Below are positions 1 through 64,000 of a stretch of 64,000 nucleotides of DNA, one piece after another. Numbering within the stretch: position 1 is the first letter of the stretch; each line of letters starts with the position of its first letter. This stretch comes from Paragordius varius (Eukaryota; Animalia; Nematomorpha), in assembly GCA_964247055.1 (NCBI GenBank), contig OZ176058.1, positions 3,162,001-3,226,000 on the forward strand, given 5' to 3'. The notes below the pieces were generated by a model that worked only from the letters and a program-made list of their open reading frames with translations, ran no database searches and was not told the origin of the DNA. The position numbers and the translations under genes are program-made.

Positions 1-57
1 AAAATTTCAAATTTTATAAGTATTTTACAATTATAAACTTTTTTTTATTTAATTTAG

Positions 58-237
58 CGTTAGCCATTTAATGACAACCCTTGTTAGCTTACACGTGAAT
101 CCTGACATTTTTGACAATGCCATCGTGATTAGAAAAACACTTTTGCGACACCTTAAAACTATTTGTGTCACCAATAATCGAAACAGTGATTTATTGGCTA
201 TATTGATTTACAACAATCAATATATTTTATCTCTAGG
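58..237 (+). CDS. Helicase exon A (HA2-adjacent; VSHLMTTLVSLHVNPDIF...RNSDLLAILIY)
   Basis: Acceptor aatttag at 56-57, donor GG|gtatta at 238; open frame. Confidence 0.75.
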
Positions 238-2572
238 GTATTAAATTTCTTTTTTGATATTCAACCATTTACAATTCAAATTCACCCTTGAACAATTCGA
301 ATTCACCCTTGAACAATTGAAATTCACCCTTGAACAATTATTCACCCTAAAACAATTTAAATTTACCCTTAAACAATTCAAATTCACCCTTGAACAATAT
401 AAGTTCACCTTAAAAATAAATTATGTGTTTTCGGGCAGCTAATTTAATTTAACATTAATATAAAATATATTCTTATAGCATAATTTATTATTTTTTCAGT
501 ATTATTTTGATTTTAAAAAAAATTCATTTCATAAAATATAAAAAATATCGGTAATTGCTAATTTTAAAGATCACATAATTTATTTTAGGGTGAATTTGAA
601 TTGTTCAAGGCTCAATTTGAACTGTAAATCGTGTAATTCCAATTATTTATAAGCCATTTTTTTCAATCAAAATTAATTATCTTTTTTCAAAAAATGTTTT
701 TTTATCTATGAGGTTTAGTAATAATTTAAAACTATTAACCATGAATTGTAAGTTTGATTGAAAAAAAAATTAAAAATTATTTGAACTGATTTCCTTTTAT
801 ATAAAAAAACTTGTCTAATTTTCTATGCCTTTTATGGTAATTAATTAGAATTAGCCTGACTATCTTAATTATTTTTTATTGTGAATAAAAAAACGCTTTT
901 ATATGAAATTTGTCCAAAAAATTATTTAGTGTTATATCTTTTTACAGTATAGAATTGATTTAAGCGCTTGATTTATTTGTTTTTTGGACCCGTATTTTTT
1001 TAAATATTAACCATTTACAATTCAAATTCACCCTAAAATAAATTATGAAATTCGATACAACTCATGATTAAAATTAAATAAATTTTAATGGCAAAGTTTA
1101 TTATTTTTACAGTATCTTAATTACATACAAAATTTCTTTTTTAAAAATATAAAAAAATATAGGTAATATTTAATCAAAAACACATAATTTATTTTAGGGG
1201 GAATTTGAATCGTTTGAAGGTGAATTTGAATTGTTTAAGGGGGAATTTGAACTGCAGTGTCATAAAAATTGAAAATTTAAAGCGACAAAAGGTAAAAACA
1301 TAAAGACCAATATTTGTTACAAAAATCCGTAATACTTTTTTAATTATTTCATTGTTTTAAATTAGAAAATATGTACAGTAAAAATTGAAATTATACGGAC
1401 AAAACGTAAAAATATAAAGACAAATATTTTTTTCTAAAAGACAACCATACTTTTTGAATCTTAATGTATCCCATATAAGCTATTTCAATTGTAAAATAAA
1501 AAATTGATTGTGTTAGTAATATATCTCTATTTCAGACTTTGCCATTTAATTGAAATAAATTAAAATTTAAAAAGTATGGTTGTCTTTTGAAAAAAAAATA
1601 TTGGTCTTTATTTTATATTTTGTCACTATAATTTTAGTTTTTACTATAATAAAGATATAAATTGGATGCAATTACTAATTTTACAGTTAAATATACATAA
1701 TATATATGTATATATGTATATATGAATTTAGGTTTAAAATGGTTGCTTTTGAAAAAAATATTTGTCTTTATGTTTTTACGTTTTTTCTGAGTAATTATTT
1801 TAAATAACCGTATTTTAAACTATTTGACTAGTTATTTTTTAACTTTAAATATATCTATCCTTAGAAAATATACAATTTTTTTTATTTCAAGAGTTTTTAT
1901 CTAATGATTTTTATAATATATGATATTCACAAAATTATATATTTTTATTAACAAATTTTATAATTTTTTACATTTTTTAAAAAATTACAAATTTTTATAT
2001 TTTTTATTTTAATAGTTGTTGTAATAATAAAATTAACGTTGAAAATAATGCCGATAGCTTAATAATTTTTATGTTTTATGTTCACTAAAATATATATATT
2101 TTTTATTAAAAAAATTATATTTTTGATAATTTTTAATATATATTTTTCATAAAAAAATTATATTTTTCTAGAAATCCTAACAAGGAAATTAACGATGAAA
2201 ATAATGCCGATAGTCCTAAAAAACTAGAAGAAAAATTATGGAATTTAAATTTTTGTCAAAATGTCCATCGAACTCAAATTTATTTGAGTTCCAATTTAAA
2301 TTCGCTGTTGAATTTAAATGAGCCAACAATACAACAAAGTTTGCGCCTAACTAATCAAAATAAATTAACTTTGCAACAATTGGATATTGTAAGTTTTTTG
2401 TAGATGTTAAATATAAAATTAAAATTTTTATTTAAAAAAGATAATTCTTTAAGTGAAATTTTAATGAAATTAAATAATATTTAGTGAAATTTAAATATAT
2501 AATATGAAAATTACTATTTATGTATGGAATTTGTTGAAAAATTTATAAAATTATACCTTAACTTTAGTTAGG

Positions 2573-2609
<37 letters not shown>

Positions 2610-5600
2610 AGAGTAAAAAATAAAAATAAACAATTTTTTTGAAGACTGCTATTTTTTTCATATAAATCATACTCATTGGTTTGCAAAAAAATAAAGATAT
2701 AAATTGTTACACTAAAGATTTAAATAATATATACGGACAAAACGTAAAAATATAAAGACAAATATTTTTTTTCAAAAGAAATTATTATACTTTTTTAAAC
2801 CGTAATACATCTATCATAAATTATTCAATACAATAGTAAAATATATAATTAATTTTATTATCAATATACATTATTTAATACTTTGCAGTTTAAAACAATG
2901 ATCTATATTTAAAATAATGAAGATTTTTAAAAGTATTGTTGTCTTTTAGAAAAAAGTATTTGTCTTTTAATTTTTAAGTTTTGTCCGTATAATTTTAATT
3001 TTCACTGTAATACATTTAATTTAACATTTTAAATATAAAATGCGGAATTATCAATTTTAAGTTTTCAAAAATATGGTTCTTGGAAAAAATATATATCTTT
3101 TCTTTTTTTTAGAATATCAATTTTTACTTAATTTATCTAATTATACTTTAAATATTTTATAATTTGCATTATATATTTATTTTTATCCCATTATACCTTT
3201 TATTTTTAAATTAAAACAAAATACAAGTTAAAGTAAATGGCAAAAACGTATAAATGTTTTTAAAATAATTATTACTTAATTTATTTAATAAATAACCTTT
3301 TACATCTATTTTTATTTTTCGATTACGTTTTATTTTTTTTTCTTTATCCCGAAAAAGGTTATACAAATCTAACCGATTTTTAGATATTTTAAAATAAAAT
3401 TTTAAAAATGATTTATACGCGTTTTTGCCATTTACTTTAACTCGATTATTTATAAATGCGTGATTCTAAAATAAAATAAGTTGTTTTATTTAACTTTTTT
3501 TTATTCTAGCTTGTGGCTTTATTAAACATTGGATTTAATCCTAACATTTGCTACTTGTTGGGGCCGAGATTTGTCCTGTTGGATAAAAGCGTTCTTGGAA
3601 TCATTGATAAACATTCGATTATTTCAACGCTTAAACGATCACCTGATCCTAACATCCCTTTTTTTATTTTTACGGAAAAGGTATTTTTTTTCGACATATA
3701 TGTTTAACCTTTTTTTGATTAGATCAGGGGTGTTTTATTCAACACGCGGTTACGAATTATTTTTTGCGCGAGCAAATATATCATTTACAGTTTAAATACA
3801 CTCTTAAACAATTCAAATTTACCCTAAAAATGAATTATGTGTTTTCGGGCACTAATATAACTCATTATTTAACGGAATAGCATTTACAGTTCAAATTCAC
3901 CCTCAAACAGTTCAAATTCACCCTTGAACAATTAAAATTCACCCTAAAAATGAATTTATGTTTTCAGGCACTAATATAACTTATTATTAAACGGAAATAT
4001 ACCATTTACAGTTCAAATCCACTCTTGAACAGTTCAAATTCACCCTTGAACAATTAAAATTCACCCTAAAATAAATTATGTGTTTTCAAACTAATATAAC
4101 TCATTATTAAACGGAAATATACCATTTACAGTTCAAATTCACCCTCAAACAGTTCAAATTCACCCTTGAACAATTAAAATTCACCCCAAAATAATTTATG
4201 TGTTTTCAAACTAATATAACTCATTATTAAACGGAAATATATCTTACAGTTCAAATTGACCCTTGAACAAATCACCGAACAATTCAAATTCACCCGCGAA
4301 CAATCAAAATTTACCCTAAAAATAAATTATGTGTTTTCAAACTAATATAACTCATTTTTAAGGGGAATTTACAGTTCAAATTCATCCTTGAACAATTCAA
4401 ATTCATTCTATAACAATTTAAATTTACCCTAAAAATGAATTATCTGTTTTCGGGCCGCTAATATAACTCATTATTAAACGGAAATATAACATTTACAGTT
4501 TAAATTCACCCTTGAACAATTCAAATTTACCCTAAAAATGAATTATGTTTTTTCGAACTAATATAACTCATTATTAAACGGAAATATACCATTTACAGTT
4601 CAAATTCATCCTTGAACAATTCAAATTTACCCTAAAAATAAATTTATGTTTTCGGGCACTAATATAACTCATTATTAATCGGAATATATCTTTATGGCAT
4701 AGTTTTTTATTTTTTCAGTATTATTTCATTTAAAACAAAATTCCTTTTTTAGAAATATAGGTAATTTTTAATCTTAAAAAACATATATTTTATTTGAGGA
4801 AGAATTTGAATTCGAGGGAGAATTTGAATTGCTTAAGTGTGTATATCAATTGTAAATGGTTTATTAAATATAAAACAATTTTTGAATTAAAATTTATTTT
4901 TTAAACATTTAACTTTTCCAGTTTTGGCAATGACCTAGCAAAATTAAATACAGTTATTGAAATTATACGGACAAAACGTAAAATAAAAAGATAAATATAT
5001 TTTTTTCAAAACTTTTTATAACCTTGATTTTTGCTATATAAAAGTTATTTAATTACAATCAAAAACTACATAATTGATTGTGCTACTAATTTACATTTCT
5101 ATTTTATATTTTGCTGTTTAAAACAATCAGTATTTAAAAATATGGTTGTTGTCTTTTAGAAAACAATATTTGTCTTTATATTTTTACGTTTTGTCCGTAT
5201 AATTTCAATTTTTTACTTTATTAGTTAGTCTTATGTTTAAAATCTAATAAAATAATTATCAATACTTATATGTTTTAATGCGGGGCTTGCTAAGCCATTC
5301 ATGTGGGATACCCCTGGATTAGATACTAAAAAATTTTTTTTTTGAAGATAATAATTTATTTTAAAATAGTCTAATTAATATATTGAACTTTTTTAAAACT
5401 TATTAATACTTTTAAATTTTTGGTGATTGTAAAATTTTGTATATTAAATTAAAATTTTATAAATTTACTCAATAATATAAAACATATAACTGATTACTAC
5501 TTTAAAAAAATGTTAATTGTTATAATTTTATTTAAAATAAAAAGTTTTATTAATTTATTATTGAATCGATTAAAAATTGCTAGTATAATTATAACGTGAA

Positions 5601-8600
5601 AATAAAGTTTTATATCGTAATTTTTAATTTTGATATTTTGACAACAATATTTTAGATTTTTCATAGATATACATATTAGATAAAAAATAATAAACAATTA
5701 TATATTTTATTATCGAATTTCAAAGTTTTATTAATAAATAACATTATAAGGAACAAAATAAGAAAAATTAATAAAAACTGTTTATTCATAACGGTTTTTA
5801 CAATAGAAATTGAATACGAAGAAAACGGAAAAATATAATGACAAACTTTTTTTAAACACAATCCATAATTTTAAACCTTAATTTTTCTTATATAAAATAT
5901 TTTACCAGTGTGATTATGTTACCAATTTTTATCTCTATTATATACAATGTTAAAAACAATCTATATTTAACAAAATCAGATCTAGAAAGGTTTTCTGAAA
6001 AAAACTATTTGTCTTTATATTTTCACGTTTTTTCGTATAATTCAATTTTTACTGTATTTTAATTCGATATCTCATAAACAATTCTATATATAAAAACATT
6101 GAAAAATCAAATTTATATTATTAAAATTTGATAACATCAGTTTAATTTTTATAAATTTTGAATGTTAAATAAAAATTCTATACATATTAATTTCAAAAAC
6201 AACCAGGTACTCTCTAGAAATCGATATATAAATGATTTGAGTTTGGTTTCTCCTTTGCAATTCCTCTTATTTGGGACTTATCAATTCTGTTTGCAAAATG
6301 ACACCTCAATAATCACAATAAATGATTGGTTTTTTTATTTCATTTTTACTTTTCATTTTTAAATGATTTCTGCGTAAAAAAATATCTATATAAAAATTAC
6401 AGTAAAGAATAAAAACAAAATGTAGAAATATAAAGACTAATATTTTTTTCGGACAACCATATTTTTCTAACATTTATTTTTTAATACAATAGATTTAATT
6501 ACATTTGTAAAATATTCAATTTACATATCTAATTCTTAATTTGTAATTTTAAACACCAAGTTATATTAAAGAAAATCGAAAAAGCACAGCGGTTCTTTTG
6601 AAAAAAATATTTTTCTTTATCTTTTTTATATCCCTGTATATCCATTTTTACGTTCTTATTAACTTTATTTTATTTATCCACTGTAAAACAAAATGCATTT
6701 TATGGTTGACATCTCCTTAATTTTTACCATTTAATTTTTTAAACATATTTTAAGCATATTTTAAGCATATCTTTTACCGTAAAAACTGAAATTATACGGA
6801 CAAAATTAAAAATATAAAGACAAATATTTTTTCTAACATACAACCATACTATTTAAATCTTAATTTATTTAAAAACGCATTGTTTTAAATATCAAAGTCT
6901 GAAATAGATATATATATATATATTACTGACACATACAATTTTATATTTTACAACTGTAACTAAGGATTTAAAAAGTAGGATGGTTGTATTTTTAGATAAA
7001 AATATTTGTCTTTATATTTTTACGTATTGTCCGTATATTTTTACTTTTTACTGTAAATAAAAATTTTACTTAATCTAAATAGATTTTTTACAAAATAAAT
7101 CGGTAAGAAAATAGATAGATCCACGTTTGTTGGTTCAATTTTACTTGATAAAATAATAAATGAGTTTTGATATTAAATTATAGTTGATTTTATGAAAAAA
7201 TTATATTTTTTTACCTTACATCTTATTTTTACTAATACATAGTCTTATCTTTTCACATTATTATATAATACAATATTAACAATTCTTTTAATTTTAACTA
7301 ACCTATTTCATATTTTTGATAACCTTTAATAACCACACTTACATAAATAAAATTTTTCACCAAAGTAGATCCATAAGATATTTTTTTTAAAAAAAAATTC
7401 TTTACACCAAATTTTTTACTGTAAAACTTGGTTATCAAATTTAATTTTTCATATGGGAATTTCATTATTTTTGCATATAAAAAATAGGATCCGTATAAAA
7501 AGAACTCTTTGTTAGCCAAATTCGTTTTTTTTACAATATGCTGCTGATAAATTAATTAATATTGTTACATATAAAAAATATATGATTGATTTTACAAAAT
7601 TTATAGTTTTTTAATACTTTCCAAATTCAAATTTTCTCTTTCAGAGTAAAATAGGATTATTATCTAAAATTAATTCTTGGCAAAGTTGATATTATTACAG
7701 TTTGCTTTAGATAAAATGATTAATATAGTTATTCCAGGATTGAAAATTGTAAGATATAAATTTATTTTTGAAACACTAGTTATTGCTTATTGTTAAAATT
7801 TATACCAAATTATATTATTTGCATATAAAATAATAGGATTCGTATAAAATTGATTCTTGGCATAACTTATTACGGTGTGCTTTTGATAATATGCTTAATA
7901 TAGTTATTTAAGGAATAAAAATTATAATTGATATAAATTTATTTTTGAAACACTAATCATTGCTTATTCTACAAACATTGACTAATTTATTTTATTTGCA
8001 TTTACGATTATTGGATTCGTATAAAAATTGATTCTTGGCATAACTTGTTACGGTGTGCTTTTGATGAAAAGCTTATATAGTTATTTAAGGAATGAAAAAT
8101 ATATGATATAAAAAAATAATCGTTTTTCTTAAAATTCTTAAAGCATCTTAAAATTTATACCGGCAATAAATTACTTTATTTGCATGTAAAATAACATAGG
8201 ATTCGTATAAAAATGGATTCACATCTATTGGCTAAGTTGATATTATTACGGGGTGCTTTCGATAAAATGATTAATATAGTTATATAAGGAATGAAAAATA
8301 TATGATTTATATAAAAAATAATCGTTTTTTAATAAAAAAGCATCTTATTAAAATTTATACCGGCTATAAATTACTTTATTTGCATATAAAATATAATAGG
8401 ATTCGTATTAAAATGGATTCACATCTATTGGCTAAGCTGATTTTATTACGGGGCGCTTTCGATAAAATGATTAATGTAGTTTGCCAGGATTCCAGTTTAC
8501 TGCATAAATTGCTTCAACACAGTGAGACTCAAGAACAGTAAATTTATATATATTTTGAAATTTTCAATTATAAACTAAAAGATAGCCCTATTTATATACC

Positions 8601-9987
8601 ATTAACCCTTTAAAATCACCCTTAAACAATTCATATTCACGTGAAAATTCGGGCTAATTAGTATACATTATCATTACTATGAATTATGGATAATTTTTAG
8701 GATTATGTTAATATTATGAAATTTCATTTTTTAAACATATAAAAAAATATAGGTGGCTTTTGATATTCAAAAACACACAGTTTATTTTTAGGGTGAATTT
8801 GAATTGTTCAAGGATGAATTAGGATTGTTTAAGGGTGAATTTGAACTGTATATTTCGAGAGATCCTAATTTTTAAAAGCTCAATTGATTGTTTTTAAAAA
8901 AAATTATATATATAATTACTAAATTGATTAATATTTTTATATAAACACTTTTAGAACATGTGTAATTGATTGTATATTACCATTTTACATTTCTGTTCCC
9001 CTAAAATTAAATAATGAAGTTTAATAGGATGATTAACTTTATATAGTAAAATGATTATATTTTACTTTATACTATATTTCGTCTTCAGTATAATATTATC
9101 TTATTTTATAGACATTTAAATACTATAAGAATATTTTTCGTTTAAATGACAATATAATCTTGTTTAAATAATACGTTTGGGTTGAGAAGTGGTGAATAGG
9201 GGTCTAAATTGCTTATAACAGTCAATTTAATAATTCGATATTATATTTAAATAATTTTTGTGAAAAATAATCAAGTGTTATTTATAAAAATTTTGTTAAG
9301 TAAAGAGCACGATTATATATCATATCTATATTTTCCTTGATTAAATGGGCCTTTAACAGTTAATCGGTATGAATAATATTCTTATCTTTTATTATATTTT
9401 TTTCAAATTTTGAAGAAAAAAAAGTTTTTCATTAATTATGTAATTAATAAAATGAAAAATAAATGCCAACAGATAATAATTATTACTATTTTAGCCATTT
9501 AACATACAGATATGGCCTATAATAGTGCTCCTTACTGTAGTTGTAAAAAATTATTTTTTTAACCTTTTTTTTATAATTTTACAAAAATTTCCATATTTTA
9601 ATAATTTCAATTGTGAATAGTATTCATCAAAATCATGATGGTATGGAACCGAGAATTGCAAAATCCTGTATAATTCGAGATGTCATTTTCGCTTTGACAA
9701 ACCTTAATGCGGGCGCTTTTAACGATTTAAACAATATAAAACCTCTGGAGACTGAACCCTCAGTATTACAAGGTATGTAGAGTTTTTTTGGATATATAGA
9801 GTAAAATTTAAGCTATAAAAGGTGGGAAATTTTTGTTAAGAAAGTTTTTTGAGGTTTCCTCCGATAAATCCACTATTATATATAAATTTTTTTTATCAAG
9901 TCTTAATTCTTTGGAATAACTTGTATTGACGTTCTCAACGATGTATCAAAATAAAATTTATTAAATTTTAATTTTTTGTTCATAAAT

Positions 9988-10025
<38 letters not shown>

Positions 10026-11359
10026 TGATTGTTCATTTTTAGTGAAAAAAAGAGAATTTTTTTATTCATTTGGTAATTATAACACATGTTTTTAATATAA
10101 ATATAACATTTAATAGATTGGTAAAACAATTTTTATAGTTATGTTTACATTTAATATATTAATCTTTTTAACACGAAAATGGTGCAGTAAAAATTGTTTT
10201 ATACAGGCAAAATGTATAATATAAAGGAAAATTTTATTATTAAAAGACAACCACCATACTTTTCAAACCTTAATTTATCTTGTCTTTAATTCTAATCCTA
10301 AAATAATTGTTTGTGTTACTATTTTTACATCTCTATTTATGCAGTTCAAACCAAACAGTTATATTGTTAAAGTATGGTTGGTTGTTTTTTTGAAAAACAT
10401 ACATATTTGTCTTTTGGTTGTCACGTTTTGTCCGTATAATTTTATTCTTTTTTACTTACTGTACACATTAGATGATTTGACTGTGCAACAATCAACACCA
10501 GACAATTCTTCTATCAACAATGAAAAAACTGTTAATAAAGAAAATAATACAGATGATGTTTTAAGCATATCTTCGTTTGATTCTGAAGACAGTCTTTACA
10601 TTCCTTACCAACATTTACTTAAGGAATCATCAATGATGCATAATATGTATAGACGACCACCCCCAGCTTACTTTTATTATCACCCGAATTATTACAATCC
10701 AAATTTGCGTTATTTTGCTAATAATCCCAATCAACACAATATACGTTTTTATGGCCCGAGAATGCCCCCTCGATTTTACCGTAAGTTTAAGATTGAAAAA
10801 TATACCCTTAAACAATTCAAATTCACCCTTAAACGATTCAAATTCACCCTTAAACTATTCAAATTCACCCTTAAACAATCTAAATTCATTTTTGAACAAT
10901 TTAAATTCACCCTTAAACAATTAATTCAAATTCACCCTTAAACAATTCAAATTCACCCTTAAACAATTTAAATTCACCCTTAAACGATTCAAGTTCACCC
11001 TTCATTAAATTCACCCTTAAACAATTCATATTCACCCTTTAACAAATCAAATACACCCTTAAACAATTCAAATTCACCCTCAAATAAAATATATGTTTTT
11101 ACAGATTAAAAATTACTCAATATTTTTATATATATATTTTTAAAAAATAAAAATTTTGATTTAAATTAAAATAATACTGAAAAAATATTATACTATGTGC
11201 CATAAAGATTTAATTCTCATTAATAATGAGTTATATTAGTTCGTAAACACATAATTTTTTAAGGTGAATTTGAATTGTTTAAGTTTAAATTGTTACAGAC
11301 AAAACGTTATAACCTAAATATGATTATTTCAGTTTTTTTTTATTTGCAAATTATTTGAT

Positions 11360-11407
<48 letters not shown>

Positions 11408-14400
11408 ATAGAGATGAAAAATATGGTTGGTTGTCTTTTTGAAATAAAAAATATGTCTTATAAATGGGTTTTGATAATATCAATTTTTACCGTTTTTATT
11501 ATAATTACGAAAAATAATATTTTATAAAGCGAGGAACCTTAATTTTTTGGATTTTACAGTATTAATTATATAATGGAAAAAATTCTATCCCATATAAAGA
11601 CAAACAAGCTTACTTTTAAAAATCCTCATTTTTTGGTTTTTACGGTATAAAATTAAAATTATTAAATTATTTTAAATTTTATAACCTTTTTAAAAAACAT
11701 TTTTGTTTACAGTATACCATTTTTTTTATTATAACAGTAAAAATTGAACTTATTTTAAATTTGAAAGGTATATTTTCAAACCTTAAATCTTGAAATTATA
11801 AAGTAGGGGTCATACTTTCTTAAAATCTTAAATATTTGTTTTTACAGTATTTTAAATTGTAAAGGCAAAACTTAATATTTTGGAAATTTTAAAAAAAGCC
11901 ACACTTTTTTTTTAAAAAAACCCTAATTTTTAGATATTTAAAGCGAAACTTAAACGCAATAAAAACTAAAAGACGAATTTAAATAATTATATTTATGGAT
12001 AAAAATCAGAGGATTTTATAAAACATAACGAGTTATTTGAACATTAAATAAAAATTTTCTGCATTAATTTTATTTGTTTTATAGGTTAAAAATTGATATT
12101 GAAAAAAACATACAATAAAAACTAAATACTTCATAAATTTTTTAAACCTTAATTTTCTCATCCTTTATAACTATATTTTTTTGTTATATCGAGCTTTTAT
12201 TTTATCAATTTACTTATTTATTTATTTTGTACCCAAAAACGATAATCGAGATAAACATCTAGAAGTTGAAAAGTAAGGTTTTTTTTATAATTTTAATATA
12301 TTGTTTAAGCACACTATACTATACATTTTACAATTGCAATTAATTATATAATTTGTATGTTAAACCTCATTTTAAAAAAGTATGGTTTTTTGTAATGCAT
12401 GAAAATTATGGACTAAATTTTTATTAAGTCAATTACCTATATCTCACTATATAAGGCATCTTATTACGTTACAATTCATTTCATATTTTTTCGATAAAGA
12501 CTTTACTCTTTAAAAGGCGAAAATTAAAATATATATTTTTACATTATATACGCATTTCAGAAGCTTAATTTTTTAATAAATTTCATAAAATATAATGCGT
12601 AATTCCCTCAATTTCGCTAGTTTTATTTATACTTATTTCAATTTTTTTAAAAAATCTGAAAAAATTTTAATATCATATACTATGTATATATCCAGGACCC
12701 AGGCCTAGTTTTTACCCCCCGCCTCCCAATACTGAATATTTAGAAAAAGCAGATATCGAAAATGAAATTCCGCCATCTCCGATGAATCATCCAGTTGATA
12801 TGGCAGTAGCCGGTTTTACTGGACCGACGGTTCCGCCACTTCGCAGACCACCTTTTGGCGGTCTTCCGCGAAGACCGGTTTTCTATGGTCGACCGCGACA
12901 ACAACCCGTTTTTAGTAATTAAATTCATAATATTTTATATAATTTGGCAATCTATATATGGGTTTGGTTTTGAATATAAGTGTTTTGATTAGGCAATTTC
13001 ATAAAATTAATTTTAGACGAAATAGTGAAATTCTTATTTAAAGTGTGAATAATCTTTAAAGTTAATTTTAATATTCAAAAAACAAGGTTACATAAAAAAT
13101 CTAGAATTTAAAAACATAATATTCAAAAACATGAATAAATTTTTGCGGCTATATCGTATACAAATATTAGCTTATCACCCAAAAATTTTATGAGTTAGGG
13201 ATTATATTTCGCGAATATGGCCAAAACGTAAAATCTAATTTTTTTAAAAAAAAACTGTAATATAAATTTACAGTTGTTAAAAGACAATTGAGTGTTGTAG
13301 GAATTTATATATATACTTATTTTATAAACTAACAAAATATATTTTTTTCTATATACAATAGTCCCTAACTTATAGATAAAACCAGAAGTAAAAAACCCAT
13401 TATTAAAAAAAATTATTAATATGAATTTGGAGTTTAAAAAACTCCGTATTATATTAAATAAGAATCTAAAATATAATTATTATCTAGAATAAAAATGTCG
13501 GTTCTTATTAAGCATAAGCTCTATTTTCACTCCTCGATAATAAACTCATATTATATTATAAAATTTGTTATCTGAACTTTTTTTATAGATATTTGTGTCA
13601 ATCCTAGTTTTTTTACCTTTATAAAATTATTCTTCTTAGGATTTTTATATATTTTCCTTAAATTTAAGAAAATATTTTACTTTACCATTTTCCTTTTAAA
13701 CGTAGATAATCGATATGGTTCACCGCGAGGCGGTCTTTACCCATTTTACGGACCAAACGGAAATTATCGCTTCTTGGGACCGCGCGGACCTAGAATGTTG
13801 CCATATCAAACAAATGATAATAACTCAAAAACTGAAAATACCAAAATTAATATCAGCAATAATGGCGATAATATTATTCATGATGAGTCTAGTAATATAT
13901 CTGGATCAGCTGATGTTAGCATGGATGATGGAAAAAATTATCTTGAGAACAATGAGGAACAAAGTTTGACTCCTGAATTGGATAGATCGGGTAAAAACTA
14001 CTATAAAAGTTTTGCGTTTTTTTTTGTTCAGAGGTATTTTAATTTTTAAAGCTAAATCTAATTTAAATCTGCGTATCATAATTTATAGCTTATTATTAAA
14101 TAGAGTTCAAACAATTTAGGTTAGGATATTCAATTAATACACTGATACTTAATTTACCATTTACAATTCGAATTCACTCTTAAATAATTCAAATATACCC
14201 TAAAAATATTTTGAGTTCTGAAACTAGTATAACACTTATTATTAATATAAAATATTTTTATTGAATATAAGGTGAATTTGAATTGTTAATGGTATATTAT
14301 CAAAACTTAAAAAATTAGAAATTAAATGTTTTATTATATTAAGATAGTCATACTTTGATTTTTTTATAACCTAAATGATTGCAAATTGTTTTATTATGCA

Positions 14401-14647
14401 CGTTACCAATATACATATACATTTCTTACATTTTTACTCAAAACCATAGACTATTTTTTTATTTTTCATCTTTATACTTTATATATTAATGTAATTCTAA
14501 TTTATAATTAAGTAAAATATGAAATATTAGCTTTCCAAAAAATGCATCTGTGTATAATTTAATGAAAAATTCTCTATTTTTATAGGAATGTCATTTCTTG
14601 ATATTAGTGAAGGAAATGGATTTGAAAATTCAAGTTTGATGGAATAA
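58..14647 (+). CDS. DHX9/RHA-1/maleless-like DEAH-box RNA helicase, 3' part (5' exons lie before the window); join(58..237,2172..2388,3510..3680,6207..6328,8400..8537,9621..9772,10472..10780,12696..12914,13706..13990,14586..14647)
   Basis: All ten exons are bounded by AG/GT with matching phases (2,0,0,2,2,1,1,1,1) and no internal stop until TAA 14645-14647. Translation QLDILVALLNIGFNPNICYLL...PNIPFFIFTEK-VLSRNRYINDLSLVSPLQFLLFG...IITINDW-IRIKMDSHLLAKLILLRGAFDKMI matches from memory the DHX9 OB-fold region (LDVVISLLAFGVYPNVCY...SPFFVFGEK...MTLVTPLQLLLF...VLVDDWIKL). Orthologue versus paralogue is not resolved, so no symbol is given. Confidence 0.85.
265..631. mobile_element. MITE family A copy (TIR CCATTTACA(A/G)TTCAAATTCACCC..., internal 21-nt repeats, TA TSD)
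   Basis: The left arm of AACAATTCAAATTCACCCTTG repeats is mirrored by GGGTGAATTTGAATTGTT at the right end. Other copies lie at about 1011-1255, 8599-8853, 10800-11293, 14157-14292, 27810-28030, 51009-51281, 62265-62502 and 63177-63476. A clean TA...TA flank is seen at 14157 and 63177. Confidence 0.85.
1376..1645. mobile_element. MITE family B copy (Tc1/mariner-like: TA|CAGTAAAAATTGAAATTATACGGACAAAACG... about 90-nt TIR, about 270-290 nt)
   Basis: TIR CAGTA...TACTG with TA TSD. Most abundant repeat in the window; further copies at about 2705-3010, 4951-5218, 6778-7053, 10185-10461, 17230-17514, 17658-17920, 22013-22678, 23120-23406, 23972-24256, 24505-24916, 26229-26522, 27100-27390, 36519-36805, 39048-39293, 50350-50603, 52420-52655, 61864-62147 and 63056-63593 (approximate). 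Confidence 0.85.
2172..2388 (+). CDS. Helicase exon B (NPNKEIND...LTLQQLDI)
   Basis: tttttctag acceptor, ATT|gtaagt donor; phase fits exons A and C. Confidence 0.8.
3510..3680 (+). CDS. Helicase exon C (LVALLNIGFNPNICY...PFFIFTEK)
   Basis: ttattctag acceptor, AAG|gtattt donor; overlaps ORF 3513; DHX9-like motif. Confidence 0.88.
3782..4859. repeat. Tandem array of 8 MITE-A left arms (about 100-125 nt units) closed by a single right arm
   Basis: CATTTACAGTTCAAAT-like unit starts at about 3783, 3882, 4003, 4123, 4243, 4367, 4490 and 4589; right TIR GTAAATGG at 4852-4859. Confidence 0.9.
6207..6328 (+). CDS. Helicase exon D (OB fold: VLSRNRYINDLSLVSPLQFLLFG...IND)
   Basis: ccag acceptor, TG|gttttt donor; the split TGG (Trp) codon is completed by exon E. 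Confidence 0.88.
7455..8480 (+). repeat. Six-unit tandem array (about 175-200 nt) of the intron end plus first about 80 nt of helicase exon E
   Basis: TTGCAT(A/G)TAAAA...ATAG|GATTCGTAT(A/T)AAAAT recurs at about 7470, 7650, 7820, 7995, 8180 and 8380, with similarity rising toward the real exon. Confidence 0.85.
8400..8537 (+). CDS. Helicase exon E (IRIKMDSHLLAKLILLRGAFDKMINVVCQD...)
   Basis: ataatag acceptor, CA|gtaaat donor; last unit of a tandem array of exon-start copies. Confidence 0.82.
9621..9772 (+). CDS. Helicase exon F (IHQNHDGMEPRIAKSCIIRDVIFALTNL...)
   Basis: gaatag acceptor, G|gtatgt donor; phase 2 in, phase 1 out. Confidence 0.78.
10472..10780 (+). CDS. Helicase exon G (low-complexity, Tyr/Pro/Asn/Arg-rich)
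   Basis: cacattag acceptor, C|gtaagt donor; lies inside ORF 10339. Confidence 0.8.
10800..11293. mobile_element. MITE-A copy with an expanded 21-nt minisatellite (about 13 units)
   Basis: AAACAATTCAAATTCACCCTT repeated over 10800-11085; degenerate right arm at 11260-11293. Confidence 0.85.
12696..12914 (+). CDS. Helicase exon H (Pro/Arg-rich: RPRPSFYPPPP...RRPPFGGLPRRPVFYGRPR)
   Basis: GC-rich island, tatccag acceptor, A|gtaatt donor. The - strand ORF 12740..12928 is its antisense shadow. Confidence 0.82.
13706..13990 (+). CDS. Helicase exon I (NRYGSPRGGLYPFYGPNG...ELDRS)
   Basis: cgtag acceptor, G|gtaaaa donor; contains the frame of ORF 13774. Confidence 0.82.
14586..14647 (+). CDS. Helicase terminal coding exon J (GMSFLDISEGNGFENSSLME*)
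   Basis: tctatttttatag acceptor, phase 1, TAA at 14645. Confidence 0.65.
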
Positions 14648-16132
14648 TGTACATCTAATTTTTATAAAAATGTTTTTTGTTCTTACTAATTTAAATTAAT
14701 ATTTAATTTGTGATTTTGATGAGTATCTTTTAATTTCATTCATCTCGTAATTGTGTAAATCAATAAATGAATATTTTGTGGGTTATTGATGTTTTACAAC
14801 TATTTTTTAGTTAGCTATTTTAAATTAATTTAACTATGCATGGCTATTTTAATGGTTTATTGTTATATTTTAAATTTATATTTGCCTCTTTTGAAAAAAA
14901 TATTTAATGCGAATATCTTATTAACAACTACCGTTTCGCCATGTTCTTATAATATCATAAAATACAGCTTATTGAAAATTTTAACAAATTATCCATTTTT
15001 ATAAACATCATGTCATAATACCATATATTGAAAAAATGAGAAACTTAAAATTTTTCGATCCATTGCAAAGGCGGCAAAGACTATTTAATTAATGGACAAT
15101 ATTTGATAATTAAAATTTAACTAAAACAACTTTCATAACTGTAGTGTAATTAAAAAATTGAGCTCTAGGATATTTATCTACCCCAAAAAAACAGGACAAA
15201 AAAATGTAATGGAGTGTTAAAGCTAATTTTTTTTGAATTGATATACACAAAATAAGTGGATATATTATTTTTATATTTAGCTAATTCACACCTGTCATTT
15301 TGAAATTTTTATCTTGAATTTATAATGTTGTCACCTTTCTGCCAACATTTTCTGATATGTATTATCATTTTAACAATAAATCTCATTAAAAATTATCTTC
15401 TACCTAAAGTTATGCGGGCTTTTTATCAAAATCTGACTAAATATTGTTCTTTGATAAACAAATGCCATTTGTAATATATTTGAAAGAAAATTAAAAACTC
15501 GATATCGATAGTTTATATTGAAGATGGGAAGTGACAAACCCGCGAACCGAGAATGTTCTTCTTTATTAATTTTTGAAACTACTATATAATAGCTTAAACT
15601 TTGTGTAGATGGCAATGAAATTTAAAATAACACAAAAATGTTTTTTTAATTATAAATTTATTTACTACTTTTATGTTATTTAAAAATCCATTTTTTGTTT
15701 TTTTAATACCATCATCTCATTATTATTTATTTTCTTTTTAAGGTTTATAATTATTTCAATGACTAGAAACAAAGTTTAAAGTATACTTGATCTTTTAATA
15801 GTTCCTTTTTGTGGTTAAAATTTTTACCCTATAATAAGTCAAAAATATCGTCAGGATACCTAATTTAAAAATCATATAAATTATTTTTAAATAATTATAG
15901 GGTAGTATAAATGAAAAATTTGACAAATAATTATTCTAAAAATTATATTACCTAGCGAATATTAAAATGCCTAGTTATAATTAAATTTGGAACAGTATAA
16001 AATATGGCTATATATCTAAAACAACTTCGGTTTAACATCAAATCAGGGTCAAAAATTTACGATAAACTAAGGTCCTGCCATTTTTTTCAGATATATTATC
16101 TATGTACTTTAATGTGATTTAAATTTATTATA

Positions 16133-19100
16133 ATGGCACTTAAAAAGGTCAAAATTTATAGTCTGGTGATATGCATCAAAAATATAATAACCAAAAAATT
16201 TTTTCAATGATTTTGCTTGGTAATTTCATGAATATTTGGCCTTAAACAGGTTTAAGGCTCTCAAAAATTCCATTTTAATCAGAGGACCTAAATATATATA
16301 GATCGTCTTTTTTGGTTTTATTAATGGCAGAAAATAAATTTATCAGCTGCTAGTCTTTTGGCGTTAAGCTGCCATATGCAAAAAACGCATGGTATGCTTG
16401 GAAATATTTTTACAAAAAATTTTACCTTTAAAACAATATACAATCGCGTAATCGATGACATAAAAGCAAACATTATTAAACCGCCTAAAACTCTGCGTTT
16501 GGCAACATTAAAGTAACTTATTTTATATTAATTAATAGGTATCCTTACATCCCTTTATCATATAAATACATTGAAACTGAACTGTCAAAAAGTTATAAGG
16601 ACAATGATAACAACGCATTTTTTACATTTTCAAATCTTCTTCAAGCCTTAGTCAAACAGCATATCATCGAATTCGTAATTTAATAATAATAACTGAAAAA
16701 AATTAAAAAGATATCCATTTTTGATTTCATTATTAATTATTTTAGCCAACAAAGAATACATTTCATGAAAATATGAATCAAATAACACAATTTGCAAATT
16801 ATACCGAAATATCAACTGAGACCTTAAAACAATTTTTAGATCAACCTGTATTTTCTCATGGGTTAAAGGTAAGCCTTTTTATACAAATCATTAATTATTA
16901 AATATATATATTAATATATATTATATTTATATTTAATTTATAATATATATAATTTGCCTAGCTATACATTTAAATTTAAAAAAACCTAACTTTATAAAAT
17001 TTTGACCAAAGACTTTAACAATTTTTTAATAGTTTTCTATCATCCAAAAAATATAATCGGGGCTTTTTTACATCCTATGTTCCTAAAAGATATTTAAACA
17101 ATTATCGTTTTGTTTTCCAAATTAAAACCCCAAACCTTTATGAAAAAAATTTTTAATTTATTTTCTTTATTTTATAATTACAATATTGCTTTTAACAATA
17201 TTTTTTATTATATATATATATTTGGAATTTTATTATTTTTTATGGCTTACAGTAAAAATTGGAATTATACGAACAAAACGTTAAAATATAACGATTAATA
17301 TTTTTTAAGGCAACCACACTTTTTTAATCTTGATTTTTTAAATATAATTCATAGTTTCAAACTACAAATTATAATATAGATATCAATTATTTACGCTTGT
17401 AATTAAATGTTTTTTATACGATAAATTAAAGTTTAAAAAGTATGGTGGTTGTCTTTTCAAAGAAAAATTGTTATATTTTTACACTTTGTCCGTATAATTT
17501 CAATTTTTACTGTAATTATTGTTTTGTGGCATTCTTGCTATCTGTAAATTTGAAAAACGAACCCAAATTTAAATAATTAAAAACGATTGAGCTGTAATAA
17601 ACGATTTATATACAATACTTTTTATTATGAAGGTAAAACATAGATTTCCAAGAGATACAGTAAAAATTGAAATTATACGGACAAAACGTAAATATAAGAC
17701 AATTATCTCAAAGATAAGCAACCATACTTTTTAAAACCTTAATTTTGCTTATATAAGCTATTTAATTACAATCGTAAAATAAAGAATTGATTTTATATCT
17801 ATTTAAGACTTTGTCATTTAAAACAATGAGTTATATTGAAATAAATCAAGATTTAAAAAGTTGTTTTAGAAAAAAAATTGTCTTTATATTTTTACGTTTT
17901 GTCCGTATAATTTCAGTTATTTTTTAAATGTATAAAGACAACACATCCATACTTTTTAACCGAGTTTTTTTCTTTATAATAATAAATAACTTGTGTATTA
18001 CCAATTTACATCTCTAAAAAACAATACCATAGGCTAGATTTATAAGAAGCAAAATCAAAAATATAGATGTCATTTATTTTATAAATATTTGTCTAAGTTT
18101 TTTACCTTGTGTCTTTATGATATCTAATATCCATTGTAATTCAAATTATGCTGACAAAAATATGTAAAAACATTAAGATAAATATTTTCTCAAACCTTAA
18201 TTTTTACCACATAAACTATTCAATTACAATTTTTTAAGGAAAGTTTGTATAAAAAATTTTTATCTATATTCTCTATTGGTAAACCATCTAACACTTATAT
18301 TCACTATTTACTCTTTTACAGATTAAATTGTCAACCAAAGAATTTTGGCGACAAAATAATGACATTAAGGCATGGTGGATTCAGAACAAAGCTGCCCACG
18401 AATTTTTATCAGTTAACTCGTTAACTAAGGCAAAATCCAGTCAAAATTTATCGAATTACTTTTTGATTCCCGAAAAACCGAATTCACAAAATCAATCTCT
18501 TGCCTCAATAGAAAACACTCAAAAAAATTTGGATTTTACAGACAAAAAAGATAAATACTTTCAAAATCATTTTTTACTTGCCTGGGGCGAAAAAGATGCC
18601 ACATCTAACAATCATGTCTGCATATTTTCTAGTTTAAATCCTACTTTTTATCAAACTGTTAATGTTTTAAACTCTGCTCTTCTCAAACGTATTTATCAAA
18701 CTGTTCAACAAAACAAAAATCAAAATCATTTAAAATTGTTTCCGTTCTTTTCCAATCGGAAAAAACAAGTAGTTTTGAATTCCTCCTCTGTAATGACTTT
18801 TAGTTTTAGCGCTCCAAAAAATATGCTATTGTTTCTTTCAACATTGCTTGGTTTAAGTGGATTAACTATGAACACGTTCACCCATTCTCTATTCCACGTT
18901 TCATTAATTCTAAATGACATTTTGTCTTTTGTAATCCTTGGGTTTGTCATTAAAATTTATACGTGGGATAAATTGAATGGCATTATATCATGGTTGTTAA
19001 CTTGTGATAATATTAACAAACAAATCATGGAATCAAAACTACCATATTATTCTAAAGTAATTTTTTAATTTTTTTAGGAATTTAAGATTTTTTTGGGGGT

Positions 19101-22100
19101 TTTATAGTTTAAAATTATAAAAAACGTTAAAATATAAAGACAAATATGTTATTTCAAAAAACAACCATACTTTCAAATTCACCCTTGAACAATTCAAATT
19201 AACCCTAAAAATAAATTATGTGTTTTCGAATTAATTATAACTCATTATTAATATATAACACAGTGTGCAAAATTGGGGGTATTTTTTTTCTCAGGATATC
19301 ATATTAAGCTTAATATAACCGTTGTGACATGGACATCCTAAAAATATAAGGATAAAAAAAATTGTCAATATAGAAAACTTTTTTTTAACTTTTCCCATAT
19401 ATGGATAAATTCGGAAAAAATCAATTTATTTGCATAATACTTGATCAAAAATTATAAAACTTAGATATCATATAAATAATATTAAATAAATATTATTTGC
19501 AAATTTTGGCTCAATATGAATGGATAAAATTAAATTAAACGTCAATTTATTAAATCCAACTAAATTTAGCCCTTTATATTAGTAACATAAAAAATACTTG
19601 ATGAAAATCAATATAATATGCGCCAAAATTTAAGTTAAACTTTATATTTTAATATAAATATTACTTAAATATAATAAAAAATAGATTTTAACTAAGTTAA
19701 AAACTTTTGAAATTTTTTATTTTACTTAAATAAAATTAAATTTTTTAATATCAACTGTAATATAATCATATCTAGTGATTACAAATATAACCATATTTTT
19801 TTTACCTGGATTTTTGAATTGTAGATGATATTGACTGTTGTACCCTGATATGATGGTATATTTTATAATATAGAAAAATATTGTGGAATTCAGATTACCA
19901 AGATATAAAAAACCAATGTAATCTATTGTAAAAATCATATTTTAAAGACAAACTTGCTAATCACAAGCAAACATCCACCAGAAAATTATATTTTGATACA
20001 TTATGTTTATTGTGTAATAAATCTAAATATAATATATTTTTCTAAATCTAAAATTGTTTACTTGTTTTTGAACACCTTTTAATAGATTTAAATATAAGAA
20101 TTTAAAGAAATGGTACTCAACAAAAAATTAAAAGGGCTGCAAAATCTTGTCTCATGAACCGTGCATTATACTATAACTATAAAAACTTGCAAACATTTAT
20201 ATTAAAAATAAGTATATAAACGCCAAAAATAAAACTCCTCCAAAGATTTCTATTTTTAATGTTGAGTTCAAGAATTGGTTTCTCTTAAATTACCCATTCT
20301 ATAAAACTCCTCCATAGATTGCTATTTTTTGTTATGTTGAGTTATGCCGGTATTCAAGCACACAATAATTTTAAGTTAATTCTTCAAATCAAAAATGTAA
20401 AATTTAAAAATCTTCAGAATACGGCCAGTTTTTTAATGAATTATTTTTTAAAAAACGGTTTATGGCAAAAGAAAGTGTTAAGTGTACATCAGTTTTACCA
20501 AAACTTCAGCTCTAAAAGCTTATTTATGGCCTTGAATTATCAATTAAATTTTATGTCATACTTATTTTTAATATAAATGTCTGCAAGTTTTTATAGTTAT
20601 AGTATGTTGCACGGTTCATGAGACAAGATTTTGCAGCCCTTTTAATTTTTTGTTGAGTACCATTTCTTTAAATTCTTATATTTAAATCTATTAAAAGGTG
20701 TTCAAAAACAAGTAAACAATTTTAGATTTAGAAAAATATATTATATTTAGATTTATTACACAATGAACATAATGTATCAAAATATAATTTTCTGGGGAAT
20801 GTTTATGTGATTAGCAAGTTTGTCTTTAAAATATGATTTTCACAATGGATTCCATTGGTTTTTCATTGTTATCTTGGTAATCTAAATTCCACAATATTTT
20901 TCTATAATTTTTATAAAAAATACCATCATATTAGGTTACAACAGTCAACATCATCTACAATTCAAAAATCCAGGTAAAAAAAAATATGGTTATATTTGTA
21001 ATCACTAGATATGATTATATTACAGTTGATATTAAAAAAATTTAATTTTATTTAAGTAAAATAAAAAATTTCAAAAGTTTTTAACTTAGTTAAAATCTAT
21101 TTTTTATTATATTTAAGTAATATTTATATTAAAATATAAAGTTTAACTTAAATTTTGGCGCATATTATATTGATTTTCATCAAGTATTTTTTATGTTACT
21201 AATATAAAGGGCTAAATTTAGTTGGATTTAATAAATTGACGTTTAATTTAATTCTATCCATTCATATTGAGCCAAAATTTGCAAATAATATTTATTTAAT
21301 ATTATTTATATGATATCTAAGTTTTATAATTTTTGATTAAGTATTATGCAAATAAATTGATTTTTTCCGAATATATCCATATATGGAAAAAGTGAAAAAA
21401 AAGTTTTCTACATTGACAATTTTTTTTATCCTTATATTTTTTGGATGTATATGTCACAAGGGTTATATTAAGCTAGGTATGATATCTTGAGTAAATTTGT
21501 TGCACACTGTGTAATATATATCTTTATGACATAGTTTATTATTTTTTCAGTATTAGTTTAATTTAAGACAAAATTTTATTTTTTGAAATTATATTTAAAT
21601 ATAGGTTTATTAATCTTAAAAATTATATATAATTTATTTAAGGGTGAATTTGAATTGTTGGAGGGTGAATCGAATTGTTTAAGGGTGAATTTGAATTGTA
21701 AACTACTCTTTATTCCCTCAACGCCTTTTTTCAAAATTGAAGATGGTTAAGTTAAGGTAGAATTTGATTTTGGATTTCCAAGAGGTTCTACTTAACAATC
21801 TTTAAGTTTTATGTTCTTAGATCATCGGAGATTGGAAAAGAATAGGTTTTAATAGTGCGGAAATATTGTTAAATATTTGTAGCTAATTATCAGGTGGCCT
21901 TCTGTAAATATGACCTGACCATTTAAGCCCTATTTGGCATGAATTTTTTATATATAAGACATTTTTGTTACAATGGTAAAATTTGATTTAATACATATTT
22001 ATACATATTTTGCAGTAAAAACTGAAATTATACGGACAAATCGTAAAAATATAAAGACAAATATTTTTTTATAAAAGAACAGCCATACTTTTTTAATCTT

Positions 22101-25100
22101 AATTTATTTCAATTCATTGTTTTAAACTACAAAATTTAATATAGAAATGTAAATTGATTATAACACTAATTTTGTATTTTATGATTGTAATTACAGTAAA
22201 AATTGAAAATTATACGGACAAAACGTAAAAATCTAAAGACAAATATTTTTTTATAAAAGACAATCCATACTTTTTAAATCTTGATTTATTTCAATATAAC
22301 TCATTGTTTTTAACTATAAAGTTTAATATAGATATGTAAATTGATTATAACACTAGCAAATATGTATTTTATGATTGTAATTACAGTAAAAACTAAAATT
22401 ATACGGACAAAACATAAAATTATAAAGACAAATTTCTTTTTATAAAAGACGACCATCCATAATTTTCAAATCTTGATTTACTTCAATATAACTTATTGTT
22501 TTAAATTTCAAAGTCTGAAATAGAGATATATATTACTAACACAATCAATTCTATGTTTTACAATTGTAACTAAATAGCTTTTATGAGAAAAATTAAGGTT
22601 TTAAAAGGTATGAGGTTGTCTTTTAGATAAAAATATTTGTCTTTTTACCTTTTGTCCGTATAATTTCAATTTTTACTGTACTTTGCAGTTTAAAACAATT
22701 ATTTATATTTAAAAAAATTTTAGTTTAACATCACAGCCGTCTTTTAGGATAAAAAACTATTTGTCTTTATGTTTTTACGTTTTGTTTTTAATTATTTTAC
22801 TTTTTACTGTATGTTTTCCTTACTAATATTTTTAATCCTCTTTCATACTATAACTTATATGGTTTAGTTATTTTTTAATATATTAGTCTTTTTGATATTT
22901 TTTATTTAAAATTTATAGATCAGTAAATCGAAAAATATCCAAACATCCGAAGAAATAATCTCTATTTCCCCCGAAAAATACGAAAATTCATTCCTAAATA
23001 TCAACCAAAATATCGACTATTCAAATTTTCAGTATGTCTTTTACTCCCTTTTTGAAAGCTTATATTGGCACATTCATAATATTTAAAATTTTTTATATAT
23101 AGACAAAATTTAAAAATTACAGTAAAAACTGAAATTATAGGGACAAAATGTAAAAATATAGTGACAAATATTTTTTTTCAAAAGTGAACCATACTTTCTA
23201 AAACCTTAGTTTTTGCTATATAAAATATTTAATTACAATCGTAAACTACATAATTGATTGTGCTACCAAATTACATTTCTATTTAATATTTTGCATTTTA
23301 AAACAATCGCTTATAACAAAATTAAGATTTAAAAAGTATGGTTTTCTTTTAGAAAAAAATATTTGTCTTTATATTTTTACGTTTTGTCCGTATAATTTCA
23401 ATACTGTAAAAGACAAATATATTTTTAAATAAAAACAATTATACTTTTTTAAAAATAATTGTTTTTTTATATAGCTCATTATTTTGAATTGCAAAATAAG
23501 GAATAAATTGTAAATTTATATAACTCAATTATATATCTCTTTAAAATTGTGTTTTGTATACCAAAAAATTTTAAAGAATATAGTTTTGTTTTTTATAAAA
23601 AAATATTTGACTACTAGTTGTTACATTTTTTTAATATAATTATTATTTATAATATATATTGTTCAAATACATATATTGGAATTATACGGACAAAATGTAA
23701 AATATATAGAATATTTTTTATTAGACTAACATACTTTTTAAACCCTAATTTTTCTCATATAAGTTATTTAGTTACAATTAAATATAGAATTGATTGTGTT
23801 AGTATTACACTTTGCCTGCCATTTCAATGTTGTTTTGAAAAAAGCATTTAAAAAGTATGGTTGTCTTTTATAAAAAAAATATATTTTTCGTTTTGTATGT
23901 ATAATTTCAATTTTTACTATATTGAAAATTTGTTCTTTTATTGTTAAAATATTATATAGACATAAAAATTACAGTAAAAACTGAAATTATACGGACAAAA
24001 CGTTAAAATATAAAGACAAATATTTTTTTTTAAAGACAATCAAATTTTTTAAAAACTTAATATTTGCTATATATTATAAATATATATTTACTAGTAAAAT
24101 TGATTGTAGTACCAATTTACATTTATATTTTATATTTTGCAGTATAAAATAATGAGTTTTATTGAAATAAATTAAGATTTACTATGGTTTTGTTTTAGAA
24201 AAAAATATTTGCCTTTATATTTTTACGTTTTGTCCGTTGAATTTCAGTTTTTACTGTACTTTAAATAGCTATTTAAAGAAAGAAAAAGACCGAATTTTTA
24301 ACCGAAATCGTAAATGTCTCATCTTATATCTGAAATTGTCAAATAATTGAGTATTTTATTATTTTAAATAAATTTTTTATTTTAATTTTTAATTTAGAAC
24401 GGTTCCAGTGCTACAAAAATTGGTTGAAACCGGAATTGAACAAACTCAAATGGAATGTTTGCTTTTTTACAATTTTCTCATGCTTGCAAAAAAGCGAAAT
24501 AATACAGTAAAATTAAATTTATACCGACAAAACTTAAACGTATAAACAATTTTTTTGTTAAAAGACAATTATAATTTTTTTATTTTTTTAGCGATGAAAA
24601 TGATTTAATTAGAATTTATTCATAGATTTTATTAATAGGCATCTTTTTTTTATTTTGCAAGTTAAAACAATGAGATGACAAAACGTAAAATTAAAAGATA
24701 ACCATATCTAAATCTAGATATTTTTTAAACAAAACCTAAGGTATGCAATATTTAAAAATAGAAATGTAAATTAGTAACATATATTGAATTATATTATGTT
24801 AAAATTATATATTTTCTATGCTGTAAATATTACGGTTTAAAAAGTGTTATGGTTGCCTTTTTTTAAAAAAAACTTAATTTTTTTATGTTTTGTCTTAACA
24901 ATTTCAATTTTTATTTTAAAAAGGAATATGAAAAAAATGAACCACAAATTTCTGATACCACAAACTATGCTAGTCATTATACATATATGGACTCGTCTTT
25001 TGTGGATTTTAATGGTAAACTATTTTTTGAATTGAAAAATAATTCTTTAAAAAACAAATTAGTAAGCATAGTGTCAACGAGAACAAATAATTTATTTAAA

Positions 25101-26187
25101 AATAATATTGTTTCTTTTGTTTTAGTTAATCCATTAAAAAATGGATTTAGTACAATTTGATGAATTTCGGAAAATTAAAATTATTATTTCTACCTAAATT
25201 TGTTAAAATTTGCCAATATTAAATGAAATTGTATAGTCACCAAAATGTTTATAATGACAAATTAATTTTTTTTAAATTCAATAATATTTTTTGATTGTTT
25301 TAAAATAAACTATGATTTTAATGGGTTATATAAAATATTGAGGATTACAAAATGTGATTTTAAAGAGAGTTTTTTTTTAATTTTTACAAATTTTTTAATA
25401 AAACATTTTACAAGATCTAAGTGAAAAATTGATTTTTTAAACAAATTTTCTAAATATGTTTCGAATTTTGGCGCGAATTAGTGAAAAATGTTAAATGAAC
25501 GGTGGTTTTTGCAGTGTCTTTATGATTATGTTTGAAATTTAATTAAATATATTTATTAATGCCCATTTATTTTTCAAATGCGACTCTCTTCGGAGTGTTT
25601 TTTGTTGCAAAAATAAGGTCGCGAAGCCATTTGTTGTCTGTTCTAGTTTTATGCATGCTAATATTTTAATATTTATTAAGCATTTTTATCATAACTTTAC
25701 AAAATAATTTATTTTATATCAATATTTGTTAATATCTATATATGAATAGATATATATGTATATAATCAATATTTTATTTCAAAATTAACTTTAAATAGAC
25801 ATTTATATGTTTTTTTGTTGAATTTTACCCTTAGAAACCGATATGATATCTGCCGAATATGCAATCGAACAATGGTTAACTAATCAAATTAACTCATCAT
25901 TGGATAATCAAAATACTATGAATTCGAATATCGATAATAACGATACAAATTTCATTGCTAAAAATAATGAAAACCAAAAAATTTGTGAATTTGATTGTCA
26001 ACGTAAAGCTTTACCAATTCTCCAACAATTGGGATTAATTCGCAGCAATCTAAGGACTGAAAATATAAAGATTGAGGATACATTTAATGGTGGTGATGGC
26101 GAAAAATTACAAAATTATCAAATTTGCAATGTTTTGAGTCAGGCTTCATTAATATTAAGTCAAAAGTTAAAGGGATATGTTAGTTAA
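16133..26187 (+). CDS. TMEM143: TMEM143/DUF3754-family membrane protein, about 618 aa; join(16133..16147,16331..16512,16539..16674,16746..16868,18322..19056,22919..23031,24398..24506,24924..25014,25835..26187)
   Basis: Phase-consistent exon chain. Remembered TMEM143 motifs align in order: YIPLSY~FIPFS, QFANYTEISTETL~AQANFSPLSEDTL, KYFQNHFLLA~RYFKRVVLA, two hydrophobic segments, LPYYSK~MLYYRS, MECLLFYNFL~KEALLAHSFL, AIEQWL...FDCQRKALPILQQL~VENWL...FNGTRALAHLQAL. The first mini-exon/start codon and the 26-nt second intron are the weakest parts of the model. Confidence 0.72.
16331..16868 (+). CDS. TMEM143: TMEM143-like exons 2-4 (16331..16512,16539..16674,16746..16868)
   Basis: Open frames KINLSAASLL...LATLK / YPYIPLSYKY...HIIEF / PTKNTFHENM...SHGLK joined by GT-AG introns of 26 and 71 nt. 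Confidence 0.7.
18322..19056 (+). CDS. TMEM143: TMEM143-like large exon with two transmembrane-like segments
   Basis: ORF 18328 (246 aa); ttttacag acceptor, AAA|gtaatt donor. Confidence 0.85.
19172..21702. mobile_element. MITE-A copy interrupted by the foldback element
   Basis: Left half at 19172-19257; central part and right arm at 21513-21702. Confidence 0.8.
19258..21512. mobile_element. Foldback-type non-autonomous DNA transposon, about 950-bp inverted arms, 8-bp TSD
   Basis: Ends ACACAGTGTGCAA...TTGCACACTGTGT; AATATATA at 19250-19257 and 21513-21520; arms about 19258-20215 and 20559-21512 are near-identical reverse complements; no transposase ORF. Confidence 0.9.
22013..22678. mobile_element. 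MITE-B with three tandem left halves (starts 22013, 22194, 22384) and one right arm
   Basis: Repeated CAGTAAAAA(C/T)TGAAATTATACGGACAAA; ends TTTTACTG|TA at 22678. Confidence 0.85.
22919..23031 (+). CDS. TMEM143: TMEM143-like exon (ISKSKNIQTSEE...DYSNF)
   Basis: atttatag acceptor, CA|gtatgt donor; phase 0 in, phase 2 out. Confidence 0.72.
23120..23406. mobile_element. MITE-B full copy
   Basis: TA|CAGTAAAAACTG...ATACTG|TA. Confidence 0.85.
23972..24256. mobile_element. MITE-B full copy
   Basis: TA|CAGTAAAAACTG...TTTTACTG|TA. Confidence 0.85.
24398..24506 (+). CDS. TMEM143: TMEM143-like exon (TVPVLQKLVETGIEQTQMECLLFYNFLMLAKKRNNT)
   Basis: aatttag acceptor; the donor ACA|gtaaaa lies in a MITE TIR. 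Confidence 0.75.
24505..24916. mobile_element. MITE-B copy that makes up almost the whole TMEM143 intron 24507-24923
   Basis: TA 24503-24504, left TIR from 24505, right TIR AATTTCAATTTTTATTT ending 24916, TA 24917-24918. Confidence 0.72.
24924..25014 (+). CDS. TMEM143: TMEM143-like exon (EYEKNEPQISD...VDFN)
   Basis: aaaag acceptor, G|gtaaac donor; needed to restore phase to the last exon. Confidence 0.68.
25835..26187 (+). CDS. TMEM143: TMEM143-like terminal exon (TDMISAEYAIEQWL...KGYVS*)
   Basis: cccttag acceptor; ORF 25843. A possible donor gttagt at 26179 could extend the gene. Confidence 0.8.
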
Positions 26188-28359
26188 AAATGATATATTT
26201 TGAAATATAAAGATGTGCCTCGCAATTACAGTAAAAATTGAAATTATATAATAGCGGCAAAATGTAAAAATTTAAAAACAAATATTATTTAGTTTGAAAA
26301 GACACCCAACTACCTTGATTTTTAAAACTTATCGTTTTGGATTACAAAATAGAAATTATATAGATGTAAATTGGTTATATATGTTCAAATGTATATTACA
26401 ATTGATAATTATAAAGTATGTTTAGGAAAAACCAAAGTTTTTAAATGTATTGTATGTTTGTCTTTTAAAAAATATATGTCTTTATATTTTAACGTTTTTC
26501 CTGTAAAATTTCAATTTTACTGTATGTATGTTGTAATAGAAAGATGTCACCCAATAATTACAGTAAAAATTAAAGAAAATATATTTTTTACACTAAAAAC
26601 ACACAATCATACTTTTTTCTTTAATTTTACCTACACAAACTCTATAAATAATATATTTATTTTTATTATTGGGTATTTTACTAATTTACAACTTTATTTT
26701 ATATCTTACAGCCTAAACCGATAAGTTAAGGTTATATTGTATGGTTATCTTTTTTAAAAAAATGTCTCTTAGCATTTTCATTTGTCCGTGTAATTAAATT
26801 ACTTTAATTAACAAGCGCATTTAATATTTTTTACTGTATAATAGATTTACCTAGAAATTATATAATATTTATGATATATGAAAAATAAATTACGCGTGTT
26901 TTATACAATTTAATTAAAGAAATTTTTATTATACAAAAAGAAGTTAAATTATAAAGACAAAACATTTATAAAACGTAATGAGTTTTCCCATATAAACTAT
27001 TTAATTACTATTTGATTTGAATAAAATATAATTCATAAGGAGAGATTACGTACATTAATAGACATTTTTTCACAATTATAATTATTTTAAACTTATTAAA
27101 AACTGAAATTATACGGACATAACGTAAAAATATAAAGACAAATATTTTTTTCTAAAATACAACCATACTTTTTAAATCTTGATTTCTGAAAATATAACTC
27201 ATTGTTTAAAGTGACAAAATTTTAAACAAAGATAAATATAACTAACACAATAAAAACTATATTTTACAGTTGTAAATAAATAGCTAATATGGGAAAAATT
27301 AAGGATTTAAAAAGTATGGTTGTCTTTTTAATAAAAACATTTGTCTTTATATTTTTACGTTTTATCCGTATAATTTTAATTTTTACTATTTTTCCATATA
27401 TCAATTCAATTAAATTAAACAATATGTAATGGATTGTTACCTTTCATATTTGCAGTATAAAACAATAAGGAGTATTTAAAAAAAGAATTCTTATAAAATT
27501 ATTTGTCTTTATGTTTTATATTTTTTCTGTATAATTTTATCCTTTTTTCTATAAAAAATAAATGTGCCACCCGAATAAAAAATACCCAAAAATATTTTAA
27601 TTTGGAAAATTATATTATATTCCAAATCATAGCAAGATCATTATTACTTTACAATAATATTTTTTATTATATATTATTCAGTATTATGTGTATTTTGTTT
27701 AAAACTTTAATTCGAATTGGGGTATCTGGTAACCCCAAATTATATTTAAATTTATTATTGAAACGAACTTATCCAATTTAAATTTATTCTATCCTAACAA
27801 AAATTAATACTTACAATTCAAATCACCCTAAAAATTAATTTTTTTGGGTTAATATTATAATATGAAATAAACTTTATGGCTTAGTTTATTATTTTTTCCG
27901 TATTATATAAATTTTAAACAAAATTTTATTTTTAAAAAATATAATATAGGTAAATTTTAATTCTAATAAACATATAATTTATTTTACAGCGAATTTGAAT
28001 TGTTCGTTGGTCAATTTGAACTGTAAATTGTATATTAAAAAGCCAAAATATCTAAATATATATAATTTTGAATAAAAAGTTCCATGTCAAAATCCAACGC
28101 CATTTTTATTTACCAAATTTTTAGAAAATATATTTGATTCTAACTTAAAGTTATATTACTAATGTTGATTAAACAAAAATAAACAGTAAAGGTGGTATAT
28201 TCATTATTTCTATATATTGTTAATGCAGAAATGTCATTTTGCTAAATGTATACCTTGAAATTTATTCCAAATAAATTATATCAATGAGAGAAACGCATTA
28301 TTATTTAATTATGAGTAGTAGCAAGTTTTTTCAAATTATCTTTTATAGTGTTCCAATGC

Positions 28360-28760
28360 ATAAGTGCCTATTTTTGCATATTTGTTTTATTTAGAATATG
28401 CGAAAAATATTTAGGGTTTTTAGCCCACTTTAAAAATATGCTTTCTTTAGTATTTTAGGAACATTATACAAAAAATTATTGTAAAATGGAAAATTGTTAA
28501 AAAAACCTCATCTCTTTGCCGCCATTTTGTTTTATAAATTTTTTTCCATGCAGCAGGTAAATTAATGTATATTATGGTTAGAAATGTTAATGATTAACAT
28601 AAGAAGCTTTGAGGCTACGTTTTACCAGCCAAAATTTGATAGCTTTTAAATATCTGCTGTTCGTTTCAATCGTGTTTTGAGGTTGTCCATATTTTTGGCT
28701 TTTGCAAAACTGTAATAAATATAATTTATATCTAATACATAAGAACAATGTTGGATATTA
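28360..28760. repeat. Dispersed repeat family E (copies at about 28360-28760 and 32750-33080, inverted copy at about 38290-38620)
   Basis: Shared AAAACCTCATCTC, TAATGTATATTATGGTTAGAAA, AGGCTAC(G/A)TTTTACCAGC and AAGAACAAT(G/A)TTGGATA. Termini were not defined. Confidence 0.65.
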
Positions 28761-29819
28761 AATTTCAACTGAAATTAAGGAAGTGTCAATTGCATATCGT
28801 ATAGAACACTGGGTTATCTAAATTACATAGTAAGTCTATTCAAAAAGATATGCTTAGTATTATAAAGGTAAACCGTAATGATAGTCAGAATTCAATTATA
28901 TATTGATAATATGTACAGTAAAATAGACAAATATTTTTTTCAGAGACCGCTAAACTTTTTAAAACTTGATTTTTAAATATAAAACTGTTTTAAATTTAAA
29001 GCATACATGTGTTTTGCACCCAAATTTGGGGATAAAATATAATGACCAATATATGTTTTGAACAAAATATATCAGCATTATCTTGGTGCTTTTGATTTTG
29101 GCCCTTATGAATGATAAAATCACCTTGTCGCGGAATATGGCAAAATTTGCCCACTTTGGGTAAAATATTTTGTTGAAAGCTAAATTACCAACAATTATTA
29201 CAAAAATATGATATAAACTACATATAAAAAGCAAAACAATAGTTTTTAAAAAACCAATTTTAGATCTGGGCTCTGAAAATCTCAATTTTTTCGTTCTTTA
29301 AAAATGGAATAGTCCACAAAAAAGCCAAAAAATGATTATAATATGCTAAATAATATATAAATTTAATATAACTTCATCACCTCAGAATTTTAATTAAAAT
29401 AATCGTTCGTTTTCCTATTTATGACAAACATATATTGTGTTTTTTTACAAATATACCCTACGAGAGTAAAAAATTAATTCTCATATAATAGAAGTGCTTT
29501 ACATTATAAAATTATATAAAATGAATTATGATATCTTAAAGCGCTTTAATACTGTTTGCATCATGCCTCAAAGTAGTATCAAATACATTTTAACTTTTGC
29601 TAAAAGTCAAATTTTTGAAAAAAAATGTGCATTTTTTAAAAATATTTTTAGTTGATATAAAAATTTAGATATTAAAAATTATCGCGCAATCTCGGCATCT
29701 GCTAATATGTTTATGATACATTTTAGGGATAATTATTGGAATGAAGCCTGTAGCCGACAATAGAAATTTGATTATACCCACAAATTGTGCCATTTTGTGA
29801 TACAGATCAACTATATTAA

Positions 29820-30957
29820 ACTTCGATCCAAATTGGGGCATCTAAATACTTCAGACTAAATTTAAGTTAGGTTTTTTTAAAAAAACTACTGAAAGAAACG
29901 GTCCCAATTTAAATGCTTTTATCCTAATAAAAATTATATAAATATGCCAAATAATCTAAATAAAATTTTGTTTTGACAAAAGGTTAGATGTCAAACTACT
30001 TCGACGCGTCATTTTTATTTTACAATATTTTTGCAAAATATCGATTTTATTTAATTTTTAGGGTTAAATTAAGCTATTATTATATTTAAATTACATATAA
30101 CATTGATAGAAATGGAAAAAGCGGTTTTATTTCTATTATTTTCTAATTTTACCATGTCAAACATGTCACGTTGACAAAATTTTTGCTTTCGGTTTTAGCT
30201 TAACACTTGGATACAATACACTCATTTTAGTCCTTCGATTCAAATTGGGGTGGCTGGATTCCCCAAGCCTGGCGAAAATCAAATACTCTAAAAAGTTTGA
30301 AAGGAATCGAAACCTTGGCAAAATTTTGCACTTATATAACACTAATAACCCGAAATAAATAAAAAAAATTATTCACAATACTCTATATTTCTTATTTTAA
30401 GCTAAAACCGAAAGGGAAAAATTTTGTCAACGTGACCTGTGTGAAATGGTAAAATTAATAAAATAATACAAAATAAACTGTTTTTCTATTTCTATCAATG
30501 TTAGATATAATTTAAATAAAAAATAAGCTTTAATATCACCCTTATGAATAATACGATATTTTGCAAAAATTTTGTAAAATAAAAATGGTGTCGAAGTAGT
30601 TTGACATGGAACTTTTTTTTCAAAACAAAATTCTATTAAGATATTTTGGCAAATTTTTATTAGGATAGAAGCATAAATTTAACTTGGGACTGTTTCCTTC
30701 AGTATTTTTTTAAAAATATTAATTTAAATTTAGTTTGGGGTATTTAGATATCCCAATTTGAATCGAAAGTGTTAATATAAGTGATATCAAATATTTGTGT
30801 ATAAATTTTCTTATAAATTTCGGTAAAATATTGTTATATAAGTGCAATTTTGCATGGTTTCATTCCATAATTTTCAAAATATTTAATTTTAAACATGTCT
30901 GGGGTATCTAATTACCCAATTTAATTAAAGGACTGAAATGAATGTGTTGTATCCAAG
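29820..30957. mobile_element. piggyBac-like MITE family D: reverse copy (29820-30957) with a forward copy of the same family (30204-30771) inserted at TTAA
   Basis: TTAA at 30200-30203 and 30772-30775 flank CACTTGGATAC...TCGAAAGTG; outer TTAA at 29816-29819 and 30958-30961; further copies at 33507-about 33930 (forward, truncated) and 41001-41490 (reverse). Confidence 0.8.
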
Positions 30958-31039
30958 TTAAAAAAGTAATAATTATCTTATATCAGGCGCAAAAATCAAA
31001 GCACCATGATGAAATCCTAGCCTTTTCTTAGTAATATAA

Positions 31040-31070
<31 letters not shown>

Positions 31071-33945
31071 ATCTGGATATTATTTGTACCTCTCAAATGC
31101 GATGTAAACAAAATAATCTAATATTTGGGACTTTCCCCATTTTTAAAATAAATGATTATGAAAATATGATTTTAATTTTTATATATTTATGATTTGATAG
31201 TATTTAAAAATCACTATTAAATTTCGTTGCAAAATTATGGTGTTCCCAAATTTTGCTATTTTTATATGGAAAACCATTAAGTCCACATATATCAAGAGCA
31301 AAAACGCAACAAGTATATGGTTCATTGAAAATACAAAATATAATATCAAGATTAATTTTAAGCCTACCGATTTCATCGCTTTATAGATCGGAATTTGACA
31401 ATTTTGTTCAGCTATAGTAATTGTAAAGTAAATGTATCACCTTATGCCATATAAAAAAATGTAGACTCCAATGAAAGAGTATCAACTACGACAAATTTTA
31501 ATTTTTTTATGTGTATAATTAAAATTTAAAATATATTTTGTCTTTTTTACATCGTATCATTAAAAAATAACGGTAAATAATAATAAGACAATTAAAATAA
31601 TATTAAAAAAATAAAATATTAAAAAAAATAATATTTTTAAATTATTTTCTAGAATTTTATCCAATCTAACCATGTTTTGTTTTCTCACCATATATAAACA
31701 CATTTTTGCCTAAATTATTAAATTTTTTCTCTATTTTCATAATTTATTATAATATCCACATATTCTTTATATTTCAAAGTAATATTGCTTTTAACCTTTA
31801 TTAAAATGATTAGAAACAGACCTGTCATGAACCAATGATTAACCCAATCTTATGATTTTTGTTTTTCTCAAAATAATATATTAGATTTTTTTGTTTACTC
31901 TAGGTGTTTTATCCCGGAGTCACACAATGTCATAGCACTCATTAAAAGAAAGGTAAATTTTTTTACTTTATGCTTCTGATGAATGGATTTTATGCCTCAT
32001 AACAAGTGCATTAAAATCCATAGTATCCTATTTAACTTGACACGTTTAAATCATAGTGGGCAAGTTTGGTAATCATCAAATAACAATTTTTATATATTCC
32101 ATAATTTTATAAAAAATAAATTTTTATAAAACCAACCATATAATTACATTTTTTAGGTCGATCGTGTGGATGTTTGAGCGATATTATCCAAAGAAGAGAG
32201 ATTAACGAATTTGCGAAACTACGGATGACTCATATTTTAAACTATAACAATAAATATTTATATATTCAATTGGCATAATGATTTGTAATTACATTATTTA
32301 GTATTAAAAAGTGTAGTTGTAATCAGATTGCATTTTAGGATTGTATGTATTGGCAAAAAACTGTTTTGGGTTCCGCTAAGTTTGAGTTAAAGAGTAAAGC
32401 CTCTTGCTTTTTTAGTTTTAAAATATGGATCGATTCAGGCTTAAAATAATTTTTATTCTAATGATAATACCCCAACCATTAATTTATTAATTAATAGAGA
32501 AATTGCGTCATAATTAAAAATAAGATTTTTTAAAAATCGTTTTTCGTTTTTGCAAAAAGAATTTTACGTCACAATATCTTGGTCACCTGGTTTAAACTTT
32601 AATAGTATTTGTTTTTAGAAAAATAAATGTTAATATGTAAAATGAATTTGAATCAGGAACCATTTGTTAAAATAATCGCATTTTTAACACTATTACTTTG
32701 TCGTGTAGTTTTATGTACCAGAGCGATTGAAATCTAAATATCTTAAAAGTATAAGTTATTAAGCCATATTTGAAAATATATGCTAGTTTTTCAGGCTAGT
32801 TATAAAAAATATGTTTAAAAGTGTATATTGTAAAACCTCATCTCGCACTTTTTTGCCGTATTTATTTTTTTATTCACTAAAGCAACAGGCTAATGTATAT
32901 TATGGTTAGAAAATGCAAATTAATGTTTTAATAAGCTTTCAGGCTACATTTTACCAGCAAAAACTTGATATGTTTTTATTTTAATATCAACTCGTTTTAA
33001 TGTTTGGGACCTGTCCCATTTTAGAATCTAGAACTTACAAAACTGTAAAAAAATTTATAAGAACAATATTGGATAATTAGATTAACCCTAAAATAAATTT
33101 CCAAACGTTGTTTATTTACAAAATTGAGTTGTGAGATATAAAATAAAACTTCCCACAATGTAAAGTAGCACAAAAAAGTGAAAAAGTGTTAAATATTTGT
33201 TCATATCTATCGAAGACGCAGTTTTATATTATCCGAGAAACTTGGCCAGTCAGGTTTTTTCCACATACAGTTTTATTGTGAAATAGGGTGCTACTTTATT
33301 AATTAATTATCAGATGGCCAAGTGAAACGTTTTTTGCAATAAGAATGAATCTTATATACTGTATTACCTATCTGGCAACATGTAATAAATTAGACAAGTA
33401 GAGTAATTGACATTATGCAGACAAAACGTAAAATAAATTTTAAAAAAGACAATCATACTTTATACCAGTGGTAGCGAAAAATTTAAAACAAATACAGCAT
33501 ATTTAACACTTGGATACAACACAATGGTTTCAGTCCTTCTATTCAAATTGGGGTAGTTGGATATCCCTTAAAATTAAATTCCTTAAAAAATATGGTTGGA
33601 ATCGAAACCATAACAAAATTTTGCACTTATATAACATTAAGAAACCGAAACATATAAAAAATTATATTAAAAATTCTTGATATTTATTTTAAAACCTAGA
33701 GGTAAAAATTTAATGAAAATGACATGTGTACAATGGTAAAATTGAACAATAATACAAAATAAACCGCTTTTTCGATTTTTATCAATGTTAGATGTAATTT
33801 AATTAAAAAATTAGCTTTAACTTAACCCTTAAAAGTCAATGAAGACGATATTTTGCAAAAATTTTGTAAAATAAAAATGGAAGTAGTTTGACATGGACTT
33901 TTTTTAAAACAAAATTATATTTAGATCTAACTGTTAATTATAATA

Positions 33946-33985
<40 letters not shown>

Positions 33986-36900
33986 ATTTTAAAATATTAT
34001 TTTTCATTGATTATTTTTTGGGATTTTATCTATTTTGTTTGATCGACACCATTAACTGCTCGGTAAAAGGATATTGGTCGTTAAATAATTATGGGTACCA
34101 CATATTACCCTAAAATTGTAATTCATAGCAAATTATCATCATTCAAATCTTAATTGAAGATAACCGTAAATAATTTAAATTTTTTTGGTGACAAACTATA
34201 ACCTTCTCAATTTTTTTTTAAAATGTGGGCGAATCAGATTGTGTCTTTCCAAATTTTGGCACGAGAAACAAAAATTGTAACAATTAGGAGATGTCTTTCA
34301 GTATCATAAAAATAAAAAAATATATTGGCTCCAATTTGTTATGTTTTAATGCCGCCATGGAATTTTTGTGCTAAAAATGCAGCCCGCGAAGCCATTTGTG
34401 CGGAGCCTTACTTTTTTTATTAACTATCCAAAATTATTTATTGAGTGAGTGTTAAGTTAGATCCTACTTTCTCTCTTATTTTTAAAATAATTTTTTATGT
34501 TTTTTGTCTGTTAGTTAACATTGAATTTTTTACTGAACGTTAGAGAATCAGTTTATTGCATTTTTATTTTTGATAAGTTTTCCTCTATTGTGTTCAATCA
34601 TTGGGTCCCAAAAGGGTGGCACATTGGTTTATCGCGGCCCGCGGTTAACATGTGGGCCTAAAAGTGCTCTGAAGTGCTTATTATAATTTGAAATATCTGC
34701 AAATTTGCCAAACACCATCAAAGTATCGGTATTCGATTTTTTTGGCTTAACTACGAGAAACTCGCAAACATTTTTAGGCGTATTTTATGTATTTTAGTTT
34801 ACAAAATTAAATATAAACTTTGCTTTTATACTATCCGAATGTTTGGTGACCCCAATGTATGTAAAAAAGATTATCTAACTATATAATACATATTTACATT
34901 GTTTCAACTTAATATCTTATTTTCATGCATTTTTTCAGATCCTATACCATATTTATCTATATCGTCTTAAAAATAAAATGATTAATAAAAATCAATAATA
35001 TAAATTTTTTCTGTTGGAAACATCGTTAAAATATATATACAGGCGTGGAAAATATAGTCATTGACCAGGAACCCTGGATAGCTATTAAAATTCTTATCTC
35101 GTTTATTGAAAAAATTAACACATTATATAAAGGCAAAAACAGAAAAAATGTATTGATGACAGCAGACTTATTCAATTTTTTTTAAAGGAGATCTATCTAA
35201 AAATGTTTATGGTTTTTTAAAAAAACGACAATTTTTTTCCTTCATCTTTTAATATTCAAGCAAGAGACTGATTTTGATCTCTTAGTCTAGCCTATATAAT
35301 TAACATTGCATTATTATATTATGGAATTTGTACTTTAACTTTTATGAGAATCAATTTATTTTAACTCAATAAGTACAATATGGCATTTATCGTAAGTTTA
35401 TCTAAAAATAGACCATTTTAACTTTTACTTAAGAATATATAAAACTGTTTAAATTTGTAAATTTTAAAATTTTTAAATGCAATATATCTTAATTAAATAT
35501 CCTGGATTCGATTTGATTTTAAAAGCACATTTTTGAGAAATAATCCAAATTTTTGGCTTTCAAAACAAACTTAAAATTGATTTATTAAGTGACTTATACA
35601 TTGACAGAAAAAACCAAATATTTTTTGGATAATTATAAAATATTGAAAAAAAATTAATTTTGATTAAAAAGTGACCTGAGTTAAATACGATAAATTTAAA
35701 AGATTTAACTTATCAACACTACATTACCTTTTCACTTTTTGTCTTTGTTTATCTTTTGGGGTATTACTATACCCAAGAGCGTAATTTCGTATATGAACTA
35801 CAGTTTTAAAAGTCATTTTAGTTATAATTTAATTACCACAATGTTTCATGTATTAGATAAAAAAAAGTTATATTTTTACAGTTTGGTGACTTCTAGAGCC
35901 TAGAATTGGGACAACTCCAAAACTGGATTGATACGAATTGATATTAAGCAACAAATATCAGATATTTGCTAATAAAATTTAATTTAGCTTTTAAAAGTTA
36001 ATTATTATTTTTTTTGCCAGTTGTTTCAGCAATTTAAATCCAAAAAATGACGGCAAAGTTTGAGATAAGAAAATATATTTCTTGATGTTTTTGAATCATA
36101 AAAAGTTTTAGAAAGTATAAAATTTTATTTAAAGAGTTTTGGTAACCAATAAAGGTTATAAAGTGTAATATCGTAATTATAAAGTTAAATAAATAAGTCT
36201 TTTAGTATTTTTAGTTTTGAATCTTTGTCTCTATTTAATTTTTACTGTAAGATTTGATAGTTTTTTTGCCATATCAAACCCTCTGAAAAATTCAAATTTA
36301 TGTTTTAATTAAAATTAACACGTAAACTAAACATAAAACATTAAAAAGACAACTATACTTTTCAAAACATTAATTATAAATATCATCGTTTTTTTCAAAA
36401 TAATAGATAAAATTGTTAAAACATTCATTTCAAACCAGGTTTTATAAAGTATGGCTGTTTCAAAAAGAAATTGTCTGGTGTTTTGTCTGTAAAATAATGT
36501 TTACTGTATAATTAACTACAGTAAAAGTTGAAATTATACGGACAAAACGTATATATAAATACAAATATTATTTTTAAAGGACACCATACTTTTTAAATCC
36601 TTATTTTTTAAAATATAACTGATTATTATTTTAAACTGCGATGTATAAATATAGATAAAAATTGGTAAAATTATGAATTTGCATTTTACAATTCTATTTA
36701 TATATTTCAAAAGGATTAATCGAGGTTGATAAAAAGATATGGTTGTCTTTTGAATAAAATATTTGTCTTTATACCATTTTGTCCTTATGATTTCAATTTT
36801 TCATATAAACTTATGCATAGTGAAATTAAAAATTTTATATTTTTGTAACCGTTTTAAACTGCGTCTCTTATAAAGGGCTTAGGGTTCAGGTATCAAAAAT

Positions 36901-39900
36901 AAAATATTATAAAATCATTTGAAATTATCGCCATAATTTTATTTTAAACCTTATAAATTAACATTATATCTATTAATTTTTATATTCTGAATAACTTGAT
37001 TGTTTTAGATGTTGATATAATTTAAGTAAGATGTAAAAAAAAAGAAAGAAAAAAACGACCATATAATTTTCATGTTGTTCACGAAGAAGACATATACTAT
37101 TTTAATATTCAAGCTTACATGTGACAACACGACACCAAAGGAAGTATAAAAGGGTTGCTTTTTCGGACAAAACCAATAAATTATTTTTATTTTTAAACAT
37201 TTTTTTTCAAACCAAAATAAAATTTCTTTTTTTGCATACAATAATTCTACCGTTCTTCCTAAATTATTAAAGAGAAATACATATTACATTAAAATCTTTC
37301 AGTAAAATAGACAAATTGTCCATATTATTCGTTTAAAGGTAAAAATATTTTTTAGATTTTAGAGATTTAAATCTATTAATATAATTCGTATTTTTTTGAA
37401 CAAATTTTATTTTATTAGAATCACCATTCATGAGGTTTTTGTAATCAATATGTTAATATTATGTAAAAATAAGGATTATTATACACCATTTTTAATACAC
37501 ATTTTTTTGTCCTTTTAAAACAGATTTAGTATAAAATAAATTTATCCAAAATTAAATATACAAAACTATAGTAAAGTATAGAGAATAGCCGTATAATATC
37601 AATTATCGGTTGTTTTTTACCACAAGCTACTGTGATATTTTTCAATGAGAAACATAAAAATTTATCAAGTAAGTTTAATTTTACCTGGATTGTTTTTAAA
37701 ATACCCAATGTAAGAGTCACACCATTTTATAAGTTTTTGAAAAGGTATACACTTTCATAAAAATTTTGGGGATTTTAAACAGGATTTTACATTTTGTTTA
37801 AACTTTACGATTTAATGCGTCCATATAACTTTATCAACTATGGAACAAAGGCACCATAGTTAAAGGGGCGCCGGATTTTAATAATTTTTGATATTATTTT
37901 TTTCAAAAAATAGCTATTTAAAAGTTATTACAGTCATGTATGTTTATAAATGTCAAACATACGTTTTTAATTGATTTTACTTTGTTTTGATTTTACAATA
38001 AATAGGCTATTATTATTTAAAAATGCGCAAGTTAAAAGTTGACATATCAAACATCATAACAATTAAAAACAAAGTAAAATCAATTAAAAACTGTGTGACC
38101 TTTATAAAAATACATGACTGTATTGATAAAACATAAAAAATCACCTATTTATGAGTGGTCAGAACTATGGTTTGAATTTGATTAAATTTTTAACTGAAAG
38201 AGGTTGCATGGAAGGGAAGGGGGGCCAGAAATTTAAGATTAGAATAACACTTCATGCCCTTTTCACTTTTCCACCCAATAACATATTGGGGTTGTTTTAT
38301 ATCTCAGAGCTTATTATGTAATTAACACTGTTTTGATAGTCATAATCCTAAAATTAAAACAGCTTCAACACACAATTGAACTAAACAGCTGATATAATAA
38401 AAAAAATGCTGGAAAAATATAGCCTGAGAACTTTTTTATATTAATTATTTGCATTTAAATTAATTTATTGCCTATTGTATGCGAAAAATTTAGAAATTAA
38501 AAATGGCGGCGAAAAAGTTTGAAACAAGGATTTTTTTCAATTTTGCATTTTTTTGTTGTATAAATGCGCTTAAAAGGCTAAATTTACATATTTAAATGGT
38601 GTTAATACCTTTTAACATATTCAAATTTCAAATCGCTTTGGGATTAAAAATATCCCAAAAGTTAATGAAGTGTTAAAGTTTTTATTTGTCAAATATTGTT
38701 GAAATCTATAATTTTTTTATTTCTGCCCCATAATTTGCTTCCCAAATCATTTACCTCGTCAGTAATAAATTATTTAATAATTATTTTAAACATTTTATAC
38801 CATATGTGTTTCGGATTTTTCAAAGAAGATACAATTATACAGACAAAACGTAAAAACTAATAGGCAAAATTTTAGTTGAAAAGTACAATCAATAAATTAT
38901 TTTTTTAATTTATTTAAGATAATGTGTAGCAATTTCTACCTTAATTCCCTATTTTGCAGAGTCATTTTATCGAAAAACAGGTTGAAAAAAGGTTTAAAAT
39001 ATATTTATTTTAGTTTTTGCGTTTTGTCTTTAGCGTCATATTTTGTACAATAAAAAACTGAAATTATATGGACAAAACAGAAAATAAAGACTAATTTTTC
39101 AAAAGACACCATACTTTTGTAAATCTTAATATTTATATAAAATATGTAATTACAATCTCCAACTACATAATTGATTGTGATACCAATTTTATCAGTTATA
39201 TTTAAAAAATTTAGATTAAAAAATATGGTTGTTAGAAAAAAATATTCGTCTTTATATTTTTACGTTTTGGCCGTATAATTTTAATTTTTACTGTAAGCGT
39301 TTGTTTTATAAAAAATTTATATATTTTCACATTTTATTTTTCGTATTAAAGGTACAAAGTTTAATTACTTGATAATAAATACCCACGCCATTTATTGAAA
39401 GGAAAATATTTTAAGAAGGTAACTAAAAATCGTATGAATGTATTTAAAATCTTTTAAATTATTCATTTTTTCATGCCAAATCAATCTTGACTTTTTACAA
39501 GATAAAATTTTTAAATATCTATATGATTGTTATTAAAATATCCTATACTAATATTTAGGATAGTTTTTGAAGTGAATTCTTTTAAATTAACAATTGTTTT
39601 TGATAATTAAAATTTAAGTATTAAGCACTCATTTAATAAAAAAGGCATATTTAGAGTTTTAACTGCGAAATCGAAATATGTCTAAATCCGATTGAAGTAA
39701 ATAGTTAGTTTTTTAATATATCGATAACAAACTTTGCTGCTAAAATATATTTTAAGAGCTATTATAATTGGTTCTATTTTAACTAATAATTTATTTGTAT
39801 CTTAGCAACCTGTGCAATCTTTTTTATATTTTTGCATACACTCATATATATATCACTTCGATAATTTCCTTTTAGAGAATTCGAAACTAGTCACTGTGCT

Positions 39901-41589
39901 ATATTATTTTTTATTTTGCTATTCCAAAAATATTTTATTATTTTATTTTTCTATAGCAAATAAAAACTATTTTATTTTTACATTCTTAGACATAATATCA
40001 TTAATTTGTCTTTTCAAATAAAAAAAATGTTTTTTATACAATTTTTACGTTAAAAAAACGTATTTATAATTTTTTAAAATCATTAACTTTTTAAAATATT
40101 TAAATTTACACCAGGGTACAAAACTATGTTAGGTCGGTTACCAATTTACATCTTTTTCCTTAATTCACAACCGATGTTTCATTTGAAAGATGTAAAAAAT
40201 ATGTTTAATTAATTTTTATGTCTGTCAATTTAGATTTTTTCCTTAAATATTTTTATGGTAAAAGATATTTTTTATTCCAGTAAAATTTGATCATCTAAAA
40301 ATACGCTTCAAAAAACCACAAATTTTTTAAAATTTGGTGGTTTTATTTCCATTGAAGCCTATTTTAAAACTATGATCAGCTGTTTTGGATATTTTTAATA
40401 ATTTTTTAATATTTATATATACTATCATTAATTAACAAATTTTTAATAAACGAACGATGCTATATATATTTTTCCATTTATCACGTATTGGCTGTCCAGC
40501 TCTATGGTATTCATTGCGAGTTTATTGACTTGTCATATATCACAGTAGCGTGTGATACAAAAAAAGATTAGCCATAATAAAATAAATTAAAAGGATGTAA
40601 AAACCTAGGAAAAATGTGTTAAATTTTCACCGTTTGTTGTTTATTACCATACGACACTGTAACAAAACAGAGAGAACAATACTAATTTAATTAATGCTTT
40701 TGTCATCTATAAAACTATTAGATATGGGAAAATTAATTTATTAAATTTTATGGGAAATATGGTTTATCATTTTTGTTTTGGAATAATTGTAATGGTAACC
40801 AGAACAGTGGGACATTGTTTTAGAATAATATTGACAGATTTTATATATATATATATATATTTATAACACTTAATAATAAATGTAGAAATGTACAGTTTAA
40901 ATAATTAAATGTATTGTATGAGAATCCAAAATAGAAGCTATAAGGCATTCGAAGCAAAAACTATGGAAATATTGGTTAAAATATTTAGTAAAATTAATAA
41001 CACTTCAATTTGAAGTATCTAAATAGCTCATATTGTTGATATTTTTAAAAAACTACTGAAAAAAAACGGTTTCAATTTAAGTTTTATGCTTCTATGATAT
41101 TAATTATATAAATAAGCTAAAACATCTAGACATTTTGAAAAAAGTTCCCTATCAAACTCCTTCGATGCCTTTATTTGATTCCAAGGCTAAAATTAACTTT
41201 TTATTATCACATTTAACATTATTATAAACGAAAAAGGTGGTTATTTTTCATTATTTTTATATTTAACTTATGCACACATGTCATGTTGGCTAAATTTTTT
41301 ACCTCTCAATAAGTATTATCATGTATTTCTGAATAAATTTTTTTTATATTTCGGTTCATTAATGTTATATAAGTGTAAAGTTTTGTAGTTGGATTTTATT
41401 CCATATTTTCTGAAAATTAATTAAAAAAATCCAGGGGTATCCATCGACCCCAATTCGAATTGAAGGACTGAAAATATATTGTATCCAGTGTTTAACGTAG
41501 GCATAGAAAATAATATTAAACAAGTTCTTTTTATATAATCTGATATTATCATGGGTATGCTACACATTTAAATTATTTTTATCGTTCTT

Positions 41590-41953
41590 TCGAGCAGTTG
41601 ATCATGTTCGTATCAACTATTCCGCCATAGAACCTTATCAAAGGCGTTTTCGCCTTTTAGGTTCCTTGTTTTCAATATCTCCAATATCTGAATCTATCTA
41701 TGGCGTTTTAATGCGCCTTCTTCCCCTCCTGCCTTCTACAATAGTGGTATACAACAAGCGGCTATCTATTAAATTTCTGAAGCCTGCTAAATTTCATATA
41801 GAAAATTTACAAAATCCAAGTGATATCGATTTACTTAAACACATTGTGAAAAAATCCCAAGTTATGGCAATGAACTTCATCGAAAAATGTTAATATAAAT
41901 AGTAATTATTACAGTTAATATATTTAAAAATGTGAAGAAATATTTGTTAAAGC

Positions 41954-41988
<35 letters not shown>

Positions 41989-42600
41989 AAATTTTGCCCG
42001 ACAAATTTCTTAATCAGAAATGCGGCCTGCCAAGCCTATTTTAGACTTCCCTGTTCTATAAAATATTAATCCATCTGTCATTTTACCGACACAGTTAGCA
42101 TCTGTTTCTATATAAACCTTACACAGAACTCAAATATTCATCAACAAAGCCTTAAGGAAAATAATGGGATATTCCTATCAAAACCACTCATTAATATCCA
42201 ATGCAGCACTTTACGCCGAAACAAAATGCATTCCCAAAGAATACGCTATCCCCCTAGCAGGATTAAATGTTATGGCACATCAAATTAAAAGATGTAACAT
42301 AGGCCCACTGTGGGAAGCGCTATCATGGAAAGATAATAACACCGAAAATTACAAACAAGACAAAACTACTTGGCTAGGACGCATCTTAACATTTCTTTCA
42401 AGATTCGAATTGAATGAAAACAAATTTATTCAGTTAGTCAAACAAAACAATTGGAAGAAAACGGCCGAAGAATGCAAATTACAAATAATTGCTATGTGTT
42501 TGTTAGACCACGAGGAAAAGAAAGAACAAAAAAAGATTAGAAAAATTAAAAAATCAAGAACCGATAATGATAATATGTGGATAACGCCTACACTCGAGAC
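41590..42600 (+). mobile_element. Decayed RTE-clade non-LTR retrotransposon (3' part of the reverse transcriptase ORF), with frameshifts and a (TA)n insert
   Basis: TQIFINKALRKIMGYSYQNHSLISNAALYAETKCIP...EALSWK...KTTW...QLVKQNNWK resembles the RTE C-terminus (LQVFVNKCLRRIL...ISNEELW..T..P...QALEWNP...PKNTW...LAQDR..W). Upstream SISPISESIYGVLMR and PSDIDLL resemble eroded LSP.LF and YADD motifs. Confidence 0.6.
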
Positions 42601-42662
42601 CTTAGGGTTCCTTTTTTCTCTTTATTTTACTTTGCGAAATTTTAAAAAAAATATATATAGTA

Positions 42663-42772
42663 CAGTAGCATATGGTAAATAATTCAAATAAAATAAAAAA
42701 AATAAAAAAATAAAGTTTATAATCAATTAAAATAGGTTACAAATCTTAATCTTTTCTTACCATACGCTACTG
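42663..42772. mobile_element. MITE family C (about 115 nt; TIR CAGTAGCRTATGGTAA, TA TSD)
   Basis: TA|CAGTAGCATATGGTAA...TTACCATACGCTACTG|TA; other copies at 40543-40659, 46227-46344, 56299-56412 and 62915-63031. Confidence 0.8.
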
Positions 42773-44173
42773 TATATAACGAATTTGATTTCCAAAACAG
42801 TCTAAACTTATAATAATTTTTAAACTAAATTTTTTGGAACTTTAAAAACTGTACCTTAATACGATAATATTAACTGAATCAAAATACTTTACGTACATCA
42901 AACATTTTATAGCAAATAATTGGCTTGGATTTAGAAACAACCATTTTTTTTTCTCCTTTGAAGATAACTAATTAAAACATCCATAAAATATAAATAAAAA
43001 AATATTTCAATATAATAAAGGTCATCCTAATAAATTTTTGAATAAATTTAAACCGATATAACTTTAAATATAACTTCCTTATTTATATTAGAATAAATCA
43101 AACTTTTGTAATCAATGCCCCGTGAAGGCTATGCTGTGAAGGGGATTGGGGAGTCTTGTGCAGACTGAAACTGTCAAGTTAGATTGATCTTGTTTCACCC
43201 CTGATACTGATACTGATATATATATATATCCGCACTGTCTAAGGCGATACCATTTGAATTACGATTCTACTTCTAGACTAACTAAACGAAATTGAAAACA
43301 TTTACATAGATTGTTAATCAAAATTTTATCAAGATTTAATTATTTTGCTGAAATTTTAAAAAACTTATTCAATATGTCACAAAGAATAGAGATTCAATTT
43401 TTAGTGTCAAATGCCTCTATCTAAAATTTAAAAAGTGCACACACTGCCTCTCGAATCGGGGGGGGGGGGATAAAATATATCCAAATAAGATAGAAAAATG
43501 TATCACGAGTATCATGGTGCTTTTGGTTTTGACGTTAACGAATAATTTTAAAAAGTTAGCTGCACCCAAGTAGTAACAGCTTCCTATCAGAAAGAAAATG
43601 GGAAAATATGCGCAGATTTTGCAAATAAATTTTTTGAAATCTGAATGCTATATTCGAAAATCCCTAAATATGATAAACCATATATGAAGAGTAAAACAAA
43701 TTTTTTAAAAATTTTTTATTTTTTGATGTGAGCTCCAAAAGTAATATTTTATCCCCTTAATGAGTTGGTTCTCTTAAAAACTTAAAAATCGCAAGATCGT
43801 GAGAAAAATGTAAAATTATTGCTAAATTTTGACTTCCAATAAAAATATTTTTATTTTATAGTAAATTTTTGATGATTTGGCATGTTGGAAACGGCATACT
43901 TAATTAAAAACATTTTTTTAACATAATTTGATGATTGCTGAATGATTAAACTATTGCTAGTCTTTAAATTTATTTTATAAAATTTTATGCTTTGTTTACA
44001 AATATTCTCCAAATTTGAGAGCCAAAGTTTATATTTAAAAATCTGAGTTAATAGAAATCATCAGCATTTTCTATTTTACAAAAAATGTATGTTTTGTACA
44101 TTAAAGGGTTTTTATACCGTTTTCATCACGCCTCAAATAGTATGAAATATGCTACACAAGTTGTGCTATAAAG

Positions 44174-44457
44174 CAGTGGTTGCCAAAAGAAGGGCCACCC
44201 CCCCCAAAGGGGCCGTAGGTCAATCAAATTGAGGTGCGAAAAATTAGAATATGTTATTAAAAAATATAACTAGAAACAAATTGAATTATTTCAGGTGCAT
44301 CAAGATTGGTCACCGATATGGAAAAAATATTTCAAATGCAGATATAAGGATCTTCACAGATTGGGATATTTAAATTATATAATATATTTAGATTTCTCTT
44401 GGATTTTTTGATGAGGGGGGGGGGGTAAGCATGAACAAAAAAGGTTGGGAACCACTG
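44174..44457. mobile_element. hAT-like MITE
   Basis: TIR CAGTGGTTGCCAA...TTGGGAACCACTG; imperfect 8-bp TSD CTATAAAG/ATTTAAAG. Related hAT-like remnants (CAGGGGTGTCC, GCGGCCCGCG) near 34600-34660 and 46511-46720. Confidence 0.72.
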
Positions 44458-44825
44458 ATTTAAAGTATATTTTAATAAAAAGTATGCATTTTTTAAAAAG
44501 TATTTTTATTAGATGCCAAAACTTGGCATCCATTAATTTTATCATGATATCTTGGCATTTTATGTTTATAAAAGAATTGGCCGATTTGAGAAAGAGAAAA
44601 AATTTAGGACTTTCGAAGTCGCATCTAAAAATTAGAAAATTTTAAAAATATCATATTCCTTATATATAATTTATGATATTTTACGGTATTTTTAAATGCA
44701 TTTAGCTTTCAAAAAATTTTAAATAAACAAAACATGCATTTGTTTTGCCCTTATATGCAGTATCACAATAAAAAATATTTAATTACTAGTGGAGGGGGGT
44801 AAAACTGAAACTTGGTAATCCTGAT

Positions 44826-44856
<31 letters not shown>

Positions 44857-47429
44857 TGTATCATCTTTTGTATAAAATGCTATGTTGTTAAGCTTCAAAA
44901 TTAGGCAGAAATCAGATATTTTAAAAAATTTGTGGGATTACAACCCTACTTTAAATTCTAACATTGATTATAGTATAAGGAATCAGATGCTAAGATTCAG
45001 CCAAAAAGCTTCTCCAAAATGCAATCGTCAACGAAAATTCAAAGTTAAAGGATTATCAAATAGAATTATTTTATTGTTTAACATATGCTCGTTTCGCTTT
45101 TTATATTTCACGCATACCATATGGCAGCCTTACCAGAGTATATATATAAAGAGGCTAGTAGGAGATGATTCATTTTATATTCTTGTTGTTTTAATTTTCT
45201 ATCTTGCAATTGTGCTGTGATGGAAAAAAGCCAATCGAAATATATTTGGAATACACAATAATTTTTATTAATTTCATCTTCCTTTTTTTCTTCCAATTTT
45301 GCTTTGGCTTTTTAACGCTCTGCTTTTTTCCACATTATTCCTAGCTTTTATTTGCAGCTAATGAAATTACAATTTAACATCATCAATATAAAATGATCTT
45401 TCATCTGTGTTTTGCCATTCATTTCAAGTTAATAATATATGATTTTGTGATTAATTTATTCGTTTTCGATAATCAAACTTATCGATAATGGTTTAATTCA
45501 TGATATATATTTTACTGGCTATAATTCTATACTTGATAAATTAAATTTAAATATCCAACCAATATTTTTTTGCATAAGTTATCACATATAATAAAATTTT
45601 GTTTTATATTTAGTATGCTATCCGCAATTTAAAACATTTTTTATTGCAAACCTGCTTCCAAGATTTAGTAAGTAATATAAATTTAATTTTTTTTGAAATA
45701 ATCCTAATTATATATTGGAATTTATAAAAAAATACCACGGTATTTTAGATTTTAAAGGCCAAATAAATATTTGTGATTTTATTACCGTTTTAATCAAAAC
45801 ATATTTCTTCCTTGTTGAACGTTTTTTTTGTGTTGAAAATAATTTAAACAAGTATAAAACCTTAAAATTAGAATTTTTTAGGGGGCGGTTTAATGTTGGA
45901 ATCACCCTTTAAAATTCTTGTTTCTATAAACATTTAAACACTTTTTGCTATTTTTTTGTCGATTTTATAGAGTTTTAAATTTTTGCAAATTGAAGTATAT
46001 TTACCTATTTTATTTTGATAACGTTATCCAAAAAATTTTAAAATTATTTTGATAGAAAAATTTGTTGAAATTTAATTCATTTTAATTTAAAACATTTAAG
46101 TTTAAAAAAAAATTGGTTAAAAACAAACCGAACTTTAATCAATAAACCTCTAATTTTTCTGAATATTTATAAAATAATTTTTTAATTTAAATTATCTTAA
46201 ATGCTCAGTTTTGGGTTCACAGTATACAGTCGCGTATGGTAATAAACAACAAATGGTTGAAATGAAACAATTTTTCCCCTTTGATTTAACGTTCTCAATG
46301 TTTATTTAATTATCGACAAAGTTTTTTTTAACCATACGCTGCTGTATATTGATATTATTTAAGGACCAACTTTAAATGCGTTTTGACATTCAATTTTTTG
46401 GTATTACACTTTTATGACTTTTATTCAGTAAATTTTTTAATTTAAGGGAAAAAATAATTAATTTGTTTCTTGTACATGATTTTTCTTTAATACGATGTAA
46501 CTATTTAATTCAGGGGTGTCCAGCACGCCATCCGCTAAAAATTTGGAATTTTAAAATATGCCTACAAAATCTTGCAAAATTAATATTTAAAAATATCCAA
46601 TTGGCAAGAACTAGAATCTTATATTGCGTCTGTATTTTGAAATCTTGTGGTTTAACCTAATATTTGTGAATCTTCATATATGTATTTTGATTTCGGCCCG
46701 CGAATAACGTGTCGAACAAGTTTTAACAATTTTTACTGCTATAAGCGAATAATAATTGTCTTTTATTCTATCTGGCAATATATAAAGAAAATTTTGTATT
46801 ATATAAAACTTTACTGTATCTTTGAAAGTTTTTGTGTTTTAACGTGTGTTTTTATATGTATATATATTCCTATAAGATTTTGTCATGGCTACTTGGTAAC
46901 AAACTCCTACGCTTACAATTACAGCTGTCACACTAATTACAAGACAAGACAAGAATATATGAGAAATATATGGAGAAGATAGATGGTGACACAAAAAAAC
47001 TATACAATTATCATCCAAATTTAACACGCACAACAAGACGAAAAATCGAAAATATGTTTAGTTTTAATCCGTGCGTGATTTTATAAAGAATTCTTCCTTA
47101 TTGAATGTTTAAATAATAGTTGTTTAAAGAAAGATATATAATTACATTAGCCTCTAATTAGTCAATTTAATAACTCTACCCGGTGTTTATATTTTTGAAT
47201 TTACAACACATTTTTTTGCTTTTTTATCCCATCCCTTTTTATATGTGTTTGGAAAAAAAATGTTTTGCATTTTTTCCTGAAAGTTTTTTTTGCCGTATTA
47301 TTCCGCTACCTTTTCATTCCTATATTTTATATGGATCGACTGAAATTTATTGAAAAAAAAGCAATCAATACCAATTGTGTGAAATAAATATACGATTAAT
47401 TAGTCAATTGTGACAAAAATTTTTTTTTC

Positions 47430-47813
47430 ATGTCCGCACTTTTAACACCCGGTGGTGCACCTTTGTGTGTTAACCCAGGAGCAGCTGTTCAAATGGGTAC
47501 GCCATCTTTCCTCACCACACCAGCTGTTCACTTTGGCAACAACAATCATAATTTGCAACATTTCCCGCCGCACCAATTCGTTGCCATGGCAACGCTTGGT
47601 ACACCAGGTAGCAACGTGCCATCTCTAACAGCAACCGTTGCCAATGGCAACCAAAACGGAAATAAAGATAGCCGATGGTTGACGCTTGAAGTGTGTCGCG
47701 AATACACCCGTAATAAATGCACCCGATCAGATGCTGAATGTAAGTATGCCCATCCACCCGGTCACGTGGAGGTCCAAAATGGCCGCGTTACCGCCTGCTT
47801 TGATTCAATAAAG
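47430..47813 (+). CDS. mbl: mbl exon 1 (ZnF1)
   Basis: ATG 47430, AAG|gtaaaa donor, C-x7-C-x6-C-x3-H motif. Confidence 0.95.
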
Positions 47814-49854
47814 GTAAAATTTGTGTTAGGCTTTTTAGATGGACTCGAATAAATTAGGCATATCTAATTTCAAGTTTTTTAAAAAAAGGATGATTTAATT
47901 TTAAATCATATAATTTACGTGTGTTGTGTTAATTTCCCTCTTTTCGTATAATTGAATTTTTAATCGCAACTGCCTGGATCCTTTTTAAGAAATTGTAAAT
48001 TTTTATGTAAAGAGCCATAGAGGCACAGTTTTTAATCAATCAAAACGAATTTTTCCAGTATTATTAGTAATTTGATGACAAGTATATTTTTATATTAACA
48101 TGTGTAATATCTCCTTAATTTTATTATAAACGTATTATGCACTCATGTCCTTGATTGGGCAGACGACTCTCTAAATTTATTTTTTATAATAATTTAAATA
48201 TAAAGTTTAGTTTATAAAAAGATTTTATTTTTTTAAAATTTGATTTTTAATCTTTTGAATTTCGTTAATTTTTTTTCTTCAAAAAATCCAAGGTGGCCTG
48301 GGGTAATGTTGCCAATTTGCCCAGATTGTCCTAAATAATAATAATTGGTTTTCCTTTATATACTAAAGTTTATTCTTTTCATTCCCTTGTATGAATGTCT
48401 CGTAGGCCTCATAACCAAAAGCGCTATCAAAACTTTTTCGATATCATATTTTAAGTCCATTATGTAATAATATTACAACCTTTCAACTTTCAATTTTTTG
48501 ATTATGTGATTTTTTTTCATTTTTGCGTATTAAGAAATGGTTTCACTTGTATATAGTGTCCATTTTCATATAAACGAGATAAAAATATATTTGTCAATAT
48601 TTACCTAAAGTATTAGTGCGTTCGTTAAAATATATTTTATACTTGGGCATTAATTATATTTTGTAAGCCTGCCCTTCTTTTTTGGGGGTTTTTTAGGTGG
48701 TGGATTGGACTTTGAGGTTGACCTTTACAAAAAAGGATAGAGAGAGTCAATATTTATAATCGATTTTGTTGAGATAATTTTAGAATGACTTATTTTTTAT
48801 AAACCACAATATTTCACAATTTTTACTACAATAACCCCTAATCTTAGTGCTAAACTCAAATTGTTAAAATTATGCAGACAAAACTGCAAAAACTAAAACA
48901 GGAGTGTCATTTTTGCGGCTGATTTGATAATTTTGGTTTTTTTATTAATTGAGCCCAATTTTGTATGATATGTCTTTAAAATAATCGGAAATTTTTTGTT
49001 AAAATAATTTTATTTTTTGCCATTTTTGTATGTTGGACATTTTTGTATGTTGGACATTACTGAACTAAAAGACAAATAAATATTTTTTTGCAAAAAGACA
49101 ATCATCCTTTAAAAAATCTGAGATTTTTAGAAACTATTTAATTAGGATTGATCAATAATTGTATAATCAATTTTATTTCAAACTTTGCAGTTAAAACACT
49201 GAGTCATATTTAAAAAAAAATCAATTTAAAAATATATAGTGGTATTTTAAATTTTGTCTGTATAATTCTTACAATTCTTACAATTTTTATCATAATTTTA
49301 ATGATAAAGTATTAGAATGATATAATGTAATATCAGCAAATTAATAATAAATTTATTAATGAATTTTCGTTAGATTCATCTAACTTCTTCGGATTAACAT
49401 AAAATAAAAAATAAAAATAAAATTAAAGTTTATAACTGAGGTTTTCATTTTAAGTTCGGGTACACAATAATAAGTTATATACTTAATCAATCAAAAACCC
49501 CTAATAGAAACAAAGTAAAAATATTTTTTTTATAAAAAAACCATTTTTAAAGTAAGCTAATAATTTTATATCCTGTTTTTTTAGCTCAGTAAACTCGCTA
49601 TCAATATTTTAAAGATGTCCAAATGTGTCACCAAATTTTTATAAATCGTGTCAAAATAATGGAAAAAAAAGATTTTTTTGACAAAATAATTATATTATTT
49701 TTTATTATCCTATGTAAAAAATGTCCTTTTTAATCATTGTTTTAAAGCAGTTTTTTCCACCTGTAAGCACAGGTGAAAATGAATATTTTTCAATTATCTT
49801 TTTTTATTTTATGTAGTGTAGTATTTTGGTTATTTGGTTTGACATATCTAGTAT

Positions 49855-49899
<45 letters not shown>

Positions 49900-52800
49900 C
49901 TTTTCAAATTTGTAGCTTAATAAAAGTATTTGTGGCATATTTAAAATAAATTAAGGTTATGTCGTTTTTTAACGCAAAAATGCGTGCGTTTTTGTCAAAA
50001 TGTTGGTTTATATCATTATAAATAAAAATGATATTTTTATTAATTCTAAAATATTTTGTTTAGTATTACATTTTTCCAGATGTCTGAGGTGTTTAGGTTA
50101 AAAACTAATTTTGGAAAGATGTCATCTAATTAATTATTGATATTTTGGTTTTCGGTTATTCCCAAAATTATTTTAAAGATATTTTTAGAGAGTTAAGCTT
50201 TTAAACAAATGTTTAAAAACAATGCTAACCGGACCGATGATGAATGTTTTTACGGTCATAACAGCATATTGGAAATAAATCTATGCAATTATTACAAAAT
50301 AACCGATAATTTAATATAAAAAATAATTTATTTTATACTTTTTTAAAATTATACGGACAAAAACGTAAAAATTTAGACAAATATATTTTGAAAAGATAAA
50401 ACTTGATATTAATGTAAATTCTTTAATTATAAAATAAATGTAATTGAGTATGCTACCAATTTACATCTCTATTCCATATGTTGCTACCCAAATCTATAAG
50501 TTTTATTTTAAAAATTAAAGGTTCAAAAATACAATTGTTGTTTTTTATTGAAATACTCGTCTGTCTTATTGACGTTTGGTCCGTATAATTTCACTTTTAC
50601 TGTGGTAATGTAACCCTTTTTTACGAGAAACACGAACAAAATTAAATTGAAATCTATATTTTATATATTGGTTTTTTCCATGCTTTTTAATATATACCTT
50701 TTTCACATTTTTTATGTTTTGGTCAAAACATTATCAAATATATCCTTTTTTTCATTAATAAAATAAATTATTTATGCAATACAGTAATGAGAATTATTAT
50801 TAGCTATTTTGGAATTTAAGTAGGCTTAAAGAGAAGGATTTACAAGTGAAAAATTTATTTTATACCTTCTAACAGACAGGCAAATTGAATTTTTTTTAGC
50901 AATTTGAATTTCGAAATGGTCAATCTATAGCTCTCGTTTTTGCATATGTATGATTGATTAACAAATCTAAAATTTGAGACTATATCCAATTATTTTTTTC
51001 GTAATATACCTTGACAATCTCAAATTCAACCTTAAAAAATTCAAATTCCTCGAACGATTCAAATTATGTGTTTTTTAAGATTAAAAATTACCTATATTTT
51101 TTTAATATTTACAAAATGATATGTTGTTTTAAATTTAAAAAATACTAAAAAATAATAATTTATGCTATAAAGATATATTTTATAATAATGACTTATATTA
51201 TCCCGAAACATAATTTATTTTTAGGGTGAATTTATATTGGATAGTAAATATGAGTTAAGGGTGAATTTGAATCGTAAATGGTTAATTTCGAAAGTATTTA
51301 ACAAATATTTTATATATTTTAAACTAATTAAGAATATATTATATTCAAACCTTATTTATATTTTATTATTATAATTTAATTTTCTTCTGTAAGTTTTTTT
51401 AATTAAAAAAAACCAATCAATTTTCATTAAGTTAAAATTTTTTTAAACCCTTTTTCGATTTTCTAACAAGGTTAAGTTGTGAAATATTGTATTGAGAGTG
51501 TTTCAGAACCTAGCATTAAAAAAATTGTTGAAAATTAAAATAATATTTAGCGTTTAGGATTGTAGATATAGCATTATTAATTTTTTTATACGACTCTATG
51601 TTTAAAAAAATGCGTATTAATGTTAAAATTTTTATACAGTGTCTCCTAAAAATATATATTTTAGTATATTACAGACTCTTTCTTTATACCTAAATTTATG
51701 ATATTATACGATGATGACAAAAGGATAGCACACGCATTTTATGTATATCCAAAACTATAAATATATTGATTATTTTTTTATGTTTTTGGACATGCAAAAA
51801 AAATTTTCTACATATAGGTTTTTTTCTGCTTTAATTTTTTTGGTTTTTTGGTTTTATTTTCCAAGCATAAAAGATTCTAGAGGACACACTTGTGTAACTA
51901 AAAGAGATCTTTGACCCCGTTTTAATTTTTTATTGCTCAAAGAATTGTTTTGTCTTTTTGTGTTAAAACTAAAAAGTCACAGAATTTTTAATTACTAATC
52001 TGTGTAATAAGTATGATTTAGCAATTAACACTAAAAGGAATAATATATGCATGATGTCAAAAAAAACCTCAAAATTATTGTAAAACCTCAATTTTAAAGT
52101 ATGATGTCCAAAAAATACAGTAACTAGCATTATTATAGGCTATAACTGTATTTTAGTATATTTAATGTACATATCAGTTAACCATGTAGACTTTTTGTTT
52201 TTATTAATTACTAAATTTTTTTTAAATTCTGTGGAGAAGAAATACAATGTTAATTAAATTTATAATTAATAAAAAATCTCATATATGGCAACAGACATGT
52301 AAATTGAATTTATTCTTTTGGCCACTTAAAATACAGAAATGGCTTATATAAGTTATTGTATGAATTTTTTTGTAATTGAATGTAATATCAATTTTAGTTT
52401 ATGTTTAAATTACATTAAAAATTAAAATTATACGGACAAAATATAAAAAACAAATATTTTTCAATTATAACTCGTTGTTTTGGGTATTGCAAATAATGAA
52501 AAAGAGATGTAAATTGGTAACACATTCAATTATAAATCTTACAGTGGTAATATAAGAAAAAATAAGGTTTAAAAATGTATAATTGTCTTTTAAAAAAAAA
52601 CATTTGTCGTTATATTTTTACATTTTGTTCGTGTACAATTCCAATATTTACTGTAACTTCTTATGATGAATTTTGTAAAATTAGCTATTTATATATCCCA
52701 TATTAGCATTTAGATGAAATTATATATGAAACGATAAATCAAATAAATTGGGTTTTTACCAAATAGAAATTGAAATTATACACTGCTGACAAAACATAAA

Positions 52801-55800
52801 AACTAAATTGAAAATATATTTTTACTTTAAAAAGACAACCAACCATACTTTTTAATTTTTCTTGATTTTTTCCCACATAAAGGTTGTATAAATTTTTAAT
52901 ATAATTATGCATTTTATAGCAGTTAACATCCCAAAACGATACGTTATATAAAATACACAATCTTTAAATAAGTACTTATGAAATTTTTTTTTTACGTTTT
53001 GTCTGTATTTCATTTTTAACTGTACTAACAATATATCGGCATCATGTGTTAATTGAAAATAGTTTATAATGACATAAGTATCAATTTTTTCATTTTTATT
53101 TTTTGTAATATATAAAGGCTTATTTCAACTTATTTAATCGAAATGCTAATTGGTGTTATTGAAATTTATGAAATATGTTTAAATTAGTTACTTTAATTTT
53201 CAAGGAGAAAATATGGTTTATATAGAACCCAGTTTAATATTATCACCATATTTTAGCAAATTTTATCGTTTTTTTGTACAAAGAAGTCTATTTTAAATTT
53301 TTTGTTGATCTCTTTTTATAGAAACTCTGTTAATCATAACCAGTATTAGTGAAATTTAACCTCTGATGGGTTAAAGTTTACAGAAAATCAGAAATAGATC
53401 TGTAATTTTGTTTTACTAATGTTTTCAATTTATATTACTAATTTAGAGAATGAAACTGTAAAATACCTAAACCTTTGCTGTCTATCTTTTTAAAATTCAT
53501 TCTAACAATTCTTAGAGCTGCCTGTTCTTAAATATCCTTGTAAAAATGGTTAGTTTCCCCTAAACATTTTTACAATCAAACATAAAAACATTATTGGATA
53601 AATAATAATGGATTTATGTGGAATGTATCTTTCTGTTTAACTTGTGCCTATAGACATGTTTAATATCTCACTGACTGTGTGTGTCATTGACTCTAACTAA
53701 CATTTTATTTATTATAATTATCTATTTCTAACTGTCCAGTTTTTTGTCGTGTTTTTCTTTTACTATGCTTTTTATACACAAAATTATTGGATTTTTTTGT
53801 AGTTCAGTTTAAGACGTAGACAAAAACTCATTGCACATACCTATAGATTAAATAAATGTTATAAATCTGTTCTCTGAAAATTATCACATTGTAAAATAAA
53901 AAGAGAATTTTATTTAACGCTAAGTAATTGCAAAATGTTTTTTTAATATTTTGCTAAAATTTTTATATCGAACTGTTATTAATATGCAGTAAGGAGAGCT
54001 ATTATTGGCTATTTTGGTTTATTAATGGGCTAAGGGATACTTACATTTATGTATTATTATATATTTTATAAAATTATAAATACCGCCAACACATATGTAA
54101 TTTATCCATTTTAGCCAATTAAAGTACCCAAATGGGCAATAATAGCATTCTTTACTATACTATTATATTGATTAAGTTTAAACGTTAAAAATAAATAATC
54201 TGTTAGTTTGTTTTAGCGTTAAAAGTTTTGGGTTGGGAAACAACATATAAACTGAATAAATGCAAAAAATAAATGTGGAAAACAACTGATTAACATTTTT
54301 AGACTATAAATATCTTTAATTGTTGACATTATAAGTGGTCTATTTTATAATTATCGTTTGGTGTTGTGTGTGGAAAAATTTTGTATTTGGATGCATTCAA
54401 CTTTTTAATTAATTAATACTTTTCAAATTATTTTATTATAAAATTAAATTAGTTGGGAGATAGTAAAACCAAATACTTTTACATTGTAAATAAGATTTAT
54501 AAGTAATATCAAACAAACTTTTTTAAACCCTAAAATATGAACAAGTTAAGCTTCTTGTTAAGATTTTAGAGCACGCAGAAAAAATATATTTGAAGGGTTA
54601 AAAATATAAAATAAATATATGCGATAAAACCAAAAATCTAAAATAAATTTTTTTATCCAATATTATAAAAAAAAACAATAGAGAAATGAAATCCCATTAT
54701 GTTTTAGTTTTTTAAAAAATATAAAATACACATTTTTGAGTTATATCAAGTAAGCTTTTTTTAATATGCACTTGTAAATACTTTGTACAATTAACGAATT
54801 TTTAGTTTTAATCAATAGTTCTATGTTTTACCCAAATATTTTTGGAAAAAAACATTTTAATAGTTATAAAATATTTTCAACAAGCTTGCTTTCAATTGCT
54901 TAAATTAAAATAAAACATAATATTTTTAAAGTCTTTATTTTTTTTCAAATTTTATAAATTATTTTTGTTTTAAATTATATATCAATTACCATTATCCTCG
55001 TGCTTTAATTAATTAGTTTCAAGGTTAGTTTAAACATTTTTTATTTCAGAAGACACTATGATATATATAGTAAAAATTTTTGCCTGCTTTTAAAAGAATT
55101 TTTTCATGTGTTTTAAATTATATATAATTATATATATTATATTGTTTTAATTATACTTTTTTATTATTGTTGTATTTTTCGATTGTGTTTGATCAAGGCT
55201 AAAACTGACGTACTTTTTATTAATAAAACTACTTTACAGTATCATATAAAAGTTGATGTGTGGAGTGCACAAATTTATTATTCGTATCATAGATTCTTCC
55301 CCGTTTGTGGTGTTTAAACTCTGGCACTGTAGATTATTTTTTATATGTTACTGTAACATAAAGACCAGTGCAAGGTTTTAACATGTGCATTTTAACCTTA
55401 AAATTTGCTGATTTTTATATACTAGAAAAATATTTTTATGGTTTGTTATTCGTTTTGATTGAAAATTGATTGATAAATATTAAATAACACAAAAATTTTC
55501 AAAATAAATTTTACGCATTATGAAAAATTATATATTTTAAAAATAAACTTAATTATTCTCAAGTTTATACCAATTTCAGCATTTAAAAACAAAACAGTAC
55601 TTTATCATGTAACCAACCAACATTGTGTCATATTTAAAATTATCTTAGTTTTAGTACAGTTTCAAGTTTTTAATTGGCTAAACGGTTATTCAATTTACAT
55701 TTCGTTCATTCATTGAAAAAGATACTGCCATGTATGGAAAATTTTTGATATAGTTCAATTTAATAAATTTTACCATGATTGAAATCGTTTTTATTTGTTA

Positions 55801-58800
55801 AGAGATTATACAATTTATCGTATATTTTAAAAAAAATTTACAGTTAAGAGAGTATGAGAGTTAGTTAGCCCATAGAGAAATCTAATAGTTAGATGTTGTT
55901 CGTGTTTTAATTAAATCACAAATAGGCCAATAAAATAACTGTATTAACCAATTTTATGACTCTTTATTCCTTAAAAAATTCTTTTTAGGGGAGATGTAAT
56001 CGTGAAAAACCACCATGTAAATACCTTCATCCCCCTCAACACCTGAAAGAACAATTATTGGTGAATGGGAGAAATAATCTTGCCTTAAAGAATGCTGCCC
56101 TAATGGGCCACCTCGCTACTATACACCATCAAGCTCTTGTAAGCTATTTTTAGACGCATATATGATATGGTTAAATTTAACTTAAGGACAACTAAAAGAC
56201 AAATATTTTTTGTAGTATAAAGACAACAGGCATAAACTATATACAGTATGCACAATATTTTAGCCAATTGACAGTATATCTTTGGCTAATTGGCAATACA
56301 GTGGAGTATGGGTAAAAAACAACAAATGGTTGAAATTAAACAATTACTTCCTATCTTACAAATTAGCTTTTATATAATTATAAACAAACTTTGTTTTAAT
56401 CATACACTACTGTGTGTGTTACCAATTGGCCAACATTACATACTGTATTTTTTTGCTTAACTTTACCATTTTTTACTTTTTCCATTACCAGTTAAACGGT
56501 GGTGGCTTAGTAGCTTCGCTCCAACCATCAAATGTGCCCAATATCCTTTATCACCAATCAGCTGTTTTAGGAGGAGGTGGAATGGGACAGGGGGGCGGAA
56601 TCACACCCCATCCGCCAGCACCTCCACCTCCGCCCTTTTTGATTTCAGGGGCCGGTCATCAAACAGCTCCAGCTGGTTTCTTGACCCCAAATGGGTCAAT
56701 ACTTGCTGCTAACAACAACACCAACAACCCGCAGCCTTCTACCATCCTGTTTTGTCCGTCAGCTGTTGTTCCCAACTCCAACAAAAACAAACAAAATCAG
56801 CTGATGGTGAATAATGCACAGGAACAACAACAACAACAACATCAGCTGTTTATGAATCTGAACGGTGGCGGTTTAATTCAACAAGGTCCTTCACATTCCG
56901 GGCAAGTCGTGGGACCCATTGCCCCTTGGATGACTGCTGGTGCAGGCGGGGGAGGTGAGCTTCTGATAGCAGCTGACGGAACACCCATTGCATACATTAC
57001 AACAGGTGTTACACCACCCGCGTCAGCGGCGCATTTAACAGCTGGTCCATTTATGTTTGTGCCACCACCTTCTAATCACGTGTCCTCGTCATCAACCAAT
57101 CAACACGCGTCAGCTGACAACACGGCAGCCGGTCACCTGTTTATGATGGTTAGCGTGCCAAACGATAACGAAATTACACCACCCTATAATGCTTGTTCCA
57201 CAAATTTTACTTCCGGTCATACGCCGGAAATGATAACTTTAAATAATCATAATACATCATCTGTAACCACCAATTTGCTATTTAATGGGCAACATCCTGG
57301 TTTTATTTACTTTTAATATATATTTTTTTGTTTAGAGGGAATTTAAATTCATTTTTATCAATAGGAGACAATTTCTGATTGCCCATATATCGTTGCAATA
57401 TAAGAATATTTAATGTAAACTAATTATTATCGATTTTTCCTCTCTAACTTATTATACTTCAAATGATGTCTGTTTTCCGCATATACTATAAAGTTTGTGG
57501 CTATGTTTGATTTGTAATGTATAAAATTGTGACCAGTGAACTGACCATATATAGTTTAAAAAGCTCAAAACAACCTGTTTTAAAACGTTTTTTTGAATTC
57601 TTATAAGTTTTAAGCACTATTAATTAGAATTTCTGGATATTTTACGCGGAATATATTATAAAATATCCATATTATTCATTGTATAATGCCGCTCCTATTT
57701 AGAGGCCACCATTAAAACTCCCATTTTTCAACAAGGTGTAAGTACTGCTTCTGAACTATGCCCTCGAAAAACTAAACTCCTAAACTTTAACTCAAACAAC
57801 AACAATCCTCTAAAAGTTTACTCAGAACTGAAAAACAACAACAATAATGCCCAAAACTACCCACAAATGGCACAACCATTCCTTTTACCAGCAGCAGAAC
57901 AACAAAATAATACTACCAATAATTTTAATCAAAATGATTTTTATCCTTCAAACGGGACTTTTTTGGTAGCTTTCACCAATGATGAAAACGTTTCTAATGG
58001 GCCTTTTTTACACAATAATAATAATGATTGTAATACAACAACATTTAAAACTTACGACAATAATAATGGACTTTATGAAAGTAAGTTTTTAAACTTTTAA
58101 TGAGCAATGATTACTTTTTGACCATTTGAAAAGAGTTAATTTATGAAAATATTTTTAAATTCACTTATGACAATATTAAGTTTAAACATTTTCATTTATG
58201 CCTTAAAGTTTTAAGTTATTAATTCGGCTTTAAAGATAATTTTAAGTGTTACTTGAAACATTTCACTTTTAAAATTAAATTCCTCTTTGATAATTTAATT
58301 TGTCCTTAAAATTCCTCCTTAAACATCTGAAGGTTGGACCTTGACGTTGATTATAGCCAACATTTCGAATTTGATTTTAACATAAAATCACTTATCAACA
58401 CTTAAATCTCTGAATATTTTTAAAATATTTTATAAATTATGATAATTTTAAGATTAAATTCGCCTCTTGAATATTATTTAATTTGGTAACATATAAAATT
58501 CCCCCATAAACATTTTCAATTCTCCCTTCAACATTTTGAGATTTGGTTTTTTAAACATAATTTACCCTTAAAATTTTAAATTTGTTCTTAAATATTTTAA
58601 ACTCATCTTTAAACATTTCATATTTTAATATCATCCTGGAATATTTTATATTCACTTTTGAACAGGTTCGATTTTTTTTTAAAAATTTGTTCAAATTTAT
58701 AAATAAGCTTTAAATTATATTTACCCTTGATTTCAAAAGTTGGTCTTTTAACATTTTTTAATCACCTATGAACATTTTTAATTCTCCCTTGAATAATCTT

Positions 58801-61800
58801 GAATTCGTCTTAAAAAACTTCAATTCGGTCTTTAACACTATAAATTGACCCAAAAAAATTAATTGTGTAATAATATTAAATAATTCCTATATATATTTTA
58901 AATAATAAAATAATTTTTTGATTTGCATTAACTAAATACAAAAAAATGATAAACTAGGCCTCAATATTGGGTAAAAATACGCTCAATTCTTTTTGATTTT
59001 TTTAAGGATAAATAAATTTTTAAGGGTTATTCTCAAATGTTTAAGGGTGAATTATAAATGTTCAAGGGTAATTTGAAATATTTAAGAGAATTTTTTATAT
59101 ATCACAATTGCACATTTTTAACTAGTCTTTTACTTATTAAAAGTATCCTTAAACTCTTTAAAAAACTTTTTTTTATAAACAACCCATAAATAAGGAATAA
59201 AAATAATTTATACTAATAATCAATATATTTCCCTATAGGTTTACACAAAAATATCAAGAATCAAAAAATAATTTTTTATATATTTTTTTTAAATTATAAT
59301 TTATATAGATGGTCCACAATCATCGGTTTTTTTAGATGACAACAGTAATTTTAACGATGAGGAATTACAAAACGAAACTGAATACACGCAACAAAAGGTA
59401 TTTATTAAAAATTGATCTTTTGTAAATCCGGTAAGGTTTAAAATTATAAAGACAAATATTTTTCAATAAAATCAAATATACTTTTTTAACATTGATATAT
59501 TTAATATAGAATGTTTTGTGATATAATAGGATTTAAAATTATATTATTTTTTAAAAATCAAATTAATTAAATTTTCTTATTCAGAACGATATATTTTAAC
59601 GGAATCTATTTTTTTGATTAGCAAAGTTTAAAATAGAAATGTAAATTGCTAACACAATTAAATAAATAATAATTGTTATTAATTAAACAAGATTTATATA
59701 TGAAAAAATAAGGTTTGAATAGTATGGGTTGTCTTTTAAAAAATATTTTTGTCTTTTTATTTCAATTTTTTACTGTATTTTCATTTTGCTGTATATATTT
59801 TAATTAAATTAAGCGGAATATTGTCAAAAGTTTTAAATATTTCATGGATGCAAACTTTTTTAAAATTATTTTAAATAAATGCAAAATACCATTCATATTT
59901 TTTAGATTGCCAATATTTTCATCATTTTATAACTTTATTATAAAGAATTTAAGTTGCTTTGGCTAAATTAGTTGATTTTAAATTACTTGATTTTTTAGTT
60001 TAATTTAAAACTATAATAAAGCTTTTGTTCAATTTCTTAAAATTTATTTTACCATTTAGGCGACAGATTGTGTTAAAAGTGTCGAATTAAAACTTTCATT
60101 GTCCTCCCCTCATGAAGAATTTAATACTTTGTTGTCAACTAACAACATTTTTAATAACTGTGATACCAATACAAATATCAGTACTACCCCTTATAACTCT
60201 GAAGCAAATTTGCATCATTCTGGCAATTCAATCAAAAATTGCGGCGAAATTCTGATGAATGGAACAACCAAAAAGATTACTTTTTCATCGGCTAACAACA
60301 ATAATAAAAAACACAAAATTTTAAATAGCAATTACGTTTTTAACTCAAATAATGAAGAAGAGTTTATCAATGGTACAACTCAAATTATAACAGGTACTTC
60401 ATTAAAATATGCCGCCACCCATAATAAATGTTCTGGTCATCAAAATGGTGTTTTTGACAAAAATAATATGAATTTTATACCACCGAAAAACTGTGATTAC
60501 AAGTATAATTCAACAATGCCACCCGGTTTTATGAAATCAAATTCGGTGAACTACTTATCAAACAAAAATAACAAAAATGAGCAATTTTTTGTTACGGCTT
60601 CGAAGGGCGAACAACCCCCATGTATACAAAATATAGTCGATTTTCCTCCACTGAATACAATTGTGACATCAGACACTGCAAATTCTAAAGAACAAACCTT
60701 AAATAATTCCAATCGTAAAATAATTGATCATTCGTCTTTGGTAGAAAAGTGCAATACAAAACAACAAGATAATGTTGTAGATAACGATAAAAATAATAGT
60801 TATAACCTATTATCATTGGGTTCAAACGTGACTCAATCGCAAAAAAAGTTGTTATTACAAAACAATAATAATACAGAATCCTCAGAGAATGGCGACCATG
60901 AAAATATGTCAAAATCAAACATTGGTATATTTTAGGGTTTAGAAAAATTGAAATGAAATACCTATAGTAAAAATTGAAATTTATACAGTAAAAATTGAAA
61001 TTAAACAGGCAGACGAATAAAAATACAGTAAAAATTGAAATTATACGAGCAGACGAATTTAATAACAGTATTAAAAATTATACAGGCAGACAAAACATAA
61101 AAGCAACAGTAAAAATTTTAATAATACAGACTTAACGTAAAAACATAAGGACAAATATTAATTTCAAAAGATCATACTTTTTTAAACCCTATTTTCATAT
61201 AAACTATATAATTATATTTGTAAATTATTTGAGTTAATTGTAAATTTCCGTCTCTAATTTCCATTTCGCCACTTAAAACTATTTATTGGATTAAAAAACA
61301 AGATTTTATAAAATTATAAATATATCATGAAAAAATTTTTTTGTCTATTATTAATTTTACCGTTTTGTCTATGTAATTTTTTCCCATATTTCGTAGCTTA
61401 AAATTTTATAAATTTTATTTTTTATTATTTTTTTAGAATGTGAATCCAGTAACACACATAGTGCAGATCACCCTGAAAAAGTATGTTTTTGCTATTTAAA
61501 TTACTTATTTATTAAAATCTTACAGTTAAAATCAAATTATAGACACAAAAACGTCAAATATATTTACTTTCAAAAAACAACCATATTTTTTAAACTTAAT
61601 TTTTTTCTTTTTAACTTTTGTGATTTCAAAATATTAATATAGTGTGTTATCAAAGTTATATTATCAAGACTTTCTAACTATATAGGTTACATTAAAAATG
61701 AATAAAAAATTTAAAAAATAAGCTTTTCTTTTAGAAAAAAAATTATATTTCAATTTTACATAAATATATGTAAAAACGGTGTTTTTTACAATTTATGCTC

Positions 61801-64000
61801 TTTTAAATGACAAGTAATTTTTTTTGCATGCGTTGAAAGTTTTTGTAATTAAACTCCAATATACAGTAATAAATTAAATTATACAGACAAAATGTAAAAT
61901 CTAAACAGACAAATTTTTAGAAAAGACAAAACTATATTTTCAAAATTTTGTTTTTTAGTGGATATAAATCATTTTGAATTGCATAATAAAGAACGGAGAT
62001 ATTTATTATTAATACATACGATGAAAATCATTTAATTTAATTATTTAATAATTTTTTCAGGGAATATCGAATTTTTAAAAGTTATCTTGTAAAAAAATGT
62101 TGTCTTTTAATTATTACATTTTGTCCGTATAATTTCAATTTTTACTGTTTTAACCTAGCATGTCACACGCATTAATAAATATTTGTGGTGATTTAACTAA
62201 TCATTATGCTTGTAAAATATTTTTTTGCCATCAAATATTTTCATATTTTTAAATCCTATATATACCATTTAGAATTCAAATATTCACTCTAAAAATAAAT
62301 TATATGTTTTCGGGCTATTATATATCATAATTAATATGAAATATATTCATATGGCTATAGTTTATTTTTTTTCGGTATTATATTATTTTAAACAAGTTTT
62401 ATTTTTATAATATAAAAAAGCGGTAATTTTTAATTTTAAAAACACATTATTTATTTTAGGGTAAATTTGAATTGTTCAAGGGTGAATTTGAACTGTAAAT
62501 GGTGTATATAATTTATTTTTTTACACTTTATCTTATTTTTTGTGATATTACAGTAACGGGAACTAATATTGGTCCTGTTGGTTTTTTTTATTGGCTGAAA
62601 TTGAAATATATTGGCAAACTATGAGATTTTTAATGGTTAATTATTAAATTATATAATAAAAGGAAAATCTTTCATAATTGGCATGTAAATTTTATTTTTT
62701 TAACCAATTAAAATATCGAAATAGCCAAAAATATCTCTCTTTACTGTATATAAGCGTTTTTAGAAAAGTTAGTTAGGAAATTCAAAATTTGCAATTATTA
62801 AATTTTTTCATTTTTATATTTTTACAAAAAATATTTATCCTAAAAATAAGTATATAAAAATAAATATTACTTTTACAATTATATTTTGGAACTGAATCGA
62901 TAAAGTCTTAGATACAGTAACATATGGTAAAAAACAAAGTTTGGTTAAAATTAACCACACAAAGTTATGGTAAATGACAAGAAAAAAACTGTTAATTTAG
63001 CCATTTGTTGTTTTTTTACCATACTCTGCTGCTTCGTTGGTATTAATTTAACTTACAGTAAATATGATATTATACGGACAAAACGTAAAAACTAAAATAG
63101 AAATAAACGACAATCATACTTTTTTAAACCGTAATTTTTTTCCATATATTCTATTTAATTACATTTGTAAAACATACCATTTACAATTCAAATTCACCCT
63201 TGAACAATTCAAAACCACCCTAAAAATAAATTATGTATTTTCGGGCAAAATAACTTATCATTAAGAAGAAATATATTCTTATGGCATAAATTATTATTTT
63301 TTCAGTATTATGTTAATTTTTATTGAAATTTTATTTTTTAAAAATATAAAAAAAAATTTAGGCAATTTTCAATCTTAAAAAACACAATATTTTTTAGGCT
63401 GAATTTGAATTGTAAGGTAATCTTGAATTGTTCAAGGGTGAATTTGAATTGTTCAAGAGTGAATTTGAATTAATGGTATATATTGTTGTATTACTAATTT
63501 ACATCTCTTATTCATACTTTACAATTTAAAATAATAATATGGTTGGTTGTCTTAAAGTTTTTACAATTTGTCCGTATATTTTCAATTTAGGCTATATGTT
63601 TGCTGTAATATTTTTAAACCATATTGTATGCGCTGTGCCTATATGCTTTTTGCTTCTTTACACCTTTTGATTGATTGATTTTTTTAGCTTCTGTGCCTGC
63701 TTGATATGTCTCATAAAAAATTTAACACTACAAACGCTTCTACTGTCCCTCCCCTGACCAATATTTCCTCTCCTTCGAAAAATTTTGAATCATCCGCTAT
63801 AAACACAGTTATAACTACTCATGTATCTATCAGTTTCAGTTCTAATAATCAATTTTCTGGTAAAAATGATCATCAGTTCTCTCTTTGTGATAATTTTTCC
63901 AACAATCCCGCGTATGGGAATAATGCGTGCATGCCTCCTACCTTACACCCCAACATTGTATCAAATACTCCTTTGTTTATTAGCAAAAACATCAACAGTT
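47430..64000 (+). CDS. mbl: Muscleblind (MBNL) CCCH zinc-finger splicing regulator, 3' incomplete; join(47430..47813,55989..56138,56492..57299,57703..58080,59309..59397,60060..60924,61437..61480,63688..>64000)
   Basis: Exons 1-2 give [50 protein letters not shown]|[35 protein letters not shown], the hallmark muscleblind ZnF1-ZnF2 pair. Downstream exons join with consistent phases (0,0,1,1,0,1,0), but their membership in one transcript is inferred. Confidence 0.9.
49858..49897. repeat. (TA)n microsatellite
   Basis: Pure TA run; others at about 2576-2603, 9988-10022, 11363-11405, 31040-31070, 33945-33982, 40843-40861, 41956-41985 and 44830-44856. Confidence 0.9.
55989..56138 (+). CDS. mbl: mbl exon 2 (ZnF2 and linker)
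   Basis: ctttttag acceptor, CTT|gtaagc donor; [16 protein letters not shown]. Too short to appear in the ORF track. Confidence 0.95.
56492..57299 (+). CDS. mbl: mbl exon 3 (Gly/Pro/Gln/Asn-rich)
   Basis: ccattaccag acceptor in ORF 56414; G|gtttta donor (read-through stops at 57316). Confidence 0.8.
57703..58080 (+). CDS. mbl: mbl exon 4 (Asn-rich; [12 protein letters not shown]...GLYE)
   Basis: cctatttag acceptor, A|gtaagt donor; includes ORF 57867. Confidence 0.7.
58110..59090. repeat. Old, degenerate MITE-A-like element with a long array of diverged 21-nt-type units
   Basis: Units such as AATTCCCCCATAAAC, AATTCTCCCTTCAAC and AATTTACCCTTAAAA through about 58855; right arm AAGGGTGAATTATAAATGTTCAAGGG at about 59040-59070. 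Confidence 0.6.
59309..59397 (+). CDS. mbl: mbl exon 5 ([10 protein letters not shown]...YTQQK)
   Basis: ttatatag acceptor, AAG|gtattt donor; phase fits. Confidence 0.65.
60060..60924 (+). CDS. mbl: mbl exon 6 (Asn/Ser/Thr-rich)
   Basis: ccatttag acceptor in frame with ORF 60099 (278 aa); G|gtatat donor. Confidence 0.7.
61437..61480 (+). CDS. mbl: mbl exon 7 (44-nt small exon, [15 protein letters not shown])
   Basis: ttttttag acceptor, AAA|gtatgt donor; phase 1 in, phase 0 out. Confidence 0.62.
62265..62502. mobile_element. MITE-A full copy
   Basis: TA CCATTTAG...GTAAATGG with both arms intact. Confidence 0.85.
63177..63476. mobile_element. MITE-A nested in a MITE-B copy (63056-63593)
   Basis: TA|CCATTTAC...TAATGG|TA lies between the MITE-B left and right arms. 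Confidence 0.82.
63601..63798 (+). promoter_or_regulatory. YGCY cluster (candidate MBNL-binding splicing element) around the exon 8 acceptor
   Basis: YGCY starting at 63601, 63631, 63636, 63644, 63651, 63694, 63698, 63735 and 63795. Confidence 0.5.
63688..64000 (+). CDS. mbl: mbl exon 8, runs off the window ([12 protein letters not shown]...)
   Basis: tttttttag acceptor at 63686-63687; frame is open for 104 codons to the window end. Confidence 0.6.

Follow-up and report, generated by a model that had tools for sequence, protein, structure and literature searches.

Introduction

The origin of new spliceosomal introns in animals is sparsely documented, and the route through transposons has rarely been seen. 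Introners, or introns derived from DNA transposons, are reportedly the subject of work by Huff, Zilberman and Roy in 2016, and the transposon Tc1 is said to be spliced from C. elegans pre-mRNAs, an observation credited to Rushforth and Anderson in 1996. Among 3,325 genomes surveyed, only two groups of animals were seen to carry introners, and in some introner families a small codon change may accompany insertion (Gozashti et al. 2022, bioRxiv 10.1101/2022.06.06.494994). SOS splicing is a spliceosome-independent process that is triggered by inverted repeats and acts on Tc1, Tc3 and Tc4 in C. elegans and on HSMAR2 in human cells (PMC12779559). The junctions that it leaves are seldom GU-AG, and their formation requires that the repeats pair (Zhao et al. 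2025, Nature, PMC12779559).

We analyzed a 64-kb stretch of DNA (the window) that includes a gene with a predicted intron, intron X, occupied by sequence of the transposable element family MITE-B. From the comparisons described below, we put the probability that intron X arose by insertion of MITE-B into coding sequence at about 0.6. The locus is a well-supported candidate for such an origin, short of a demonstration.

Intron X resembles introners in several respects. A non-autonomous DNA element with a target-site duplication and terminal inverted repeats (TIRs) fills the entire intron, one splice site is carried by the element and the other is recruited from the flank, and, in the three loci inspected, similar predicted introns lie in unrelated genes. 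Unlike introners, MITE-B is mostly non-genic, is present in thousands of copies and lacks an acceptor of its own. Because it carries no acceptor, only insertions near an in-phase AG can survive, and MITE-B may be an opportunistic rather than a specialized introner.

The splicing reported for Tc1 is similar in that an element with CAGT tips targets exonic TA dinucleotides, the splice sites lie in or near the repeats, and the changes to the mRNA are small. The Tc1 cases are reported to be mutant alleles of recent origin that yield more than one imprecise product, whereas the insertion at intron X is an old one, seemingly fixed, and offers a single predicted in-frame GT...AG pair, as would suit an established intron. 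The substrates of SOS splicing belong to the same class, exonic DNA transposons with inverted terminal repeats; intron X differs from them in that its repeats are degraded and a canonical GT...AG pair is available. It is likely that intron X is an introner-like intron or a case of splicing of the Tc1 kind, and in either event of a kind already known.

The case is anatomically clean: the tip of a repeat is the donor, further loci have the same design, and an orthologue keeps only the neighboring introns. Combined with RNA-seq and a closer relative, the genome could allow such intron gains to be counted and dated, and the idea of a non-specialized MITE as their driver to be tested.

The gene around intron X

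The gene has five predicted exons, and the phases agree throughout all of them (Table 1). Homology searches were run exon by exon, and the only detectable relative was an uncharacterized protein of 455 aa from the horsehair worm Gordionus. The large upstream exon matched Gordionus P0001 in a phmmer search of 1.84 billion proteins (E = 1.7e-4) and was 44% identical to Gordionus over 63 aa by tblastn. A search of the genome with this exon indicated that the gene is single copy, and no paralogue with an empty insertion site was found there. Exon 2 is colinear with the Gordionus stretch ISPLEK, a similarity that is weak and alone not significant, and it ends in the phase of the Gordionus intron that follows ...NQNP. 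Exon 3 aligned locally and colinearly to Gordionus residues 314-351, with 4 of 300 shuffles reaching that score. The last exon matched the Gordionus C-terminus (tblastn, E = 0.007), with common motifs around EQWL and EFD...LGL. Alignment of exon 4 to the Gordionus protein detected no counterpart. Because it is without a detectable homologue, exon 4 was predicted from its open frame and from phase bookkeeping; its length is that demanded by the phase-1 acceptor of the last exon.

Table 1. Features of the gene and of the insertion. Positions are those of the window; a slash marks a splice junction.
Feature	Position	Strand	Description
Upstream large coding exon	18292..19056	+	Open frame; ends AAA/GTAATT, phase 0; carries two-helix membrane block
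Exon 2	22919..23031	+	Acceptor TATAG/, donor CA/GTATGT; ends in phase 2
Exon 3	24398..24506	+	Acceptor TTTAG/; last codons AAT AAT ACA
Left TA, putative target-site duplication	24503..24504	.	TA flanks are the rule for MITE-B
MITE-B unit 1	24505..24674	+	Consensus 1-191; nhmmer 32 bits, E = 2.3e-9; 83% identity at aligned positions; includes left tip CAGT and predicted 5' splice site GTAAAA at 24507-24512
Intron X (predicted)	24507..24923	+	417 nt, phase 0, GT...AG, acceptor AAG; predicted from the reading frames of the flanks
MITE-B unit 2	24677..24916	-	Consensus 273->1; nhmmer 44.8 bits, E = 2.8e-13; 86% identity
Right TA, putative target-site duplication	24917..24918	.	From the sequence
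Exon 4 (predicted)	24924..25014	+	91 nt; phase 0 in, phase 1 out at ATG/GTAAAC; open frame
Intron Y	25015..25834	+	Phase 1
Last exon	25835..26187	+	Open frame of 121 codons; stop TAA at 26185-26187

An earlier annotation made from the letters of the window (the sequence-only reading) had called the gene TMEM143, a label that found no support: neither the exons nor the Gordionus orthologue at full length had a Pfam match. The domain DUF3754 (PF12576) was absent from the exons, from the 258-aa exon and from the 455-aa Gordionus orthologue at Pfam E values up to 10. A search of the whole genome with PF12576 gave no match but was uninformative, being read exon by exon and silent in every control genome as well. 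Word-based protein searches found nothing with the 258-aa exon and retrieved only the query itself with the Gordionus protein. A weak ESM Atlas lead to Gpi1 (0.81) was set aside, since the exon is part of the Gordionus-like gene, and a second ESM Atlas look-up gave no match. The AF2 model of the Gordionus orthologue had a pLDDT of 34 and was unusable.

MITE-B and the structure of the insertion

MITE-B is a Tc1/mariner-like, non-autonomous family of ~295 bp, with a TA target, CAGT...ACTG tips, long imperfect TIRs and no coding capacity. The TA duplication and the terminal inverted repeats with conserved tips place it among the Tc1/mariner-type MITEs; its length, the sequence of its tips, its long imperfect TIRs, its lack of coding capacity and its high copy number are likewise common to Stowaway-like and Tc1-mariner MITEs. 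Most of the 20 full copies in the window have TA flanks and CAGT...ACTG tips, and MITE-B makes up ~13% of the window. Genome-wide, conserved tips number at least 2,235, whereas a reversed-pattern control gave 0. The copies lie in introns and spacers. The introns of the gene are packed with them, and those near its exons, other than the copy in intron X, are ~40-140 nt from the exon ends.

At intron X, the left tip (CAGT-AAAATT...) has its first base at 24505, and 24916 is the last base of the right tip (...CAATTTTTATTT, for which the consensus end is ...TTTTTACTG); each tip is bordered by a TA. The sequence and the consensus alignment thus bore out the tips and the two TAs of the sequence-only reading, and most of what it had said of the splice sites was also confirmed at the level of sequence. 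The predicted donor ACA/GTAAAA lies within the left TIR, as claimed, its GT being bases 3-4 of the terminal repeat. The predicted acceptor AAAAG/, 5 nt past the right TA as claimed, is the first AG past the U-rich right repeat. The alignment of unit 2 agreed with a change of the right tip from ACTG to ATTT, and this unit supplies the U-rich tract before the acceptor. The element tips are therefore 2 nt from the donor and 7 nt from the downstream splice junction. On the left, the consensus alignment reaches base 1 and a TA precedes it, and therefore the last two bases of exon 3 (CA, bases 1-2 of unit 1) belong to the element. Intron X is the element end to end, with AAAAG and one TA as its only non-element sequence. 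Because only AAAAG is foreign to the element, there is no room in intron X for an older intron.

The claim that the insert is one MITE proved wrong. It is a forward unit joined to a reverse unit (consensus ranges in Table 1), with neither tips nor a TA at the inner joint (24674/24677), and in being a composite of two units it differs from a typical Stowaway-like or Tc1-mariner MITE. The insert measures 412 bp, against the family length of ~295 bp, and is not a single complete member; unit 2 scored 29.7 bits in the plus orientation versus 44.8 bits in the minus orientation (nhmmer). What stood of the sequence-only reading was its core, a TA-targeting MITE in coding sequence with a GT in its repeat and an in-phase AG, which is the best-supported account of the locus; the single MITE and the TMEM143 label did not stand. 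Both insertion junctions were covered by independent contigs with zero differences. A run search for the locus found data of DNA type only, and four data sets compared over 21500-26300 contained no spliced contig. Sequence data labelled as another organism were identical at the locus and of low depth, and gave no comparative information.

Excision of 24505-24918 joins AAT AAT A to AA AAG GAA TAT without shifting the frame, and splicing of exon 3 to exon 4 would likewise keep it; the frames of the flanks upheld both of these earlier claims. The in-frame empty site is weak evidence, with a prior of 1/3, and at other offsets an alternative left-flank frame also yields a long ORF across the site.

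We propose that MITE-B inserted at the TA of ...AAT AA(TA) AA AAG GAA... in what would then have been a single exon, now exons 3 and 4. Two partial copies may already have been joined in the inserted unit, or a single copy may have landed and acquired part of another afterwards. The terminal repeat reads GTAAAA at bases 3-8, which would make a normal 5' splice site for an AT-rich genome, and the U-rich opposite repeat would be followed, 5 nt past the TA, by a first AG that happened to be in phase. The transcript could have stayed usable because of this donor within the repeat and the in-phase AG after the U-rich repeat. Splicing from ACA/GT to AAAAG/G would take out 417 nt and put Thr in place of Lys-Lys, so that one codon would be lost on balance; the affected stretch is poorly conserved and follows a long helix that is predicted there. 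Because intron X consists wholly of MITE-B copies and a MITE tip gives its donor, it was probably born by insertion. We infer that the site was exonic before the insertion, that splicing uses this GT and this AG, and that the spliceosome removes the intron.

Comparison with Gordionus

In the Gordionus gene LOC135924739, ...LNATQSEKKESYT lies uninterrupted within one exon, and a phase-0 partner of intron X is not present in this one orthologue compared. The Gordionus introns that flank the site match the neighbors of intron X in order and in phase (2 then 1), and intron Y is likely the counterpart of the Gordionus phase-1 intron. Absence from Gordionus alone is weak evidence because many introns have been gained or lost between the two species; the intron at 19057-22918 is also missing in Gordionus, and several Gordionus introns are missing here. 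A likeness between KKESY and NNKKEY was dropped as support for an empty site, since alternative alignments, including one by hand, score alike.

The position of intron X relative to the Gordionus phase-1 intron bears on the alternative that intron X is old and corresponds to that phase-1 intron a few codons away, having later been filled by two MITE-B insertions and trimmed by deletions to MITE sequence only. The match between donor and tip would then be partly fortuitous, CAGTAAAA happening to resemble an AT-rich donor. The best local alignment pairs the last residues of exon 3 (NNT) with those of a Gordionus exon (SYT), which places intron X within 1 nt of the intron there and suits an old intron. 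An ungapped alignment, which scores only ~4 units less, puts the two 4 codons apart, and the distance is thus 0-4 codons in an ambiguous alignment. The crowding of introns here with MITE-B and the two-copy composition of the insert, with its untidy inner joint, also agree with an old intron. However, intron X is in phase 0 rather than phase 1, whereas both flanking common introns keep their phase, and intron Y already pairs with the Gordionus phase-1 intron. The last two bases of exon 3 are part of the element, only 5 non-element bases are left in intron X, and the same geometry is found at two other loci (L011 and L012, described below). We regard an old intron as unlikely.

Possible routes for removal of the element from the transcript

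Removal of an exonic element by SOS splicing, or wholly or partly through other cryptic sites, would mean that 24507/24923 is not the true junction. SOS splicing can excise exonic DNA transposons at or near their inverted repeats, with in-frame products possible (PMC12779559). CAAP1 and RtcB domains are encoded in the genome, and two arms of the intron (24509-24555 and 24865-24911, 47 nt) are 70% complementary. The repeats are degraded, however, and the RNA fold is marginal relative to shuffles (z = -1.9), with the ends unpaired in the minimum-energy fold. The same fold gave weak support to a hairpin model in which the repeats juxtapose the splice sites, and we rejected that model. An in-frame GT...AG pair and a U-tract are at hand, and the GT is in frame at the same position at L011 and L012. 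SOS junctions are reported as heterogeneous and mostly out of frame, and are ill-suited to a gene that has long been kept. Removal by such a route appears quite unlikely to us, and splicing at the predicted GT...AG pair is the preferred reading.

Probable maintenance of the gene after insertion

Both MITE-B units differ from the family consensus by 14-17%, and the downstream frames of 30 and 116 codons (146 codons) are intact. In neutral simulations at 14-17% divergence, 146 codons stayed free of stops in only 0.6-1.5%; therefore the gene seems to have been kept under selection after the insertion. This survival argues against a wrong gene model or a decaying gene, in which the insertion would be unremoved and would break the frame (stop at 24543-24545), and the downstream frames would be leftovers or parts of another transcript. 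The consistent phases of the five exons count against decay as well, as do three colinear blocks that match the Gordionus protein across the insertion, the last exon included. Decay would fit the missing homologue of exon 4 and the fact that the start codon and first exon were not identified, and further left-flank frames happen to be open too. We consider a wrong model or a decaying gene very improbable.

Further loci and acceptor usage

Three loci, chosen by readers who sought the same pattern, were inspected for geometry, and in each (intron X, L011 and L012) the predicted donor is at element bases 3-4. L011 (2786-3227) has a TA, the donor CA/GTAATA and the first AAG as acceptor, and exact excision restores a frame of 149 codons. 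L012 has the donor ACA/GTAAAAA at ~3112 and an AAG acceptor in frame. An in-silico excision of MITE-B copies in 311 kb, exact versus shifted controls, included only 20 clean copies and had no power, and a scan of MITE-B tips for coding-like flanks gave no discrimination.

A tentative and rather doubtful extension is that MITE-B is a working intron-maker, with a donor at both ends of each copy and with exonic landings by an in-phase AG fixed genome-wide. Fresh insertions might be rescued first by SOS splicing, which would give way to the spliceosomal GT...AG pair with the decay of the repeats. If true, this scenario would join a newly described RNA repair pathway to the birth of introns.

The acceptor is AAG in all three MITE-bounded introns, versus TAG in the other three acceptors of the gene, a difference that fits the recruitment of exonic AGs as acceptors.

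A composite MITE-B insert forms the predicted intron 24507-24923

The predicted intron 24507-24923 (417 nt; intron X) is best explained as a gain through insertion of MITE-B into an exon, a reading to which we give roughly three chances in five. This part of an earlier, sequence-only reading is partly supported; its view that the insert is a single MITE does not hold, and its label of the gene as TMEM143 is unsupported.

MITE-B is abundant in the Paragordius varius assembly (110.5 Mb, ~22% G+C). A 31-nt tip probe from a neighbouring copy had five matches in the window and none in shuffled sequence, and a profile of 16 full-length copies gave a consensus of 295 bp that opens with CAGTAAAAATTGAAATTATACGGACAAAACG and closes with the same sequence reverse-complemented. 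Most of the 20 full-length copies in the window have CAGT...ACTG tips and a TA on both sides. Genome-wide, there were 2,235 occurrences of a 33-nt pattern of TA plus tip (≤2 mismatches), with none in the reversed control. On the basis of its tips, TA flanks, consensus and genome-wide tip counts, MITE-B is a Tc1/mariner-type (Stowaway-like) MITE. Because CAGTAAAA reads outward at both ends, transcription of either strand exposes the donor CA|GTAAAA in every copy, as had been claimed.

The family makes up ~13% of the window, which lies on a 5.07-Mb contig (C9), and ~1% of 200 kb on another contig (G000:C1:5000001-5200000), a regional contrast in density of more than 10-fold. Two adjacent short forms at 22013-22385, ~183 bp each, consist of the repeat arms without the centre; they match consensus positions 109-295 and 1-153 simultaneously and adjoin a full copy at 22384-22678.

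The coordinates previously assigned to the TAs, the tips and the AAAAG at intron X were correct. The 412-bp insert consists of two partial copies in opposite orientation. Unit 1 holds a distinctive internal motif around TTTTGCA..TTAAAACAATGAG; unit 2 scores 44.8 bits in the minus and 29.7 bits in the plus orientation. Since the joint between them has neither a tip nor a TA, either the composite moved as one unit or one copy later gained part of a second. The insert has two outward-facing tips, as a composite moving as one unit would. Identity to the consensus at aligned positions is 83% and 86% for the two units, both in the older half of the family's range (76-93%). DNA-run contigs span both outer junctions with zero differences, which rules out an assembly artefact at the insert.

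Features of the gene, the insert and candidate SOS-splicing factors (window positions unless a contig is named)
Feature	Position	Strand	Details
Exon 1	ends 19056		large open frame
Exon 2	22919-23031
Exon 3	24398-24506
Exon 4 (predicted)	24924-25014		91 nt
Exon 5	25835-26187
Membrane block	18808-18996		44% identity to LOC135924739
Exon 3 block			against LOC135924739, equal scores in 4/300 shuffles
Last-exon block			against LOC135924739, E 0.007
Left TA	24503-24504		left MITE-B tip begins at 24505
Unit 1	24505-24674	+	MITE-B consensus 1-191, E 2.3e-9
Unit 2	24677-24916	-	MITE-B consensus 273 down to 1, E 2.8e-13
Right MITE-B tip	ends 24916		TTTTTATTT in place of TTTTTACTG
Right TA	24917-24918		followed by AAAAG, then exon
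CAAP1 domain	G000:C3:9724963-9725082
RtcB	G000:C6:4252771-4262260		multi-exon gene

The interrupted gene has a single detectable orthologue

TMEM143 had no support from any search. Pfam gave no match for the exons, and with E values as high as 10 still none for the full-length Gordionus orthologue; PF12576 had no match in the genome, in a search that was itself uninformative. Among 1.84 billion proteins, the 258-aa open frame 18292-19065 had a single match by phmmer (E 1.7e-4), LOC135924739, an uncharacterised 454/455-aa protein of Gordionus sp. m RMFG-2023 and the one orthologue in the protein collections searched. Three blocks (the membrane block, exon 3 and the last exon) are colinear with this protein, and the exons therefore belong to one single-copy gene. 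Phases agree across all five predicted exons. Comparison with the Gordionus orthologue detected no homologue of exon 4, which is predicted from its open frame and from a 91-nt length that fits exactly between phase 0 and the phase-1 acceptor of exon 5. A further full copy of MITE-B, flanked by TAs (26229-26522), begins 41 nt past the stop codon and is therefore probably in the 3' UTR.

Intron positions in the Gordionus gene

We mapped the exons of the Gordionus gene (L013, the region of LOC135924739) and compared intron positions with this one distant orthologue. The L013 exon 6650-6785 is uninterrupted through ...LNATQSEKKESYT, with a phase-2 intron before it and a phase-1 intron after it, followed by TILDDKLYISQATVESQIQNWL. 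Intron 23032-24397 is also phase 2 and corresponds in place to the Gordionus phase-2 intron, with an offset of 4 codons. Intron Y (25015-25834) has phase 1 and falls just before a conserved EQWL block, 7 codons from the position of the Gordionus phase-1 intron. Intron X is phase 0, and the Gordionus gene has no partner for it. Because whole-codon offsets arise from flanking indels and a phase change does not, we read intron Y as the putative counterpart of the Gordionus phase-1 intron, and intron X as probably present in one lineage only.

It is less likely that intron X is old and corresponds to the nearby Gordionus phase-1 intron. In the best local alignment, exon 3 ends (NNT) where a Gordionus exon ends (SYT), one base from the Gordionus intron; this alignment leads the ungapped alternative by only ~4 score units. 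However, that intron is phase 1 and intron X phase 0, and just 5 bases of non-element sequence are left for any older intron. Moreover, on the left the consensus aligns to base 1 with a TA before it, so the final CA of exon 3 belongs to MITE-B. Landing in an existing intron fits poorly, since this element-derived exon end would need a precise fusing deletion; the remaining MITE-B copies near the gene's exons lie ~40-140 nt from them. In this gene, introns have turned over strongly between the two species (the 3.9-kb intron 19057-22918, which follows the membrane block, has no Gordionus counterpart, and several N-terminal introns of Gordionus are missing here), and the absence of intron X from a single distant orthologue is thus modest evidence for a gain.

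The first 258 codons are one exon here, compared with at least four introns in Gordionus (L013 3001-5343). Within the 3.9-kb intron is a young foldback element (19905-20866) of a family other than MITE-B, with 247-nt arms that are 98% complementary and outer 61-nt arms that are 93% complementary.

Proposed removal of the insert from RNA

Removing 24505-24918 does join the coding frames and restore an in-frame exon, as expected under the sequence-only reading. This is weak evidence, because the prior is one in three and another left-flank frame gives spanning frames of equal length at other offsets. In neutral simulations, the stretch of 146 codons that follows the insertion stayed free of stops in only 0.6-1.5% of cases at the divergence of the units from the consensus (0.14-0.17) and in 18% at 0.05, consensus divergence being an overestimate of insertion age if the source copy had already diverged. 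Even with that caveat, such low survival speaks for continued selection on the gene after the insertion, and the insert would therefore be removed from RNA.

In the mechanism that we propose, MITE-B would have inserted into a TA within an exon. Its bases 3-4 (GT) would serve as donor, the U-rich opposite terminal repeat as pyrimidine tract and the first AG downstream of the element as acceptor, with CTTAAC (24894-24899) as a possible branch site; the net protein change would be Lys-Lys to Thr. Because MITE-B is without an acceptor of its own, only some one in three insertions that could otherwise be tolerated would be in phase. We regard it as a putative opportunistic introner, not a specialised one.

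A less likely alternative is non-spliceosomal removal, for example by SOS splicing, in which inverted-repeat pairing excises exonic DNA transposons, mostly at non-GU-AG sites (PMC12779559). Our search covered two of the three reported factors, CAAP1 and RtcB (the third is AKAP17A), and this genome encodes the domains of both. Yet the repeats of the insert are degraded, with arms 70% complementary, a fold z of -1.9 and ends predicted to be unpaired in the minimum-energy fold, and a canonical in-frame splice-site pair is present at intron X. We speculate that SOS splicing could have aided the survival of a fresh insertion.

Other loci with the same geometry

Two further loci in this genome, L011 and L012, were picked by readers seeking the pattern and therefore show recurrence, not frequency. 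L011 has a MITE-B with a nested insert (2786-3227) between G+C-rich coding flanks. On its left, a TA is followed by CA|GTAATA at the tip; on its right, an intact TTTTTACTG is followed by TA, and the first downstream AG is an AAG 23 nt past that TA. Exact excision yields a frame of 35+114 codons, and the predicted spliced form is also in frame. At L012, the exon ends in CTT ACA|GTAAAAATT at a left tip of MITE-B; the predicted 2.6-kb intron closes with a degraded right tip, after which comes an in-frame AAG. All three MITE-bounded introns have AAG acceptors, whereas the other three acceptors of the gene with intron X are TAG, a pattern that fits the recruitment of exonic AGs as putative acceptors.

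Additional observations

In the DNA contigs, a short tandem repeat with a GGGTGAATTTGAATTGTT-like unit (21500-21821) is one of the two most highly repeated parts of 21500-26300, with a summed word depth of >1 million. Sequencing run X3, labelled as a different organism (B), gave contigs identical to window positions 23572-25835 at a depth of 2-4. This could reflect one species under two labels, a very close relative or carry-over.
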